This document shows, piece by piece, positions 1 to 64,000 of a stretch of DNA of 64,000 nucleotides; positions within the stretch are counted from its first letter, which is position 1, and the number at the start of each line of letters is the position of its first letter. The notes under the pieces are model-generated. The model had not been told where the DNA came from, did not search any database, and saw nothing but the letters and a program-made list of their open reading frames with translations. The translations under genes were made by a program, and so were the position numbers. Origin of the DNA: a virus. The stretch spans positions 32,001-96,000 of IMG/VR virus record IMGVR_UViG_3300040759_000032. One strand, given 5' to 3'.

Positions 1-272
1 CGTCTTCGCGCCCGTCCCAGTGCAGCCCCGACAGCAGCGCGGTACTGGTCGGGCACTGCCAGGGCTTGCGGCACTCGCGGCACTTCCCGCCGCCGTCGGC
101 CGAGCATGTCCTCGGCGTGACGCTCCGCGTCGTCAACGGCTTCCTCGACGGTCGCGCCCGCGCCGAGGAAGTCGTACTCCTCGCCGTTCTTCTCGGCGCG
201 GACGGTCACGGCGAACGCGGCTGGCGCGCACGTGCACCCGATCAGCCTGGGCTGCTTCCTGGCGTTGCTCAT
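1..272 (-). CDS. Hypothetical protein, leaderless, runs off window end (MSNARKQPRLIGC...)
   Basis: ATG at 272 preceded by TACAAT-N6; GC3-rich codons; reading frame may shift near position ~100. Confidence 0.55.
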   Translation of the reverse strand, partial: MSNARKQPRLIGCTCAPAAFAVTVRAEKNGEEYDFLGAGATVEEAVDDAERHAEDMLGRRRREVPRVPQALAVPDQYRAAVGAALGRARR

Positions 273-338
273 GAATGAATTGTACAACGCGTCTCTTTGT
301 ACAAGCAAGCTCTTTCGGAATTGAGTTACGATGTACTC
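273..338. promoter_or_regulatory. Divergent leaderless promoters with two TTGTACAA palindromes (Phd/YefM-type operator)
   Basis: TTGTACAA at 280-287 and 297-304; -10-like TACAAT (minus) and TACGAT (plus), each 6 nt before an ATG. Confidence 0.7.
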
Positions 339-563
339 ATGGACGAGATCCCCGGCACCATGCCGGTAAGCGACGCGAGAGCCAACCTCACCGAGGTCGT
401 CAACGCCGTTCGCCTTCAGGACCGGACAGTTCGCCTCACCCGGCGCGGCACGCAGCAGGCCGCGATCGTGCCGACCGACGTACTTGACCTCATCGAGGAG
501 GCGGGCGGCCTCGACCGCGCCCGCGAAGGGCTCCGCCGCCTTGCGGTCGACGACGCGAACTAG
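339..563 (+). CDS. Phd/YefM family antitoxin-like regulator (no adjacent toxin recognised)
   Basis: MPVSDARANLTEVVNAV...VRLTRRGTQQAAIVP is the Phd/YefM N-terminal signature. Confidence 0.85.
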   Translation: MDEIPGTMPVSDARANLTEVVNAVRLQDRTVRLTRRGTQQAAIVPTDVLDLIEEAGGLDRAREGLRRLAVDDAN

Positions 564-814
564 TCCGCCCACCATTGCCCCTTCAATTCGAACCGTTCCC
601 GCAGTTCCCGCCTCAAGTCGCCGAGCGTCCGCCCGGTCACTTCCTCGCACCCGGCCGGCCGTGGCGCTCGCCTGTCCTGCGCAGCCGCATAGAGGTAGGC
701 GCGCCACCGCCGGCCTTCATCGAGGCAGATCCCCGCGTGCTTGCCGTCCGCGAGGATGTCAGCGGCGCCGACGTCGTAGGCGGGGAAGGTCAGGCGCGCC
801 GGGCGGTCAGTCAT
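560..814 (-). CDS. Hypothetical phage protein
   Basis: MTDRPARLTF...; coupled to upstream ORF. Confidence 0.6.
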   Translation of the reverse strand: MTDRPARLTFPAYDVGAADILADGKHAGICLDEGRRWRAYLYAAAQDRRAPRPAGCEEVTGRTLGDLRRELRERFELKGQWWAD

Positions 815-1055
815 CGCCGCAGTCCTTGCACAGATAGCACCCGTCGCCGTCGGCGCGGATCGTGTCGCCTGGCTCAATGTCCTCCCAGCAGCCGCGGCAC
901 ATGCCGGGGAACTGCGCGGTGAACCAGGGGCCGTAGACGCCCGGCTCCGTAGCGCCCCGGGCCGCATCGCGCCCGGCCGCCTTCGCCCGGCCCTCGGCCC
1001 CATTGCAGACCGCGCACCCGGCCGGATCCATGTCGTGGATGCAAGGCTCAGCCAC
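807..1055 (-). CDS. Small Cys-rich (Zn-binding) protein
   Basis: CxxC pairs; overlapping start/stop. Confidence 0.65.
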   Translation of the reverse strand: MAEPCIHDMDPAGCAVCNGAEGRAKAAGRDAARGATEPGVYGPWFTAQFPGMCRGCWEDIEPGDTIRADGDGCYLCKDCGDD

Positions 1056-1317
1056 GGCCGCCCCCGAGCCCCCTCCGCAGCAGGACGGCCATCCACGCGG
1101 TCCCGGCGGCCTCGGCGAGCATCTCCCGCACGATCGCCTCGGCCTCCGCCCGCACGGCCGCCCGGTGCCGCTCCCGCCACTCGTCGCACGCCCGGACGTA
1201 AAGGCCGCGCGCCCTCATCCAGGCGAGCCCGCCCGCCTCCCCGGCCGCCCGGCAGACGGCGAGCAGCTCCTCGTCGGTGACCTCCGGGGCGCGCTTCACG
1301 GTGGCCGTGGCGCTCAC
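1048..1317 (-). CDS. Hypothetical phage protein
   Basis: Coupled ORF, codon bias. Confidence 0.6.
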   Translation of the reverse strand: MSATATVKRAPEVTDEELLAVCRAAGEAGGLAWMRARGLYVRACDEWRERHRAAVRAEAEAIVREMLAEAAGTAWMAVLLRRGLGGGRG

Positions 1318-1544
1318 GACGGGCTCCCCGCTGTCTCGTCCGGCTCAGGCTCCCCGTTGACGACCCGGATCGCCGCGTCCTGCGCCGCGATCAGCTCAGG
1401 CGAGCCGAGTCCCGCGCCGCGCTTGTACGCCGCGTAGACGGCCCGCTGGAGGGGCACGGGCACCAGCCGCCAGCAGCCGCCGCACATCAGCAGCCGGTCT
1501 CCCACGGTCCGCCTGCAGCCGCTGCGGGGGCACTGGTGGCTCAT
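1314..1544 (-). CDS. Small Cys-containing phage protein
   Basis: HQCPRSGC...MCGGCW; overlapping start/stop. Confidence 0.65.
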   Translation of the reverse strand: MSHQCPRSGCRRTVGDRLLMCGGCWRLVPVPLQRAVYAAYKRGAGLGSPELIAAQDAAIRVVNGEPEPDETAGSPS

Positions 1545-1744
1545 GACGGCTCGCCGCCTTCCTTCTGGCCGCGCAGCAGGGCGCGGATCTCCGCCTCCCT
1601 GAATCTCCGGTGGCCCCCGGGAGTGCGGATGCTGCTTATGCGCCCAGACGCCGCCCAGCGCGTGACAGTCTTCGGGTCGACACGGAACATCTCGGCTACC
1701 TCTCCCGGGGTGAGGAGCCTGCCTTCCGGGGTGATCTCAGGCAT
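1541..1744 (-). CDS. bldC: BldC-family (MerR-like HTH) DNA-binding protein
   Basis: LLTPGEVAEMFRVDPKTVTRWAASGRISSIRTPGGHRRFREAEIRALL closely follows the BldC consensus. Confidence 0.9.
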   Translation of the reverse strand: MPEITPEGRLLTPGEVAEMFRVDPKTVTRWAASGRISSIRTPGGHRRFREAEIRALLRGQKEGGEPS

Positions 1745-2192
1745 CTGGAATCCTTTCCGCTTCCCCGGCCGCCCGCTCGGCCGAGGCCGCCCGGACATGC
1801 AACTGGTCGTTCTCCTCGGACTGCCGCTCGATCAGCGCCACGGCGCAGCGGTGGTGATCCGGAAAGCGCCAGCAGTGGAAGAAATGCGTGAGCGGCTCGT
1901 CGCCGTCGCCGCCCGCCTCGTCGCCGACGAGGTCCGGTGCGCCGCGACCGCCGAGGGTCTTCCGGATGCTGTTGGCGAGGTCCTGCGCGACCTTGAACAT
2001 GCCGATCTCGCTGTGCCCGTACTGGCCGAGGAAGCACGCGATCCCCTCCCGGGCGTCGGAGATGAGCGCCTCCGCCGCGTCGGCCCGCTCCCGCTCGAAC
2101 GCGATCGCGTCCTGCGCCTGCTGGAGCAGGAGAGCGCGGGCGATCAGCTCGTCGTCGCCCAGCTCGATCGCCGCGGCTTTCGTCCCGGCCAT
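1737..2192 (-). CDS. Hypothetical phage protein
   Basis: Coupled ORF. Confidence 0.6.
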   Translation of the reverse strand: MAGTKAAAIELGDDELIARALLLQQAQDAIAFERERADAAEALISDAREGIACFLGQYGHSEIGMFKVAQDLANSIRKTLGGRGAPDLVGDEAGGDGDEPLTHFFHCWRFPDHHRCAVALIERQSEENDQLHVRAASAERAAGEAERIPDA

Positions 2193-2193
2193 C

Positions 2194-2505
2194 TCAGCCC
2201 TCCCCGATTTCGGGTGCGCAGGGAAGCTCGTAGAGGTGGAACACGAGCCCTTGCGGCGTCCGGGGGCAGGTGCCGCGCCACTTCGCGCCCTCCGGCAGCG
2301 GGTGGCCGGTCCCGAAGACCCGGAACGCGCGGTTAACCTGCGGCGCCCCCTCGGCGCTCTCGGCCCAGAACTCGACCGAGGAGTCGGCCCAGCCGCCGCC
2401 GAAGTCGAAGGCGACCGCGACAGGGCTGCCGGAAAGGGGGATGGCGTGCGCCCGGTCGTCGATCGGGACCAGGTAGCGGAACATGGTGCGGTTGACCTCG
2501 GTCAT
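2194..2505 (-). CDS. Conserved-looking small phage protein (FWAE...FRVFGTGHPLP...FHLYE)
   Basis: Motif pattern typical of small phage proteins; coupled ORF. Confidence 0.7.
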   Translation of the reverse strand: MTEVNRTMFRYLVPIDDRAHAIPLSGSPVAVAFDFGGGWADSSVEFWAESAEGAPQVNRAFRVFGTGHPLPEGAKWRGTCPRTPQGLVFHLYELPCAPEIGEG

Positions 2506-2999
2506 GATCCGCCTGCCTTCCCGGCGAGTTTCCTGTACTCGTCCGCCTCGTCCCCGGTGATGGCCCGTGACGCCTCCGCCCGGTCAGCCAGGTTGGCGAG
2601 GGCGGTGCGGAGTTCCTCCCTGTCGGCCGCCGGCTTCGCTTCGGGCGTGCTGAAGACCGCGATCAGCTCCGCATGGCACGCGCCGAGCGCCTCCGCCACG
2701 GCTAGCCCCTCGCTGCCGCACTCGTCGCCCTGGTCGAGTAGCCGCTGCCCGTTGTGCCGGTTCCGGTTGGCGCTGGCCTCCCACTTCGCGGCGAGCGCGG
2801 CAAGTTTGGCGCGCAGCTGCTCGAGCTCGGCGCGGAGCGCGGGAATGTCGCGAAGGTCCTGCGAGCTGTTCCCGGCCTCGTCGAACCATGCCCCGCAGCA
2901 GGGGCAAAGGCGGGCTTCGCAGTTGACGCAGGCGATGTCGCCGGCATCGCAGTTGGAGCGGAATTCCTCGCCGCACAGTCCGCAGATGTAGTCCTTCAT
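2502..2999 (-). CDS. Zn-ribbon plus coiled-coil hypothetical protein
   Basis: MKDYICGLCG...CVNCEARLCPCCG. Confidence 0.6.
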   Translation of the reverse strand: MKDYICGLCGEEFRSNCDAGDIACVNCEARLCPCCGAWFDEAGNSSQDLRDIPALRAELEQLRAKLAALAAKWEASANRNRHNGQRLLDQGDECGSEGLAVAEALGACHAELIAVFSTPEAKPAADREELRTALANLADRAEASRAITGDEADEYRKLAGKAGGS

Positions 3000-4123
3000 C
3001 AGAAGGGCTCCAATCCGGAGTTCTTGATCAGGCCGGCGATCCTTTCCGCCAGGCGGTCGCCGTTGACGACGACCCCCTGCGATGTCCCTGCCGCCTGTTT
3101 GGGGTTCTGGCACATCCGCCAGATCATGTCGATGACCGCGCGCAGCTCGTCCGCGTCGGATGCCGCTACGCCTCCCGGCGTGCGGCCGGTGACGGGGTTC
3201 TCCGGGTCGGGCCACTCGTCGATCGGCGTGGTGTCCGGCACGTCCATCGCGGCGATCCGCATGGCGATCTGCTCGAGCACCCCGAACGAGTCCTCGTCCT
3301 CGGGCGCGTTGGCCGCCATGACCCCGATCTCGTCCAGCAGCTCGCGGAGATGGTCGGCCTCGGCGTGGGCTTTGTCGACGATCGGCTGCCAGTCCTCGGC
3401 CACGGCGAGGCGAACCGCCTCGACCGGTGTCAGCTCGGGCGTGGGCTGCTCCGAGATCGGCAGCAGTGCCCGCAGTTCGCTCACCCATTCCGGGTGATCT
3501 CCGTGATTGGCCTCCACCCACCGGGCAAGCTCCGCAGGCGAGGACAGCGTCTCGGCCAGCTCGGGCGCAGCCTGGGGCTCACGGTCGGCGAGCAGCTTGC
3601 GGAGCCGGTCGCGCTCGGCGAAGACTTCGCTGACCTCGATCTCGCCGTAGCAGCACAGGCCGTCGCAGGCGCAGTCACGCGCGTCGGCGTCCTCGCTGCC
3701 GAGCCTGCACCCGCACCCGTTCGGGCACAGCGGCCAGCCCGACGCGGCAGTGACCGCAATCTGCCAGCCCGCGACGAAGCCGGCCCTGCTGCCGACGTCA
3801 CCGGGGTTGCGGTGCTCGATCCACTGCTCGTACGCGACCTCGGCATTGCCGGGCGCGGGCTGCGGCTCAAGCGCGGCCAGCTCCTTGCGGAGCCTGACGT
3901 TCTCGCGCATGGCGGCGGCGAGCTCGGCGGGCTGGCTGAGCCGCGCGATGGCGGTCGCGGCGACATCGGCGGCGGCTTCCTCCATCCGTTCTTGCTTCTC
4001 CGGCGGCAGTTGATCCCAGGTGGCGAAGTCGCTGGCAGGCCGGCCGAAAGCAGCATGGGCAGAGTCCCGCAGCGAGCCGTGGAGCACCCGGCCGAGCGTT
4101 GGCCCGTCCGTCTCGCCGCTCAC
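2999..4123 (-). CDS. Hypothetical phage protein with Cys cluster
   Basis: GTGA coupling; CPNGCGC...CACDGLCC. Confidence 0.65.
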   Translation of the reverse strand: MSGETDGPTLGRVLHGSLRDSAHAAFGRPASDFATWDQLPPEKQERMEEAAADVAATAIARLSQPAELAAAMRENVRLRKELAALEPQPAPGNAEVAYEQWIEHRNPGDVGSRAGFVAGWQIAVTAASGWPLCPNGCGCRLGSEDADARDCACDGLCCYGEIEVSEVFAERDRLRKLLADREPQAAPELAETLSSPAELARWVEANHGDHPEWVSELRALLPISEQPTPELTPVEAVRLAVAEDWQPIVDKAHAEADHLRELLDEIGVMAANAPEDEDSFGVLEQIAMRIAAMDVPDTTPIDEWPDPENPVTGRTPGGVAASDADELRAVIDMIWRMCQNPKQAAGTSQGVVVNGDRLAERIAGLIKNSGLEPF

Positions 4124-4323
4124 CACGCGTTCACCTCGATCGGCTGCGAGCCGGCCGGCGGCTGGCCCGAGCACGGCTTGATCGCCCCGTCCTGCTCGCG
4201 GGCAGTCACCTCATAGGCGTGGCACTTGACGCAGCGGAACAGGTCGGTGTGCGACTCGTAGTGGAATTCGTGGCCGCCGAACGGGTCCGGCTCCGGCGAC
4301 TCGGCCGGCGTCGGGGCGCTCAC
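4120..4323 (-). CDS. Hypothetical protein
   Basis: Coupled ORF, CxxC. Confidence 0.6.
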   Translation of the reverse strand: MSAPTPAESPEPDPFGGHEFHYESHTDLFRCVKCHAYEVTAREQDGAIKPCSGQPPAGSQPIEVNAW

Positions 4324-4967
4324 GCCGCGCCGCCGTAGACCGGCCCGCTAGCCGCCTGCTCGACGGCGGCGTCTTCGCAGCAGTCACGGCACCCGCATCC
4401 GGGAGCGTGGCCGTTGGAGGCGGAAGCGCCGGACGGGTCGCCGGCACCTTCAAGGACCGCGTCCACCTTGGCGAGCGCGTCCCTCGCTATCGCGGCGAGC
4501 TTGTCGTCAGTGCCCAGCTTGACGAGTTGAAGCGCGTGAGTGGCGGCAGTCAGGGCGGTGCGCGCCTGCCAGTAGCCGGGGGTCTCGCCGTCCTCCTCAG
4601 GCTCGGGGTCGTCCGTCAGGCGCATGTCGATCGCGCTGAGTAGCTGCACGGCTAGGTCGCGCGGACGCGCCGGCGTGGCCAGCCACACGCTGTCGCCGGG
4701 GGCTGAGTGCACGCGGGTGACGAGCAGTTCCCTGCCGTCGAGAACGGCGGCGAGAGCGTCCACGGTGACCGCCGGCGGTGCGGCGGCGATCGCGGCCTGC
4801 GCGCCCGCCTCGGCGTCCGCGCGGTCCTCCGCCGGCAGGAGGTGCCACGACACGAACTGGTCGCCGGCGGGGAGCCCTGCGCGGGCGAAGCTGCTGTCCC
4901 GTCGCGCCTCCCAGTCTGCCTGCCCTGGGGTCACCACGGCGGGAGCGGTATCGGATGTGCCGGTCAT
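4320..4967 (-). CDS. Hypothetical protein
   Basis: ATGA coupling, codon bias. Confidence 0.6.
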   Translation of the reverse strand: MTGTSDTAPAVVTPGQADWEARRDSSFARAGLPAGDQFVSWHLLPAEDRADAEAGAQAAIAAAPPAVTVDALAAVLDGRELLVTRVHSAPGDSVWLATPARPRDLAVQLLSAIDMRLTDDPEPEEDGETPGYWQARTALTAATHALQLVKLGTDDKLAAIARDALAKVDAVLEGAGDPSGASASNGHAPGCGCRDCCEDAAVEQAASGPVYGGAA

Positions 4968-5320
4968 GATTCCTCCCAGGACTGCATTGCGGAGCGGACG
5001 GTCTCGGCGACCTTCCGGCCGTCGGAGGACCGGAGCCGGATCGCCAGCACGGGGCATGCCTGCATGGCGGTGTCCTTGCCGGCGTAGATGGCGGCGGTCA
5101 TGAGGGTCGCGACGGGCATCGCGCCCTGCTCGCCGTTCGCCTTCGCGGCGGCGAGGCTGGCGCGGTCCTGCGCGGCGGCGTCCTTGATCATCTGGTCAAC
5201 CTCGCCGGAGGTGATCGTGGGGGGGGTGACGCAGTTGCGGTCCCACGGGCAGGTCGCGCAGAGCATCGCGGGGTCCGCGCCTCTCGTCAGCGCTGCGGCG
5301 ACCGCTTGGTAATCGCTCAA
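4964..5320 (-). CDS. Hypothetical protein
   Basis: SD AAGGAAG upstream; CATCPWDRNC. Confidence 0.65.
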   Translation of the reverse strand: MSDYQAVAAALTRGADPAMLCATCPWDRNCVTPPTITSGEVDQMIKDAAAQDRASLAAAKANGEQGAMPVATLMTAAIYAGKDTAMQACPVLAIRLRSSDGRKVAETVRSAMQSWEES

Positions 5321-5358
5321 CTCGGGTGCTTCCTTTCTCGGTGAAGCCTTGGGGGTTT

Positions 5359-5398
5359 CCGCGCCCGTCCCGCAGGGGGGTGAACGGGACGGGCGCGG
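5359..5398. terminator. 14-bp GC hairpin, probable terminator/attenuator
   Basis: CCGCGCCCGTCCCG...CGGGACGGGCGCGG in intergenic gap. Confidence 0.6.
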
Positions 5399-5411
5399 GG
5401 AATCGGGGGGG

Positions 5412-5765
5412 CTAGCTGGACGCGGAGACGGTCCCGCCGGGGGGCCAGTGCTGGCCGAGGTAGCTCTCGCACTGCGCCTGATCGACGTTGAGGTCGGCGG
5501 TTCCGGACTGCCCGCCGCTCGTGAACGTGAGCTTGCAGACCTGCGGGTCGGGCATGTTCGCGGTGGAGTAGTCGAGGCAGTACGCGACGCCCCCGTTCTT
5601 GCCGGGGTAGGACATCATGTCGCAGGCGGTGTTGACGCTCTGGACGGTCGGCGGCTCCCACGACCAGGCGGTGACCTTGCCGGACGAGGGGCCGCCGCTG
5701 CCGCACCCGGCGAGCAGGAGGGCGGCCGGGCCGACGGCGAGGGCCATACGGAGCGAGCGCCTCAC
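5412..5765 (-). CDS. Lipoprotein
   Basis: Signal peptide with lipobox LLLAG-C. Confidence 0.7.
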   Translation of the reverse strand: MRRSLRMALAVGPAALLLAGCGSGGPSSGKVTAWSWEPPTVQSVNTACDMMSYPGKNGGVAYCLDYSTANMPDPQVCKLTFTSGGQSGTADLNVDQAQCESYLGQHWPPGGTVSASS

Positions 5766-5978
5766 CGGCGGTCCTTCAGCGCGAGAATGCCCACGACCAT
5801 GCCGATGATGATCAGGACGACGACGCCCAGCGCCGCGCCGATCCACAGCGGCGACAGCACCCAGACCCACGACCAGCCGATCTTGTGGATGAGCTTGAGG
5901 ACGATGAAGGCGATCGTCAGCAGGCCGGTGAAGCCGACCCCGCCCGACGACGCCGACGAGCTGTTTGTTGGTGCTCAC
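5762..5978 (-). CDS. Small two-TM phage membrane protein, frameshifted near the 5' end
   Basis: GGVGFTGLLTIAFIVLKLIHKIGWSWVWVLSPLW is out of frame with the GTG at 5978 by one extra A (~5964). Confidence 0.6.
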
Positions 5979-6328
5979 GGGGTTCTCCTTGGAGTTCTCT
6001 TGCCGCTCCGGATCGACCGGGCGGCGCTTATCGGGATCACGTTCGGCGGCGGGGGGTTCAGCGGCACCACCGCGGCTTCCAGGGGCTTGCAGGTGGTCGC
6101 GGGCAGGTGGGGCATGAACCGCTTCTCGAAGTCCCACGGCGCGTCTTCCCTGCCGAGCTGCCTCGTCCGCCAGGTCCCGTCGCCGTCCTGCCATGCCGCC
6201 TGGTTCCCGCCCTCGTCCGGCTCCGGGTCGAGGGCGATCCACCGGTTGCGGGCCTCCGTCCGGGCGGCTATCACCGGGCGGCGGCAGGCACGGCAGGTCC
6301 GGTTCGCCGCAGGCTTCGGGGCGGTCAC
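5975..6328 (-). CDS. Hypothetical Zn-binding phage protein
   Basis: CRACRRP...IALDPEP...MPHLPATTC. Confidence 0.65.
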   Translation of the reverse strand: MTAPKPAANRTCRACRRPVIAARTEARNRWIALDPEPDEGGNQAAWQDGDGTWRTRQLGREDAPWDFEKRFMPHLPATTCKPLEAAVVPLNPPPPNVIPISAARSIRSGKRTPRRTP

Positions 6329-6708
6329 GGGTCATGCCCTTCGCGGAGAAGCTCCAGCTCGCCCGTCGCCCGGAGAGCAGGCTGCGGCCCGGTGGCCCTC
6401 GCGCGCACTTCCTCGATCGCGCTTCGGAGAGCCTCCCGCCCCCGCCGGGTCGCTTCCGGGTCCGTCGGGACAGAAGCCCTCGGCCTGCGGGCGGAGTTCC
6501 GGAGAGTCGCCGGGGTCTCCTCCCGTGCCCACATCAGGCGGGCCACCTCCCGGTAGACGTCACGCCAGGGCCAGCCGGCGTGATTAGCCGCCGTCATGGC
6601 GTCACGGAGGTCGGCCGGGTCCCAGTCGGGGCGCATGGCGCACGCCAGGGCGTGAAGCTGGGTGTAAGCCGGGAGGGGCTCCCAGGGGGTCTCGTCGGCG
6701 TCGGTCAT
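6325..6708 (-). CDS. Hypothetical protein
   Basis: Coupled ORF. Confidence 0.6.
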   Translation of the reverse strand: MTDADETPWEPLPAYTQLHALACAMRPDWDPADLRDAMTAANHAGWPWRDVYREVARLMWAREETPATLRNSARRPRASVPTDPEATRRGREALRSAIEEVRARATGPQPALRATGELELLREGHDP

Positions 6709-7709
6709 CAGGCAGCGCCCCCGAACAGGTCAGGCTGAATCGGCTTGGACAGACGGGCCTTGATCAGCTCGGCGGACTTCAGATCCCTCTCGATGAGGAT
6801 GCAGCGGAAGCCATTGATGACGCAGACCTCGCCGACAGGACCACTCCCGGCGAACATGTCGAGGACAGTCCCACCCGGAGGCGTGATCAGCTTCACCAGC
6901 CAGGACATAAGCCCGAGGCTTTTCACGGTCTCGTGAGCCGTGCCGTCCGCAAGCCGGGGTCGCTCCGATGCCGGGGCCTTGGCCTGGTAGCGGAAGGTCG
7001 GGTAGAACCTGCTCGCGCCGCCCGTGTCGCCGTACGTCGCAGGATGTTCCCGGCCGGTCATCGCGCCGTACGTTCCCGCCCTCTTGCCGTTGTCGGCATG
7101 GTGTGCGGCAAACATCCCGCTGGTGAGCACACCGCTTTGCCGGTCAAGTTCGGCGACCGGGCAGTCATCGGCGCACCGCCACGCCTCAACGACCTCCGTT
7201 CCGCTTGCCCGCTCCGCCAACCCGGACTGCCCGTGCAGCCCGCTCTCGTACCCGCTCGCACCCCGCGCCGCAGGATGATGCCCGTCGGAGCGGACCTCCC
7301 GGATCCCGGCCGACTCACAGGCCGCTGAGTGGGTGAAGACGATGTTCGCTGGCCACCGCCCAGTCACCTCCGACGGCCGCCCTTCCGAGGCCGTCACGGT
7401 CGGCCGGTAGCCCGCCTCGACCCGGGACACCCGCTGGAGACTGGTCGCCCCGCCGGCGTTGTTCGTCCGCTGCCCGCTGCCCGCCCGACAGGCTGCGATG
7501 TTCAGCGCCCCTGTGCCGTGCGCCAGGATGTTGGCCGCCACGGTGCCCGCGAGAGGCTTGCGGACGAGCCACCACATCTCCTGGCCTGGCTTGAGCGCAG
7601 TGTTCTGCCCTTCGATCTCGGCCAGTTCGGGCGGCATCTCGAACGTGCCGTCATCGTGATGCGTGACCTCGAACGTCCTACCGTGAAGCGTTACCGGCAA
7701 GCGCCGCAT
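6708..7709 (-). CDS. N4/N6 DNA methyltransferase, C-terminal subunit (SAM-binding motif I)
   Basis: TALKPGQE..RKPL..GTGALNI; HETVKSLGLMSWLVKLITPPGGTVLDMFAGSG; own SD GAGGGGGTGGAG. Confidence 0.85.
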   Translation of the reverse strand: MRRLPVTLHGRTFEVTHHDDGTFEMPPELAEIEGQNTALKPGQEMWWLVRKPLAGTVAANILAHGTGALNIAACRAGSGQRTNNAGGATSLQRVSRVEAGYRPTVTASEGRPSEVTGRWPANIVFTHSAACESAGIREVRSDGHHPAARGASGYESGLHGQSGLAERASGTEVVEAWRCADDCPVAELDRQSGVLTSGMFAAHHADNGKRAGTYGAMTGREHPATYGDTGGASRFYPTFRYQAKAPASERPRLADGTAHETVKSLGLMSWLVKLITPPGGTVLDMFAGSGPVGEVCVINGFRCILIERDLKSAELIKARLSKPIQPDLFGGAA

Positions 7710-8334
7710 CGAACTCCACCCCCTCGAACGAGCACCAGAACGCGCCCTCTAGAAGTTGGGCGTGCATGTTGTCGTGACAGTCCCAGCACACGGCCATGAG
7801 GTTGTCGAAGTCGTAGAGCGCCCCGCCGAGCGCGCGGGGGTGCAGGTGATGAACGTGCTCGACGGGCGCGCTGCAACAGCCTTCGCAGACGTCGCCGACC
7901 ATCGCCAGGTAGGCGGCGCGGACCTGCCGCCACCGCCAGGAACTGACGCGCTTCGGGTTGTACTGGCCGCCCGGCACCCACGAGCCGTCGCCCCCGAGGA
8001 GCAGGGACGTGTAGCTGTTCCGGCAGCCGGCCGAGCAGCAGGGAACGTGACCTCGCTCGTCCCGCTTCCGCTGCTCGCTCAGGTAAGAGTCGAAGATGGC
8101 GCCGCACACGAAACAGGCCACCGCGATATGCCGGGAGTCCTTAAAGCAGTCCCAGGAGCAGTAGACCCGATCCGGCTGCCTCGGGTCGCGCGGGAATGGC
8201 TCCCGGCACCCGGCGCACGCCATCAGCGGCCGATGGAAGGCCTTGCGGCATTCCCGGTTGCAGTGCGCGCCGGCGAGATGCGACGGGGGCCGGTTGAGCG
8301 GTTTACCGCACGCCGAGCAGGGCCTTACCGCCAT
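7678..8334 (-). CDS. Zn-finger-repeat HNH homing endonuclease
   Basis: Three CxxC...CxxxC repeats, then HVHHLHP...NLMAVCWDCHDNMH. Confidence 0.88.
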   Translation of the reverse strand: MAVRPCSACGKPLNRPPSHLAGAHCNRECRKAFHRPLMACAGCREPFPRDPRQPDRVYCSWDCFKDSRHIAVACFVCGAIFDSYLSEQRKRDERGHVPCCSAGCRNSYTSLLLGGDGSWVPGGQYNPKRVSSWRWRQVRAAYLAMVGDVCEGCCSAPVEHVHHLHPRALGGALYDFDNLMAVCWDCHDNMHAQLLEGAFWCSFEGVEFDAALAGNASR

Positions 8335-8771
8335 ACGATCTCCCCCTCAACGCCCTGGTCCCGCAGTTGCTGCTCAACTGCCGGCAATACGTCAAGGCGG
8401 TAGAGGTCGCGGCCCTTGGCGAACCCGCTGCCGAACAGGTGCGGGATGCAGTCCCTGATGTCGAACCCGGCGTCCTCCAGCGCCCATGCCGTCCAGTGCG
8501 AGGTCCGGGGAATCGACCAGACCAGGGCGTGGCTGCCGGGCTTCAGGACGCGGCGAGCCTCGGCCATGCGCTCGGTGAGCATGTCCACGAACCGGTCTCG
8601 GGCGCGGTGGAAGTCATCCCACTCGCGACCCATGAAGGCGATCCCTGCCGGAGGGTCGGTGACGATCGAGTCGATGCTGTCAGACTCCAGCGTCCGCAGG
8701 ACGTCAAGGCAGTCGCCGAGGAACAGGCGGACCCCCTGCCCGTCGTCGAAGTAGGGCTCTGGGACGGTCAT
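8325..8771 (-). CDS. N4/N6 DNA methyltransferase, N-terminal subunit (catalytic DPP motif)
   Basis: GDCLDVLRTLESDSIDSIVTDPPAGIAFMG...RVLKPG...HLFGSGFAK. Confidence 0.88.
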   Translation of the reverse strand: MTVPEPYFDDGQGVRLFLGDCLDVLRTLESDSIDSIVTDPPAGIAFMGREWDDFHRARDRFVDMLTERMAEARRVLKPGSHALVWSIPRTSHWTAWALEDAGFDIRDCIPHLFGSGFAKGRDLYRLDVLPAVEQQLRDQGVEGEIVWR

Positions 8772-9079
8772 GACGCCATCGCCTCCTCCCGAGGGCCGAA
8801 GATCTTCCGGCAGTGCCCGCAGGTGACGGCGTCAAGGTCAGCGGCGACCAGCCAGCGGCCCGCCGCCGCCACGTCGAACGGCCTGCACGCCGGGTGAGGC
8901 GTCCCCGGCTGCTCCCAGTGGACCGCCGGGGGCTTCCTCGGGGCGGGGGGCCTCGGGTCGCGGTAGGACTTCGCGTAGGCGTCCGCCGCGGTGAGGATCT
9001 CGGCGACCAGAGGGGCCGGGAGGGAGTTGCGCCACAAAACGGCTTCCAGCTCTTCCTTGCGGTCGTCGGCGGCGGTCAT
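8768..9079 (-). CDS. Hypothetical protein
   Basis: ATGA coupling on both sides. Confidence 0.6.
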   Translation of the reverse strand: MTAADDRKEELEAVLWRNSLPAPLVAEILTAADAYAKSYRDPRPPAPRKPPAVHWEQPGTPHPACRPFDVAAAGRWLVAADLDAVTCGHCRKIFGPREEAMAS

Positions 9080-9930
9080 GATGCCTCCCCGTGCGCATCG
9101 AAAAGCGTCGCCTGGGGGAACTCGCGGTTAGACCACAGAACCTCGGTCCGCGCGGCGTCGACGCTGTTGCCCGCCATGCCTGCCAACTCGAGGCGGTGCC
9201 ACCCCTCGTACAGCTCGGCGTACAGCGGCGAGTCGTAGCCGGACAGGACGACCGCCGCCCGGGCGGCGCGCAGCGCCCCGGCCAGCTCGCGGTGCTCGTC
9301 GTCGGTGCGCAGCTCGTGCGCGTAGTCAGGCCCCCGCCCGCGGCCGTGGTTCAGTGTCCGCACCGAGGCCAGGTAAGGGGGGTCGGCGTAGATCAGGACC
9401 CCGTCGTGGCGCCCGTACCGCTCGATGACCTCGGCCGCGGGCCGGCACTCCAGCGAGACGTTCATGAGCCGCCCGACTGCGGCGGGCATCCGGCCGAGGT
9501 ACGCGCCGAGGTAGCGGGGCATCGACGCCCCGGACCCGCGCGGGTCCTGGTAGTGCCGCCAGCCGGAGCGCTTCGGCGGCAGGTGCCCGCCGCGCCCCTG
9601 GGTGAGCAGCACCCAGACCTTCCGCGCCCGCTCCAGCTCGTCCCCGTCGAGGGCGAACGCCGCCTCGTGCTCGGCCCGCGAGTGCGGGGTCAGCGCGCAC
9701 GCCCGCTCCAGCTCCGCCGGGCGCTCCCGGAGCGTCCGCCAGAAGTTCATCAGGTTGCCGTCCAGGTCGTTGGCCGTCTCCATCGCCGACGGGCGCTTGG
9801 CGAACAGGACCGCGAACGACCCTGCGAACGGCTCGACGTAGTGGACGTGGGGCGGCAGCAGCGCGGCGATGCGCCCGGCCAGGGCCAGCTTCGACCCGAA
9901 GTAGCTGAACGGGGGCTTGATCGCGGTCAC
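9076..9930 (-). CDS. DNA adenine methyltransferase (Dam/D12 class)
   Basis: PFSYFGSK, YVEPFAGS, YADPPY, TEVLWSN. Confidence 0.92.
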   Translation of the reverse strand: MTAIKPPFSYFGSKLALAGRIAALLPPHVHYVEPFAGSFAVLFAKRPSAMETANDLDGNLMNFWRTLRERPAELERACALTPHSRAEHEAAFALDGDELERARKVWVLLTQGRGGHLPPKRSGWRHYQDPRGSGASMPRYLGAYLGRMPAAVGRLMNVSLECRPAAEVIERYGRHDGVLIYADPPYLASVRTLNHGRGRGPDYAHELRTDDEHRELAGALRAARAAVVLSGYDSPLYAELYEGWHRLELAGMAGNSVDAARTEVLWSNREFPQATLFDAHGEAS

Positions 9931-10053
9931 GGCACCTCCCGGTTCGCGTGCTCGATCAGCGCTTCCCCGAGGACCATCGCCGTCTCCCGGTCAAGGGCAG
10001 GGTGACCGCCTCGCAGGCCCGACTCCGGGGCCAGCTCGGGGAGGGCGGCGGTG

Positions 10054-10380
10054 TCAGCGGGCATGGGCGGTTCTCCTCGCAGGGGCGGGGCGGCGAGCAG
10101 TCACCGGGCGGCGGCGCATGATCCGCTCGGCGGCCAGGTCGGTCACCGAGGCGCGGGCCGGGCAGGCGAGCGCGTGCCGCTCGTACAGGTACTCGTCGCG
10201 TCGGCCCGTGCCGGGCGTGCCGACGGGTCGGCAGCGGGGCGTGCGGGTGATGTCCCACGCGATAGCCCACGGGCCGTCCTCGAACGCCGCGTCGAACGCG
10301 ATCACGTCGCCCGTGACGGCGAGCGCGAGCAGCACGCCCTTGCCGCAGTCGGCGCAGCGGCTGAAGCCCGGCGTGATCAT
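10054..10380 (-). CDS. Hypothetical Zn-binding protein
   Basis: MITPGFSRCADCGK...HALACP. Confidence 0.55.
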   Translation of the reverse strand: MITPGFSRCADCGKGVLLALAVTGDVIAFDAAFEDGPWAIAWDITRTPRCRPVGTPGTGRRDEYLYERHALACPARASVTDLAAERIMRRRPVTARRPAPARRTAHAR

Positions 10381-11309
10381 GACGCCTCCCGTTTGCGGTG
10401 GTACCGGCTGTCTTCGGGCAGCGGGCAGAGGCGGCAGTCGCCGTTGCCGTCCGGGTCGAAGTCGTGCGCGCCGTCCACGGGCGGCGCCGAGACGACAGCG
10501 AGCCGCCGGGCGGCCTCGGGCCACCACGGGCCGTCGTGCTCGAGGCGGCCGGGGTGCTGGGTGTCCGGGTCCGCCGCCATGACCCGCATCGCCTCGGCGG
10601 CGAGCGGCCAGGGTCTCTCGGCGACGGCTGGCCGTTCGAGCGCCCGGATGATCGACCGCGCCGACCAGTCGTCGCGCGTTTTGCGGATCTCGGCGGCGAG
10701 CGCCTGACGGCCGTCTGCGGTTCCGCTCGGTGCGGGATTTTTCGCCATCGGGATTTCCCCCTCCTCCGGGGGCCCGTCTGGCAGCGCGAGCGGGAACGGC
10801 TGGCGGCCGGGGGGAAGGGGGGTTCCTCCTCCGGTTTTAAATCCTTTAACTCCTGTATAAGGAGCAGGGTCCCGGTTTGAGGGATGCTTCAGTCCCGGTT
10901 TACGGGACCCTTCAGTCTCAGGACCGGGACCCTTCACGTCCGCTGAAGGGTCCCGGTTTGAGGGATGCTTCAGCGTGTTGTCCACAGGGCGGGCGTCTGG
11001 GTCTCCGGGCCGCCCGGCCCCTGGGATCGTTCCGGCCGGGGTGATGGCGTAACGCGCCTTGACCCCGTTCCTTCCGCGCTCGCGGTGCTCGAGCGCGCCC
11101 TTGTCGACGAGCGAGGCGATGACCGCGTACCGCTGGGTGCGGCTGAGGCCGAGGCGGCGGACGATCTCCGGCCGGTCCTCGATCCCCGGCGGGCACTCCC
11201 GGGTGTCGTCCATCGCGGACATGGCGAAGACCATGAGGGCGCACCGCTCACGCCAGGTGTAGTCCTCGACGGAGCGGTCGGCCGCCTCCATCGCGAGTCG
11301 TATCCCCAC
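10377..11309 (-). CDS. Putative phage replication initiator (N-terminal wHTH, internal iterons)
   Basis: HTH-like N-terminus; repeated LKHPSNRDP from DNA repeats; lambda-O-like layout. Confidence 0.65.
   Translation of the reverse strand: MGIRLAMEAADRSVEDYTWRERCALMVFAMSAMDDTRECPPGIEDRPEIVRRLGLSRTQRYAVIASLVDKGALEHRERGRNGVKARYAITPAGTIPGAGRPGDPDARPVDNTLKHPSNRDPSADVKGPGPETEGSRKPGLKHPSNRDPAPYTGVKGFKTGGGTPLPPGRQPFPLALPDGPPEEGEIPMAKNPAPSGTADGRQALAAEIRKTRDDWSARSIIRALERPAVAERPWPLAAEAMRVMAADPDTQHPGRLEHDGPWWPEAARRLAVVSAPPVDGAHDFDPDGNGDCRLCPLPEDSRYHRKREAS
10833..10973. repeat. Putative origin: iterons plus AT-rich segment
   Basis: 27-bp direct repeat AGGGTCCCGGTTTGAGGGATGCTTCAG at 10866 and 10947; inverted GGGACCCTTCA copies between; AT-rich 10833-10860. 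Confidence 0.7.
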
Positions 11310-11582
11310 GTCAGCCTCCCGCCACGGCGGGAGGAGGCGCAGGGAGGCGCGGCATGGTTCCTGATCGGGTCGCCATGCCCTAACGCGCTTCCAGCGCCGG
11401 GTGCCGGGAAATGCACTACTGGTCACCTTCATCAACTTTCGCGCAAGTGCCTATCCATATACACATGACCATAGCACCTGCAAACCTCCACGGGTATCCG
11501 GGTTACGACCAGCTATGATGATCGCCATCAGGATCGTCAGGCCCATGAGGCGCCGTGCGATAGTGGAGAGGTGGGCGACGCC

Positions 11583-11825
11583 ATGACACAGGTACTGGAA
11601 GCGCGAAAGGCCTTCGACCAGGCGCGGGCGGACGCAAAGGCGCGGGTCGACAGAGCCCGAGCCATCCTCGGGCTGACCATGATCCGAGCCCGAGAAGGCG
11701 GAGGAGAATCTCAGACCACGATCGCGGCGCAGATGGGGTACCGCGGCCCGCAGCAGGTCCTCGCCTACGAGCGGGCGTACCGCGACTGGGTCCGCGACCA
11801 CCCGGGCGAGTCGCTCGACGACTAG
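11583..11825 (+). CDS. Small HTH-like protein
   Basis: ESQTTIAAQMGYRGPQQV; opposite strand to the operon. Confidence 0.65.
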   Translation: MTQVLEARKAFDQARADAKARVDRARAILGLTMIRAREGGGESQTTIAAQMGYRGPQQVLAYERAYRDWVRDHPGESLDD

Positions 11826-11932
11826 GCGCCTTCATCGCCCGCCCCTCCATCGCGCCACCGCGAGAGCCACGGTTACCGCCCCGGCTACGACCAGAGCCAG
11901 CCCGACGCCGGTGAGGATCACGACCGCCCAGT

Positions 11933-13025
11933 TCACGCGGCCTCGCCTGCTTCCATGGCGAGGCCCGCGCGATCAAGCAGCAGGCGGAGGGCGAGCGCGG
12001 CCTGCTGCGGCACGACGCCGTTGCCGAGCGCCTTCAGCATCGCGTTGCGGCTCAGGCCCGGCACGTCCGTCACCCAGCCTTCGGGAAGGCCCTGCATCCA
12101 CTCGACGAACCGCGGGCTCAGCCGCTCCCCGGTGCGTCCAGGCTCAGTTGGCCGTGGGGCGGGCCGGCCGGTGACGGCTTCCCAGCGGTCGATGGCCGGG
12201 GCGTAGTTTCCCCAGTCCAGAACACATCGGAGAGGGTCCACCCGTCGGTCTGGGCGTTCGGGCTGACCGTGCGCCGCGTCGCCGTCGCGTTCCGCGCCCC
12301 GTGCGAGTCCATCGCCGTCGGGGTCGGCAGCAGCATCGCTATCCCGCCGAGTAGCGGCTCCTCGCTCCGCGCCCCCCCGCGTGTCTTGTGGCCGCCAGTC
12401 GCGTCCGCCACGCTCGGCGTCGGCAGGAGAGCGCCGATCAGCGTCGCGTCCCCGCGCGGGTAGGTCGCGCTTGTCCGGTCGCCGTCCGCCGCCACCGGCG
12501 CAGGAAGCAGACCCCCCCCCCGGCGCCGGCGAGCCATGCGAGGCAGAACCACCGCTCGCGGCGGTGAGGGGCTCCAGCGTCGGAAGCTCGTACAAGCCGG
12601 TACGCGAACTCATAGCCGAGCGCGGCCAGGCCCTGAACGACACGGGCCATAGCGTCCCCGCCATTAGCAGACAGCAGCCCAGGGACGTTCTCGAGCACGA
12701 GCAGCCGGGGGCGTGCGACCATTCGGCCAACAGCCGTGCAGATGTCATCGAACAGCCACCTCTCGTCACCGAGTCCTTTTCGCCTGCCCGCCGCGCTGAC
12801 GGGCTGGCAGGGGAAGCCCGCCGTGAGCACGCCTACCGGCTCTACCGAACCCCAGTCGGCGGCGGTGATGTCGCCGAGGTTCGGCACCGACGGGAACCGG
12901 TACCCGGCGATCGCGGACGCGCCCGGGTCGATGTCCGCGACCCAGGCGAGGTCCCCGCCGAGAACGGCGTGAACGGCCATGTCCAGCCCGCCGTAGCCGG
13001 TGCAGAGGCTCCCGGTGCGCGTCAT
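11933..13025 (-). CDS. C5 cytosine DNA methyltransferase locus, interrupted at a G10 tract, with an overlapping alternative-frame ORF
   Basis: Motifs I (SLCTGYGG), IV (AGFPCQP), VI (LENV), VIII (RRERWF) in 12438-13025; IX/X (FVEWMQGLP, KALGNGVVP) in the 11933 frame. Confidence 0.85.
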
Positions 13026-13714
13026 AGGGCGCCTCCCGCCGCAAGCACGGTCTCAACCCGGGGCGGCCACCCGCGCGAGCCGGCCGGTGGCGCAGGCTCG
13101 GCGCCGGGCGCCTCGTCGAACAGGGAGCCCTGCACGAGCGGCATGACCTGCCCGGCCTCCGTCGTGAACGCCTGGCACGGGCACTTCCCGCACGCCCTGA
13201 ACCTGCCTCTCCGCTCATGCCACAGGATCAGGTGAGCGCATCCTTCCCGAGAGCACGCCCCGGATCCTCCGGGGACAGCCTCGCCAGCGGACAGGCGGTC
13301 CCGCTGCTCGTCCTCATCCGCCGGGCGGGGCGTCGTCTCGCCGGGGCGGTAGCGGCTGCCGCTGAGCAGTCCCGCCGCGCGCCACCGCTCGATGTCCTCG
13401 GGCCGGTGCTCGAAGTCGGGGCAGCCGCAGGGGCAGGCCCGCGGCTTGGCGAGCAGTCCGGCGGGGAGAGGCCCCGGGGCGGCCTGATGCTCGTGCGACG
13501 GATGCCCGCAGGCGCAGACCTCCCCGGCCTCCTCGGGCGTGGCGAAGGGCATCAAGTCGCAGACGACCAGGTGCCCCGGGTTCATCGTCGTGTTATGCAC
13601 CCAGGGGTAGCGGCCGTGGCCGGGGTCGGCCGGGTCGCCGAGCCAGGGACCGTCGGCGAGCCAGACGAAGACGCCGCGCTCATGCGGGCAGATGCCGCGA
13701 GTGGAGACGCTCAC
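13022..13714 (-). CDS. Cys/His-rich hypothetical protein
   Basis: CACGH...CPCGC; GTGA coupling. Confidence 0.55.
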   Translation of the reverse strand: MSVSTRGICPHERGVFVWLADGPWLGDPADPGHGRYPWVHNTTMNPGHLVVCDLMPFATPEEAGEVCACGHPSHEHQAAPGPLPAGLLAKPRACPCGCPDFEHRPEDIERWRAAGLLSGSRYRPGETTPRPADEDEQRDRLSAGEAVPGGSGACSREGCAHLILWHERRGRFRACGKCPCQAFTTEAGQVMPLVQGSLFDEAPGAEPAPPAGSRGWPPRVETVLAAGGAL

Positions 13715-14034
13715 CGGGCCGCCGCCTTCGCGTCCGCTTCGGCGTGGGCGCGCAGGAGCCGCAGTCTGTGGCACCGGCCGTCGAATGGCTGCTGGCCGGG
13801 GACGTCGACGTTCCATCCGTGATCGCTGAGGAGCCAGTGCTTGTTCGGCTCGACCTCGCCGCACTCCGGGTCCGGGCAGCGCCAGCCGGGCTTGCTGTCG
13901 CCCTTCTTCATGCCGCCTGCGGTGTCGTATGGCGCGACCCAGTCGGCCCGCTCGAACCGGGCCAGCCAGTCGGCGCGATCCTGCTCGGCTTTCTCGACCT
14001 CGCCGAACAGGTCGAGCTGGACGGCGGCGCTCAT
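13711..14034 (-). CDS. Hypothetical protein
   Basis: Coupled ORF. Confidence 0.6.
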   Translation of the reverse strand: MSAAVQLDLFGEVEKAEQDRADWLARFERADWVAPYDTAGGMKKGDSKPGWRCPDPECGEVEPNKHWLLSDHGWNVDVPGQQPFDGRCHRLRLLRAHAEADAKAAAR

Positions 14035-14690
14035 CCGTCACCGCACATGATCTTGTGACCGTTCGTCCCGATGAGGTACTGGCATTTCCCGCACCGCCGC
14101 TCGGGCTCGAGCGCGGGCGCGGCCTCGAGAACCGCAGGTCCCGGCTCCGGAGCGGTCGCGGCGCTGAGGAGTTCCAGTTCGAGCAGGGGCAGGATGTCGG
14201 CGGCGGTGATCTGCCCGGCCCGCTCGTCGCCGGGGGCCGCCGGTGCGGGAAGCTGCCCGCCCGGCCGCTTGCAGATGACGAGATGATCCGGGGCGACAGC
14301 CCCGCAGGACGGGCAGAACCGCCGGGGCTCAGGCTTCCGCCTCGGCTTCGGCGCGGGCCTGGCGGCAGGAGCGGGGGCACCCCGCGTCAGGACCGCCTCC
14401 GCCTTCCATGACGGCAGGCTCTCCCCGCTTCCCCGGTACTGGTACCCGCCGGGCTCCGGCAGCCCGTTGCGGGGCCTGCGGGGCAGCGACCCCTTCGCCG
14501 TGACGCGTCCCTCGCGCCCGTCCTCTCCCGGCATGCAGTCGTCTCTCCAGATCGATTCGATGGTCTTCAGGCGGGCGAGCACCTTCTCGGGGCGGCCTGC
14601 CGACGGTGCGCCGAGCGTGGCGCCGTAGACGTACGGCATGAGCTCGGCTGGCGGCGGGCCTCCGGCGGCTCTCGCGGTCGCGGCGCTCAC
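14031..14690 (-). CDS. Hypothetical protein
   Basis: Coupled ORF with CxxC pairs. Confidence 0.5.
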   Translation of the reverse strand: MSAATARAAGGPPPAELMPYVYGATLGAPSAGRPEKVLARLKTIESIWRDDCMPGEDGREGRVTAKGSLPRRPRNGLPEPGGYQYRGSGESLPSWKAEAVLTRGAPAPAARPAPKPRRKPEPRRFCPSCGAVAPDHLVICKRPGGQLPAPAAPGDERAGQITAADILPLLELELLSAATAPEPGPAVLEAAPALEPERRCGKCQYLIGTNGHKIMCGDG

Positions 14691-14980
14691 GTCGCCCCCG
14701 TCCGGCCGCAGTCCCGGCAGGAGAACCCGGCGGGCGGCTCCCCGTCGCAGCGGGCGCACTCCGGGTCGGCGAGCAGCTCCGCGAGCGCCGTCCCGAGGAC
14801 GCCCGCGATGGAGAAGGCCGCGCCCAGGTAGACCTCCCGCCCGCTCTCCGCCCGGGTGACGGTCGAGGGGGACAGGGCCCCGCCGCTTCTCTCGGCCATC
14901 TCCCGGACGCTCCAGCGCCTCTCCAGCCTCGCCTTGCGGGCCCGCCTGCCGAAGACGGCGCGCATCTCCTCGGGGGTCAT
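14687..14980 (-). CDS. XRE-family HTH protein with C-terminal Zn ribbon
   Basis: RKARLERRWSVREMAERSGGALSPSTVTRAESG. Confidence 0.8.
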   Translation of the reverse strand: MTPEEMRAVFGRRARKARLERRWSVREMAERSGGALSPSTVTRAESGREVYLGAAFSIAGVLGTALAELLADPECARCDGEPPAGFSCRDCGRTGAT

Positions 14981-15720
14981 AAGGCGGCCTCGTCGGGGGG
15001 CTCAGGGGGACGGAGGCGGAGGTCTGGCGGCGGGGCGTCGCCGAACCGCTCAGGCGGCCTCGAGGCGAGCCGTATCCGGCCCGCGGCGGGCGAGGCGGCC
15101 GGGTCCGGCCTCCGGGTTCGTCCCCGCCGCCTGTCCGCCGCGCCAGCGCTCAGCGCCGCCTTGTACCGGTCCCTGAACTCCTGCCCGCTGAATCCGGGCG
15201 AGGGCGCTGCCGTTGTCCGCGCGCCCCCGCCCGGTCCTATCGCAGGCGGAGGCCCGGCGGCCTGGACCTCGCCGCCGGACCCGCCGTCCCGCGCCCCGCC
15301 GGAGCCTCCCCGCTCCGGCAGGGACGATGTGGCGCCCCGGCCGCCCGAGTTGGGGTAAGCGGCCGGGGCACTGCGAGCAGAGGCCGGGGGTTGGCCCCTG
15401 CTCGCACGCCGCGCGATGGCCGGATCCGGGGGGGCGGATCCTTCCTGCGCGGACGTCGGGGCCGGGGCGGGCGAGCGGTTGCCCGCCCCGGCGGTTCCCC
15501 CTCGCGCGGCAACGCGAGAGGGCATGCCCCGGCGGCCGTCACCATCGGCGGCCGGGGCTGTGCGGGCGAGGCCCGGGCGGTTCACGGACCCCTCCCCGCA
15601 CGCCGCTGCCGGGACCGCGGAGGCGGCCTCCGGGGCGGGACCGAGCGCGGCAGGAACGGCGGGGTGGGCCGCCCCTGCCGCGCGCTCTGGGGGTTCCGAG
15701 GCGATAGGCCGGCGCGTCAT
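14977..15720 (-). CDS. Low-complexity Pro/Ala/Gly-rich hypothetical protein
   Basis: Fills the operon gap with coupled ends; weak codon signal. Confidence 0.35.
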   Translation of the reverse strand: MTRRPIASEPPERAAGAAHPAVPAALGPAPEAASAVPAAACGEGSVNRPGLARTAPAADGDGRRGMPSRVAARGGTAGAGNRSPAPAPTSAQEGSAPPDPAIARRASRGQPPASARSAPAAYPNSGGRGATSSLPERGGSGGARDGGSGGEVQAAGPPPAIGPGGGARTTAAPSPGFSGQEFRDRYKAALSAGAADRRRGRTRRPDPAASPAAGRIRLASRPPERFGDAPPPDLRLRPPEPPDEAAL

Positions 15721-16112
15721 CGGACGTCAGCCCCCAATCGCCCCTCGGTGATCTTTCGCGGGGAGTTTCCGTCAGCCCACGGCCGGATGCTGACTGACCG
15801 GCCGGACACGAAGGGGCACGCCTGGCGGACGTACACGGCGCACGGCGGGCATACCGGGGGCTCATCGAAACGGAGGGTCAGCACCTGGCGGGGGCCGCAC
15901 ACCAGCACAGGGCGGCGACCGCAGGGGTTGCCGCAGGACTGGCACAGGGAATCGCGCCAGCACATTTCATAGCGTGCGGTGTGCGGGGACCGGAAGTCGG
16001 TGCCCCCGTCCCGAAGCTCCGCGTTGACCCAGGCCTGCGCGATTCCGCCGCGGACAGGCCGGTGGGCGAGGCTCGCCGGGATGGGCGGGCGGACGTCGTC
16101 AGCCACGGTCAT
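15717..16112 (-). CDS. Cys-rich actinophage-type protein
   Basis: LCQSCG...EPPVCPPCAVYVRQACP. Confidence 0.65.
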   Translation of the reverse strand: MTVADDVRPPIPASLAHRPVRGGIAQAWVNAELRDGGTDFRSPHTARYEMCWRDSLCQSCGNPCGRRPVLVCGPRQVLTLRFDEPPVCPPCAVYVRQACPFVSGRSVSIRPWADGNSPRKITEGRLGADVR

Positions 16113-16332
16113 CACCCGGCCCGTCGGCGAGAGCCCCGATCGAGACCCCGAACGCCCCGGCGAGCAGAGCGGCCACGTCAAGGGTCGCCCCGGTCTTCGC
16201 CGCCTCGATGCAGCTGACCGTCGCCTTGTTGATCCCGGCTCGGCGGCCGAGCTCCTCCATGCTCCAGCCGCGGGCCTTCCGCTCCCGGCGGACCGAGGCG
16301 GCGAACACGGCGCGGACATCCTGGTCAGGCAT
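16099..16332 (-). CDS. XRE-family HTH protein
   Basis: RRERKARGWSMEELGRRAGINKATVSCIE. Confidence 0.85.
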   Translation of the reverse strand: MPDQDVRAVFAASVRRERKARGWSMEELGRRAGINKATVSCIEAAKTGATLDVAALLAGAFGVSIGALADGPGDDRG

Positions 16333-16795
16333 GGTCGAACCCTCCTGTCACGGTCAGGGTCAGTCCGGGGGCGATCTCCCCGCAGGGCCATGAGTCCCGG
16401 GCGAACGCGGCGGCGGATGCGGTGTCAAGCCCGGAGCGGGTGAGCCAGCCCATGCGCCGGGCGATGTCGACCTCGGCGGTCGGCCAGGCGCGCTTGGCGC
16501 CTGTCCCCTCAGTGCTCCCCTGGTGGTTGACTCGCCGTTCAGGCTTCAGCCAGCCCTGCCGCGCCCAGTAGTCAAGCTGGCGGTAGGTGATCCCCATCTC
16601 GGCCTCGAGGTGCTTGCTGCACGCGGGAAGGCCCTCGCTGGCCGCCTTCGAAGGGCAGTGCGGGCAGTCGGCCAGCCTCGCGTCGCATTCAAGGCAATAG
16701 CGGGCAGTCGGGCTCCGGCCCGTCACCGGGTTCCCGCACGTGCAGTAGTGGTGAATCCGCTCCGCCGGGGCGATCGCAGGCAGGGTCTCAGCCAC
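16325..16795 (-). CDS. MerR-family HTH protein with N-terminal Cys motifs
   Basis: GITYRQLDYWARQGWLKP. Confidence 0.75.
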   Translation of the reverse strand: MAETLPAIAPAERIHHYCTCGNPVTGRSPTARYCLECDARLADCPHCPSKAASEGLPACSKHLEAEMGITYRQLDYWARQGWLKPERRVNHQGSTEGTGAKRAWPTAEVDIARRMGWLTRSGLDTASAAAFARDSWPCGEIAPGLTLTVTGGFDHA

Positions 16796-17117
16796 GGCCC
16801 GCCTCCCCGCTGTCGAGCTTCTCGGCCGCGAGGAACGCGACGCTCAGCAGGACGCTCGCGGGCGCGGGCATGCCCGTCTGCTCCTCCATCGCGTCCTGCA
16901 CGCACGAAAGCGCCTGCGCGACGGCCATGACGACCCGGCCCAGCGGGAACGTGAAGGGGAACTCCACGAGCAGGCTCTCGGCGACGTCCGACGCGATGTC
17001 GCCGTAGACCTCGCCGCCGAGGCCGGGGATCCGGTTGGCCGGGTCGCGGAGCCATGCGAGGGCCTCCTCGGTCTTCGCCTCCAGTTCGCCCCGCGTCGGC
17101 GCGGTCACGTCAGGCAT
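16788..17117 (-). CDS. Hypothetical protein
   Basis: Coupled ORF. Confidence 0.6.
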   Translation of the reverse strand: MPDVTAPTRGELEAKTEEALAWLRDPANRIPGLGGEVYGDIASDVAESLLVEFPFTFPLGRVVMAVAQALSCVQDAMEEQTGMPAPASVLLSVAFLAAEKLDSGEAGRG

Positions 17118-17628
17118 CGGACGGCTCCCGCTTCACGAACCGGTACCGCTTGATGAGCTCCGTCCCGAGCCAGTCGGCGAGCTCCTGCCAGTCAGCTCCC
17201 CGGTCCTCCCTCGCGGCGAGCCCGGCGGGCAGCGCGGCGCGGATGAAACCCGCGACGTCGCCCGCCTCCGGCGCCTCGTCGGCCATCGCCACGGCGACCG
17301 CGGCCATCTGCCGAACCAGCGAGGCGCTCAGCGTCTCCCTGTTCCCGCCGATGGCGAACGTCACCCCGCCGTCAGCCGAGCGGTAAACGTCCAGCCCCCG
17401 AAACAGGTGCGTCCTCGGCGTCGGGCCGAGGTCCGGCCGTTCCAGCGTCACCGGGGACGGGACTCCCGCCGCCTCGTACATCGCCCGCGCGTGCTCGTCG
17501 ATCTCCAGCGGGTCGACGAAGAACGGCTGCCCGCCCACCGCGATCGCGCAGCGGGCACCGTGGACGGTCATGATCCGCCGGACCTCCAGCCATCCGCCCG
17601 AGTCGTCAACCCGCCTGTAGTCCCCCAT
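17110..17628 (-). CDS. Hypothetical protein
   Basis: TGATG coupling. Confidence 0.6.
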   Translation of the reverse strand: MGDYRRVDDSGGWLEVRRIMTVHGARCAIAVGGQPFFVDPLEIDEHARAMYEAAGVPSPVTLERPDLGPTPRTHLFRGLDVYRSADGGVTFAIGGNRETLSASLVRQMAAVAVAMADEAPEAGDVAGFIRAALPAGLAAREDRGADWQELADWLGTELIKRYRFVKREPSDA

Positions 17629-18521
17629 CAGGTAGCCCCCGTCATCTCGGTCACGCGCGGGAACTCCCGAACACGGAGATCTTCCGGCCAAGCGGCCATG
17701 TCGCCGCCCTTGGGGCCCGCGCCAAGCTGCTTGCCGAGGACAGATCCGAGCTGCTTGACGAAGACGGGCGTGCCGGTCTCGACGCACTCATCGACGAGGT
17801 TCCGCGCCCATCCCTCGGCCATGCGGCGCGCGCCCGGACCGCTCTCGCCGCCGACGATCACCCAGTCAAGCGCCGGGCCGGGCGTCTCCCACGGGCGCGA
17901 GAGGTTGACCCTCGGGCCGCCGCCGATCGGCGGGATCCACCGGCCGGGGAACAGGGTGACCGGGCCTAGCAGTGGCTCGGCGCTGACGAACCGGAGCGCC
18001 GCTGGCGTGGCCAGCAAAGCGGGAATGCGGAGGTCCGCCCAATGCGGGTCTTCGACGGAGACGCCGAGCCACAGGTTCGGCAGGGGCCAGTTCACGCGCC
18101 TCGCGGAATGGCCGTCCAGTGACCACACGAGCGCCTTGACGACCTCCGCGAACCTCGGGCCGTCCAGCAGGACTCGCATCCGCGCGTGCCGCTTCGTGAG
18201 CAACTGGTAGGTGTGCTGAGGCGTCACGGCCATGACCGCGAAGACCTGCGCGATGTAGTCGTCGGGCACGTCCGCGTGGAACAGGTCGCTCATGGAGTTG
18301 ACGAAGATCCGCCGAGGCCGCTTCCAGCGGATCGGGTCCTCAAGTTTCGCCGGGCGCAGCACCACGTCAAAGCCGCGCTCGAAGTAGTGGCCCGGCGTGC
18401 CCCTCCACCGCTCGGCGAAGGTGGACGCATAGCAATTGTCGCAGCCGTCGGAGACCTTCGCGCAGCCCGTAACAGGGTTCCACGTGGCGTCGGTCCACTC
18501 GATCTTGCTGTCGTCGCTCAC
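17628..18521 (-). CDS. DUF5131 / phage Gp37-Gp68 family (radical-SAM-like) protein
   Basis: SKIEWTDATWNPVTGCAKVSDGCDNCYA; IFVNSMSDLFH; WVIVGGESG. Confidence 0.92.
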   Translation of the reverse strand: MSDDSKIEWTDATWNPVTGCAKVSDGCDNCYASTFAERWRGTPGHYFERGFDVVLRPAKLEDPIRWKRPRRIFVNSMSDLFHADVPDDYIAQVFAVMAVTPQHTYQLLTKRHARMRVLLDGPRFAEVVKALVWSLDGHSARRVNWPLPNLWLGVSVEDPHWADLRIPALLATPAALRFVSAEPLLGPVTLFPGRWIPPIGGGPRVNLSRPWETPGPALDWVIVGGESGPGARRMAEGWARNLVDECVETGTPVFVKQLGSVLGKQLGAGPKGGDMAAWPEDLRVREFPRVTEMTGAT

Positions 18522-19045
18522 AATGCCGCCGCCCAGTCCGACGGGATCTCCGCCTGCCGCGAGGCGAACCACGGCGGGTCGGTCAGGTCCGGGTCTCCCG
18601 CCTCGTGCCGCTCCTCGCACCAGCACTCCCGGTGCCGCCAGTGCCGCCCGGCCTCCCGGTCGTCGTCCTCGAGCGCGAGCTCGCGCCCGGATCGGAGAGG
18701 GCGGTGCGTCATCTCTTCCACGGCTTCTCCAGCTCGCGGATGAACTTCCACCGGGCGTACCGGACCATCACCGCGAGCCGTGCCCGCTTCGGCAGGCTCC
18801 CCGCCCACGCCGCGAGCCTCCGCAGCCGGAGAAGCGCCAAGCCGATTCCCCCCAAGATCACAGCCGCCCCCAGTGGTCCCGTCGCCAGCAGCACCCTTAG
18901 CGCCCCGCTCAACGTCCATGCCGCTTCCTCGCCGTCTTCCGCACCCAGTCGATGCCGTCCTCGCCGCACAGCCCGGCCGCGACCCCGTAGAGCGCCACCC
19001 AGCCGGCCGCCGCCGCGATCGCACGCGCCTTCCGCCGCCGCCCGC

Positions 19046-19522
19046 TCACCAGTCGCCTCGCTCTGCCAGCGCCAGGTCGAACTCGGCCAGGACCGCGGTC
19101 CCGCCGAGGACGGAGTCCCAGATCGCCTGCATCGCCGCGTAGGCGTCGTGCTGGCCTCTCGCGACCTGCTCGAGAACGGGCTCGAGGGCGAGCAGCACCT
19201 TCGCGATCTCGTGGTCCCGCATGCCCGGCAGCGCAGACCGCAGCTGTCCCGCGAGGTCCTCGGCGAGCGTCTGCGTCCCGTCGCTCGCAACCCGGAGCCA
19301 CTCCGCGAGGACGCGCAGGCGGCACTCCTCGGGGATCGTGTAGGCCGGGCCCGCCCCTGTCGCGTCGGCGGCCGGGAGAGGGGCGCGCACGGGAAAGGGC
19401 TCCGGTTCCGGTTCCGGTTCCGGTTCCCGGCGGGGCTCCGGCCGGGGCGCGGGCTCCCGCACCAGGGCCGGCCACAGGGCGTCCGCCACCCACATCCGCC
19501 ACAGCCACAGCCGCGCCCTCAC
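19046..19522 (-). CDS. Hypothetical protein with EP repeat
   Basis: GTG start after SD; (GGAACC)n encodes EPEPEP. Confidence 0.5.
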   Translation of the reverse strand: MRARLWLWRMWVADALWPALVREPAPRPEPRREPEPEPEPEPFPVRAPLPAADATGAGPAYTIPEECRLRVLAEWLRVASDGTQTLAEDLAGQLRSALPGMRDHEIAKVLLALEPVLEQVARGQHDAYAAMQAIWDSVLGGTAVLAEFDLALAERGDW

Positions 19523-19715
19523 GTCCGCCTCCCCGTCCTTCTCCGCGCGGTCAGCTCCGCGTGCCGCTCCTGCGCCGCCAGGGCCTGCGTCCCGGCCTTG
19601 TCCGACCATGCGCGCCTCAGCGTGACGAGGTCGTGCAGTTCCCCGCCGTCCAGCGGCTCGCCGTCCCCCGGCACCCGCAGGGGCCGGGCCCAGGCCGCGA
19701 GCATCCTCAGCCGCC

Positions 19716-20045
19716 TCACGACTCGCCTCCGTGGCCGTGGTCGTGCGCCTGCCAGGCAGCCGCAGCGTGGGCGGCGGAGGCGTGCGCCAGCATGAAGCCC
19801 CGCAGCGCGTCGCATCCCGTGCCGGTGATCACGACCCGCCCGCCCTCCTCGAGCACCAGCAGGACATGAGCCTCGATGTCAGCCGGGGCGACCCCTGTGA
19901 GGCTCCCGACGGCGACCCGCTTCTCGAGGAGCGTCTCGGGCGGCGGCGGCGTCCTGCGGCGCTTGAGAAACCGCTTCACCCATCCGCGCAGGCACATGAG
20001 CGCCATCAGCGCCGCCAGCGACGCCACGGGCAGCCACGCGATCAC
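19716..20045 (-). CDS. Membrane-anchored hypothetical protein
   Basis: N-terminal hydrophobic segment. Confidence 0.55.
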   Translation of the reverse strand: MIAWLPVASLAALMALMCLRGWVKRFLKRRRTPPPPETLLEKRVAVGSLTGVAPADIEAHVLLVLEEGGRVVITGTGCDALRGFMLAHASAAHAAAAWQAHDHGHGGES

Positions 20046-20539
20046 GCCGCAGCCTCCTCACCGGGAGAGGCGAACGACCACTTGCCGTCATCCGTCGGCC
20101 ACGCCGTGAACCCCGAGCCGGGCGAGGTGAAGACCATCACCGGGATGAGCGCCGGATCGCGGTAGGACCGGACCGTGTACCCCTTCGCCTCGTCCGACGG
20201 ATCGCGGCGGGAGTCGATTCGCTCATGGCAGCCGGTCGTCCCGGTGCCAAGGACCGTGATGAGGTTCGACGGGGAGTTGTCCCCGCCCTGGCTCCGGCGC
20301 TTGCGATGCTGGAGGCTGTAGGGCTGACCGACGACGGAGCGGCCGCAGCAGACGCAGGCGTGGCCATCGCGATCGAGGACGAGCTTCCGCACCGCCGGTG
20401 ACGGCCCGGTGTCGCGGGCGGCCTTGCGCTTGCGCGCGGTGCGCTCGATGGAACTGCCCCGGGCGAGCCCCGCAGTCCGCTTCAACGGGCTGACCGTCTT
20501 CAGCGGCTTCCCGCGCCGCAGCGGCTGGCCGCGCTTCAC
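20042..20539 (-). CDS. HNH-like endonuclease
   Basis: VLDRDGHACVCCG...QHRKRRSQGG...NLITVLG...GCH. Confidence 0.75.
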   Translation of the reverse strand: MKRGQPLRRGKPLKTVSPLKRTAGLARGSSIERTARKRKAARDTGPSPAVRKLVLDRDGHACVCCGRSVVGQPYSLQHRKRRSQGGDNSPSNLITVLGTGTTGCHERIDSRRDPSDEAKGYTVRSYRDPALIPVMVFTSPGSGFTAWPTDDGKWSFASPGEEAAA

Positions 20540-20793
20540 CGGGCACCCCCGGCAGGACGGCGAGACAGGTCGCGGGGATCGGTCCCCGCCCCGGCCAGGT
20601 CGATCACCTGGACCGGGGTCGTCTCCGGGTTCATGCCGCCCGCCTTGAGCATGCACGCGAAGCACCTCCCGGACGTGGCGCTCTCCGGTATGCCGCCGCC
20701 GGCACCCCCGAAGTAGTCCGCCTCCGGCGTGCAGGTGTACGTGCGCTTGCAGTCCCGGCAGGTGACCTGCTGCCAGGCGGCGTTGAAGGTCAT
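20536..20793 (-). CDS. Small Cys-containing protein
   Basis: CRDCKR...CFAC. Confidence 0.55.
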   Translation of the reverse strand: MTFNAAWQQVTCRDCKRTYTCTPEADYFGGAGGGIPESATSGRCFACMLKAGGMNPETTPVQVIDLAGAGTDPRDLSRRPAGGAR

Positions 20794-21842
20794 GACGCCA
20801 CCGCCGAATGCGGCGGGAGCTGCCGCCACCAGTACGCCAGGTAAGCCCGCAGCACCCCGCTCTTCCCTGCCCGGTCTTCGGCCCAGTGGTCGATTACCCC
20901 GGCCTCGGTCGCGTCTTTCACCAGTTCCTCCACGTCCTCCCGGGTGACGCTGGAGTCGGCGAGGTCCGCGAAGTACTGGGCGGTCAGCCCGGCCATGGAC
21001 GGGCCGGTCGGCTTCGCCGGCGGGGCCTCGATCGCTCGGGCCTCCGCCCGCCCGGCCTCGATCGCCTGCGCCCCCGCGGTGCCGCGCTGAAGCTGCGCCA
21101 CGAGCCCGCCCGGCCCCGGGGGAAGCTGGCCTTTCGCCAACTCCTCCACGCTCAGCCCGATCTGGAGCATCGGCACGGGGTACGGGGAGCCGTCCTCGGC
21201 CCGGTACCGCCACTGGATGTAGAGGATCGCAGGGAGGTACGCCCCGCCTTCGCGCGCCATGACCATCGCGTCGCCCGCCCCGGAGGTCTCCACCGCGGCG
21301 TTCTCGCTGCCGGTGTTGAGCCGCCACACCCCGGTCAGGCCAGGGAGTTCGGGGATCGTGACGTTGATCCTGGTGAGCGGCTTGCACGCCTGCGGATGCT
21401 GGAGCTTGGCCAGCTTCTTCCGCTCCTCGCGGGCCCGCTGCACGGACGCCGGGTCATCAGGGTCGGCCGCGCGGGGGCACATGCACGGCTTCCCGGAGAT
21501 CGACTCGATGATCCCGTCGCAGTGCCTGAGCCGCTTGGGGCCGTCCCACAGCTCCATGTTCGCGTCCACCGCGAGCTCGCGCGGGGGCACCCAGACGTCG
21601 AGCGCCTTGCGGTCGGTGGTGACCTCCCAGCGGCCCTTGCGCTGCGACCACGGGGCGACCTCGCCGCCGTAGTGCGCGGCGACCTGTCGGGCGTTGTGCT
21701 CGGAGGCGGTCGTGAAGCGGAACGTCTCGAGGCGGACCGGCTTGCGGTAGTCCTTGCCCGGCACCTGCACGGAGGTCCCGATGCGGATCTCGCCGAGCGG
21801 TGCGTCGCGGCGCTGGAGGTCGAGGATCCCGTTGATCGGCAT
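20790..21842 (-). CDS. phiC31 gp3-like recombination directionality/replication protein
   Basis: ILDLQRR...GEIRIG...LETFRFTT...HYGGEVAPW...RHCDG...CKPLTRINV...GVWRLNTGSENAA. Confidence 0.75.
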   Translation of the reverse strand: MPINGILDLQRRDAPLGEIRIGTSVQVPGKDYRKPVRLETFRFTTASEHNARQVAAHYGGEVAPWSQRKGRWEVTTDRKALDVWVPPRELAVDANMELWDGPKRLRHCDGIIESISGKPCMCPRAADPDDPASVQRAREERKKLAKLQHPQACKPLTRINVTIPELPGLTGVWRLNTGSENAAVETSGAGDAMVMAREGGAYLPAILYIQWRYRAEDGSPYPVPMLQIGLSVEELAKGQLPPGPGGLVAQLQRGTAGAQAIEAGRAEARAIEAPPAKPTGPSMAGLTAQYFADLADSSVTREDVEELVKDATEAGVIDHWAEDRAGKSGVLRAYLAYWWRQLPPHSAVAS

Positions 21843-23077
21843 AACGCGGCCTCCCATCCTGTGACGGCGCCGGCGGGGACTGCCTGCAGGGCCGCTCGCA
21901 CGTCGTCGCCCTTGAGGGCGAGATGGTGGTCGGCGAGCATCTCGCGGACCGTCTCGATGAGCTTCGGGCCGATGCCGATCCTGGCCTTGAGGAGCTCCGC
22001 CGCGCTGAACTCGGCGACCGCCGCCAGCTCCGCGTCCGCGCCGAGCGCCTTCCGCAGCGGTGACAGGGCGCGCCCGTAGCCCTCGCCCGCGAGGTCGCAC
22101 AGGCGCGGGCCGGGCATGGTGCCGTCCGCCCGCAGCGGCCGGACCGCCGGGCCGGGCTTGGCCTTGACGTCCTGCCGTTCCCGGTAGACGCTGGCGGCCT
22201 TCCGGAACCGCCGCCACGCCAGCTCATCGTCCCCTGCGGACACCAGCATCAGGAGGTAGCCGCCCGGGTAGTCGGGGCGCAGGTGGAGGACCATCCCGCA
22301 GTCCGTCTCGATCATCGGGCGGACGTCGCCGAGAGTCGGCGCGCACTCCGGGGCGCGACGGTACGCGGACAGCTGCTCCTTCCACGTTCCCTCCGGCTCC
22401 TTGCCGGTCTTCGTGTCGATGCAGATCCGCAGCACCGCGCCGGGCCGGGCGACAATCTCATCGGCCCCGCGCGGCCCGGTGCCGCGGCTGATCGCGTAGC
22501 CGCGCAGCTCGACGATCATGTCGAGGGTGCCCGCGTAGCCGAGCGGCTGGTTGTAGACCGTCATCTCGGTGGCGAGGAAGCGGGGGCTGAAGTCGGAGAC
22601 GAACCGGATGAACCCGTCGACCATCCAGTCGACGACTGTGGCCAGCTTCTCGGATTTCCCGCCGCCCAGGTCGTACTCCGCCCCCTCGAGGTGCTCGGGC
22701 AGGAGGGGGATGCTGATGGTCGAGCCTTCGCCGTCGCGGGACGCCGCCCACAGGATGAGTGCCTGCTGGACGTCGTGGACCCAGACGCCGGCCTCGCTCT
22801 TGAGGTCCCGCTTGCGCTCCGCCTCGCCCGCCGCCAGCCTGACCGCCGCGTCGCGGCCCTCGAGCCGCTTCGCCCGGGCCAGCGCGCCGAGGTTGTCGAC
22901 GGCCCACTTCGAAGCCGTGCTCCCGTACCAGGCCTTCAGCCACGGCTTGGAGTCGGTGCCGCTGATCAGCGTGGTCACCGAGTCGAGCAGCTCGTTCGTC
23001 GGCGGGTAGGTGTAGTAGCGGGACCCGTCGGCGTTCGTCACCGAGACGGGCCGGGCCTCTTCCATAACTGCGGTCAT
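21335..23077 (-). CDS. PD-(D/E)xK exonuclease with C-terminal HhH/alpha-CTD-like domain; natural stop probably at 21842
   Basis: DSVTTLI..K, GVWVH, TEMTVYN..GYAGTLD, IDTKTG, EQLSAY. Confidence 0.8.
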   Translation of the reverse strand: MTAVMEEARPVSVTNADGSRYYTYPPTNELLDSVTTLISGTDSKPWLKAWYGSTASKWAVDNLGALARAKRLEGRDAAVRLAAGEAERKRDLKSEAGVWVHDVQQALILWAASRDGEGSTISIPLLPEHLEGAEYDLGGGKSEKLATVVDWMVDGFIRFVSDFSPRFLATEMTVYNQPLGYAGTLDMIVELRGYAISRGTGPRGADEIVARPGAVLRICIDTKTGKEPEGTWKEQLSAYRRAPECAPTLGDVRPMIETDCGMVLHLRPDYPGGYLLMLVSAGDDELAWRRFRKAASVYRERQDVKAKPGPAVRPLRADGTMPGPRLCDLAGEGYGRALSPLRKALGADAELAAVAEFSAAELLKARIGIGPKLIETVREMLADHHLALKGDDVRAALQAVPAGAVTGWEAALCRSTGSSTSSAATHRSARSASGPPCRCRARTTASRSASRRSASRPPPSTTPDRSPRTTAARSPRGRSARAAGRSPPTARRSTSGCPRASSRWTRTWSCGTAPSGSGTATGSSSRSPGSRACAPARPTLMTRRPCSGPARSGRSWPSSSIRRRASRSPGSTSRSPNSLA

Positions 23078-23412
23078 GCCGTCACCCCAGCAACTGCGTT
23101 CTCAACGTTTTCGGTGCCGCTTTTCGCGGCGGGTGCGGACATGGCGGCGATGAGCGCGCCTGCCGCGGTCTCGACCCTCTCGGCGGCGGCGATGAGCTTC
23201 GCCTCGTCCGGGTCCGTCTCGTCCCTGAAGAGCGGGAGTCCCGCTTCCCAGAGCATCGCGGCGGGGTCGAGCGCCTTGTAGTCGTCGAGGGCGTGGGCGA
23301 GATCGAGGATCTGCCTGCCGAGCGCCGCGCGGCGGGGCAGTCCCATCGCCTCGTGCAGGGCGGCGTGGGCCTCCCGTACCGTCTCGGCCAGGGTGCGGGT
23401 CGCGGCGCTCAC
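23074..23412 (-). CDS. Hypothetical protein
   Basis: Coupled ORF. Confidence 0.55.
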   Translation of the reverse strand: MSAATRTLAETVREAHAALHEAMGLPRRAALGRQILDLAHALDDYKALDPAAMLWEAGLPLFRDETDPDEAKLIAAAERVETAAGALIAAMSAPAAKSGTENVENAVAGVTA

Positions 23413-24155
23413 AGGTCGCCGCCAGGGTGGCCGAGGGCGAGCGCGGTGTCGGCGGCGTCGCGGATCCGCTTCTCCTGCGCGGCCAGCTCGTCGGCCATGC
23501 GGGCGACCTCGGCGCGCGCCGTCTCCGCCGCCGTGGCGATCCCCTCCGCGGTCTGCCGCGCCCACCCGGCGGTGGACCAGCGGACATGACGGCCGACGGG
23601 CCTGATCTCGTCCAGCCCGCACCAGTTGACCGGGAGGCCTTCCCGCCGGCCCATCTCGCGAGCCGTCTGCCGGAACAGGGGCAGCCCGCCGCTGCGGGGC
23701 TTGCGGACGTCGGCGGTGAACCTCGCGGCCCGCGCCCGGTAGTCGGGGGCAGGTCGCGCGCCGGGGACGGGGATGGCCTCCAGTCCGTGCAGGAGCCGCG
23801 TGTACTGGTCAGTGGTCTCCGGGACATGCCACCGCGGAGGGATGGCCGGGTACGGCCCCGGCGCGGGAGGCTCGGCGGCCGGGGTGAACGACGGGGCCGG
23901 GGGCTCCTCAACGGGAAGGGCGTCCACCACCTCCCGGACAGCGGCGAACGGCGCGGTCAGGTACGGTTTCCCCGTGGTCGGCAGGGGGCTCCCGTCCGAC
24001 ATGACGACGCCGGGGCGTCCGCCGGCGAACGACGGCACCGGGATCGGGCGGTGAACCGGGTGATCCGGGGGCAGCGTGGCCAGCGCCTCCGTGAGCGCCG
24101 CCTCGCTGAGATGCCTCGGGGCGCGGCGGCGGGGCAGGAACCGGAGGCCGCTCAC
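23409..24155 (-). CDS. Pro-rich hypothetical protein
   Basis: GTGA coupling. Confidence 0.5.
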   Translation of the reverse strand: MSGLRFLPRRRAPRHLSEAALTEALATLPPDHPVHRPIPVPSFAGGRPGVVMSDGSPLPTTGKPYLTAPFAAVREVVDALPVEEPPAPSFTPAAEPPAPGPYPAIPPRWHVPETTDQYTRLLHGLEAIPVPGARPAPDYRARAARFTADVRKPRSGGLPLFRQTAREMGRREGLPVNWCGLDEIRPVGRHVRWSTAGWARQTAEGIATAAETARAEVARMADELAAQEKRIRDAADTALALGHPGGDL

Positions 24156-24520
24156 GAGGTCGCCCCGCTTCCCGCGGTCGACGAGCGGAGGGCGGCCGCG
24201 CGGGCCTTGAGGTCGGCGAACCCCCGGTCGGGGCGCGCGACGCTCGCGGTGAGCTTCACCGCGCCGAACGGCTTCTCGGCCTTCTGCCCGCCCATGCCGT
24301 CGGGAAGGACCCTGACCCGCCATGCCGCCGCGACCCGCGTCAGCCAGGCGAGCTTGCCCTCGTAGTGGAGCCCGTCCGGGACGGGGATCTGGATCGTCAC
24401 CTTCTCCGGGACGCCCACAGGATCAGCGGTGGTGACGAAGTCGATCAGGCGGTGCAAGTCGGCCAGGAGGGCGGCGCGACTGCGCCCGGCCCCTTCGGCC
24501 TCATCAGTGATAGCGGTCAT
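24152..24520 (-). CDS. Hypothetical protein
   Basis: ATG start, codon bias. Confidence 0.6.
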   Translation of the reverse strand: MTAITDEAEGAGRSRAALLADLHRLIDFVTTADPVGVPEKVTIQIPVPDGLHYEGKLAWLTRVAAAWRVRVLPDGMGGQKAEKPFGAVKLTASVARPDRGFADLKARAAALRSSTAGSGATS

Positions 24521-24642
24521 TCCGTCTCGCTCCGATCATCCGGGTTATCGTTGTGTCTCCGGATCGCTCCGGTCCGGGTCCGCCGGTGACGTCGGCGGCC
24601 CCTGGGGTCCCCCCGTCCTCGCGGGCGGGGGGCTTCAAATCT

Positions 24643-25107
24643 CTAGGCGGCCTTCGCCGCGATCTCGGCTAGCGCGTCGGCCACGGTCCCGCCCCCCGCG
24701 AGCAATGGCCGGACCTGTTTGTAGAAGGCCGTGAAGTCCCTCTGCCGCCGGTCGGCGGAGGTCCTCGCGTTCCTCGTCTGCGCGAGCAGCATGGACTTCG
24801 CGTGCTCAAGGTCGGCCGCGGTCATGTCGAGGGTTGCCGTGTACCGGCCGACGCTGGTGAGCATCGCGGGGGGGACGCCGGGGAACAGGGCGGCCTGGAA
24901 CAGGTCGCCGCTGGAGCGGTTGGCCTTGACCCAGTAGCCGACCTGGGAGGCGGCGAGGACGGCGGCCATCTCGTCGAGGAACTCCGGCCGGGCGAGGATC
25001 GCGGCCTTGACGGCCTCCGCGGCCTCGGCCTGCTGCCGGTCGCCGGCCAGGACCTGCGCGCCGTGGTCGGCGACGGCGGCCTTGAGCCACTCGGGGGGCT
25101 TCCTCAT
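24643..25107 (-). CDS. Hypothetical protein
   Basis: SD GGAGG, strong codon bias. Confidence 0.65.
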   Translation of the reverse strand: MRKPPEWLKAAVADHGAQVLAGDRQQAEAAEAVKAAILARPEFLDEMAAVLAASQVGYWVKANRSSGDLFQAALFPGVPPAMLTSVGRYTATLDMTAADLEHAKSMLLAQTRNARTSADRRQRDFTAFYKQVRPLLAGGGTVADALAEIAAKAA

Positions 25108-25328
25108 GCTGTCCTCCGGAGGGGGATGACGTTGGGGTCGGTCACGGGGGCCGCGACGCGGCAGTTCCGGCCGCAGCCCTTGCAGCGGGTCGTCTTCGCG
25201 CTGTCGCGGGCCTCCTGCCGGTGACCGCACCGCCCGCACTCGACGGTCACGTAGGTGACCACCTCGTGGTACTCGACGGTGCGGGCGCTGTTCGGGACGA
25301 CGGAGTCCCGGACCGGGGGGCGGGTCAC
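25104..25328 (-). CDS. Small Zn-ribbon protein
   Basis: CGRCG...CKGCG. Confidence 0.6.
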   Translation of the reverse strand: MTRPPVRDSVVPNSARTVEYHEVVTYVTVECGRCGHRQEARDSAKTTRCKGCGRNCRVAAPVTDPNVIPLRRTA

Positions 25329-25636
25329 GCCGACTTCCTGTAGGGAGCGGGCTGGCCCCAGTGCGTGAACGCAGTCAAGGGATCCATAACGCCGCCGCTC
25401 CCTGCGGCTCGGCAGGGGGCCTCGGCGTCCTCGTCTGCGAGCAGGTCCTCTGGTGCCGTGTCGGGCAGCTCCCTGGCGATCCGGACGATGACCTCGAAGC
25501 TGACGAACCGCTGGCCGCCGGACTCGATGTTGGCGAGGGTCTTGTACTTCACGCCGGCGAGCTCGGCGAACGGCGCGAGTTTCACCCCGAGCCGCCGGCG
25601 TCTCTCGCGGATCTCTGATCCCTTGACTGCTGGCAT
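25325..25636 (-). CDS. Cro-like XRE HTH, first gene of the early operon (leaderless)
   Basis: IRERRRRLGVKLAPFAELAGVKYKTLANIESG; TATTGT-N7-ATG. Confidence 0.8.
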   Translation of the reverse strand: MPAVKGSEIRERRRRLGVKLAPFAELAGVKYKTLANIESGGQRFVSFEVIVRIARELPDTAPEDLLADEDAEAPCRAAGSGGVMDPLTAFTHWGQPAPYRKSA

Positions 25637-25824
25637 GCACGAAACAATAGGAAGCAAGAGGAAGGTATGTCAAGTCATCGGAAGTGATTGACCGGATCGT
25701 GACCCTGTGGCCTAATCAATGGGAACCCACAGGAACGAAGCGGAAACAACATTGCTGCCACCGGAGGCACGTCAAGCTGACCCCGCATTTGATTCCTACA
25801 ATTTCCTAGTGCATGGTTGTGGCC
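25637..25824. promoter_or_regulatory. Lysis/lysogeny switch: divergent promoters with GGAA-containing repeats
   Basis: AT-rich gap between divergent XRE genes; TTGACA on minus strand (~25667-25672); AGGAAG/GGAA repeats at ~10-nt spacing. Confidence 0.65.
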
Positions 25825-26502
25825 ATGAATCAGCCTCACGAGGACCTGGCGCGCCTCGCCAGTTACGTCGTAGGCGCGCGCATCAAGGCGGGCTTCGCCA
25901 CCCGCAAGGACTTCGCCGCCGCGACGGGCATCACGGCGCGCACCCTCGGCAAGCTGGAGACTGCCGCAGGGCGCGTCTCCGCCGATACCCTTGCCCGCGT
26001 CACCGGGGTGCTCGGGTGGACTCCCGACTCCCCGGCGCTCGTGATGGCCGGGCGGGAGCCCGTCCCGGCCGGCGGCCGGCCGGAGCCGCCATCGCCGCCG
26101 CCGAGGCTCTCCGTCGCCCCGAGCCTCCCTCCCGCCGGGAGGCTCGGGGAATGGCTCACGAGCCTCCCCGACGAGGACATCGTGCGGGTGGTCGCCCACG
26201 ACCCGCTGCTCCGCCAGGTCTGGAACCTGGAGGACGGCACGGGGAAGCCGGCGGACCGGGCGCAGAGGATCGCGATGCTCGTCGTGGTCCTGACGCCGGT
26301 CGACCCGCTGGCCGCCGGGGTCGCGGAGAGGCACGAGGGAAGCGCGGGGTTAGGGCGCGCCGAAATCCCGCATATGAAGGAAATAGTAAAGATCCGGTCA
26401 CCCTCTGTCGTGCTCGTTAATAAGTCGTTAACCTCAGAAATGCCGCCCGTAGCAGGGCGCACGGCGCGCAAGCCGCGTCGCGCCCATTCACAGGAGGAAT
26501 GA
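25825..26502 (+). CDS. CI-like immunity repressor (XRE HTH)
   Basis: ARIKAGFATRKDFAAATGITARTLGKLET; divergent from Cro-like gene. Confidence 0.75.
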   Translation: MNQPHEDLARLASYVVGARIKAGFATRKDFAAATGITARTLGKLETAAGRVSADTLARVTGVLGWTPDSPALVMAGREPVPAGGRPEPPSPPPRLSVAPSLPPAGRLGEWLTSLPDEDIVRVVAHDPLLRQVWNLEDGTGKPADRAQRIAMLVVVLTPVDPLAAGVAERHEGSAGLGRAEIPHMKEIVKIRSPSVVLVNKSLTSEMPPVAGRTARKPRRAHSQEE

Positions 26503-26558
26503 AAGGCACCGCCCTCCCGCCCCCCCGGCGGGAGGAAGCAGGGGGGGAACACCAGAGC

Positions 26559-26858
26559 ATGAACGATCCGATTGCGCGCGCCCCCGAGGCCGCGATGCTG
26601 GACCTCACCGCCCGCGCGCTGACGGCCGTCGAGGCGCTGATCGCGCTCCTCGGCCAGCGGGGCCCGGCGACGGAGATCACCCTCGCGACGATGGCGGCCC
26701 TCGAGCTCGCCGCCCCGCTCGGCAATGTCCGCCTCAGCGCCGAGCTGCTCGCCGGCTACGGCCGCCGGCGATGGCAGGAGGGATTCAGGGCCTGCGAGCA
26801 GGCGAGGGCCGCCGGGGAGGAGGCGAAGGCGGGACCGCGCCTGGTCTCCTCCCGTTAA
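26559..26858 (+). CDS. Hypothetical protein
   Basis: ORF with codon bias; start uncertain (26499 or 26559). Confidence 0.5.
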   Translation: MNDPIARAPEAAMLDLTARALTAVEALIALLGQRGPATEITLATMAALELAAPLGNVRLSAELLAGYGRRRWQEGFRACEQARAAGEEAKAGPRLVSSR

Positions 26859-27023
26859 CGGGCCGGCGACGCTCCGGTAAAGGGCGCGCCGGCTCCCAGC
26901 AGGGGCGCCCCCTCCCGGACGGCAGCCCCTTCCCGTCGCCGGAGGCGTCCAGCCGGCACGTCCAGGCCGCGCCGCCCGGCCCGGCCATCTCGCCGCGCTC
27001 GGCGATGGGCTCGGATATCAGGA

Positions 27024-27497
27024 TCACCTCGACGAGCAGCCTGGCCGACGACTCCGCCGCGCTGTGCCCCTGCGCGACCGGCGGCAGGTCGTCCCGTCCC
27101 GGCCGCACCACCCAGTCAAATCCGATGTCCGGCACCTCACGCCCCCTCCGACGTCCATCCTGGCGCTTTCCGGGCGCCCCGCGCGGCGCAATTCCGCGTA
27201 ACGCCATTGCGACGGTAACTGCGACGCCCCGGCCGCCGCCGGGCCGGCGATCGGCACCCACCGCACCCGGCCCCCGGCCCCGACTCTCGCCCGCCACCTG
27301 TTCCCGGTCCGGCGGTAGCCGGACGTGAGCGTGCGCATCCCGAGCTCCGCGACGACCTCATCGACGACAGCCTCGGCCGCCGCGCCGCTCCGCAGGCGGG
27401 CCGCCGCCGACCGCCGGGCCGCCCGCGGGTCGTCGCTTATCCCCCGCGCGCCGGAGGCCGGCCCGTCGGCCTGCCACTGAAACGCGACGGCGCTCAC
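27024..27497 (-). CDS. Hypothetical protein
   Basis: GTGA coupling. Confidence 0.45.
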   Translation of the reverse strand: MSAVAFQWQADGPASGARGISDDPRAARRSAAARLRSGAAAEAVVDEVVAELGMRTLTSGYRRTGNRWRARVGAGGRVRWVPIAGPAAAGASQLPSQWRYAELRRAGRPESARMDVGGGVRCRTSDLTGWCGRDGTTCRRSRRGTARRSRRPGCSSR

Positions 27498-27820
27498 GGC
27501 TCGTCCGGGACGAGCATCGGCAGCGGCACGTCCGACGGCAGGGGAAGGGCCCCGTCCCGCCAGACGGCGGCCAGCTCGGCCGGGGTCAGCCGGTCGAGCC
27601 GCTCCTGAACGCACAGGGCCTCGGCGAGCCCGGCCAGGTCCCGCATGGCGAGCGTGCTCCGCAGCAGCGACCCCGGGCCGTCCAGGCGCTCCGCCCCGTC
27701 CCGGACGGCGAACCACAGGCCCCGGGACTCGTACAGCCGCCACCGGGGGAACGTCTCGCCCAGCATCCCCTCGGTGACCTCCCCGAGGACGCTCAGGTCC
27801 CGCGGCCGGGAGCCGGTCAT
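27494..27820 (-). CDS. Hypothetical protein
   Basis: ATGA coupling; FPRWRLYESRGLWFAVR. Confidence 0.55.
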   Translation of the reverse strand: MTGSRPRDLSVLGEVTEGMLGETFPRWRLYESRGLWFAVRDGAERLDGPGSLLRSTLAMRDLAGLAEALCVQERLDRLTPAELAAVWRDGALPLPSDVPLPMLVPDEP

Positions 27821-28023
27821 GACAGGGCCACCATGTCCCAGCTCACCATGTCCGGGTCGATCGGCGCGGCGAGGTGCCCTCCGTCCTCGCACGACTCGCT
27901 GCCCGTCTCCACGTGGACGGCTCTCCGCTCCTGCTCCGGCAGGAGCGGGTTGCCCTCGAACCTCGCCGCCTTCCGGCACCACCTGCAGCGCAAGCCCGCC
28001 CCCGGCCGTGTCATCTCCATCAC
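27817..28023 (-). CDS. Small Cys/His protein
   Basis: CRWCRK...AVH...GH. Confidence 0.5.
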   Translation of the reverse strand: MMEMTRPGAGLRCRWCRKAARFEGNPLLPEQERRAVHVETGSESCEDGGHLAAPIDPDMVSWDMVALS

Positions 28024-28130
28024 TCCGCGCTTTTGACGTGACTGCTCGTGCGGCAGACGCTACGCGCGGACCTGCGGAAACGGCAACGGCCCTTCGCCCC
28101 GGCCAGCGGGCGAAGGTGCAGAAGCGCAGG

Positions 28131-29312
28131 TCACAGAGGCAGTCTGACGGCCTCCGCGAGGTCACGGAGATCCTCCGGCAGCGGCCCGCGCCTCCGCTTG
28201 ACGACGCCCTCGAGGATGTCGCGCGCGTACTGCTGGTTGGGGAGCCATTCCGGCGCCTGCGCCCGCAGCTCGCCGAGCACCCCGACGACGTCGGCGTACT
28301 CCCGGCGCATCGCATGGGCGGAGGCGACGTCGAGGCGGTGCCGCAGCGCCTGCGCGGGCTCGATCGAGGGCAGCGATCCCCGGACCCGGTCGGCGAGGGC
28401 GAGCGTCTTGTCCGGCCGCCAGCTCAGCGCCGCGCTCTCCGCCGCGATCACCATCACCGTCGCAGGGCCGAACCGGGCCGTCGTCGCCGGGCTGAACGGG
28501 ACGTCCCGCCCGATCCTGGCCGCCGCCGCCCGCGCCAGCGACAGGGCGTCGTCGGCCTCCCCGGGCCGGTTGTCGGTCGTCATCGCGTTCGCGACGTACA
28601 GCAGCATCTTCCCGTAGCCCGCCAGCTCCCCGGAGTTCGCGCGGGAGAACCTCGGCTCCGCCCGGTCGGCCCACTCCACGGCGAGCGCCCCGGCCTCCGC
28701 CGCGCGCCCCTGCCGCAGCAGGCACCAGCACATCATGGAGACGGCCGCCAGGGTGTCCGTCAGGTCCGGGGCGGCGTCCAGGGCGAGCCGGGACGCGGCC
28801 CACGCGTCGTCGAACTGGCGGGTCATGTTCAGGAACCACGCGGTCGCGGCCAGCGCCTTGCTCTTGGCGGAGCGGTCGTCCTCCGTCCCGTCGAGGGACA
28901 GGGCGTCGCGGACCAGGCAGGGCAGCGCCAGGCGGGCCCGCGAGTACTCCGCGGACCGCCACGCCGGGCCGAGCGCGGACAGCGACGCCAGCACCCCCGC
29001 GGGCGTCGCGGGCTCGTCGGGCTCGGGTTCCGGGGACCGGCGGTAGAGGGCGTCGCGGACGTCCTCCCACGCCTCGCCCGGCACCGGCTGGTGCTCGGGC
29101 TCGCCGGGGACGGACAGGTCGCTGGTGCGCACGTGGAGCGCCTCCGCGAGCGCGTGGAGGGTCTCGTTGCGGGGATGGCCCGCGTCCTGCTCCACCGTCT
29201 TCACCGTGCGCAGGGAGAGCCGGGAGAGCCGGGAGAGATCTTTTTGGGTGAGACCGCGCAGTTTCCGCGCTCTCGCGACCCGCTCTCCGACGGTCGGCAA
29301 TGTAGAATCCAT
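28131..29312 (-). CDS. XRE-family regulator with helical C-terminal domain
   Basis: VGERVARARKLRGLTQKDLSRLSRLSLRTVKTVEQ; typical ~390-aa actinomycete layout. Confidence 0.88.
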   Translation of the reverse strand: MDSTLPTVGERVARARKLRGLTQKDLSRLSRLSLRTVKTVEQDAGHPRNETLHALAEALHVRTSDLSVPGEPEHQPVPGEAWEDVRDALYRRSPEPEPDEPATPAGVLASLSALGPAWRSAEYSRARLALPCLVRDALSLDGTEDDRSAKSKALAATAWFLNMTRQFDDAWAASRLALDAAPDLTDTLAAVSMMCWCLLRQGRAAEAGALAVEWADRAEPRFSRANSGELAGYGKMLLYVANAMTTDNRPGEADDALSLARAAAARIGRDVPFSPATTARFGPATVMVIAAESAALSWRPDKTLALADRVRGSLPSIEPAQALRHRLDVASAHAMRREYADVVGVLGELRAQAPEWLPNQQYARDILEGVVKRRRGPLPEDLRDLAEAVRLPL

Positions 29313-29513
29313 GTTGGACCTCGTTCGCTCGTTCGGTAGCCTCGCATCTCCCAGCGTACGCGCGGGGTCTAGTTTTTGCCGGAGCGTGATTCCCCCGTGA
29401 CTGGCGTGACCTGCGTGGCTCCCCTTGCGCGAGGGAAACGCGAGGGAAAGCGGCGCGCTTGCTAACGCCGCCGTTAATTCGGCCGACGCTAATTAACCTC
29501 GGCGCTGCATTCG

Positions 29514-30347
29514 TTAATCATGAGCAGAGGCGGCGGCCTCGGCCCGGTGCAGGGACGGCAGCGGCGGGATGATCTCCGCGAGGAACGACCCCGGCTCGGC
29601 CTTGAAGTCCGGCGCGGCCTGCGTCACCCAGAAGGAGCGGACGGCGTCCACGGTCAGCTCCTCGCCGTTCCTCTGGTCGACGTACGTCACGGCCTCTTCG
29701 GAGGACATCCGCGCGCACACCCGCCCCCGCTTCGCGCCGCCGGGGTAGTCGTTCCAGTTGACGCCCTTCTCCGACCACAGAAGCTCCTGCAGCTGGCCGC
29801 CGTTGAGCCCTTGGAGCCGCTTGTGCGGGAAGTGCGCCTGCGCGGCCATCGACACCGAGTTGCGGAGGCAGTCCCGCTGACGCCAGACGAAGTAGTTCGC
29901 GACCTCCACCGGGTCCGGGATGGTGAACACGCGGGCGTCGAACGTGGCCCGGCCGCCGAGAACCGACCAGCCTTCCGACTCGGCCGCCCTCGCGAGCGCG
30001 AACTCGGCCGTCGCCGTCGAGGCCGCGAGCGACGCCATTTTCTGCACCCCGCCGCCGAACCACGGCTCGGTGCCGGCCGACCCGAAATCCGCCAGCAGCA
30101 CCGAGATCTCGTCGGACTGGGCGTAGGCGAGCACCGCCCCCGTCATCTCCCGGCACAGGGCGGCGGTCGTGGCGTCCATCGCGCGCATGAACGCGTCGTC
30201 GAACGGCTTCTCGGCGTGCCGCAGGTAGCTGTGGAAGGCCCGGCCGTCAACGCGGCAGATCGTGTAGGTGCGGCGCGGCAGGAGCATCCGGGTCGTCGCC
30301 TCGTAGCGCTTCATCCGGTCGCCGAGGGCAGTCGAGTCGCTTGACAT
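29514..30347 (-). CDS. thg1: Thg1-like tRNA(His) guanylyltransferase / 3'-5' polymerase
   Basis: LGDRMKRYE, RVDGRAFH, AQSDEIS, FDARVF, YFVWRQRDCLRNS, GVNWNDYP. Confidence 0.95.
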   Translation of the reverse strand: MSSDSTALGDRMKRYEATTRMLLPRRTYTICRVDGRAFHSYLRHAEKPFDDAFMRAMDATTAALCREMTGAVLAYAQSDEISVLLADFGSAGTEPWFGGGVQKMASLAASTATAEFALARAAESEGWSVLGGRATFDARVFTIPDPVEVANYFVWRQRDCLRNSVSMAAQAHFPHKRLQGLNGGQLQELLWSEKGVNWNDYPGGAKRGRVCARMSSEEAVTYVDQRNGEELTVDAVRSFWVTQAAPDFKAEPGSFLAEIIPPLPSLHRAEAAASAHD

Positions 30348-31180
30348 GAGCGCAATCATCCCAGGCGGGTTGTGCAATATCGTGCAGCGGCGATTTTGAT
30401 CGTGCGCCGCCCCGGCCCCGCCGCGGACGCGGGGCAGTCTGACGGTGCCGCTTTCGAACCGGGTTATGCGTGACCTGCTGAGCCGGGGTGCTTGATCTGC
30501 TGACATGGGCGAGCGACGGGCACGGCGATTGCGCAAGGGGGCGGCCACGTGGGGTGGCCGCCCCTTCGTCATCGGGACGCCCCGCGCAGATTCGCTCAAG
30601 CCTCGTTAAGCTCGCCCATCCCCTTGACGCCCCGCCGAATCCCCGGCGAGCATGACATCGCCTGCAACGCGGTCGAGGGAACGCGCAGGTTGTTCGGGGG
30701 GCGGCCAGCGGGGAACTGGCCGCCCCCGCTCGTCTTACCGTCCCGGCGCGAGCAGCTCGGCGAGCGTGTCGAGGCGGACGGCCAGGCCCTCCGCCTCGGC
30801 CTCGGCGAGGTCTCCCGCCATCGCCCGTCGCAGGCCCTCTCTGACCTCCGCAGGCCCCCCAACCTCAACCGCGGCGATCCCCATCCTCGCCAGGGACGCG
30901 ACGAGGCGCGATGACAAGGCGACAGTATTCACGAGGGGGGAAATCTCCGGCAGGGGGAAGGCGCGATCGCGCGACTCCAGCCTATCGGGCCGGACGACGG
31001 CGCTAGGCTGGTCTCCGAAGGCGCCGTCGACGCACCTAGAGTCTGAGCCGTGACTTGCGCGTCGTGCACCATAGCGGCGGCGGCGGCGCCTCCAGGCTAA
31101 GGCTCTCCGGGCCTGAACAGGGCGGCAGGCCCCCGGACGAGGACTGAGCCGCCCTGAGTCTTTCACGGCCGCAGGCGAGC

Positions 31181-31354
31181 CTAAATCGACGAGCTGAACG
31201 CGGAGACCCCGGTGTCCGCGCCGGTGTCGCCGACGCCCGCCCGCCGCATGATCCTCGCGTACTCCGAGTCGCTGATGTCGACCTCGGCGTCGAGCGGCGC
31301 GTCGAGCAGGTCGGGCACGGCGGACTCGATCGCTTCCAGCGGCAGGATGCTCAT
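31181..31354 (-). CDS. FxSxx-COOH-like RiPP precursor peptide (57 aa, not in ORF track)
   Basis: MSILPLEAIESAVPDLLDAPLDAEVDISDSEYARIMRRAGVGDTGADTGVSAFSSSI*; leaderless TAGGCT-N6-ATG. Confidence 0.75.
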   Translation of the reverse strand: MSILPLEAIESAVPDLLDAPLDAEVDISDSEYARIMRRAGVGDTGADTGVSAFSSSI

Positions 31355-31428
31355 GGTGCCAGCCTAGGCCGTCGCCGGGCTGATCCTCCGGGCCGGCGCG
31401 CCATCCCCGACGCTGCGCCCGCGCGGGC

Positions 31429-31662
31429 TCAGCCCTCGAACCTCCGGGCCGTCACCTCGAACCCCTCGACGCCCCGGACCGCCGCGAACGCCATGGCGAA
31501 CGCCTGCCCTGCGGAGTCCTCGGCCACGACGATGTCCATCACGCACCTCCGCCTGCCCCCGTCCGGGACCATGACGGTCACCTCGACCGGCCTCGCCCCG
31601 GGAGGGGGAAGCTCGGCGAACAAGGGCTCCATCGGGAGGGCCCGGGACTGCGCGAGGTCCAT
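31429..31662 (-). CDS. Hypothetical protein (leaderless)
   Basis: TAGGCT-N6-ATG. Confidence 0.55.
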   Translation of the reverse strand: MDLAQSRALPMEPLFAELPPPGARPVEVTVMVPDGGRRRCVMDIVVAEDSAGQAFAMAFAAVRGVEGFEVTARRFEG

Positions 31663-31702
31663 GACCGCAGCCTACGGCGAGGCTCCGACATTCCGGGCGA
31701 GG

Positions 31703-31885
31703 CTACTCGCCCTCGGGGCCGGCGATCTCCGCGAAGTGCGGCCGCTCGCCGAGGTCCGCGGCGCGCTCCTGCCACTTCGCCGAGTCGAGGGCGAGGACGG
31801 GGCGGATCGGGGCGTCCGCCACGGCGGCCGCGTGCGCGTCCCACGGGTCCAGCCCGGTCCTGGCGATGACGTCCGCGAGGCGCAC
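31703..31885 (-). pseudogene. Possible C-terminal remnant of a PIN-like protein
   Basis: LDPWDAHAAAVAD...PVLALD resembles a PIN C-terminus; N-terminal part absent. Confidence 0.35.
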
Positions 31886-31902
31886 GGCCGCCCGGCAGGG
31901 AG

Positions 31903-32157
31903 TCAGCCGACCGCGCCCCAGACCCGCCCGTCCCCGACGTTCTCCGGGTCGGCGAACAGCGCGTCATCACTCCCGTCCGGGCGGATGACCAGCCACCCCG
32001 GGTAAGCCCGCCCCTCCCGGCCCTCCCGCGACGTGTACAGGGCGGCGTCCCCGTCCATCCGGACGAACTGGGATCCCGCCAGGGCGATGAACGGACCCGG
32101 GTTCCCCGGGTCCAGCGGCTCCGCGTCGGCGGACAGCGGGTTAGTGGCGAGGCGCAT
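31903..32157 (-). CDS. Hypothetical protein
   Basis: SD GAGG; YPGWLVIRPDG. Confidence 0.55.
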   Translation of the reverse strand: MRLATNPLSADAEPLDPGNPGPFIALAGSQFVRMDGDAALYTSREGREGRAYPGWLVIRPDGSDDALFADPENVGDGRVWGAVG

Positions 32158-32198
32158 GATCGGTTCCTCTCGTCGCGGTTCTGCTGGCAGGCAAAAGG

Positions 32199-32858
32199 CT
32201 ACCGGGCCGCCCGCAGCTTCCCCGCCATGTTCCCGGCCCCGCATGCGAAGCCGTGCATGAACACTCCCGCCAAGCGCGCGCACTCCGCCTCGCCGATCCG
32301 GGTCAGCAGCCCCTCCCGCGTCAGGTAGTCCGCGAACGCAGCGGAGGCGATCTCCCCGTCCGCAGGCTCAAGGACCGGGGCCGGCTCCGTCGCGGGCTTC
32401 GCGTAGCCGTCGAGCAGCTCCGTCACTTTCGCCCGCACGACGGCGGGGAAGCCCGGATCGCCCCCGCCGCAGTCGATGAGCGCGAGCGCCCCGACGTCCT
32501 CGCCCTCCCGGATCAGCCCGAGCAGCAGGTGCTCCGTCGCGATGAAGTTGTCCCCCCGCGCCATCGCCTCCCGGAACCCGGACCGCAGCGCCTTCTTCAG
32601 CCGGGGCGCGAAGACCCGGTGCGCCGACGGGGAGGCGTCCCCGCCTGGATGACGGTCCCGGACCGCCTCCCGGACGCGCTCCGGGGTGACGGCGAGCGCC
32701 GCGAGCGCCTGGGACGCGACGCCGCCGCCCTCCCCCGCGAGGCCGACCAGGAGGTGGCCCGTGTCGACCTCGGGGTGCCTCATGTCCCGCGCCGCCTGGT
32801 CCGCGAGGACGACCACTCGCCTGGCCCTGTCGGTGTATCGCTCGAACATGGTCGTCAT
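32199..32858 (-). CDS. Stand-alone Clp N-terminal (ClpC NTD-like) repeat protein
   Basis: MFERYTDRARRVVVLA...TGHLLVGL...FIATEHLLLGLIREGE; no ATPase domain. Confidence 0.9.
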   Translation of the reverse strand: MTTMFERYTDRARRVVVLADQAARDMRHPEVDTGHLLVGLAGEGGGVASQALAALAVTPERVREAVRDRHPGGDASPSAHRVFAPRLKKALRSGFREAMARGDNFIATEHLLLGLIREGEDVGALALIDCGGGDPGFPAVVRAKVTELLDGYAKPATEPAPVLEPADGEIASAAFADYLTREGLLTRIGEAECARLAGVFMHGFACGAGNMAGKLRAAR

Positions 32859-33070
32859 GCTACGGGCGCGGGCGCGAACCCGTACCGCTCCGCCAGCTCG
32901 GGAAGCTCGTCCGCCTTCAGCCCGTGGACCGCGATGTAGATCCTCGGCACGAGCCAGCCGCGGCCCTCGACGACGACGGCTACCTCCGGCGGGAGTCCTG
33001 CGGTGACGCCCTCGTAAGCAGCCCGGACGGTCGCCGACAGCTCGTGGACCTCCCCGCAGGGGCACTTCAT
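32855..33070 (-). CDS. Hypothetical protein
   Basis: MKCPCGEVH; coupled. Confidence 0.6.
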   Translation of the reverse strand: MKCPCGEVHELSATVRAAYEGVTAGLPPEVAVVVEGRGWLVPRIYIAVHGLKADELPELAERYGFAPAPVA

Positions 33071-33654
33071 CGCAGGCCCGCTGTGATGTCATGCCGCACG
33101 CATCCCCGCCATGAACCGGGGAGATCGCCGCACGTGCACGCCGCGAGCGGCGTCGGGGCCTGAGTCGGCGGAACCCATCCCGCCGGCAGGTCCGCGTCGC
33201 ACCCCGGGCAGATCCACCCGACCGTCTCGGTGCTCCCCGAGGGGATGACGCGCTCCGCGTCCGCGTGGGCGCACCCGCCGAGGGCCGAGGCCAGGCGGGT
33301 CATGCCGACCGCCACGTCGGCCATGCTCACGCCGGCGACCGGGGGCCGCACCGTGACCGTCCCGTGCATCCGCAGCGCCGAGTAGTGCTTGAGGCAGCAG
33401 CCCCGGGCCACCGCCGGATCGTGGCAGAACTCCACCACGCACCCCCGCGCGCGGCCCCGCGGCCGCAGGCTCCGGATCCCCAGCGACAGCCGGACGACCA
33501 GCAGCAGGTCGAAGACGAGCAGGAGCACCGGGAGGATGACCGCGCCGGGTACCGCCACCAGGGCCAGCCAGATCGCGACAGCGCACCCGGAGGCCACGGC
33601 GACCGCGATCCACCTCAACGTGCGAAGCATGCCGATGTCCCGCCGGGCGCTCAC
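33067..33654 (-). CDS. Membrane protein with Cys motifs
   Basis: Two TM segments; C..CLKHY. Confidence 0.55.
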   Translation of the reverse strand: MSARRDIGMLRTLRWIAVAVASGCAVAIWLALVAVPGAVILPVLLLVFDLLLVVRLSLGIRSLRPRGRARGCVVEFCHDPAVARGCCLKHYSALRMHGTVTVRPPVAGVSMADVAVGMTRLASALGGCAHADAERVIPSGSTETVGWICPGCDADLPAGWVPPTQAPTPLAACTCGDLPGSWRGCVRHDITAGLR

Positions 33655-33817
33655 CGCCTCCGCCTCTTCCCGCCGAGGGTCTCCGACATCCCCAGCCATC
33701 CCCGCCTGCCTACCCTGACGCCTCCCCATGCCCGTGCCCGGCCCTTGCCGACAGGGGCGCTCGCGCCGAGGCGGAACGGGCCGACGCGGACGCTCGCGCC
33801 TATCCTCGCGCGTGATC

Positions 33818-34102
33818 TCATGATCGCGGCCTCCGGTCCCAGTCCTCGACGCGAGCAGGAGTCGTGCGGAGGATCTCGGCCGCCTCGGCGGTTGAGACCT
33901 GCCGTGCGGCCTCGCCCGCGCTGACGCCGATCAGGGCCACGATGACCGGGCTCCCCGCCGGCAGGATCTCGGTGCACACCCGGGCGGACTTGCCGGTCTT
34001 CTCCCGCAGCGTCCACCAGGCCTCGCCCGGGTCGCCAGCCCAGACGAGGGCCGTCGCCCCGTCGGGCTCCCCGGCGATCTCGGTGAGCATCCAGAGCTTC
34101 AT
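33818..34102 (-). CDS. Hypothetical protein with C-terminal HTH-like end
   Basis: VSTAEAAEILRTTPARV. Confidence 0.5.
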   Translation of the reverse strand: MKLWMLTEIAGEPDGATALVWAGDPGEAWWTLREKTGKSARVCTEILPAGSPVIVALIGVSAGEAARQVSTAEAAEILRTTPARVEDWDRRPRS

Positions 34103-34278
34103 TTCTGGCCCTCCGTTGTCGTTGCCTGCTGCTCGACGTGCTTGCGGTACCGAGCGAGCGCCTCGTCGAGGATGACCTTGAGCGCCACGCCTCGCCGCGC
34201 GGCCTCAGCCCTTGCCCATGCCCCGAGCTCCGCTGGCGGGTGCCAGCAGAGCGTCGGGTTCTTGTGCTGGTTAGGCAT
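34099..34278 (-). CDS. Ribbon-helix-helix/Arc-like regulator (59 aa, not in ORF track)
   Basis: MPNQHKNPTLCWHPPAELGAWARAEAARRGVALKVILDEALARYR; TGATG/ATGA coupling. Confidence 0.65.
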   Translation of the reverse strand: MPNQHKNPTLCWHPPAELGAWARAEAARRGVALKVILDEALARYRKHVEQQATTTEGQK

Positions 34279-34634
34279 CAGTGCGAGTGCTGCTCTCGGT
34301 GGTGGGCGATCAGCCGCTCAGGGTCCTCGCTGGCGAGGAAAGCGGTCTGGTGCGCCCGCGCGAGGTGCTCGGCGAGCATGTCGCCCGCGAGGTCCCGGTG
34401 GTCCGCCGGGATGTAGTCGGGGCTGGCCTCGGCGGCGAGCTGCTCCCCGACTGAGGCGTAGGCGACGTCTGCGCCGACGGCCCACCATCCGGCGTCGCCT
34501 GCGAGTCGGCGCGGCTGCGGCTCGCGCAGGTCCCGTGCCAGCTTGCGGAGGTCGTTGAGAACGTCGGCGTTCGAGAGCCGCTCGTCGGCGGCGACCGTGA
34601 GTTGGATGTTGACGACGTGCGTGCGCGGGATCAT
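34278..34634 (-). CDS. Hypothetical protein
   Basis: First gene after promoter; SD GGGAG. Confidence 0.6.
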   Translation of the reverse strand: MIPRTHVVNIQLTVAADERLSNADVLNDLRKLARDLREPQPRRLAGDAGWWAVGADVAYASVGEQLAAEASPDYIPADHRDLAGDMLAEHLARAHQTAFLASEDPERLIAHHREQHSH

Positions 34635-34649
34635 TCGCACTCCCTTCGG

Positions 34650-34695
34650 AGGTGGATGCCACCTAAGCTAACGCGGGTGGATGCCACCTGTCAAG
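34650..34695 (-). promoter_or_regulatory. Sigma70-type promoter with two palindromic operators
   Basis: TTGACA-N18-TAGCTT; RGGTGGATGCCACCT at 34650-34664 and 34675-34689. Confidence 0.8.
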
Positions 34696-34778
34696 CCGAG
34701 CCGGGCGAGCAACTCACCCACTCAAGCCTCGCCCGCCGATCGCGGCGCCTCCCGGGTCGCTAGCGCCAGCCGCGCCGG

Positions 34779-35009
34779 TCAGTGAAGCCGGTCAACCCGC
34801 TCGACCGTGATCACATCCTCGTCTACCGCGTACAGGACCCGGTAGGGGCCGACCCGGAGCCGGTGGTAGCCGCCACGGTGGAATCCCTCAGCCGGGAGCG
34901 GGTCCTCGGCCAGCGCCTCGATAGCCGCGTCGACTGCGCGCATCCCGGGCTGGTCGCGCATGTACCGGCGGGCGGACGCGAGCGCGCCCGCCGTCCACTC
35001 GACCGTCAC
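34779..35009 (-). CDS. relE: RelE/ParE family toxin
   Basis: AIEALAEDPLP...YHRLRVGPYRVLYAVDED. Confidence 0.85.
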   Translation of the reverse strand: MTVEWTAGALASARRYMRDQPGMRAVDAAIEALAEDPLPAEGFHRGGYHRLRVGPYRVLYAVDEDVITVERVDRLH

Positions 35010-35245
35010 CGGTCGAGGAGCAGCTCGGCCATCGCCTCCGCGTGCGACATCGCGCCGGGACGCCCGGCGGCCACCCACGCCTCATGCTGGGCGACGACCG
35101 CGTCCATCTCCGCTTCCTCGACCTCCTCAGCCGAGGCGCGGTCCCTCAGCGCCCTCAGGAGCCGGTACTCGTCGATGGGGACGACCACGGCGGTCTCATC
35201 CCCGAGGCGGATCACGTCATGGCCGTCGAGGGGCTGCGCGCTCAT
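35006..35245 (-). CDS. Cognate antitoxin (Phd-like)
   Basis: AVVVPIDEYRLL; acidic; GTGA-coupled upstream of toxin; leaderless TACGGT-N7-ATG. Confidence 0.8.
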   Translation of the reverse strand: MSAQPLDGHDVIRLGDETAVVVPIDEYRLLRALRDRASAEEVEEAEMDAVVAQHEAWVAAGRPGAMSHAEAMAELLLDR

Positions 35246-35317
35246 GCCGTTCACCGTACGGCATTCCGGAGCGGGAACGGCGGCGCGACGCGGGTGATTT
35301 CCCGGGCGGCCGGGCGG

Positions 35318-35689
35318 TCACGGGGTGATCCTCTCGTAAGCCGACAGATCTTCAGATTCCGCCTTGAGCGCCATCTCGACGGGAAGCCGCTCGAAACCGA
35401 GCGCAGCCGAGCGTTCCCAGCGGTGGACGCCGTTGGTCAGGACGACAGTCCCGTCTTCCTGGGTGTACGCACAAAGCGCGTGCCCGTGGCTGACACCTCC
35501 CGCTTCGGCGATGAGGCGCGTGAGCGTTTCGCGGTCGAATCCGGCTTCGTGCCGACGTGTCTCCCAGATGCCGGGGTCTGCTGCGCGCTCGCGCACGGTT
35601 GGCCATGGCTGAGGATCACCGTGGCGCGCGGTCGGCCAGCCGCCAACCTCGGCGGTGTCGTACCACTTGTGGCAGTCGCATTCGTTCAC
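35318..35689 (-). CDS. ParB/Srx-like small protein
   Basis: VLTNGVHRW...LGFERLPV. Confidence 0.5.
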   Translation of the reverse strand: MNECDCHKWYDTAEVGGWPTARHGDPQPWPTVRERAADPGIWETRRHEAGFDRETLTRLIAEAGGVSHGHALCAYTQEDGTVVLTNGVHRWERSAALGFERLPVEMALKAESEDLSAYERITP

Positions 35690-35890
35690 GGCCACTTCGG
35701 CTCTCCTTGGGTCTGCGCGGAACGCTTCGCCATGGCTCGTCCTCTCAATCGATCGGGTGGCCTGTTGCGCGTCTCGTTGCGCGCAACGCCCCGGCCACAA
35801 CCGGGCACCGAGAGCGTAACGCCCGTGCACCTCCCGTCCAGTTCGCACGTCACCTGACCGATACGGATGACTACGACAGAGGGGGACGGG

Positions 35891-36280
35891 ATGGGACAGG
35901 CGGGACATCGGCAGGGCCCGAAGACGAAGGGCGGCAGATCCCCGGCGGCATGCCTCGGCTGCCTCGTGTTGGTCATCGCCGCCGCGGGCCTGTCGACGTG
36001 GTTCGTCCTCGCAACCCAGAACGACGGGACCGCCCCGACCGGGCCCGTCCTCACGCCTTACGAGCGCGCCATGAACACGCTGACGGCCAACTGCACAGAG
36101 TCCCCCGACAGCCTTGAGGGCACGATCAGCGCGACCTACGCGACCCTGGCCAAGGCGGGCAAGAGCGTGACCGTCGACGGCGTCGCCCTCGGGCTGTCCT
36201 ACATGACGGCGGGGAATCCAGAGCCGATGGACTGCGCGGCGGAGTTCGCGGACTACCTGGCACAGCAAGGGGTGAAGTGA
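35891..36280 (+). CDS. Membrane-anchored/exported protein
   Basis: N-terminal TM helix, two Cys in the soluble domain. Confidence 0.65.
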   Translation: MGQAGHRQGPKTKGGRSPAACLGCLVLVIAAAGLSTWFVLATQNDGTAPTGPVLTPYERAMNTLTANCTESPDSLEGTISATYATLAKAGKSVTVDGVALGLSYMTAGNPEPMDCAAEFADYLAQQGVK

Positions 36281-36343
36281 CCGCTGCCCGGAATGCCTGC
36301 TCGTTCTAGTCATTGAACGGGCTCTCGAAGCCGGGGCGCCCTT

Positions 36344-37108
36344 TCATGATGCCTCCGGATGCTCGGCCATCCACTCCTCGAACTCGCGGAGCTTCTCTTT
36401 GCGGAAGGCCTCGAAGTCGCCGGGATCATCTGCCAGCTCTGCAGGAAGTGCCGCGCCGGAAGGGGGTGCCGGTGCCCCGGTGGCCGGGACGGCGGCCGGC
36501 CACAGAGGCGTCATCACCCGAACTGGAGACGCCGCATCTGGTCCGTCGCGGACCTTGCGCGCGCGAACCGGTACCGGGTCCGACGAGAGGAGCGGATGGT
36601 CCTGTGTTTTTACTAGCTCCTCTGTCTCCTCATACTCCTTAGGCGGACGGTTTCCGTCCGGTGCTCGGTCACATTCCGTCCTATGCTCAGCCACTTTTCG
36701 TCCGGTGCTCGCCATATCCATAGGACGATTTCCGTCCGGTGCAAGCTCAGTCGCGCTCCGCTTGTCCACAGGACGCTTTTCGTCCGGTGCTGGCGCGGTA
36801 AGCCACAGCCGGTACGTCGCCCTGCCGAACCTCTCGCCGCGACCCGACGAGTGCTGCGCGACCGTGATCGCCCCGGCCTCGAATAGCGGCGTGATCGCGC
36901 GCCGGACGGCACGCAGGTCGCTGTCGTCAACGGACGCCTCATCCCGGCCGAGGCAGTGGACGGCGATCGCCTCGTGGCCGAGCCAGAAGCGGGGCTCGTC
37001 GTCTTTGTCCAAGGCCACGAGCGCCATGAACACGAGCACGTTGAGCGCGGTGGGCGGCACCTTGCCACCGTAAAGTCGGAATGCGCCCAGTGCGTTGGAT
37101 GCTCCCAC
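36344..37108 (-). CDS. Second putative replication initiator (wHTH, internal iterons)
   Basis: ALNVLVFMAL...VRRAITPLFEAGAI...YRLWL; APDGNRP repeats. Confidence 0.6.
   Translation of the reverse strand: MGASNALGAFRLYGGKVPPTALNVLVFMALVALDKDDEPRFWLGHEAIAVHCLGRDEASVDDSDLRAVRRAITPLFEAGAITVAQHSSGRGERFGRATYRLWLTAPAPDEKRPVDKRSATELAPDGNRPMDMASTGRKVAEHRTECDRAPDGNRPPKEYEETEELVKTQDHPLLSSDPVPVRARKVRDGPDAASPVRVMTPLWPAAVPATGAPAPPSGAALPAELADDPGDFEAFRKEKLREFEEWMAEHPEAS
36655..36790. repeat. Iteron-like repeats CGTCCGGTGC
   Basis: Copies at 36655, 36699, 36733, 36781; variant CGTCCTATGC at 36677. Confidence 0.7.
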
Positions 37109-37303
37109 GGGGCTACGCTGCCTTAGCCGCAGGACGGCAAGGGGAAATGGCGGGAAGAGCGGGCACTGTCGATTCTCCGTGAACGGGATTCGGATCGGGG
37201 CGCGCCCCCCGGAGCGCCCGCCAGCGCCCCGGAGGTCTGCGCAACCCCTCGGCCTACCTTATGCAGCATAGGTCACTCCGGCCGTCCGCCGCTACAGGCT
37301 CCG

Positions 37304-38167
37304 TCAGGCGTCGTCCGCGTCGCGTCGGCTGAGCCGCGCAAGAGCGGAGTGGATGAGGGCGCTCGCGCCGCGCCCTCCGACGCCAGCCTCGTGCAGCAGC
37401 CCGAACGCCTCGCGGTAGGCCTTGACCTCGTCCGGGTCGCTGAGCCGCTGCTCGCCAGTCAGCGTCTCGACAGACACCAGGTGATCGTCGAAGATGACGA
37501 ACCCGGACATCGGGAAGACCGGCACGAGCGCGCCGAACGGGATGATCCGGAAGTCAAGGGACGGCAGGCCGCCCGCCGTGACGGACAGCAGCCGGTCGAG
37601 CTGCGCGGCCATGGTCGGCGCCGAAACCAGGCGCGTGCTCAGCGCCGCCTCGAGGACGACGATCCGGAACAGCCGCCCCGGCTCGTAGAGGATCTTCTGG
37701 CGTTCCATCTGCGCGCCGACCATGGCGGCGACGCCCGCCTCGTCCTGGCCCCACGTCATCGGGCCGAGGGCCAGGTGGAGGAACTCCGAGGAGTACCGCG
37801 CGGTGCGCAGCTGGCTCGGTATGACCACCGGCTGGAACTTCGCGACGACCTCGGACGCCCTCTCCAGCTGGCCGATGCTCGCCTGCTTGGCCGCGCCGGT
37901 TCCCTGCTGCTTCCACGACGCGTACTCGGCGACCGCCCGCCCGCGCTGGGCCAGGAGCGGCGCAGGGTCGGCGTCCGCGGCCCGCGCCCAGGCGCGCACG
38001 GCGTCCTCGGACGGGAAGATCCCGCCCGTCTCGATCCGAGACACCCGCGACTGCTGCCAGCCGAGGGACTCGGCGAACCTGTTGCCGGAGATGCCCGTGG
38101 CCTCGCGCGCGCTTCTCAGCTGCTCTGCGAGCCTGCGGCGCTCGCGCAGGTGGCTGATGTCCGCCAA
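37304..38167 (-). CDS. XRE HTH with DUF5753-type C-terminal domain
   Basis: LRSAREATGISG...WQQSRVSRIETG; IPSQLRTARY; VETLTGE...EVKAYREAF. Confidence 0.85.
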   Translation of the reverse strand: MADISHLRERRRLAEQLRSAREATGISGNRFAESLGWQQSRVSRIETGGIFPSEDAVRAWARAADADPAPLLAQRGRAVAEYASWKQQGTGAAKQASIGQLERASEVVAKFQPVVIPSQLRTARYSSEFLHLALGPMTWGQDEAGVAAMVGAQMERQKILYEPGRLFRIVVLEAALSTRLVSAPTMAAQLDRLLSVTAGGLPSLDFRIIPFGALVPVFPMSGFVIFDDHLVSVETLTGEQRLSDPDEVKAYREAFGLLHEAGVGGRGASALIHSALARLSRRDADDA

Positions 38168-38186
38168 CAGGTTCCTCCGTAGCTTT

Positions 38187-38735
38187 CTATGACGCGCGCA
38201 GCAGTTGCGGCATGCGCCTGACGTACGCGTCGTACGGCACGGCGTAGTGCAGCGCCGCGTCCCTTGCATAGCAGGCTGCGACGATCTCGGCAGGGTCGTC
38301 GGCGCGGTAGAGCCGGTCAAGCCGGCCGCGGCCGTCGTACTCCATCCGGACCATCGCGCGGCTGTCGAACAGCCAGTAGTCCGCGGTTCCCGTCAGGGCT
38401 GTCGGCGCCTCCCCTGACGGAAGGATGCGGACGTCCTCGCCCGCAGCCTGACTCTGGCCGTAAGCCCAGCCGATCTCGAACCGCAGGTAGTCGCTGAGGG
38501 GCTCGGAGACGACATGGACGCGCTGCATGACCTTGCCGGCGCCCTTGGCGTCGCGCACCCTCTCCAGCCAGCTGCGCCGGCCCGGGTAGATGTCCGGCTC
38601 TTGCCCGGCGAGGAATGACGCCAGCGCCTCAGCCTCGCTGGCCTCGTCGTAAGCGGGCAGGAGCTCAAGGCGGTAGGCGGTGTGCTCGAACCCGTCCAGC
38701 AGCCTGCCGAGCTCCTCGCGGGGGATCTCGCTCAC
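38187..38735 (-). CDS. DUF6879-type protein
   Basis: FEHTAYRLELLPAY; RVHVVSEPLSDYLRFE; AGEDVRI; DYWLFD. Confidence 0.85.
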   Translation of the reverse strand: MSEIPREELGRLLDGFEHTAYRLELLPAYDEASEAEALASFLAGQEPDIYPGRRSWLERVRDAKGAGKVMQRVHVVSEPLSDYLRFEIGWAYGQSQAAGEDVRILPSGEAPTALTGTADYWLFDSRAMVRMEYDGRGRLDRLYRADDPAEIVAACYARDAALHYAVPYDAYVRRMPQLLRAS

Positions 38736-38944
38736 CGGGCGGCCTCCTCGTCGTAGGCGGCCAGGGCGCGCCTGACGACGTCGATGCTGATGCGGCTGGC
38801 GGTCTCCCCCGGCCGCACGTTCTGCAGGGCGGCGAGGTCCGCTGCCGGCCCTTGAACGGTGAACTGGCCGTCTTCGACGTAGACGGCGGGGCAGCCGTCG
38901 TCTCCGCAGCTGCCGTCCTTCGCGAGAAGTCTCGGGTTGGTCAT
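38732..38944 (-). CDS. Small protein usually paired with DUF6879
   Basis: SCGDDGCPAVY...VQG. Confidence 0.7.
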   Translation of the reverse strand: MTNPRLLAKDGSCGDDGCPAVYVEDGQFTVQGPAADLAALQNVRPGETASRISIDVVRRALAAYDEEAAR

Positions 38945-38968
38945 CGCTTCCTCCGGATCGGGTCTCGG

Positions 38969-39068
38969 CTATGCACGCATAGTCAAAACGGCCCCTGACC
39001 TGCTGTCAACTGAGCCCGATCTTTATGCAGCATAAGTCATTGACGAGAAGATCTATGCAGCATAAGAT
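38969..39068. promoter_or_regulatory. Divergent promoter with TATGC-N-GCATA operators
   Basis: TTGACG-N17-TAAGAT (39040-39068); palindromes at ~38970, 39024, 39054; another copy at 37260. Confidence 0.8.
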
Positions 39069-39108
39069 GCCAGCAATGCAGCAAAACAGATCGCAGGAAG
39101 GACTCTTC

Positions 39109-39315
39109 ATGGCGTACGACGTGCGGCTGGCTACCCGGATCACCACCGGGGTAGACCGTCGGCTTCGCATGCTGGCGCTCGTGAAGAGCCAGCCTCTGAG
39201 CCACGTGCTCGTCTCGCTTCTCGATCAGGTGCTCCCGCCCGCCGACGAACTGGCCTCCCAACTCGGGACCGGCCAGCGCGCCGACGCAGCGCTTGAGTCA
39301 GAAGCGGCCGCATGA
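39109..39315 (+). CDS. Ribbon-helix-helix repressor-like protein
   Basis: VRLATRITTGVDRRLRMLAL...LSHVLVSLLDQVLP. Confidence 0.7.
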   Translation: MAYDVRLATRITTGVDRRLRMLALVKSQPLSHVLVSLLDQVLPPADELASQLGTGQRADAALESEAAA

Positions 39316-39683
39316 CCCCCGAACGCAAAGCGGCCCGTCACGGCGATCTCACCGCCGGACGGGCCAGGACCCCCCAATCGCACAACCGATCGGAGCCATC
39401 CGAGATGCCAACCCTAGACCCCGGCTCTCCCCGTATCACTTCCGACCCGTCCGCGTGGGACCTGGACCCGGAGACCGAGGTCCACGTCGCGAGGCTCTTC
39501 CTCGCCGTGATGACCCCCGACGGGCTCCGCGCCCGGATCGCCTCGGGCGTGTGCGGCCTGGAGCACATCAGCATGTTCCGCCGGATCGCCGACGCGATGG
39601 AGTCGCTGCTCGCCGGGGGCTTCGACCCTGAGGCGTTCGCGATGACCGTCCGGGCGTCGGCCCCTGTCCCGGCCGCCGCCTAG
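39312..39683 (+). CDS. Hypothetical protein
   Basis: ATGA coupling; start uncertain. Confidence 0.5.
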   Translation: MTPERKAARHGDLTAGRARTPQSHNRSEPSEMPTLDPGSPRITSDPSAWDLDPETEVHVARLFLAVMTPDGLRARIASGVCGLEHISMFRRIADAMESLLAGGFDPEAFAMTVRASAPVPAAA

Positions 39684-39726
39684 CGGCCCGACTCGCGCAC
39701 CCGAGACCTACTGAAGAGAAAGCCCC

Positions 39727-39849
39727 ATGAAGAAATTCCTCCGCGCCATCCGCGCCAACTGCGACCAGTGCTGGGGGCACGGCGGCTACTGGTACCAGGG
39801 CCACTGGACCCGGTGCGACGCGTGCAACGGTTCGGGGAACGCGTCATGA
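39727..39849 (+). CDS. 40-aa DnaJ-type Zn-finger miniprotein (not in ORF track)
   Basis: MKKFLRAIRANCDQCWGHGGYWYQGHWTRCDACNGSGNAS. Confidence 0.6.
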   Translation: MKKFLRAIRANCDQCWGHGGYWYQGHWTRCDACNGSGNAS

Positions 39850-40013
39850 GCGCCCCCGACACCCCGATCCCTCCCGCCGAGCTCGACCGCTGGGACGCGA
39901 CCATCGCGACCGCCGAGGAGTGCGACAAGGCGGCCGGGGTCACCGACCCGGCCACCGTCAGCGCCCGCTCGGCCTTCGGGCGGTTCGCCGCCGCGAACGG
40001 GAGGAAGCCATGA
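39846..40013 (+). CDS. Small hypothetical protein
   Basis: ATGA coupling. Confidence 0.55.
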   Translation: MSAPDTPIPPAELDRWDATIATAEECDKAAGVTDPATVSARSAFGRFAAANGRKP

Positions 40014-40177
40014 GCGGCCGCCCGTTCGAGGGCTTCACCGACCAGCAACTCTCTGACTACTGCGGCGACGTAGACGCCAGGACGGTCAACGGCGACGGCG
40101 TCGCGTCCGCCGAGTCGGCGATCCGCGCCGGCGAGCGTCGCGTCGCCGAGGTCAACGCCCGCAGGGGGCGGTCATGA
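40010..40177 (+). CDS. Small hypothetical protein
   Basis: ATGA coupling, SD GGAGG. Confidence 0.55.
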   Translation: MSGRPFEGFTDQQLSDYCGDVDARTVNGDGVASAESAIRAGERRVAEVNARRGRS

Positions 40178-40632
40178 GCCGGGGCGCCGTGTCCGCGCCG
40201 CCGCCCGAGGCCATGGAGGGCTTCCGCCATCTGCGCGCGCTCGCCGCCTACTGGAACGGGACGTGGCGCTACCGCCCGGCGGGGGCCGATCTCGATGCCG
40301 CCCTCACCCGTGCCCAGGCCGAGGTCATGTCCGTGCTCGAGCAGGCCGGGGCCGCTGTCGACGCCGCCCGCAAGGTGGCTGCGGCGGCCCGCAGGGACGG
40401 CCCTGACATCCTCGTCGCGCACGTCTACGGCGACAGCATCCCGGAGATGACGGGCGCCGCGCTCATCGAGGCGGCGGCATTGTGGGGGGAGTGGGCGGAA
40501 TCCGAGGTGGAGGGCGTCAGCGACGTCCAGACGAATTGGCGCGGCGCCAGGGGCCGGTTCGAAGCCCGCGTCCGCGTCCGCTGCCTCAACTACGCGGAGA
40601 CCGGGCAGACGGTGCCGGAGGCGGGATCATGA
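40174..40632 (+). CDS. Hypothetical protein
   Basis: ATGA coupling. Confidence 0.6.
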   Translation: MSRGAVSAPPPEAMEGFRHLRALAAYWNGTWRYRPAGADLDAALTRAQAEVMSVLEQAGAAVDAARKVAAAARRDGPDILVAHVYGDSIPEMTGAALIEAAALWGEWAESEVEGVSDVQTNWRGARGRFEARVRVRCLNYAETGQTVPEAGS

Positions 40633-40862
40633 CCGCGCGCGAGGCCGGGGGCACCTTCGCCCTGTGCGCGGCCGTCGCCGCCGTCATCGTGGCGCTCGTC
40701 CTCGGAACCCCTCGGCCAGCCGAGCAGCCTGCGCCCGTGTTCACCCCGGCGGCGTTCTGCCCGTCAGGCCAGCATGCGGTGAAGGTCCGCGACGGGATGC
40801 CCGTGTGCGCGGCAACCGTTAAGCGGACCCCCTTCGATTTTCACCCGGGGCGGTCGTCATGA
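40629..40862 (+). CDS. Small membrane-anchored protein
   Basis: N-terminal TM segment. Confidence 0.55.
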   Translation: MTAREAGGTFALCAAVAAVIVALVLGTPRPAEQPAPVFTPAAFCPSGQHAVKVRDGMPVCAATVKRTPFDFHPGRSS

Positions 40863-41278
40863 CCGCCCGGCAGGGGCGCTCCGCGAGGGCTCCCCGGGTG
40901 ATCGAAGTCCTCGCCTGGCATCCTCCGCGCCCGGGACGGAACCTTCCCGACCGAGTTCAGCCCGACTGGCGGGAAGCGTCGCTGTGCGGGCAGTCCGACG
41001 CGGACGCCTGGTTCCCGGAGAAAGGCGGGTCGGTCCGGGCGGTCAGGCGGATCTGCCGCCGCTGCCCCGTCCGCGCCCTGTGCCTCGCCGAGGGCCTGGC
41101 CGTCGAGGAGCCGTCCGGCGTCTGGGGCGGCCTGACGGCCGGCGAGCTGAGCGAGGAGCGCGAGCGGAACCCGCGGCGCGCCCTCGCCCAGATGATGACC
41201 GAAAGCGACATCCGCGCCTACGCCACAGAGGCCCGCATCGACGCGATGCGGAAGAACCCGAGGGGGCTGGCCGCGTGA
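40859..41278 (+). CDS. whiB: WhiB family transcription factor
   Basis: LCGQSDADAWFPEKGG...ICRRCPVRALCL...GVWGG. Confidence 0.92.
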   Translation: MTARQGRSARAPRVIEVLAWHPPRPGRNLPDRVQPDWREASLCGQSDADAWFPEKGGSVRAVRRICRRCPVRALCLAEGLAVEEPSGVWGGLTAGELSEERERNPRRALAQMMTESDIRAYATEARIDAMRKNPRGLAA

Positions 41279-41538
41279 GCACAGCAGCCTCACGGGGCGC
41301 CTTCGCCGTCCTCGCGCCCTGCCCGGACTGCAAGGGGCGGGGCGGGTTCACGGAGCGGGTCTCCTTCGCCGGCGGCGGGGGCACTCTCACGACCCCGTGC
41401 GGTGCCTGCCGCGGCAGGGGCGAGGTCCGGCATCCGCGCCCGGGACCGCATCAACGGCATGCGCCGCGCCTCGCAGCAGCCGGCCGCCTGAACGTCGAAC
41501 CGCACGGTTCGACCGAGCCCAACCGAAAGAAGAAGCAA

Positions 41539-41775
41539 GTGAAACTCCTGTTCACCGCAGCCGGGGCCGTGCTCGCGGTGCTGGCGCTGACCAGCTCCGC
41601 GTTCGCCCACGCGCACTCCCGCGAGAAGTGGATCGCCGCAGCGCTCATCGTCGGGGTCTCCGCCCTGATCGGCGCCCTGATCGGCTTCGTCGCCTCGCGC
41701 GCCCGCAGGCCGAAGCCGCCTGCGGCCCCGGCGCGACCCGTCTACCCGTTCAGCGGCACCGGCACCCGCCGGTAG
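41539..41775 (+). CDS. Small two-TM membrane protein
   Basis: Hydrophobic segments. Confidence 0.5.
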   Translation: MKLLFTAAGAVLAVLALTSSAFAHAHSREKWIAAALIVGVSALIGALIGFVASRARRPKPPAAPARPVYPFSGTGTRR

Positions 41776-41811
41776 CCCATCCCGCCCGCCCGAGCAGAAG
41801 GAAGACCCAAG

Positions 41812-42075
41812 GTGGCCCGCAGCATCCGCCGAGCCTTCGCGGCCGGCATCGTGATCACGGTGGCGGTGTCGGCGCTGTGGGCGTGGTCGACTGCCCTGAC
41901 CTCGGCCGGGCCTGTCCCGCTCCCGCACCTGACCCGGAACCCGCTGCAGGACTACGCGCAGATGGCGGGGACGGTGACCGGGAGCATCCCGGAGTTCTTC
42001 GCCGTGACCGCCGCCATCTTCGCGGCGTGCTTCACGGTCGCGGGCCTGCACCGCATGAACAGGAAGGATGCGTGA
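41812..42075 (+). CDS. Small two-TM membrane protein
   Basis: Hydrophobic segments, SD AAGGAAG. Confidence 0.6.
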   Translation: MARSIRRAFAAGIVITVAVSALWAWSTALTSAGPVPLPHLTRNPLQDYAQMAGTVTGSIPEFFAVTAAIFAACFTVAGLHRMNRKDA

Positions 42076-42305
42076 TGGCACGCGTCTACAGGAAGCAGGT
42101 CGGCCTGTGCCGACCGGACTGGACCGGCGGCGACGGCCGGGTCTACCGCTCGTACGCGGTCACGTACCTCAGCCGGGGATCCAACTTCGACGGCGTCGAA
42201 GGAGTCAAGTTCGTGGACGTGCCCGTCAAGCCCCCCCGTGGCCGCAAACTCACGGATGCGCAGGCCCGCGCGAAGGCGATCCGCATGGCGGGGAGGCTGC
42301 GCTGA
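42075..42305 (+). CDS. Small basic protein
   Basis: TGATG coupling. Confidence 0.55.
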   Translation: MARVYRKQVGLCRPDWTGGDGRVYRSYAVTYLSRGSNFDGVEGVKFVDVPVKPPRGRKLTDAQARAKAIRMAGRLR

Positions 42306-42589
42306 TGGCCAGAAGGTTCACGGCCGGAGGCCGCACCTACACCGACACCCCCGCCGGGCGCCTGCAGGCCGCCGCGGACAAGGTGAGCGACACGCTGCGG
42401 CTCCGTGGCCACGAAATGATGTACTGGCGCAAGGATGCGCGGGCCGCGCCGCCGTATTTCAGCGCGCGGTGCCGGAAGTGCGGCGCCGGCGTGAAGGTCG
42501 TGGCGGGGAGGCCGCCGGCGAACCTGCCCGGCTACCCGAGCCTCCTCCGCTTCCATCAGGTCCGCTGGTGCCCGGGTCGGCCCCGGTGA
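42305..42589 (+). CDS. Small basic Zn-binding protein
   Basis: TGATG coupling; CRKCG. Confidence 0.55.
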   Translation: MARRFTAGGRTYTDTPAGRLQAAADKVSDTLRLRGHEMMYWRKDARAAPPYFSARCRKCGAGVKVVAGRPPANLPGYPSLLRFHQVRWCPGRPR

Positions 42590-42873
42590 CCGCCGTCCCG
42601 TGCGAGCCGATGCCCGGCCCGATGGGCGCCGTATGGCCGGCCGCGAAGCCGGGCGTCGACTACTGCGGCCCCTACCCGGCCTGCTGCCCGCCCGCCGCCC
42701 GGACCTGGTGGCAGCACCTGCTCGGGTTTTTCAACCCGCACGGCGACTGGTCCCTGATCGCGCTCGAAGCCGGGATGGCCGCCTTTTTCGCCGCGTTCTG
42801 CGTTTTCCTCTTCGGCGGCAACGCGCTGCAGCGTCACTGGCAGCAGGGTCGCGAGAACGGCCGGCGCCGGTGA
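42586..42873 (+). CDS. Small membrane protein
   Basis: GTGA coupling; TM segment. Confidence 0.5.
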   Translation: MTAVPCEPMPGPMGAVWPAAKPGVDYCGPYPACCPPAARTWWQHLLGFFNPHGDWSLIALEAGMAAFFAAFCVFLFGGNALQRHWQQGRENGRRR

Positions 42874-43454
42874 CCGCCTACCGCTGCCGGCCCTCGTCCC
42901 GGTACCGCTACCCGTACCGCCTGCGGAGGCGCAGCACGAGCGGCGAGAAGATCGCCGGGGCCGCGCTCGGCCTGTTCCTCGCGGCGTCGGTCGGCACCCG
43001 CGCCGCCGTCAGCCATCACCACCCGGCCGCCCGCGCGGCAACCGCGAAGACGGTGCCCGCGTCGGCCGCCCCGGTCGCCAGCGGAAGCCAGACGGCGTTC
43101 TGGCGGGCGCTCCTCGCTGACCTCGGCGCGCCCGACGACCAGGCGAACCTCGACGGCCTCGACGCATGGCGGCCCCTTGAGCAGCCCTGGCCCTCCCTCG
43201 CCCGGTGGAACCCCCTCGACTCCATCCTCCCCATGCCGGGGTCATGGGACTACAACACCTTCGACGGGGACCTGCACGTGCAGAGCTACCCGACCGCCGC
43301 AGAGGGCGCGGAAGCCGACGCGCTCACCCTCGAGAACGGCAGCTACCCCCTCATCGTCGCCGCGCTCAGAGCAGGCACCGGCCTGTGCGGCAACCCGAAC
43401 CTCGCCGCCGAGTTCCTCACCTGGTCCGGCGACGGCTACTCAGGAGTGTGCTGA
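42870..43454 (+). CDS. Exported lysozyme-like (peptidoglycan hydrolase-like) protein
   Basis: TM anchor; AW..LE...WNPLD...VQSYP...G....TLENGSY. Confidence 0.55.
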   Translation: MTAYRCRPSSRYRYPYRLRRRSTSGEKIAGAALGLFLAASVGTRAAVSHHHPAARAATAKTVPASAAPVASGSQTAFWRALLADLGAPDDQANLDGLDAWRPLEQPWPSLARWNPLDSILPMPGSWDYNTFDGDLHVQSYPTAAEGAEADALTLENGSYPLIVAALRAGTGLCGNPNLAAEFLTWSGDGYSGVC

Positions 43455-43456
43455 TC

Positions 43457-44398
43457 ATGGGTTTCCTGCTGCCCCTCATCGGATGGCCGGCGGCTGTCGC
43501 CCTGGCCGCGCTGGCCGTGTGGTCTACCTGGGATATCTTCCATGACGAGCTCTGGCGCCGCGCCGCGCAGTGGGTCACCCCGCTGCCGTTCGCGACTGCC
43601 GCCGTCGCGCTCCTGACCGCACTCGGGGCGCTCCCCGCCCTCGACGGCGCCCTCGCGTCGCTCACCCTGGCCGCGCTTACCGCGCTCGCGCTCTGGCGCG
43701 CCCCCGGCACCGCGCGCTACCTTCTGTGGTCATTCCGGAATGACCCGGCGCGCCTCGCCGCCGCCCTCCGGAATGCCGCGCCCCGCCTCGCCGCCGTGTT
43801 CCGCTCGGGCATCGCGCTGACCCGTCGCCGGGCCCCCGCCGACGATGGCCCTGTCCCTCCTGGCGCAGCCCCGGACGGGCCGGGCCCCCGCCGCGCGGTC
43901 CCCGTCCAGCGCCCGCCCGTGGACCCGGGCGACCGCCCCGCCCCGCCGGTACGCGAGGACCCGGCCCTCGGCGACCCCGGCCAGCCCGAGGACATCGCGG
44001 AGGATCTCGCCGCCTCCGGCGTGGCCGTCCCCGCCCACTGGGCCGCCCTCGCCGACCGTATCGCGGCGTTCGAGCCGGCCGACGAGGACGAGCTCCGCGA
44101 CGAGATCGCCGGGGACGCCGCCGGGGCGCTGCACGTCGCCGAGGCGATCCGGGCACGCGCCGACACCCTCCTGACCGTGACCGGCCTCGACCCGGCGTAC
44201 GTCGCCGGGCACGCCGACTTCGCCGACGAGTTCGCCGGCATGGCCCAGGCCGCCGCCCTGGTGCACCGCCGGTTCTACGTCATCTACAACGCGATCCGGG
44301 ACTTCGTCAGCGGCGGCGGGGTCCTCCCGCACCGCGCCCGCGAGTTCTTCGGAGGCGACGGGGCGGCCCCCGCCGGCGACGGCGAGGCCGCGGCCTGA
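43457..44398 (+). CDS. Membrane protein upstream of TraB
   Basis: Three TM segments plus helical C-terminal domain. Confidence 0.65.
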   Translation: MGFLLPLIGWPAAVALAALAVWSTWDIFHDELWRRAAQWVTPLPFATAAVALLTALGALPALDGALASLTLAALTALALWRAPGTARYLLWSFRNDPARLAAALRNAAPRLAAVFRSGIALTRRRAPADDGPVPPGAAPDGPGPRRAVPVQRPPVDPGDRPAPPVREDPALGDPGQPEDIAEDLAASGVAVPAHWAALADRIAAFEPADEDELRDEIAGDAAGALHVAEAIRARADTLLTVTGLDPAYVAGHADFADEFAGMAQAAALVHRRFYVIYNAIRDFVSGGGVLPHRAREFFGGDGAAPAGDGEAAA

Positions 44399-44436
44399 CG
44401 GCGGCCGGCCCCATTCACGCACGGGAAAGGAGCAGG

Positions 44437-46509
44437 GTGAACGAGCAGGGGCACGACCCGGCCGACCTGAGGCTGACCGCAGCCGAGCGGGCGGCCCGCG
44501 CGGTGCTGCCCGCGTCCGGGGCCGTCTGGCTCGCGGCGGAGATCCTGCACTGGGCGGGGCATCACCCCAGCGGCCTGTGGATGGGCGGGGCGACCGCTTT
44601 CGCCGCCGCGCTCTCCTTCGGCGCTTCGGCCCGCTGGGGCGTGCCGCGCCAGCTGCCCGCGTGGATCGTCATCGCCGGCGGCTGGTTCTCCGCGGCCGTC
44701 GCGGCGGGCCCCCTGTCCGGGATGCCGCACCCGCCGCTCACCATCGCCGCCGCCGGGATCGCCCTGTACGCCCGCTGGAAGGCGAACGGCCACGACGCCG
44801 TGACCTGCGCCCGCGAGTGGCGGGCCCAGCGCGCCGGCTGGCTCGGCAAGTCCCGCGAGTGGGGATTCGGCGGCACCCACCTTCTCGACTTCGAGGAGAC
44901 GCGCCTCGGCGAGCGGTACACCATCGACACCCGGGGCACCGGCAAGCGCGCGTCCGCCTTCGCCGGCAACCGGGCCCACGAGGAGTACATCGCCGAGCAG
45001 GAGGGCCTGCCCGCCGACCGGGTGCGCCTCAGCAGGACCCGCCCCGCCGGGCGCCTCACCGTCTCCATCCGCCGCGTCGACCCGTGGGGCGCCCCGGCCC
45101 TCCACCCCGCCCTGGCGGGCGACCCCGACGGCATCCTGGCCGGCCCTCGCAGCATCCGGCAGCCCGTCGTCATCGGCGAGGATCCCGAGACCGGGGACCC
45201 CCTCGGGGTGCCGCTGTGGGACGAGGAGCGCGGCGCTAAGAACGTCAACGTCGTGGGGATGAAGGGGGCTGGCAAGACGATCCTGCTGAACAACCTCAGC
45301 GAGGGGATCACCAGGGCCCCCGACGCGATCATGGTCCGGGTCAACCCGTCGATCAAGGGGGGCGCCGAGGTGAGGCGGTGGGGCGTCGCATGCCACCTGA
45401 CCGCGCTCGGCCCCAAGCAGGGCTCGCGCGCGGTGCAGGTGCTCCGAGCGGTCAACGCGATCATCGAGTACCGGGCGCAGCAGGACTCCGACACCGACAT
45501 TTTCGTCCCGTCCCCCCGGGACCCGCTGATCGTCGTCATCATCGACGAGTCGGACGCGGTCGCCTCGATCGCCGCCGCCCGCGCCGAGCTCGACAAGATC
45601 GCCACGAAAGGCCGCGAGTACGGGGTGGCCCTCGTCCGCGCCGGGCAGCGCGGGACCACGGACTACGGGTCCGCCACGACGCGGTCCCAGGACGAGGTGA
45701 TATGCCTGGGCGGCGTCAACCGCCCCGGTGAGGCCTACCACGCCGCCGGGGCCATGGGCCTGAGCATCCCCGACATGACGACCTACGGGGACGGCAAGCC
45801 GGGCGTGTGGCTCGTCATCCAGGGGGGCTCCTACCGGGCCGGGCGGACCTTCCTGCTGAAGCAGCCGCCCGACATCTACCGCATCGCCTGCGAGCGGGCG
45901 TTCGCGCAGCCGGAGCTTCCCGCCGCGTGCCGCGCGTACCTCGATGAGCGACTCAAGGGGCAGTACGACCTCCTCCTGGCCGGCGACGTGTTCGCGCAGT
46001 GGGCCCGGGAGCAGCAGGGGGTGACCGCTCCCCCGGCCTCTGCGCCGCAGCCGGCGGAGGCCGCCGAGGGGGCCGGGAGCGCGTCTTCCCCCGTGGCCAC
46101 CCTGACCGACATCAGCAACCTCGACTGGGAGCCCGACATGGACGACGAAACCCGCAGCAGGCTCGCGGACCTCGACGCGAAACTCGGCGGCGTCCGGGAC
46201 ATCATCGCGGGCACCGCCGCCCTCCCGAAGCCCCCGGAGGTCTCCCGTGAGGCACTGGCGGCGCACACGGCCGAGCGGTGGCGGCGGGTCGGCGAGGAAG
46301 CAAAACTGTCCGAAAAAGACCGTAATGTCCTAATTGAGATGCTAAAGGGGGACGGCACGACAGCCCCCGTCGTCGCCGAGAGGCTCGGGGTGACCCCCTT
46401 CATAGCTCGGGGCTACCTCCAGAAGCTCGCGGACGAGGGACTGGTCCGCCTCGACGGCAAGGGCCGCGGATCCCGCTGGCGCGCCACGGAACCAGGTGAC
46501 TCCCAGTGA
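44437..46509 (+). CDS. traB: TraB/FtsK-SpoIIIE-like conjugative DNA translocase
   Basis: N-terminal TMs; Walker A GMKGAGKT; Walker B IVVIIDES; GREYGVALVRAGQR; C-terminal wHTH. Confidence 0.85.
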   Translation: MNEQGHDPADLRLTAAERAARAVLPASGAVWLAAEILHWAGHHPSGLWMGGATAFAAALSFGASARWGVPRQLPAWIVIAGGWFSAAVAAGPLSGMPHPPLTIAAAGIALYARWKANGHDAVTCAREWRAQRAGWLGKSREWGFGGTHLLDFEETRLGERYTIDTRGTGKRASAFAGNRAHEEYIAEQEGLPADRVRLSRTRPAGRLTVSIRRVDPWGAPALHPALAGDPDGILAGPRSIRQPVVIGEDPETGDPLGVPLWDEERGAKNVNVVGMKGAGKTILLNNLSEGITRAPDAIMVRVNPSIKGGAEVRRWGVACHLTALGPKQGSRAVQVLRAVNAIIEYRAQQDSDTDIFVPSPRDPLIVVIIDESDAVASIAAARAELDKIATKGREYGVALVRAGQRGTTDYGSATTRSQDEVICLGGVNRPGEAYHAAGAMGLSIPDMTTYGDGKPGVWLVIQGGSYRAGRTFLLKQPPDIYRIACERAFAQPELPAACRAYLDERLKGQYDLLLAGDVFAQWAREQQGVTAPPASAPQPAEAAEGAGSASSPVATLTDISNLDWEPDMDDETRSRLADLDAKLGGVRDIIAGTAALPKPPEVSREALAAHTAERWRRVGEEAKLSEKDRNVLIEMLKGDGTTAPVVAERLGVTPFIARGYLQKLADEGLVRLDGKGRGSRWRATEPGDSQ

Positions 46510-46528
46510 CCGCCGCGAGCTCGCCGGC

Positions 46529-46640
46529 GAACGTGAGGAACGTCAGGGCCGGCCGGCCGCCTCGTCTCGCATACGCGCGCGTGGAAACGTTTGATCTAAC
46601 GTTCCGGCTAACGTTTCCGGGCCCCCGCGCCTCACGTTTC
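46529..46640. repeat. clt-like short repeats downstream of traB
   Basis: AACGTT at 46586, 46598, 46610; CACGTT at 46633; GAACGT at 46529 and 46538. Confidence 0.55.
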
Positions 46641-46669
46641 CCCGTCACCGTCAGTGAGCGGGGGAGGGG

Positions 46670-47266
46670 TTGATGATCACCTGGGCTGATGCGGCCAGCC
46701 AGCTCGCCGAGGACATCCGCGAGCCCGGCTTCGACATCGCCGCCCTCGTCGCCTCCGCCTGGCGCGCCCGCGTCGACCCGTACGCCACCCGCAGCCTCAT
46801 TTCCGCAGCTCACATCCTCGCAGGCCCCGAGGTCATGCGCCGCCTGTGGGACCAGGCTGAACCCTGCCCGAGCGACGGCGCGCTGCTCGAGGCCGCGGAA
46901 GGGCTCGAGGCGCAGGTCGCCCACATGCTCCGCCACGCGATCGGCATGGCCGCCGACTGCGAGAGCACCCGGGACCGGGCCGCAGGCGACTACCGCGCCG
47001 CAGTCGCCCGCGCGCAGGCCCCGGCGGAGGGGAACAGGGCAGATCCCGCCCTGGCGCAGGTCATGCAGGCGGCACGCGCGGCGGTCGCCGGCTGCGAGGC
47101 GGCCCTCGACATCCTCGAAGCCGTCCAGGCGCAGCTCAAACAGGCCCTCGACTCGCTCCGCCAGGCCCCCGCCGAGCTTGCCGACACCTACGAGGCGGCC
47201 TACGACCTGCTGCGAGGCGGCGGGAGCCTGCCCCGCTCCGGCCACTTCCTGACCGGCGCGGCGTGA
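46670..47266 (+). CDS. Helical hypothetical protein
   Basis: SD GGGGAGG; codon bias. Confidence 0.65.
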   Translation: MMITWADAASQLAEDIREPGFDIAALVASAWRARVDPYATRSLISAAHILAGPEVMRRLWDQAEPCPSDGALLEAAEGLEAQVAHMLRHAIGMAADCESTRDRAAGDYRAAVARAQAPAEGNRADPALAQVMQAARAAVAGCEAALDILEAVQAQLKQALDSLRQAPAELADTYEAAYDLLRGGGSLPRSGHFLTGAA

Positions 47267-47378
47267 ACCCCCCCTGAGACGTGACCGCCCGGCTAATGCG
47301 GCCCGGCCGGGCGGTCACCCCGAAACCCCTGAAACGATCTTGGAGGCAGGCGACGATGGACGGTATGGGTGGATCCTC

Positions 47379-48125
47379 ATGATCAGCAAAGGCGAACCCC
47401 GGACCGCGCTGTACCGCTTCTACGGCACGGACGAGACGCTGCTCTACGTCGGGATCACGGATGATCCATGGCGCAGGTGGCGCGAGCACGTCCAGACTCA
47501 GCCGTGGTATCCGCTGGTCAAGCATCAGGCCATCACCTGGTACGAGGACAGGCTGGCCGCCGAGATCGCGGAGCGGGTGGCGATCCGTCGCGAACGACCG
47601 CGCTTCAATATCGCGGGGGCAGTCCGCCCTGTCGCGGTCGAGCTTCCCGCAGAGCTTGTGCTGCACCCGCCAGCCGTGCTGGAGGTTCCCGCAAAGCCCG
47701 CTTCCTGGTCTCAGCCCGAATCCCGGCCGGATCCGCCGCCCGAGGTTCGGCCTAGATTGCGCCCGGAACCTGCCCCTGAGCCAGAGCCTGAAGGGGAGCC
47801 GACCGCGCTCCCTGAGCCAAAGGTTGCCCCGGCGCCGCTCATGATCCCGGGGACGGCGCCTGCGGGCTGGCAGGCGGACCCGCTGCTGAACACCAGGCGG
47901 GGTCGCCGGATTCTGATGACCGTCATGGTTTGCGTCGTATGGGCGTTCCTGCCGTCATTCCCAGGCATGCCGTTCAGCTGGCGCAGCCCCTGGATGGAAG
48001 GGCTCGTCATCAGCACCATCATCCCGGTGCTCGTGATTCTGGTAATCGCGTTCGCGCCCAAGCTCCACAGGCTCGGGCGGTGGCTCGACGCCAGCTTCGG
48101 ACCCCCGAGGGAGTTCTGCGAATGA
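47379..48125 (+). CDS. GIY-YIG nuclease domain fused to C-terminal TM segments
   Basis: ALYRFYG...LLYVGIT..PWRRWREH...AERVAIRRERPRFN; two TMs at the end. Confidence 0.8.
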   Translation: MISKGEPRTALYRFYGTDETLLYVGITDDPWRRWREHVQTQPWYPLVKHQAITWYEDRLAAEIAERVAIRRERPRFNIAGAVRPVAVELPAELVLHPPAVLEVPAKPASWSQPESRPDPPPEVRPRLRPEPAPEPEPEGEPTALPEPKVAPAPLMIPGTAPAGWQADPLLNTRRGRRILMTVMVCVVWAFLPSFPGMPFSWRSPWMEGLVISTIIPVLVILVIAFAPKLHRLGRWLDASFGPPREFCE

Positions 48126-49219
48126 CCGCGCCCAAGCTCTCCGGCGGGCAGCGGTGGCTGGCTGTCGGCGTGGTCACGCTCGGCCTCGCGCTCACCCCGA
48201 TCGCGTTCGGGGTCATGTACGTCACCGTCACGGACCTCCTGCGGGCCTCGTTCGGCACCCTCGCGTGGACGGTGCCGGTCGGCACGGAGGTCGGCTTCCT
48301 CGGCCTGTTCCTCGCGGACCTGCTGCTGGAGTGGATACACAAGCCGCTGCGCTGGCTGCACGCCGCGCCCTACGTCCTGGCGGCCGTGTCCCTGTGCCTG
48401 AACGCCCTCGCCGCGCGGGGCTCTCTCGCGGCCACGCTCGGGCACGCCGTGCTGCCCCTGGTGTTCTTCGGGTACCTGCTCGCCGCGAAGGCCGTCGTCC
48501 GCCGCCTCGTCGCCGACGACGACGCGCGCAGGCACGAGGTCGCGCTGGCCGACGCGCGAGCGCACGCCCACGACATTCTCCGGTCGGCCTTCGGTGTCTT
48601 CTGGCGACTCCACGCCCCGGTGCTGCTGCGCCGCCAGTTGCGCTCCGGACGCCTCCCGGCGAAAGTCCTGGAGGCCATCGAGAGCGGCGCGAGGTTCGGC
48701 GGGGCGACCGTCTGGGAGCCTGCCGTGGAGGCGTGGATCACGACGGCCGTGGTGCTCCCGGAGAGGTTCGCCGGAGTGCTCGCGGCAGCCCGCGCGGAGG
48801 CATCCCAGAGCGCCCCCGCGAGTGTCATCCGGAGCGCCCTGGAGGTTGCCCCTGGAGGCATTGGGAGCGACCCCGGCGGAGTGCCGGCGGATGCCTCCGG
48901 AACCGCTCCGGGGAGTGTCCCGCAGAGCGCTCCCGCGGCGCGCGGCGTCACTTCGGGGCGCGCCTCGGGAGGTACCTCCGGGAGGCATGCGCGACTGGTC
49001 CCGTCGAAGGCGACGAACGAGGAGCTGGCCGATCTCGTGGTGCCCCTGCTGGCCAAGGGCGCGGTGTCGAAGTACCGCGTGATCGAGGTCGTGCGGGAGG
49101 CGGCAGGCGGCAAGGGGAAGCCGAGCATCGGCGACGAGCGGGCCGGCGCGGTGCTCTCGCTGGCGCACGAGCGGGCCGGGGCTACGGTGCTCCAGCTCGA
49201 CTCCCGGAAGCACGCGTAA
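48122..49219 (+). CDS. Four-TM Spd/DUF2637-like plasmid spread protein
   Basis: Four N-terminal TMs, repetitive linker, C-terminal HTH-like end (SIGDERAGAVL). Confidence 0.55.
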   Translation: MTAPKLSGGQRWLAVGVVTLGLALTPIAFGVMYVTVTDLLRASFGTLAWTVPVGTEVGFLGLFLADLLLEWIHKPLRWLHAAPYVLAAVSLCLNALAARGSLAATLGHAVLPLVFFGYLLAAKAVVRRLVADDDARRHEVALADARAHAHDILRSAFGVFWRLHAPVLLRRQLRSGRLPAKVLEAIESGARFGGATVWEPAVEAWITTAVVLPERFAGVLAAARAEASQSAPASVIRSALEVAPGGIGSDPGGVPADASGTAPGSVPQSAPAARGVTSGRASGGTSGRHARLVPSKATNEELADLVVPLLAKGAVSKYRVIEVVREAAGGKGKPSIGDERAGAVLSLAHERAGATVLQLDSRKHA

Positions 49220-49462
49220 CCAATGCCCCACCTACGAACGGAGACCGGAATGCTGTTCAACGTCATCGGCAGCGTCATCGTCGGCCTGATTGTCATCGCC
49301 TCGGTGTGGGCGTGCTGCAGCGCGAGCCTGACCGTTCCGCCGAAGGATCTCGCGCGCCGCTGGCGCGCGGAGACCCGCGGCCGACGCTAACGGGGAGCTC
49401 GCCCCCCGGTACTTTTTCCACGTCCTGAACTAACGTCTGGGCCTCGAGCGGGCCGCACGGCA

Positions 49463-49497
49463 GAGAGGCTCCCGTCATCACCTGACGGGAGCCTCTC
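49463..49497. terminator. Bidirectional terminator hairpin
   Basis: Perfect 15-bp stem GAGAGGCTCCCGTCA/TGACGGGAGCCTCTC between convergent genes. Confidence 0.8.
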
Positions 49498-49508
49498 GCG
49501 ATCCGCGC

Positions 49509-49778
49509 TCAGTCCTCCCAGGAGAGCCTGTGCTTGTCCTCGCCTCCGCACCGCACCGCGGCGGCCCGGTCCGCAGGCGTCAGCATCATCTGGTTCTCCT
49601 GCGGCGCGAGGTTGATCTCGCCCGCCTGGTACATCCCGACCAGGGTCCGGTCGAGGTCGGCGACCCGCCCGCCGAGGGCCTCGCGCAGGAGACGGATGCT
49701 GACGAACTCGCCGGGCCTCGGGGCGAGGCCCTCATAGGCCTCTGCGATCGCGCCCTGGTCGATGGCGTCCGCGCTCAT
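49509..49778 (-). CDS. Hypothetical winged-helix-like protein
   Basis: FVSIRLLREALG...LDRTL...GGEDKH. Confidence 0.6.
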   Translation of the reverse strand: MSADAIDQGAIAEAYEGLAPRPGEFVSIRLLREALGGRVADLDRTLVGMYQAGEINLAPQENQMMLTPADRAAAVRCGGEDKHRLSWED

Positions 49779-49989
49779 CGCGCGGCCGGCGTGATGACGA
49801 CGCCGGGGGCGTCGGCGCGGAGCTCGAGCATGTGCTCGTTGCCGTTGCCGTAGGCGGCGAACACCGGGCCGCCGTCGCGCGCCTGCATGACGGTGGCCTC
49901 GATGGTGATGGTGACCTTGGTTCCCGGCTGGATCATTTCCCTCTCCTCAGGTTGCGTTGCTTTGCGCAGGCGGCCCCGACTTCGCCTCG

Positions 49990-50382
49990 TCAGGCGGCCT
50001 TCACGATCGTGCGGCGGGAGGCGATGGCCAGGACCCGGGCGGCGAGCTCGTGGTAGCACTTCCGGTCCTTCGCCCCGGCCGGGCAGGTGCAGCTGTGCCC
50101 GTCGGTGGCGTAGGTCGCGTCGCCCTTGCTGGACACGGCCTCGAACAGGCCGGGCGCCTGGGCGACGATCCCGCCGTCGCGGATGAGCTCGTCGGCCTTG
50201 GCGGCCTGCTCGGGGGTGAAGTCCGCGCGGGCCTCGTCAAGCTGGGCCTGGCGGATCTTCCGCAGGCAGACCGGGCCGTACCCTGCGGCGACCGACTTGG
50301 CGCTGGTCAGCTTCCGGCCGCAGCCAGGGCGGAGGCAGCGGTGCTCGGGGGCGGGGGTCTGGGTGCTCGCGGCGTTGCTCAT
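49990..50382 (-). CDS. DUF6011-type Zn finger plus SWIM domain protein (leaderless)
   Basis: CGRKLTSAKSVAAGYGPVC; CTCPAG...CYH. Confidence 0.8.
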   Translation of the reverse strand: MSNAASTQTPAPEHRCLRPGCGRKLTSAKSVAAGYGPVCLRKIRQAQLDEARADFTPEQAAKADELIRDGGIVAQAPGLFEAVSSKGDATYATDGHSCTCPAGAKDRKCYHELAARVLAIASRRTIVKAA

Positions 50383-50455
50383 GAGTAAGACTATACACAT
50401 ACTTGTGTAGGTACGCAACTAGGTTTGCCTACAGAGACAGGTGTATCCTGAATCC

Positions 50456-50689
50456 ATGGACACCGACGACCTCATCGCTGCCGAGCTGCGCGACTCGCAA
50501 GCCGCCGTGCTCACCATCGACCCGATCCGGCGCCGACGGCAGGCAGCCGTCATGGCCGCGCTGGACGCCCACTGGACGAAGTACCGCATCGCAGCCGAGC
50601 TCGGCGTCGCCGCACCCACAGTCGACTCGATCATCGAGACGGTCCGCAGGGAGCGCGACAAGGCCGCCCGCAAGGACGGCGCCGGGTAA
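50456..50689 (+). CDS. Small HTH regulator (leaderless)
   Basis: WTKYRIAAELGVAAPTVDSII; TATCCT-N6-ATG. Confidence 0.7.
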   Translation: MDTDDLIAAELRDSQAAVLTIDPIRRRRQAAVMAALDAHWTKYRIAAELGVAAPTVDSIIETVRRERDKAARKDGAG

Positions 50690-50815
50690 GGCGTTGCGGC
50701 GTTCGGTAGTCGCGCACGGTCGACTACTCCGGATATACGCCCGCCAATCACCCCAGCCAGCACGCCCCGCGTGTCCCGGTCGCACCATCCGCGCCCGTGC
50801 GTGATCATTTGCACC

Positions 50816-52096
50816 ATGGGACGCTGGTCAATCTCCTTCCGCTCATCCGACTTCAACGGCGACGACCGGCACTCCCGCGCGAAACGGGGCCGCCAGCAGG
50901 CCCCCGACCTCACCCCGCAGGCGAGCGGCGAGGGTCAGCGCGAGTGCCCCCGCGGAGCCTTGTGCGCCTCCTCGACCCGAGACGCCGAGGGAACATGGCA
51001 CCCGCTCCTCATCAACGGCGCGTTCTGCCCCGCCGACGAGTCCGCCATAGCCAACGCCCTCCCCGGCCTCCCTCGCAGCTACTTCCTCCTCGCCGCGAGG
51101 ATCGGCGACCCCGTCCGCTCCGGCCGCGGCGTCCGCCGCCCGCCGGGCTCCCGGGTCCTGATCGACGCCGAGGCCGACGCCCTCCTCCGCACCTCCGCCG
51201 CCGTGCTCATGGGGTGGGCGTCGCGCGTCCGCCACGTCCCCGGCCTGCAGCTCTCGCCGAACCGGCACCTCCCGGACAAGCCCGAGGGGGTCCGGGACAA
51301 CTGCGGGGTCCTCGCGAGGCACGTCACGCAGATGCTCGCCCTCCCGCCGGGCCCGGTGACCCGCACCTGGACCTGGCGGCCCGGCTGGGGCAACGGCCGC
51401 CCCGCCGCCGTCCCGTGCCTGCGCTGCGGGCTGCCCGTCTCGCCGTCACCGTCGGGGAGGCGCTGGTGGCCCGCCGTCTGCGCGCACACCCTCTCCGTCG
51501 TCGCGGCGTACGCGGAGGGCGAGGACGGGGCGATGATCCCGGCAGCATGGGCCTGCGCCGCCTGCTCGAAGCGCCTGCCCCCGGAGCGCGGCCCCGCCCC
51601 GCGCTGCGACCACCAGGCGGCGGCCCCTGCGGCATGGCGCCCCGCCGACGACTACGCCGAGGTCGAGGAGGAGATCGGCCACCTCGAGATCGTCCACGCA
51701 GGGGACGGCTGGGCGACCGTCGTGACCGAGCTGTCCGGCGTCGACGCCGGCCTGGACGTCCTCGACCTCGCGGCGAGGTTCAGGAAGTCGCTCGCGGAGT
51801 CCCCGGCGCGCCCCGAGCCCCTGCACGGCATCCCCTGCCGGAACTGCCCGAAGATGTCGGCCCTCGTCCGCGCCGAACCGCCGTCGGACCCGTCATCGAA
51901 GGCGATGCACTCCCGCTGCACCGAGTGCGGCGACGTGATGGACAAGGACGAGTACGACGACTGGGTGCGCCAGTGGAACGCCTACGCCAAGGGCGGCGGG
52001 AAGCCCCCGACGTGCAGGCTCTGCGAGCTCGACCGATGCCGGGAGTGCTCTTGGCGGGCGTGCGGGTGCGCCAAACCCGCCCACCGGGCGGCCTGA
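50816..52096 (+). CDS. Multi-Zn-finger protein preceding late genes (possible late regulator)
   Basis: Many CxxC pairs; position upstream of packaging genes. Confidence 0.6.
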   Translation: MGRWSISFRSSDFNGDDRHSRAKRGRQQAPDLTPQASGEGQRECPRGALCASSTRDAEGTWHPLLINGAFCPADESAIANALPGLPRSYFLLAARIGDPVRSGRGVRRPPGSRVLIDAEADALLRTSAAVLMGWASRVRHVPGLQLSPNRHLPDKPEGVRDNCGVLARHVTQMLALPPGPVTRTWTWRPGWGNGRPAAVPCLRCGLPVSPSPSGRRWWPAVCAHTLSVVAAYAEGEDGAMIPAAWACAACSKRLPPERGPAPRCDHQAAAPAAWRPADDYAEVEEEIGHLEIVHAGDGWATVVTELSGVDAGLDVLDLAARFRKSLAESPARPEPLHGIPCRNCPKMSALVRAEPPSDPSSKAMHSRCTECGDVMDKDEYDDWVRQWNAYAKGGGKPPTCRLCELDRCRECSWRACGCAKPAHRAA

Positions 52097-52231
52097 CCGG
52101 CGACACGCCCCTGCGCATTGACGACCCTCGTTGAAAGCAGGCAGGCCGGGGGTATAGCCTCTCCGGGTAGCAGGTGTATTGCGCCCGCTGCCCGCCCCGC
52201 CGTGAAGCGACCGGTTCGAGGGCGGGTGAGC

Positions 52232-52513
52232 ATGACCCCCTCCCGCCCCGATGGCTTCCTCACAACGCGCGAGGCGGCCGACCTCATCTGCGTCAGCCGC
52301 AAGACGATCCAGGCCTGGCGGCGCGCCGGATGGCTCCCCACCCAGGGCCTCGACGAGCGCGGCTACCCCCTCCACACCCCCGAAGCGGTCCGCGCCGCCG
52401 AGCTGCGGGTGCACGAGAACGGGATCGCGAAGGGCGGCTACGACCCCCGCCGCCTCAGGGGCCGGCCCCGCGAGCCCGAGGCGACGCAGGCGGACTCGGA
52501 GATCGCGGCCTAG
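52232..52513 (+). CDS. MerR/Xis-like HTH protein
   Basis: LTTREAADLICVSRKTIQAWRRAGWL. Confidence 0.8.
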   Translation: MTPSRPDGFLTTREAADLICVSRKTIQAWRRAGWLPTQGLDERGYPLHTPEAVRAAELRVHENGIAKGGYDPRRLRGRPREPEATQADSEIAA

Positions 52514-52672
52514 TGACCGTCACAGTCGCCGAGGAAGGCCTCCGCCACTGGGCGCTCATCAGCGGAACCGTCTGCTGCGGCCCGGGCCATGCCGACGCGC
52601 TGGAAGCGGCACGGCACGCGTGGATGCTCACGAGGGCGATCGCCCGGCGCGAGGCGAAGGCGGCGGTGTGAC

Positions 52673-53929
52673 GTGCCGGCTACGTGGCTCGCCACCAAGG
52701 ACGTCCCGCTCGCCGACCTCGAGCGCTTCCCCGGCAACGCCCGGCGCGGCAACGTCGGAGAAATCCGCAAGAGCATCAAGCGCCACGGCCAGTACCGGTC
52801 CCTCGTCGTCCGCTCCCATGACGGCAAGCTGACGATCCTCGCGGGCAACCACACCCGCGACGCGCTCGAGGCCGAGGGCTTCGACGGCGCACGGTGCGAG
52901 ATCATCGAGTGCGACGACGCCGAGGCGCGCAGGATCAACGCGGCAGACAACCGCCTAGGCGAGCTGCCCGACCCTGAGACGGGCGAGCGGTACGACGGCG
53001 ACGCCCTCGCCGAACTGCTCGGCTCATTCGAGGGCGACTTCGACGGCACCGGGTGGACCGAGGAAGACCTCGCCGACCTGCTGGCCGAAGGCGAGCCTGA
53101 CCCCGTGGGGGGGGGCGGTGATCCGGACGACTCGCCGGAGCCTCCGGCGGAACCGGTGTCCGCTCACGGGGACCTGTACCTACTGGGCCCGCACCGGCTC
53201 CTCTGCGGCGACGCGACGAACCCCGACGACCTGAAGCGGGTCACGGACGGGCACGGCGAGATCGGGATCGTCTACACCGACCCGCCGTACGGTATCAAGG
53301 CGGTCCCGAAGGATGGCGGCGCGAGCCGGGGCGGCCGGTTCCGAGGTAAAAGCGGGACCGGCGACTTCATCTCACCGAACATCTACTCGCCGGTTGCCGG
53401 CGATGACTCCACCGAAACCGTGAGGGACTCATTCGGCCTGCTGACGGCAGAGTACCCGCACGCTGCCCACGTCTGGTGGGGCGGCAACCACTTCGCTGCC
53501 TCGGCCGGGCTCCCTGACGCAACCTGCTGGCTGGTCTGGGACAAAGACAACACCGGCGACTTCGCCGACGCCGAACTCGCGTGGACGAGCCACCATGGCC
53601 CGGTCCGCCTGCTGCGGCACATGTGGAACGGCATGCTCCGCGCCTCCGAGCGGGGCAAACGAGTGCACCCGACACAGAAGCCCGTGGCGCTCGCAGAGTG
53701 GGCCTTCACTGTAATGGATCCCAAGAATGAGCGGAAGACCGTCCTCGACGTGTTCGGCGGTTCGGGCTCCACCCTGATCGCAGCCCACCGCACCAAGCGC
53801 ACGGCGGCGGTGGTCGAGATGGAGCCCGCGTACGTGGATGTGATCGCCCGCCGCTACGAAGAGGCCACGCAGGACATCCCGCTCCGGGTGCTCCCTGACG
53901 GCGGCACCGTCCCCGTCTCCTTCACCTGA
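52673..53929 (+). CDS. ParB-like domain fused to N4/N6 DNA methyltransferase
   Basis: PGNARRG...ILAGNHT; HRLLCGDAT; YTDPPYG; HPTQKPV; LDVFGGSGSTLIAA. Confidence 0.92.
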   Translation: MPATWLATKDVPLADLERFPGNARRGNVGEIRKSIKRHGQYRSLVVRSHDGKLTILAGNHTRDALEAEGFDGARCEIIECDDAEARRINAADNRLGELPDPETGERYDGDALAELLGSFEGDFDGTGWTEEDLADLLAEGEPDPVGGGGDPDDSPEPPAEPVSAHGDLYLLGPHRLLCGDATNPDDLKRVTDGHGEIGIVYTDPPYGIKAVPKDGGASRGGRFRGKSGTGDFISPNIYSPVAGDDSTETVRDSFGLLTAEYPHAAHVWWGGNHFAASAGLPDATCWLVWDKDNTGDFADAELAWTSHHGPVRLLRHMWNGMLRASERGKRVHPTQKPVALAEWAFTVMDPKNERKTVLDVFGGSGSTLIAAHRTKRTAAVVEMEPAYVDVIARRYEEATQDIPLRVLPDGGTVPVSFT

Positions 53930-54008
53930 ACCCGTTCCGCCAACGCATGGAATGGCCAACGCCCCAGGGTGGTGAGCGCCCACGCCCCCCCGCCGCACCT
54001 CCGCCGCG

Positions 54009-54491
54009 ATGGAGAAGGACCAGCAGGCTTACGACCTGTTCCGCCGGGGCCTGTCGTACCGGCAGATCGCCTCGCAGCTGGACTGGAAGTCGCAGAAGTC
54101 CGCGTTCGAGGCCGTGCGCCGAGCCGCCCGCGACAACGCCGCCGACCCCCTCGAGCAGGCGGAGGCACGGCAGGCGTTCTACGACCGGCTGCAGGACTAC
54201 CGGCGGGCCGCCCAGCGGGTCCTGTCGACGCGGCACTACGTCACGACCCAGACGGGGAACCTCGCGCACGGACCGGACGGGAGCCCGCTCCTCGACGACG
54301 ACCCGGTGCTGCGGGCGCTGGACCGGCTCGTGAAGATCGACGACATGGAACTGCGGCTGCGGGACCTGTACCCGGCGGCGAAGTCCCGCGTCGAGGTGAT
54401 CACTGAGGACGTGGTCGACGCGGAGATGGCGATGCTGGCCAGGCAGGTGGCGGAGAACGATGCCCGCGCCGCTGATTCTGGCGCCGCCTGA
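54009..54491 (+). CDS. terS: Terminase small subunit (HTH)
   Basis: GLSYRQIASQLDW; directly upstream of and overlapping TerL. Confidence 0.7.
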   Translation: MEKDQQAYDLFRRGLSYRQIASQLDWKSQKSAFEAVRRAARDNAADPLEQAEARQAFYDRLQDYRRAAQRVLSTRHYVTTQTGNLAHGPDGSPLLDDDPVLRALDRLVKIDDMELRLRDLYPAAKSRVEVITEDVVDAEMAMLARQVAENDARAADSGAA

Positions 54492-57400
54492 GAAGATCCG
54501 GCGTCTGGCCGAGCTCCGGGCGAGGCTCCGCGAGCAGGAGGCCGAGCGGCGCAAGACCGAGGGCCCGCGGTGGGCGACGCCCGGCGAGCTCGCCAGGGCG
54601 ATCGACCCGGCGACGGTGCAGACGCCCGCGCTTGACCTGATCGACGAGGCGCTCGTGTGGGCGTACTCGACGCCCGGCGCGCGGCTCGCGGTGTCCATCG
54701 CACCTCAGGAAGGCAAGTCACAGAGAGTAACCAGAGTTGGCTCTCTGTGGGCGCTATCGCAGGATCCCGAGACGCGGATCGGCATCGCCTCCTACGCTCA
54801 GTCCCTCGCCGAGGGGTTCGGCCGCGACATCAGGAACATGATCGCGTCCAACAACGGCGACGAGGGCACGCTGGACATCGGGCTGCGCATCGCGGGCGAC
54901 TACGGGTCGGCGCGGCGCTGGCAGCTCGACGGGCACCGCGGCGGCGTTGTCTGCGTCGGAATCGGCTCCGGTCTAACCGGCCGCCCGCTGGACTGCATAG
55001 CGGGCGATTCCGGTATTATTACCCCTGATGGGGTGGTGTGCGCCGCCGACCTGGTAAAGGCGGAAACGCTCCCTCTCGTCCTGTCGTGGAACCACGGCAG
55101 CAGGCGTGCGGAGTGGCGGCAGGTCGAGGCCACGCGCACGATCCCCGGAAGAGAGATCGTTGAAGTCCGCACCGCCGCAGGCCGCGTCATCCGCTGCACT
55201 CCCGACCACCGCGTCTACGTCGCCGGACGCGGCTACGTTCCCGCCGCTGACCTGCGCGCCGGAGACCGTCTCGTCACTTCCGGCGCGAGTCCCGATCCTG
55301 TGCGGCGGATGCGGGACGGTCTTCACGAGGTTCCGGTCGGCCCTGAGGAACAACAAGCCGGGCACGCCCCTCTACTGCACGAAGGCGTGCCAGAACGCGT
55401 CGGCCAAGGTGGCGCTCACCTGCGAAGGCTGCGGCGGCGGCTACACGCGGATGCGATGCGAAGTGGACAAGGCCGCCAGGAACGGGTTCACGCGCTCGTT
55501 CTGCTCCAAGGCGTGCTTCCTGGGAACCCAGAGCGCCGAGTTCGCCGCGAAGAGGCCGTGCCTGACGTGCGGCAAGCCGAGGCCTCGCAAAGAAGACCGC
55601 TCCGACACGCGGTTCTGCTCCGACGAGTGCCGCCGGCAGTTCTTCACGGCGTCCGCGGACTGCGCCCACTGCGGCGCCTCATTCGAGATGCCGCGCTACG
55701 AGCTGGCGAAGAGGCGCAGGCGCGGCGGGAACGTGTACTGCTCCCAGCCGTGCGCCCGCGCCGGCATCGCGGTGACGCTCACGAAGGCCACGTGCCAGGG
55801 ATGCGGCGCGAAGATGCCGCAGCCGTGGAACGGCCGACGGTACTGCTCGGACGAGTGCCGCGCAGCGCACGGGGCGGTAACCCGGACGCTCCCGGACCAG
55901 GTGTGCACGTCGTGCGGCGTGGTCTTCCGGCCGAAGACCGGCCGGACGGGATACTGCTCCCGCGAGTGCGCCGACTCCGCGCACTCCGCCCGGATGACCG
56001 GCCCCGGGAACTCCCACTTCGTGGACGGCACCAGCTACGCGGACTGGTTCCGCAAGATGCGCCCGCTGATCATCGAGCGGGACGGCGGAGTCTGCGCCGC
56101 CTGCAAGACCTGCCCGCCGCCGACGAGGTACAAGCGCAACGGGGTCCCGGCCGAGAGAAGCTCGCTGCTCGTGCACCACATCAACGAGACGCCGGCGGAC
56201 AACAGGCCGCAGAACCTGATAACGCTCTGCAAGACCTGCCACATGATCCACCACAAGTCGAAGGCGACGCCGTTTCCGTGGTTCGCCGCATACGCGGCGA
56301 GCGCCACACGGTGTATGACCTCCAAGTGGAAGGCAACCGCAACTTCTTTGCAGACCAGGTACTCGTCCACAACTGCCTGATCATCGATGACCCGTTCGCG
56401 GACGCCGAGCAGGCGGGAAGCGCCTACTACCGCGACCGCGTGTGGGACTGGTGGAGGTCAGTCGGGGCGCCCCGCCTCGCTCCCGCCGCCCCCGCGATCC
56501 TGATCAACACCCGCTGGCACGAGGACGACCTCACAGGCCGGATGCTCGCCGCCGAGGACGGCCACCGCTGGCGCGCGATCAACATCCCGGCCCTCGCCGA
56601 CCACAAGCCGGAGCTCGGCCAGTCCGACCCGCTCGGCCGGGAGCCCGGCGAATGGCTGACCTCCGCCCGGGGCCGCACGCCGGCCCAGTGGGAGCAGATC
56701 CGGATCCAGGCCGGGTCGCGTGTCTTCGCCAGCCTGTACCAGGGCAGGCCGTCCCCGGACCAGGGGAACGTCTGGCAGCGGCAGTGGTGGCGCCGCTACC
56801 AGGAGCCGCTGTGGTCGCAGCACCCCACGACGCCGGAAGCGTGGCTCGTCCACGACGCCGACGAGGTCCTCATCTCGGTTGACTGCGCGTTCAAGGACAC
56901 GAAATCATCCGACTTCGTCGTCATGCAGACGTGGGCGCGGCGCGGCGCGATGGCGTACCTCGTCGACCAGGTACGCAAGCGCCTCTCGTTCACCGACACC
57001 GTGACGGCGCTCCTCGCGCTGATCGCCAAGTGGCCGCAGGCGTCCCGGAAGCTCATCGAGGACAAGGCCAACGGCACCGCGGTCATAAGCTCGCTGAAGT
57101 CCAAGGTCCCCGGCCTGGTGCCCGTCAACCCGACGGACTCCAAGTACGGGCGGGCGACAGCGGTCGCGCCGTTCATCGAGTCGGGGAACGTGCTGCTGCC
57201 CGCGGCGGGCGTGGGCCTGTTCGACCCCTCGGAGCTGATCGAGGAAGCGGCCGGGTTCCCGAACGCAGCGCACGACGACCAGGTCGACACCACGTCGCAG
57301 GCTCTCGCGGAGATGTTCTTGGACGGGAACGGCGCCGCAGCTTGGATCGCGTGGGCGAAGCGCAAGGCCGAGGCCGTCGCGACGGGGCACGTTGCCGAGT

Positions 57401-57531
57401 CGCAGTCGGCCCCGAAAGCCCCCGCCGTGCCGGAGGCCGCCCCGGACCCCGAGCCCCCTCCCGCCCCCCTCGATCCTGCTGCGGCGCTGAGGGCGGCCAG
57501 GACCGCGATGTTCCGCCAGCAGGGCCGCTAG
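54460..57531 (+). CDS. terL: Terminase large subunit containing a 460-aa intein
   Basis: APQEGKS; GLTGRPLD|CLIIDDP (Walker B); TRWHEDD; ISVDCAFK; IEDKANG; HDDQVD. Confidence 0.95.
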   Translation: MPAPLILAPPEKIRRLAELRARLREQEAERRKTEGPRWATPGELARAIDPATVQTPALDLIDEALVWAYSTPGARLAVSIAPQEGKSQRVTRVGSLWALSQDPETRIGIASYAQSLAEGFGRDIRNMIASNNGDEGTLDIGLRIAGDYGSARRWQLDGHRGGVVCVGIGSGLTGRPLDCIAGDSGIITPDGVVCAADLVKAETLPLVLSWNHGSRRAEWRQVEATRTIPGREIVEVRTAAGRVIRCTPDHRVYVAGRGYVPAADLRAGDRLVTSGASPDPVRRMRDGLHEVPVGPEEQQAGHAPLLHEGVPERVGQGGAHLRRLRRRLHADAMRSGQGRQERVHALVLLQGVLPGNPERRVRREEAVPDVRQAEASQRRPLRHAVLLRRVPPAVLHGVRGLRPLRRLIRDAALRAGEEAQARRERVLLPAVRPRRHRGDAHEGHVPGMRREDAAAVERPTVLLGRVPRSARGGNPDAPGPGVHVVRRGLPAEDRPDGILLPRVRRLRALRPDDRPRELPLRGRHQLRGLVPQDAPADHRAGRRSLRRLQDLPAADEVQAQRGPGREKLAARAPHQRDAGGQQAAEPDNALQDLPHDPPQVEGDAVSVVRRIRGERHTVYDLQVEGNRNFFADQVLVHNCLIIDDPFADAEQAGSAYYRDRVWDWWRSVGAPRLAPAAPAILINTRWHEDDLTGRMLAAEDGHRWRAINIPALADHKPELGQSDPLGREPGEWLTSARGRTPAQWEQIRIQAGSRVFASLYQGRPSPDQGNVWQRQWWRRYQEPLWSQHPTTPEAWLVHDADEVLISVDCAFKDTKSSDFVVMQTWARRGAMAYLVDQVRKRLSFTDTVTALLALIAKWPQASRKLIEDKANGTAVISSLKSKVPGLVPVNPTDSKYGRATAVAPFIESGNVLLPAAGVGLFDPSELIEEAAGFPNAAHDDQVDTTSQALAEMFLDGNGAAAWIAWAKRKAEAVATGHVAESQSAPKAPAVPEAAPDPEPPPAPLDPAAALRAARTAMFRQQGR
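54994..56373 (+). mobile_element. Intein (Hint N and C parts, in frame)
   Basis: Block A CIAGDSGIITPDG; block B CTPDHRV; blocks F/G VYDLQVEGNRNFFADQVLVHN followed by Cys+1. Confidence 0.93.
55106..56380 (+). CDS. Zn-finger-repeat HNH endonuclease encoded in the +1 frame inside the intein (start uncertain)
   Basis: Six CxxCG...[FY]C[ST]xxC repeats; RDGGVCAAC...VHHINE...NLITLCKTCH; GC3-rich codons in this frame. Confidence 0.88.
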   Translation: MRSGGRSRPRARSPEERSLKSAPPQAASSAALPTTASTSPDAATFPPLTCAPETVSSLPARVPILCGGCGTVFTRFRSALRNNKPGTPLYCTKACQNASAKVALTCEGCGGGYTRMRCEVDKAARNGFTRSFCSKACFLGTQSAEFAAKRPCLTCGKPRPRKEDRSDTRFCSDECRRQFFTASADCAHCGASFEMPRYELAKRRRRGGNVYCSQPCARAGIAVTLTKATCQGCGAKMPQPWNGRRYCSDECRAAHGAVTRTLPDQVCTSCGVVFRPKTGRTGYCSRECADSAHSARMTGPGNSHFVDGTSYADWFRKMRPLIIERDGGVCAACKTCPPPTRYKRNGVPAERSSLLVHHINETPADNRPQNLITLCKTCHMIHHKSKATPFPWFAAYAASATRCMTSKWKATATSLQTRYSSTTA

Positions 57532-57546
57532 CTGACAGGAGTCCGC

Positions 57547-57807
57547 GTGGCCGACGAGCAGCCGCCCGTTTTCGAGACGGACGGCCAGTGGCCGTTTTCC
57601 GGGACCGTGAAGGTGAACGGGCACCCGCTCGCGTCCGTCTCTTCCTGGTCCGTCTCCGCCGCCTCCGACGGAGTCCCGGTCGTCACGCTCGGCCTCGTCG
57701 ACCAGGGGGCGCTGAGGCTGCTCCTCGGGCCCGGCGCCCGGGTGCAGGTTTCCGACGCGACCCGTGACGCCCTCATCTCCCTCGGCTGGACCCCTCCGGC
57801 AGGCTGA
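57547..57807 (+). CDS. Hypothetical protein
   Basis: SD AGGAG; between TerL and portal. Confidence 0.6.
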   Translation: MADEQPPVFETDGQWPFSGTVKVNGHPLASVSSWSVSAASDGVPVVTLGLVDQGALRLLLGPGARVQVSDATRDALISLGWTPPAG

Positions 57808-57862
57808 CGGCCGCGAACGGCACCAAGAACGGCCGCCGAGCGGCGCGCGGGGAGGGCACCGC

Positions 57863-60800
57863 ATGAGCGTCCGATCCCGAGCCGCCGTCCTCGACGCCCC
57901 GGCCGTCCAGGTCGCAAAGGTGTTCGGTCCGGGGGTCCCGCCGGCGATCCGGGCGGCCGAGGCCGAGGCGCAGATGACGCCGACGTCCCCGTTCGGCCCC
58001 GGCACGCCGATCGGCCCGTACGACGGGTACTCGCGGCAGCCGCGCAGCCAGAACTTCGTGACCGGGGTCAACATCTCGACCCGGCCGCGGACCCACGAGC
58101 GCGTCAGCTTCGAGACGCTCGTGGGATTGATAAACGCCTACGACATCGCCCAGATAGCCATCTGGCATCGCATCGACTCCATTAGGTCGCTCGACTGGCG
58201 CCTCATTCCGGCCGCGCATTTCCAGGGCGACGCGACTGACGCCATCCGCATCGGGACTAAGGCGCTCAAGAAGCCGGACCGGATCAACTCGTTCAGCTCA
58301 TGGCTGGCGAAATGGCTATTCGACGTCCTCGCCTATGACGCGGGAGCGCTTTACCGGCTGCGGAACCGGGCCGGGCGCTGTATTGGGCTTCTCCCGGTTG
58401 ACGGCACGACGATCGCGCCGATGCTCGATTACTGGGGCAATCCGCCTGGCGCGATGGCCGCCCCCGGCGAGGAACTGCCCGAGGCGTTCGTCCAGTACGT
58501 CAACGGGCTGCCGTGGAACTGGCTGACGCTCGCCGATCTGGTCTACCAGCCGTTCCGGCCGCGCACCAACTCCCCGTACGGCCATGCGCCGCTTGAGTCG
58601 ATAATCCTCAACGCGAACACCGATATTCGCTTCCAGCTCTTTTTCCTTCAGCGTTTTACTGAAGGAAACATTCCGGAGGCGTTCGCCGCCGCCCCGGAAA
58701 CATGGTCCCCCGATCAGATAGAGCAGTTCCAGGAATACTGGGACGGCTTCATGTACGGCGACCAGTCGCGGAAGCACCAGATTCGGTGGATGCCCGGCGG
58801 CTCGAAATTCGCGTGGTCCAACGAGAAGGACTTCAGCGACACCTTCTCGCTGTTCCTGATGCGGAAGACGCTCGCCGCGTATCACACAGTCCCGGCCGAC
58901 GTCGGATTCACCGAAAACGTGAACAAATCGTCCGGCGAAAGCCAGGCTGACGTGCAGCACCGCGTCGGCGAGCTCCCTCTCGACGCCTATGTCGAGGCGA
59001 TCCTGACGGACTTCCTCCAAGACGACCTGGGCCTGCCGGTCGAGTTCGAGTTCGACAAGGGCGAGGAGCAGGACGACCGCCTCGCCGTCGCGCAAGCGCA
59101 CGAGATCTACATCCGCAACGCCGTGATCGGGGCGTCCGAAGTCCGCGAGGAGGTCTTCGGCCTCCCCGAGCCGGACGGCCAGGTCGTGCCCCGCGGGTTC
59201 TTCACCGAGCGTTCCGGGCTCATCCCGCTCAACTCGGTGCTCGCCGTCGCAGGGCCGATCGACCCCGCCACGGCCGCCCCGGAACCGGGGTCGCCCCTGC
59301 CGCACATGGTGTTCGGCGGCGTCGAGGGCGTGCTCCCCAACCCGCCGATCAAGGTCCCGAGCCTCGCCGAGCAGGAGTACGGGCCGTCGGCGATGCCGCC
59401 CGCCCCGCCGCCGCAGCCGAAGATGACCGACGCCGACGCGACCCCGGAACTGACTGCGGGCGCGGTCGCCAAGGAAGGCGAGGGCGCGGGCGGGAACGTC
59501 ACGGCGGGCATCACCGCGGCGACGGGCCTGTACTCCTACGACCTCGACGGCAGGGGCGGCGACGAGGACGAGGATGACGGCCCGGTCGGCCAGGCGGTGA
59601 TCGCGAAGGAGATGCAGGCGTTCCGCCGGTACTCAAGGGCGCGCAGGCGCTCGGGAGAGTGGCGGGACTTCGAGTTCCGGGCGGTCGCCAAGGTCGCCGG
59701 CCACAACCTGAACGACTCCGGCCGCCTCGCTGTCCGCAAGGACGCCGGGCAGGTGGCTGTCGCAGGGCTGGCTGTTCTCGCCGCGGACACAGGCCGCGTG
59801 CTGATGATCCAGCGGGCGCTTGACGACAGCGACCCTGCGGCCGGTACCTGGGAAGTGCCAGGCGGCCATCTGGAAGGCGCGGAGACGCCCCTCCATGGTG
59901 CGTGGCGCGAGTGGTCAGAGGAGTGCGGCGTAGCACCCCCGCCGGGCACTCAGACAGGCTCGTGGGCATCTCCGGACGGGATCTACCAGGGCATCGTGTG
60001 GACGGTCGACAGCGAGGCTCTCGTCCCGGTTCGCTCGGACACGCAGATCAGCAACCCCGATGACCCCGACGGCGACTCAATCGAGGCAATCGCCTGGTGG
60101 GACCCGGAGACGCTGCCGGGCAACCCGGCGGTGCGCCCCGAGCTGCTCGCGAACATCGATGACGTGATGGCCGCCCTCGGCTACGGCGTGACGGACGACG
60201 CCGAGGCGGAAGAGGTGGCCAAGGCGGCCGGTGGTTCAGGCCCAAAAGGGCCCGCCTGGCACGGGTGGACGCTCGACCGGAAGACGGCCGCGCACTGGGC
60301 CCCGAGGGTCCGCGACTCGGTTAAGGCGGCGGTCCCGAAGGCGAAGGCCCGCGACATGGGCCGTGACTACCTCGCTGATCACCCCGAGCAGGACGGGTCC
60401 GCCCCGGGCAAGCGGGACCGGAACAAGGCCGCCGCGGCGTGGGTCCTCGCCTGGCTGGCCAGCCACGGCATCACCCTCGTCCCGTCGTCGACGGCTGAGG
60501 CGATCGCGGTCGACGGGTACGCGATAGGCGCGGTCTCCGCTCAGCATCAGGTCACCGGGCAGCCGCCGGGGAAGACCGCTCCGGGCGGCCGGGACTCCGC
60601 CTTCGACCGGGTCGGGGAGGCCGGGCTGGCCGCCGAGCTCGCCCTGCTGCTGCGCGGAGGGAACGGCGCCGAGGCCGCCGCCGAGATCGTCGCTGAGGCG
60701 ATCGCCGGCGGGTACGCGAACGCGCTGGCGATCATCCTCGCCGGGACGGACGCGGACTGGGCGGACAGCCAGGACACCCTCGACGAGCTCGGGGACCTGC

Positions 60801-61075
60801 TGTCAGACGCGCTCGCCGACGAGGACACCGCCGTGACGCTCGTCGGGACGCAGATCAACATCTACACCGGGCTGTCAGCGCACGACTACTACATGCAGAA
60901 CAGCGTGACCCTGGTGAACTGGGTCACCGACCCGTCGAAGTCCGGCGTCTGCCCGGTCTGCGTGGCGAACGAGGCGGCAAGCCCGCAGACGAACGGGCAG
61001 CCCTGGCCCAGCGGGGACGTCTCGCCGCCAGCGCACCCGAACTGCCGGTGCCAGTTGCTTCCGGCGTGGCTCTAG
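57863..61075 (+). CDS. Portal protein fused to NUDIX hydrolase and MuF-like head morphogenesis domain
   Basis: Portal-like N-terminus (LLPVDGTTI, SPYGHAPLE); Nudix box PGGHLEGAETPLHGAWREWSEECG; VCPVC...PPAHPNCRC. Confidence 0.85.
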   Translation: MSVRSRAAVLDAPAVQVAKVFGPGVPPAIRAAEAEAQMTPTSPFGPGTPIGPYDGYSRQPRSQNFVTGVNISTRPRTHERVSFETLVGLINAYDIAQIAIWHRIDSIRSLDWRLIPAAHFQGDATDAIRIGTKALKKPDRINSFSSWLAKWLFDVLAYDAGALYRLRNRAGRCIGLLPVDGTTIAPMLDYWGNPPGAMAAPGEELPEAFVQYVNGLPWNWLTLADLVYQPFRPRTNSPYGHAPLESIILNANTDIRFQLFFLQRFTEGNIPEAFAAAPETWSPDQIEQFQEYWDGFMYGDQSRKHQIRWMPGGSKFAWSNEKDFSDTFSLFLMRKTLAAYHTVPADVGFTENVNKSSGESQADVQHRVGELPLDAYVEAILTDFLQDDLGLPVEFEFDKGEEQDDRLAVAQAHEIYIRNAVIGASEVREEVFGLPEPDGQVVPRGFFTERSGLIPLNSVLAVAGPIDPATAAPEPGSPLPHMVFGGVEGVLPNPPIKVPSLAEQEYGPSAMPPAPPPQPKMTDADATPELTAGAVAKEGEGAGGNVTAGITAATGLYSYDLDGRGGDEDEDDGPVGQAVIAKEMQAFRRYSRARRRSGEWRDFEFRAVAKVAGHNLNDSGRLAVRKDAGQVAVAGLAVLAADTGRVLMIQRALDDSDPAAGTWEVPGGHLEGAETPLHGAWREWSEECGVAPPPGTQTGSWASPDGIYQGIVWTVDSEALVPVRSDTQISNPDDPDGDSIEAIAWWDPETLPGNPAVRPELLANIDDVMAALGYGVTDDAEAEEVAKAAGGSGPKGPAWHGWTLDRKTAAHWAPRVRDSVKAAVPKAKARDMGRDYLADHPEQDGSAPGKRDRNKAAAAWVLAWLASHGITLVPSSTAEAIAVDGYAIGAVSAQHQVTGQPPGKTAPGGRDSAFDRVGEAGLAAELALLLRGGNGAEAAAEIVAEAIAGGYANALAIILAGTDADWADSQDTLDELGDLLSDALADEDTAVTLVGTQINIYTGLSAHDYYMQNSVTLVNWVTDPSKSGVCPVCVANEAASPQTNGQPWPSGDVSPPAHPNCRCQLLPAWL

Positions 61076-61596
61076 CCCATCCCGGCCAGCATCGACGGCG
61101 TGAGCGCCGTGCTGGCGATCAGGAGCTTCTGCCCGCCGGGCCGGTTCGGGATGTGCTCGGAGCACACTTCGGTGCCGCCGACCATGGTGACGGCTACGGT
61201 CAGGGGCGGCATTCCCTCCGCCCCGCCGAGCTGCAGCCGCTCGGGCAGGAACGGCGCGGGGTCGAGCTGGGCGAGGCGCGGGTCGCCGTCCGCGAGCTCG
61301 AGGCCGTGCGCCTGCGCGGCCTTCGCGAGCGCGATCTTGATGTCCCGCTCGTGGAGCATCTGCCAGCCCATCCGGGCGACGACGCACTGGGCGCACAGGT
61401 GCTGGCGGGTCTGGATAGGCACCTGCTGGAGAACCTGCTGCAGGACCCCGGCGATGGCCTGCGGGAGCTGCGGCAGCATCCCGGCTATCGCGGCGGCGGC
61501 CTGGGCGGTCTGCTGCGCGGGAGTCGGGGAGCCGTTCGCGGAGCCGTTGAATGCGGCGGGGGCGGCCGGGGGAAGTTCGGCGGGGCTGTCGGTCAT
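61072..61596 (-). CDS. Hypothetical protein (leaderless, antisense to late genes)
   Basis: GATAAT-N7-ATG; codon bias. Confidence 0.6.
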   Translation of the reverse strand: MTDSPAELPPAAPAAFNGSANGSPTPAQQTAQAAAAIAGMLPQLPQAIAGVLQQVLQQVPIQTRQHLCAQCVVARMGWQMLHERDIKIALAKAAQAHGLELADGDPRLAQLDPAPFLPERLQLGGAEGMPPLTVAVTMVGGTEVCSEHIPNRPGGQKLLIASTALTPSMLAGMG

Positions 61597-61633
61597 GGGT
61601 TTCATTATCGCGAACAGAGGCGAATGGGAGTGA

Positions 61634-61916
61634 CGTGGCTCTGACGCGGCTCTGCCCGTTCTGCCTGCTGCCCGCCGCGACGGAATGCATCTGCACTGAC
61701 GTCGAGACCCGCGCCACCGTCCCCTCCTGCTGCGACCTTCATGGCCCGGCCTGCGAGCCCGGCGACCCTTGCTGCGCAGACTGCACCGAGGAGCACCACG
61801 GCGCGTGGATTGACGCCCGCGGCGTCCGCCGCACCGGGCACCCGCCCGGCGAGACGTGCTCAGCCCCGGACGCGCCCCCTCCGCCTGGCGTCGGCCCCGA
61901 CTGGAGGCTCGCTTGA
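61634..61916 (+). CDS. Small Cys-rich protein
   Basis: CPFC, CIC, CCDLH, CCADC. Confidence 0.5.
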
Positions 61917-62239
61917 GCGAGAACGACGAGCCCGGCGACTACCGGGGCGTGATCATCATCGAGTGGCCTCCTCGCGGCCCGAGCCCGTACCACGCCATGG
62001 ACGGCTGGCAGTCCCTGTTCCTCGACGCGGTGACCGGGAAGCCGATCATGACCGTGTCCGAGGCGGACGTCATCGTGCACACGGGCGCGGAGAGCCGCGT
62101 CACGGCCACCCTGACGATGTTCGCCGACGAGGCGGGCGACCCCATCCTCGAAGGCCTGCCGGTCGTCAGAGACGGCGAGATCCTGACGGGGACGTTCCCG
62201 TTCGCCGTCAGCGAGATGCGGGTCCGGCCCAAGTCCTGA
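61913..62239 (+). CDS. Hypothetical protein
   Basis: TTGA coupling, SD GGAGG. Confidence 0.55.
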   Translation: MSENDEPGDYRGVIIIEWPPRGPSPYHAMDGWQSLFLDAVTGKPIMTVSEADVIVHTGAESRVTATLTMFADEAGDPILEGLPVVRDGEILTGTFPFAVSEMRVRPKS

Positions 62240-62359
62240 CGGGCGGCCGGCGGCCAATTCCTTCCGGCCGCTTGCAACAGTGCGCCTGCTTCGGGTGTCA
62301 GGACATCACGGCACGGAAGGCGCATAGGCCGCCCGTCAGCCAGGAACGGTAGCGTGGGC

Positions 62360-62394
62360 GGACAACCTGACAACCCACCGGACAACCTGACAAC
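62360..62394. repeat. Tandem repeat GGACAACCTGACAAC x2
   Basis: Intergenic, 20-bp period, four GACAAC units. Confidence 0.65.
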
Positions 62395-62413
62395 GGAAGG
62401 CTGAGCGAATCTC

Positions 62414-62743
62414 GTGAAGATGGCCGAGTGGACCGGGCTGTGCGAGCGCGAGGCGGAGCGGGGCGGCGAGGTGATCGCCGTGACCCTCACCAGGGCCAGC
62501 ATGCAGGAACTGGCCGGCGACGTCCTGCGCTCGGCGAGCCTCGGGGAGATCGACTTCACCGACCAGGACGGCAACCCGAGGCCAGGCCCCGATGTCGCGG
62601 CCTGCGGAGCCCGGATCGGGCAGATGTACAACGTCGCCGCCGGTCGCAAGGAAGTCGACTTCACCCCTCTCGCGGACGCTGACACCATCACCGTGCGGGA
62701 CGCGGACGGGCAGACTCGCGTGATCGCGCTCGCCGCCGCCTGA
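62414..62743 (+). CDS. Hypothetical protein
   Basis: Codon bias, coupling. Confidence 0.55.
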   Translation: MKMAEWTGLCEREAERGGEVIAVTLTRASMQELAGDVLRSASLGEIDFTDQDGNPRPGPDVAACGARIGQMYNVAAGRKEVDFTPLADADTITVRDADGQTRVIALAAA

Positions 62744-63105
62744 TGTGCTCCTGCCCCGGTGACTGCGAGGGCGCGCCGGAGTGCCTCGACGACGAGGGCG
62801 GCCCGCTCCTCGACCTGGACAAGCCCTGCCCGCACGAGGACTTCGAGGCCGACGTCGAGGTCAACCGGCTGACCGGCGACCCGGACGGCCCTGTGACCGC
62901 CTACTCGGCTGACATCCGCATCCGGTGCGCGCAGTGCGGCGAGCCGTTCCGGTGGATCGGCGTCCAGGCCGGGCTGAAACCGGACCGGCCGATGGTGTCG
63001 GTCGACGAGACGGAGCTTCACGCGCCCCTACGGCCTGCGTCGTCCGACCCTGATTTCGGGCTGGGGATACCAGGGTTCGCCGTGACCTGGACGGAAGCGC
63101 CGTGA
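62743..63105 (+). CDS. Cys-containing hypothetical phage protein
   Basis: CPHEDF...IRCAQCGEPFRW. Confidence 0.6.
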   Translation: MCSCPGDCEGAPECLDDEGGPLLDLDKPCPHEDFEADVEVNRLTGDPDGPVTAYSADIRIRCAQCGEPFRWIGVQAGLKPDRPMVSVDETELHAPLRPASSDPDFGLGIPGFAVTWTEAP

Positions 63106-63356
63106 GCCGGGCCTACTGCTGCGAGGTCTGCGACACCGATGACCCGCACTGGGTGATCGAGCGCCACGGCGACGCGGTTGTCACCTGGGCGTGCGACACC
63201 GACCTGGCCGAGGTCTGCGAGCGGCTGCAACGCGGCGGCGAGGTCACCAAGCTGTCGGTCAGGGACGCCCGCAAGGCGCGCGAGTGGGCGGGCGTCACCC
63301 CGCTCAACGCTGTCTCCGACCCCTTCGCGGACAAGGCGGCGCAGAGGGGCGGCTAG
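63102..63356 (+). CDS. Hypothetical protein
   Basis: GTGA coupling. Confidence 0.55.
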   Translation: MSRAYCCEVCDTDDPHWVIERHGDAVVTWACDTDLAEVCERLQRGGEVTKLSVRDARKAREWAGVTPLNAVSDPFADKAAQRGG

Positions 63357-63433
63357 CGCGGCCACCGGAGGCCAGCCGGTGCGAGGGGCTGTCTGCAACG
63401 CTCGTTGCGGGCCTGCTCGCCGCGCGGTCAAGG

Positions 63434-63859
63434 CTACCGGAACCACGTCCGCCCGTCCCGGTGCCACGTCCCCTCCGGATGAGGCTCAAGCTCGCACCTG
63501 AGCGGCGTCGGGCCCTGCGCCGGGTCGAAGTACACGGCCTGGCTCGGATGCACGGGGATCCGGTTCATGATCAGCTCGTTCCGGAACGCGACCTTGACCG
63601 ACTCGTCAGGCGCGAACAGGACGGCCTGGCAGAACGGGTCCGGGGGGAGTGCCGCGCGGGCCGCGTACTCGTCGGACTCCCGCGCCGACGGCCACCTCCC
63701 CGCCGCCCATAGCTCGTCAAGCCACCGTTCGAACTGGGCCAGCGTCAGCGTCCCCGCAGGTGCGGTGATCTCCGGGTCAGGCGGGACGGGGTACCTCGCC
63801 GCGAAGTCCGCCCGCACGGCGCCGGCGATCGCGGTGAAGAAGTCGTCCCAGTCGGTCAC
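63434..63859 (-). CDS. Hypothetical protein
   Basis: GTG start; CELEPHPEGTWH. Confidence 0.5.
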   Translation of the reverse strand: MTDWDDFFTAIAGAVRADFAARYPVPPDPEITAPAGTLTLAQFERWLDELWAAGRWPSARESDEYAARAALPPDPFCQAVLFAPDESVKVAFRNELIMNRIPVHPSQAVYFDPAQGPTPLRCELEPHPEGTWHRDGRTWFR

Positions 63860-64000
63860 GGGCTCGCCGCCTTTACTCGCCCCGTCACCGGGCTGACGTG
63901 CGGAGCCCACTCCCGCCTGTACCCGCCCCTGAACCTGTAGCCGTGACCGAGCAGGCAGAGAGTCTCGCACCAGCCGTCGGGACGGACGTCCGCGTACCCG

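What the first reader, a model, noticed from the sequence alone, without database searches (positions are those of the whole stretch)
54994..56380. Terminase intein whose homing endonuclease is overprinted in a different reading frame (about 1.1 kb dual-coding)
Seen: TerL is one uninterrupted frame with a complete intein (Cys1 at 54994, TxxH, terminal HN at 56368-56373, Cys+1) inserted just before Walker B. The ~330 aa between the two Hint halves are Arg/Leu/Val/Pro-rich with no recognisable domain. The same DNA in the +1 frame encodes a coherent six-Zn-finger HNH endonuclease with normal codon bias, and that ORF runs through the intein C-terminal block to stop at 56380 in the extein. Known: intein endonucleases (LAGLIDADG or HNH) are normally in-frame domains of the intein. 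Inference: a free-standing HNH gene invaded a mini-intein out of frame and is tolerated because the shadow-frame peptide is spliced out, so nuclease expression is uncoupled from TerL. There is no canonical start at the point where HNH-like sequence begins (~55277, CTT CCG; GGAG at 55261), so expression needs GTG 55106, ATG 55451, a non-canonical start or a +1 frameshift. Caveat: shadow frames are often open in high-GC DNA.
Basis: partly seen in the sequence, partly recalled or inferred. Interest (0 to 1): 0.88.

Follow-up and report, generated by a model that had tools for sequence, protein, structure and literature searches.

The report
Terminase intein with out-of-frame HNH gene
This phage's DNA-packaging gene carries a self-splicing protein insert (an intein), and a complete DNA-cutting "homing" enzyme gene is written inside it one base out of step; the double coding is real and kept by selection in many phages, but this kind of layout has already been reported.

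Summary
TerL (54460-57531) is one open frame holding a 460-aa class-1 intein (54994-56373: Cys1, TPDH, HN, Cys+1) at the Walker B motif. Between the Hint halves the coding signal lies in the +1 frame (GC3 0.948), which encodes six zinc ribbons and an HNH nuclease and ends at TGA 56378-56380 in the extein.

It is not an assembly error. Contigs of three other studies show no indels at either junction, and an independent viral contig aligns without gaps.

In 57 of 57 distinct related inteins (GC 36-71%) the HNH lies in the +1 frame. The intein frame has 0 stops where 419 are expected. dN/dS is 0.02-0.37 in the HNH frame and 0.97-3.7 in the intein frame.

Of the 80 nearest TerL loci, 74 have an empty site, as expected of a mobile element.

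The layout is in print for brucellaphages (2015), whose nuclease is homologous. The general kind is described in a 2025 actinophage preprint. This scan has also noted it before on other DNA. Verdict: a real new member of a known kind.

The parts
54460..57531 (+). TerL precursor ORF (1023 aa, includes stop). One uninterrupted frame: N-extein, intein, C-extein.
   Evidence: ORF. (Terminase_6C 52.9 bits, Intein_splicing 51.1 bits).
54460..54993 (+). N-extein (178 aa), ends ...GRPLD.
   Evidence: Intein-less relatives read GRPLD|ALVIDD across this point.
54994..56373 (+). Intein in the TerL frame: 460 aa, class 1, from Cys1 to His-Asn.
   Evidence: Alignment A2 has C1, T69, H72, H459 and N460 invariant in 30 of 30 sequences.
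54994..55287 (+). Hint N-terminal half (intein residues 1-98) with block A and block B (TPDH at 55198-55209).
   Evidence: AF2 pLDDT 92-97 over residues 1-90. Foldseek matches mini-inteins at E 2.3e-7 and weaker.
55288..56262 (+). Intein-frame 'shadow' linker of about 325 aa. It is Arg/Ala/Leu/Pro-rich, predicted disordered, not conserved, and free of stops.
   Evidence: pLDDT 29-50 apart from one helix at residues 214-248. Apparent dN/dS 0.97-3.7. Composition. Stop avoidance.
56263..56373 (+). Hint C-terminal half (blocks F and G, ...VYDLQVEGNRNFFADQVLVHN).
   Evidence: pLDDT 81-96. Conserved in A2.
56374..57531 (+). C-extein. It starts with Cys+1 (56374-56376) and the Walker B motif LIIDD.
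55160..56380 (+). HNH endonuclease ORF in the +1 frame as proposed here (TTG start, 406 codons, TGA stop at 56378-56380). The longest possible ORF starts at GTG 55106.
   Evidence: ORF 55106..56380. (family start position -118, which is 55160 here). (81 homologs, best E 1e-185).
55147..55155 (+). Purine-rich Shine-Dalgarno-like stretch GGAAGAGAG, ending 4 nt before TTG 55160 (4 of 5 matches to GGAGG). The match was read by eye from the sequence, not computed.
   Evidence: Sequence. In the family, 16 of 35 chosen starts have at least 4 of 5 matches, against 189 of 1140 random positions.
55301..55969 (+). Array of six zinc ribbons (CxxC...[FY]CSxxC, MYM/FCS-like) of the HNH-frame protein. Presumed DNA-recognition module. 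The number of units varies among relatives.
   Evidence: Invariant Cys pairs in A1. Weak PDB profile match to a MYM-type zinc finger, 2das, E 0.01. AF2 pLDDT mostly 85-96.
56000..56341 (+). HNH catalytic domain (model residues 244-357). C275/C278, H302-H303, N311, N315, C320, H324, H327 and H328 are invariant in A1; C323 is conserved in at least 90% of its sequences.
   Evidence: invariant columns. (EcoKMcrA Z 8.1, ScoMcrA Z 7.4, Cap5 Z 7.0). (Foldseek probability 0.99 for ScoMcrA and Cap5).
55160..55290 (+). Double-coding overlap 1: end of Hint-N (TerL frame) with the N-terminal leader of the HNH ORF (+1 frame).
   Evidence: The HNH frame is open upstream to at least -127 in 55 of 57 loci. 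WIN and L003 differ at only 9 of 131 positions.
56266..56380 (+). Double-coding overlap 2: Hint-C blocks F and G (TerL frame) with the C-terminal tail of the HNH ORF (...PFPWFAAYAAS...SSTTA*). The stop is supplied by the extein codons TGC CTG ATC.
   Evidence: Tail conserved in 25 of 25 sequences of A1. The stop begins at +5 after the intein in 35 of 57 loci. WIN and L003 differ at 5 of 108 positions.

Best explanation
This is a mobile class-1 intein inserted at the Walker B motif of the large terminase of a 132-kb high-GC phage. Its homing endonuclease is not a domain of the intein. It is a separate gene written in the +1 frame between, and partly over, the two Hint halves.

Shown: both frames are open. 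The +1 frame carries the coding signal and encodes six zinc ribbons plus an HNH nuclease. The TerL frame across the same DNA encodes a non-conserved peptide, predicted to be disordered, that is kept free of stop codons.

Inferred mechanism, in four steps. (1) Ribosomes translating TerL read straight through. The roughly 325-aa linker is tolerated because the Hint halves fold together and splice the whole 460 aa out, restoring ...GRPLD-CLIIDD.... (2) The nuclease is made by internal initiation at TTG 55160, about 40 codons before the end of Hint-N, behind a purine-rich SD-like stretch. It terminates at TGA 56378-56380, a stop supplied by the extein's Cys-Leu-Ile codons. (3) The free nuclease cuts intein-less terL alleles during co-infection, and repair copies the intein in. 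(4) Because the nuclease has its own start, its level need not follow that of TerL.

The arrangement is inherited from one ancestor shared with brucellaphage, Gordonia phage Clown and many uncultured phage inteins. Selection maintains it on both frames.
For: Anatomy.

Not an error. No indels appear in contigs of three other studies at either junction. The alignment to L003 is gapless over 1980 nt.

Family. In 57 of 57 distinct inteins the HNH is +1 relative to Hint-N and Hint-C, which share a frame. There are 0 stops in the intein frame, at GC 0.356-0.706. In the HNH-only segment 0 stops are seen against 419.3 expected under synonymous permutation. The third-frame control gives 499 against 458.2.

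Selection. dN/dS in the HNH frame is 0.02-0.37 and in the intein frame 0.97-3.68, in all 31 pairs of 72-97% identity.

Folds. The HNH-frame model has mean pLDDT 84.1 and its C-terminal domain matches HNH nucleases at Z 8.1-7.0. The intein-frame model is confident only in residues 1-98 and 423-460. Those parts match mini-inteins at E 2e-7 and weaker.

Start. 55 of 57 loci keep the HNH frame open to at least -127. 45 of 57 have a start codon in -136..-112, and 35 of 57 have one at exactly -127 or -118. In 11 loci the upstream stop falls at -165..-128. SD-like matches are enriched, 16 of 35 against 189 of 1140. In the window the Val-Glu codons GTT GAA create the TTG. From my own knowledge, and not measured here, both codons would be rare choices in a genome of this GC3.

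Stop. The HNH ORF ends 5-11 nt into the extein in 48 of 57 loci.

Mobility. 74 of the 80 nearest TerL loci have an empty site, 1 has the intein, and 5 could not be determined. Between the window and L003, dS is 0.128 inside the HNH gene and 0.42-0.57 in the exteins.

Precedent. The record of Brucella phage Pr annotates gp07 (TerL, 'intein present') with gp08 (HNH) nested in another frame. Passages of PMC4422536 state the same.
Against: No experiment of any kind supports splicing, nuclease activity or the proposed start.

The window's own SD-like stretch is weak, with no GGAG or GAGG. GTG 55106 is also available.

Start codons also recur at other positions. GTG occurs at -100 in 18 of 57 loci and ATG at -184 in 13 of 57. 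Some of that recurrence must come from conserved intein-frame codons, and the same could be true at -127 and -118. 12 of 57 loci have no start in -136..-112.

The 57 loci descend from one ancestor, so '57 of 57 in +1' is one event that has been maintained, not 57 independent events.

For the window alone the open TerL frame is not statistically unusual.

The HNH frame is broken by a stop in 3 of 57 loci (L021, L029, L034). Some copies have therefore lost the nuclease, and the window's copy could be inactive for reasons that sequence does not show.

Pfam's HNH model scores below its cut-off on the window protein. The best structural Z of 8.1 is in the range the tool calls middling.

The low dS inside the element could reflect constraint from double coding and not recent transfer.

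The RNA run that was laid covers only 56362-56500, so it says nothing about expression.
Confidence: 0.85

Rival explanations
1. Assembly or sequencing artefact. The HNH is really an in-frame intein domain, and two compensating indels near 55280 and 56260 were introduced by the assembler.
For: The Hint-N to HNH and HNH to Hint-C transitions are abrupt, and the homologous parts of the two frames abut. A pair of indels would produce exactly that picture.
Against: Contigs from other studies cover both junctions with 0 gaps, and table 4 lists no inserted or deleted letters. L003 from another metagenome is gapless over 1980 nt. All 57 distinct relatives, including isolate genomes (Gordonia phage Clown, Brucella phages), have the same +1 offset. 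The TerL frame is kept open in low-GC members, where chance would give 12-18 stops each.
Confidence: 0.01
2. Programmed ribosomal frameshifting. The nuclease is made by a +1 shift out of the TerL frame near 55280. The product would be a fusion to N-extein plus Hint-N or, with a second shift back near 56265, an in-frame intein domain.
For: The frame offset is strictly conserved. 12 of 57 loci lack a start codon in the usual place.
Against: If shifting were the main route, the TerL frame would not need to stay open through the HNH gene, yet it does (0 stops against 419 expected). The HNH frame would also not need to stay open for at least 127 nt upstream of the junction, yet it does in 55 of 57 loci. 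I saw no shared slippery motif at the junction in the sequences printed. That was by eye, and no formal motif search was run. Two loci with a stop close upstream (L002, L019) have a start codon with GGAG or AGGAG directly at the junction.
Confidence: 0.04
3. Decaying relic. The HNH ORF in this phage is intact by recent descent only, is no longer expressed or active, and the intein persists by vertical inheritance.
For: The window's SD-like stretch is weaker than that of its relative L003, GGAAG against GGGAG. 3 of 57 relatives already have stops in the HNH frame. Only one close relative carries the intein.
Against: dN/dS between the window and L003 in the HNH frame is 0.32-0.33, with dS 0.126-0.128. 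All catalytic and zinc-binding residues invariant in the family are present. The ORF runs its full length, with start and stop at the family positions.
Confidence: 0.1

Closest known systems
Brucellaphage (Tb, Pr and related) TerL intein with a nested out-of-frame HNH gene. GenBank NC_019447 gp07 and gp08. Discussed in Virol J 2015;12:66 (PMC4422536, passages read).
   Same: Homologous nuclease: tblastn 33% identity over 64% of the query, E 2e-18 and 5e-24 locally. Same host gene, and the intein also ends ...LVHN|C before IIDD. Same +1 offset, and the TerL frame is open. [quoted passage not shown]
   Different: The Brucella element is shorter (332-aa intein, fewer zinc ribbons). Its HNH ORF starts at the Hint-N/HNH junction (GTG at +20 behind AGGAG, upstream stop at -1) and ends 10 nt before the intein end. 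The window's ORF overlaps both Hint halves. The host phylum and GC content differ. The authors proposed a role with terminase as well as homing.
Non-canonical actinobacteriophage inteins with the homing endonuclease in another frame or strand. Gosselin, Arsenault and Gogarten, bioRxiv 10.1101/2025.01.02.630785 (abstract, sections 8 and 15, and passages read; supplements not seen).
   Same: Same concept and same proposed origin: a free-standing HEN invaded an intein between the splicing blocks. Many of their cases are in TerL. The in-frame middle has no recognisable fold, while the alternative frame folds as a nuclease. Gordonia phage Clown, a member of the window's family, appears in their data set as the largest class-1 intein at 385 aa.
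   Different: Their same-strand out-of-frame case is an endonuclease VII-like enzyme in 'frame 3', whose catalytic match lies at residues 1-67. Here the nuclease is a zinc-ribbon HNH in the +1 frame with its catalytic domain at the C-terminus. Whether they class Clown's intein as non-canonical I could not see, because the supplementary tables are closed. Their survey covers PhagesDB only.
ShiLan 'hidden' out-of-frame HNH in a mycobacteriophage DNA methylase. Arsenault et al., Genes 2025 (PMC11855218; abstract and section 4 read).
   Same: An HNH gene out of frame inside a host ORF that stays open. It has an alternative start codon a little way into the insert, and a stop at the very end of the insert.
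   Different: No splicing domain was detected there, so the insert is thought to remain in the host protein. Here the insert sits within a complete intein. The authors favour leaderless initiation, whereas here an SD-like stretch precedes the family start.
Canonical inteins with in-frame HNH or LAGLIDADG endonuclease domains, for example the mycobacteriophage TerL inteins of Kelley et al., mBio 2016 (PMC5050341, passages read).
   Same: Class-1 Hint domain, insertion in a TerL ATPase motif (their site TerL1-e is in Walker B), and sporadic distribution.
   Different: In those inteins the endonuclease is part of the intein polypeptide. Here it is a separate translation product.

Membership tests
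Class 1 intein (Hint splicing domain) | N-terminal Cys or Ser nucleophile, block B TxxH, C-terminal His-Asn, and Cys/Ser/Thr at +1 | tested here: met
   C1 at 54994-54996, T69-P-D-H72 at 55198-55209, H459-N460 at 56368-56373, C+1 at 56374-56376. These residues are invariant in 30 of 30 sequences of A2.
Class 1 intein (Hint splicing domain) | Match to the curated family model and the Hint fold | tested here: met
   Pfam Intein_splicing 51.1 bits against a cut-off of 35.8. The AF2 model matches mini-inteins: NrdJ-1 at E 2.3e-7; Ssp DnaB and Mtu RecA at TMt 0.54-0.65, rmsd 1.5-2.1.
Class 1 intein (Hint splicing domain) | Protein splicing activity | not testable with these tools
   Inferred only: TerL is essential and the frame is kept open across the family.
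HNH (His-Me finger) endonuclease | Match to the curated HNH models | tested here: inconclusive
   The window protein scores PF01844 at E 0.0041, 17.7 bits, below the 21.4 cut-off. Several homologs carry precomputed PF13392 or PF01844 hits.
HNH (His-Me finger) endonuclease | Beta-beta-alpha-metal fold with conserved His, Asn, His and CxxC zinc ligands | tested here: met
   C275, C278, H302, H303, N311, N315, C320, H324, H327 and H328 are invariant in 25 of 25 sequences; C323 is conserved in at least 90%. Model residues 244-357 align to EcoKMcrA at Z 8.1 (rmsd 4.1, 90 aligned), ScoMcrA at Z 7.4 and Cap5 at Z 7.0. The Z values are middling by the tool's own note, but nearly all the top rows are HNH domains.
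HNH (His-Me finger) endonuclease | Site-specific DNA cleavage | not testable with these tools
Brucellaphage-type TerL intein with a +1-frame zinc-ribbon HNH | Nuclease homologous to gp08 of phages Tb and Pr, nested in a TerL intein, with Hint halves in one frame and the HNH in +1 | tested here: met
   (L002 and L070 are among the 57-locus family).
Brucellaphage-type TerL intein with a +1-frame zinc-ribbon HNH | Intein frame kept free of stops across the nuclease gene | tested here: met
   0 stops in 57 of 57 loci against 419.3 expected. For the window alone the expectation is only 0.13.
[quoted passage not shown] 2025) | Endonuclease VII-like catalytic domain encoded in 'frame 3' relative to the intein | tested here: not met
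   The nuclease here is an HNH of the McrA/Cap5-like type, located at the C-terminus, in the +1 frame. Their match was to 1E7D over residues 1-67. The layout is the same kind, but this is not that family.
Homing (mobile) genetic element | Sporadic presence among closely related host genes, with precise empty sites | tested here: met
   Of the 80 nearest TerL loci, 74 read straight through (for example GRPLD-ALVIDD), 1 has the intein (the same contig as L003) and 5 could not be determined.
Homing (mobile) genetic element | Endonuclease cleaves the empty allele and the element is copied in | not testable with these tools
   Indirect hint only: dS is 0.128 inside the element against 0.42-0.57 in the exteins between the window and L003.

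The most novel reading that the evidence does not exclude
The window belongs to one old, widespread family of inteins that are obligately double-coding. I saw it in phages or prophages of Actinomycetota, Alphaproteobacteria, a cyanophage, a Ralstonia phage, a Sulfobacillus MAG and Methanothrix MAG contigs, over GC 36-71%.

In this family the nuclease gene has become a self-contained cistron built into the intein. Its ribosome-binding stretch and start codon are written into the codons of the Hint-N strand before block B. Its C-terminal helices are written over blocks F and G. Its stop codon is supplied by the target gene's Walker B codons. In high-GC members a -10-like TANNNT inside block A may give it its own transcript.

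If so, this is a third stable way of coupling a nuclease to a splicing element, beside in-frame domains and intron ORFs, and not a transient accident. As far as my two literature searches show, the family-wide anatomy, meaning the conserved start, the overlaps and the borrowed stop, is not in print.
Probability: 0.45. Interest if true: 0.55.

Novelty: new member of a known kind. Interest (0 to 1): 0.42.

Why it matters
Inteins are textbook examples of elements whose nuclease is an in-frame domain. This case shows the alternative: a separate nuclease cistron overprinted on a spliced-out linker.

The family behind it gives unusually clean evidence of long-term selection on two frames at once. 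No stops occur where about 419 are expected, and dN/dS points in opposite directions in the two frames.

There are practical consequences. Gene callers either report only TerL or report two 'overlapping' genes without explanation. Intein surveys that look for in-frame endonuclease domains will class these elements as large inteins with no recognisable nuclease.

It also offers a natural system for asking how much a Hint domain tolerates in its insertion loop (about 325 disordered residues here), and for studying internal initiation inside a heavily translated late gene.

It does not open a new category. The layout has been noted since the brucellaphage genomes were published and was formalised in 2025.

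Tried and rejected
Megablast of the TerL gene against the phage collection found nothing.

The profile search of the HNH family against PDB sequences gave only weak zinc-finger matches, the best being Aart at E 0.0031 and a MYM zinc finger at E 0.01. It gave no HNH entry.

The whole-model Foldseek search of the HNH-frame model gave no match at E <= 0.001. The model is a string of small domains with pTM 0.36. The VIA second look was needed to see the HNH domain.

The sigma-70 consensus scan over 54700-56600 found no promoter. It found one terminator-like site on the minus strand, no more than the shuffles give.

Rfam found no RNA family, and hence no group I or II intron, in 54000-58000 at E <= 1.

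The search for longer proteins holding the HNH in frame returned one weak hit (P0082, E 4.5e-6). It has no terminase or intein domain. By the tool's own warning, this is weak evidence of absence.

The metatranscriptome run X23 yielded one 154-nt contig over 56362-56500 only. It says nothing on expression of either frame. Parts of the stretch without contig cover in X3, X4 and X5 mean nothing.

In the comparison of extein and HNH identity, the HNH core is more conserved than the exteins in many pairs (for example L004 and L078: exteins 45%, HNH 79%). I did not build trees or run topology tests, so I do not claim horizontal transfer from that comparison.

I considered that the 43 Mycobacterium phage hits might be the preprint's out-of-frame cases. 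One search shows they are weak matches (E 6e-5 to 4e-4) to free-standing genes annotated as HNH endonuclease or hypothetical protein, not TerL inteins.

That position is not Met in the relatives, and a start there would remove the first two zinc ribbons.


Full report
WHAT IS THERE. The window is bases 32001-96000 of a 132,427-base IMG/VR virus record rated complete. The region is a packaging module. It holds a DNA methylase (52589-53929), a small ORF (54009-54491, no family found), TerL, a small ORF, and a portal-NUDIX fusion (57764-61075).

TerL is one ORF, 54460-57531, of 1023 aa. It matches Pfam Terminase_6C and Intein_splicing above their cut-offs.

The intein runs from Cys1 (54994) to His-Asn (56368-56373). 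Cys+1 and LIIDD follow, so it sits in the Walker B motif. Block B is T-P-D-H at 55198-55209.

A second ORF, 55106-56380, lies one base to the right. It encodes six CxxC...[FY]CSxxC zinc ribbons followed by a CxxC...HH...N...N...CxxCH..HH module.

WHICH FRAME CODES. Between the Hint halves (55295-56266) the GC content by codon position in the +1 frame is 0.534/0.596/0.948. That is the signature of a real gene in this phage. The TerL frame there has the 0.948 at its first codon position.

The third frame has 9 stops.

An AlphaFold model of the +1 product, built with 25 homologs, has mean pLDDT 84.1. Its residues 244-357 align to HNH nucleases: EcoKMcrA at Z 8.1, ScoMcrA at Z 7.4 and Cap5 at Z 7.0.

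A model of the intein-frame product, built with 30 homologs, is confident only at residues 1-98 (pLDDT 92-97 over 1-90) and 423-460 (81-96). It falls to 29-50 in between, apart from one helix. The confident parts match mini-inteins at E 2.3e-7 and weaker.

IS IT AN ERROR? No.

Contigs from runs of three other studies were laid on 54900-56500. No inserted or deleted letters were listed. X4 record 11 covers 55230-55842 with 0 differences. X3 record 7 covers 55984-56500 with 0. X4 record 14 covers 56144-56356 with 0. X5 record 20 covers 56107-56341 with 1 substitution.

An independent viral contig, L003, aligns to the window without a gap over 1980 nt around the intein.

IS IT MORE THAN CHANCE? 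For the window alone, not clearly.

The TerL frame reads positions 3-1-2 of the HNH codons. A stop there needs a T at an HNH third position, which is rare at GC3 0.95. Permuting the gene's own synonymous codons leaves the TerL frame open in 85-87% of trials. Using the codon usage of the exteins and the portal gene leaves it open in 2.35%.

The family decides the matter. A search of 5.8 billion proteins found 81 relatives of the +1 product. DNA scans returned 75 viral loci and 10 genomic loci.

In every locus where Hint-N, HNH and Hint-C could all be placed (70 loci, 57 distinct intein sequences), the two Hint halves share one frame. The HNH is in +1, and the intein frame has no stop. GC runs from 0.356 to 0.706.

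In the HNH-only segments, synonymous permutation predicts 419.3 stops in the intein frame and 0 are seen. The third frame serves as the control and shows 499 against 458.2 expected.

These loci share an ancestor, so the constant +1 offset is one event. Keeping both frames open through that much divergence is selection.

WHAT IS SELECTED. In all 31 pairs of 72-97% nucleotide identity, dN/dS in the HNH frame is 0.02-0.37. The same columns read in the intein frame give 0.97-3.68. The nuclease protein is therefore conserved, and the linker peptide is only kept free of stops.

Three of the 57 loci have a stop in the HNH frame (L021, L029, L034), but none has one in the intein frame. That is the order of decay expected for an intein and its nuclease.

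HOW THE NUCLEASE IS MADE (inference). But the +1 frame is open well upstream, into Hint-N.

Measured from the end of Hint-N, 55 of 57 loci are open to at least -127 nt. In 11 loci the upstream stop falls at -165 to -128. ATG occurs at -127 in 19 loci. ATG, GTG or TTG occurs at -118 in 22 loci. 35 loci have one or the other, and 45 have some start in -136..-112.

SD-like matches of at least 4 of 5 to GGAGG precede 16 of those 35 starts, against 189 of 1140 random positions.

The window has TTG at 55160-55162, which is position -118, behind GGAAGAGAG (55147-55155). The TTG is made by the intein-frame codons GTT GAA. From my own knowledge, and not measured here, both would be rare choices at this GC3.

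The two loci with a stop close upstream (Brucella phage Pr, and L019) instead have a start with AGGAG or GGAG at the junction.

Caveats apply. Recurrent start codons also appear at -100 and -184. 12 loci lack a start in the usual zone. GTG 55106 remains possible here.

The alternative of ribosomal frameshifting explains neither the open intein frame nor the open upstream +1 frame. I give it 0.04.

WHERE IT STOPS. The +1 ORF runs on through blocks F and G and ends at TGA 56378-56380, inside the extein codons TGC CTG ATC. In 35 of 57 loci the stop begins at the same +5 position, in 10 at +8 and in 3 at +11. In 4 it falls before the intein end.

The tail that overlaps Hint-C (...PFPWF...SSTTA) is conserved in all 25 aligned proteins and is modelled as helices at pLDDT 83-86. 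Conservation there must owe much to the Hint blocks in the other frame.

MOBILITY. Of the 80 viral loci with the most similar C-extein, 74 read straight through the site (for example GRPLD-ALVIDD). One has the intein and is the same contig as L003. Five could not be determined.

Between the window and L003, dS is 0.42-0.57 in the exteins and 0.50 in the first 55 intein codons. It is 0.128 in the HNH gene (profile). That fits a more recent common origin of the element than of its host genes. Constraint from double coding is not excluded.

The HNH core is often more similar between loci than their exteins are. I did not build trees.

WHAT IS KNOWN. The GenBank record of Brucella phage Pr annotates TerL ('intein present') with a nested 'putative HNH endonuclease' in another frame. 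That nuclease is a homolog of the window's, at 33% identity and E 2e-18 to 5e-24.

I read the abstract, sections 8 and 15, and passages of the bioRxiv preprint 10.1101/2025.01.02.630785. It describes actinophage inteins whose endonuclease is encoded in another frame or on the other strand. It proposes invasion by free-standing nucleases. It lists Clown's TerL intein, a member of this family, as the largest class-1 intein.

Their same-strand case is a different nuclease, endonuclease VII-like, in 'frame 3'. I could not open their supplementary tables, so I do not know how they class Clown.

Genes 2025;16:178 describes an out-of-frame HNH in a methylase insert that has no splicing domain.

A 2026 preprint on a cyanobacterial dnaX intein with an out-of-frame endonuclease appeared in a search listing only.

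Kelley et al. 2016 place one mycobacteriophage TerL intein site in Walker B (passages).

Earlier notes of this scan report the same layout on other DNA several times. I treated them as leads only.

VERDICT. It is a new member of a known kind, belonging to the brucellaphage-type zinc-ribbon-HNH family and not to the preprint's endonuclease VII group.

My two literature searches did not find the family-wide anatomy in print. By that I mean the start built into Hint-N, the overlaps with both Hint halves, the stop borrowed from Walker B, and stop avoidance across a GC range of 36-71%.

Interest 0.42.

Noticed in passing
window 55014-55019; L003 and L001 at the same offset (+20 from Cys1); L082, L015, L021, L008, L011, L017 and L010 at +38: An AT-rich, -10-like hexamer lies inside intein block A of high-GC members. 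It is TATTAT in the window and TATACT in L003, both built from rare A/T-ending codons. A group of seven related loci has TAGAAT or TAAAAT. It could be an internal promoter for the nuclease. However, the sigma-70 consensus scan found nothing, and the seven loci are close relatives of one another.
   Followed up: partly
window 54994-55113 against 55114-56373 (compared with L003): The first 60 nt of the intein differ from L003 at 19 positions. That is more than anywhere in the exteins, which show 6-16 per 60 nt. The HNH catalytic part (55894-56313) differs at only 0-4 per 60 nt. Synonymous divergence in the HNH gene is 3-4 times lower than in the exteins. Possible causes are recent exchange of part of the element, or constraint at synonymous sites. 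This is unresolved.
   Followed up: partly
L093 (IMG/VR contig), TerL site: One intein-less TerL relative already has Cys at the +1 position (GRPLD-CMVVDD), whereas most empty alleles have Ala there. It could be a site of precise intein loss, or a ready-made target.
   Followed up: no
L083 and L084 (Methanothrix/Methanosaeta MAG contigs), L085 (Sulfobacillus MAG): Members of the same intein-HNH family lie on contigs binned to archaeal methanogen MAGs and to a Firmicute MAG. Between L083 and L084 the HNH-frame dN/dS is 0.02. Whether these are archaeal viruses or binning errors was not examined.
   Followed up: no
window 57764-61075: The ORF after TerL is an 1103-aa fusion of a phage portal domain (residues 139-462, just under Pfam's cut-off) with a NUDIX hydrolase domain (residues 669-786).
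   Followed up: no
L126 (IMG/VR contig of 133,834 bases): A TerL relative with 68% C-extein identity gave a Hint-C match, but no Hint-N or HNH match, and its junction could not be read. It may carry a different or degraded intein at or near the site.
   Followed up: no
G000:C1:39876-40349 (- strand), outside the finding: A second weak match to the zinc-ribbon part of the nuclease (E 1.8e-5 and 2.2e-4) lies elsewhere in the same phage record. It may be another zinc-ribbon protein.
   Followed up: no
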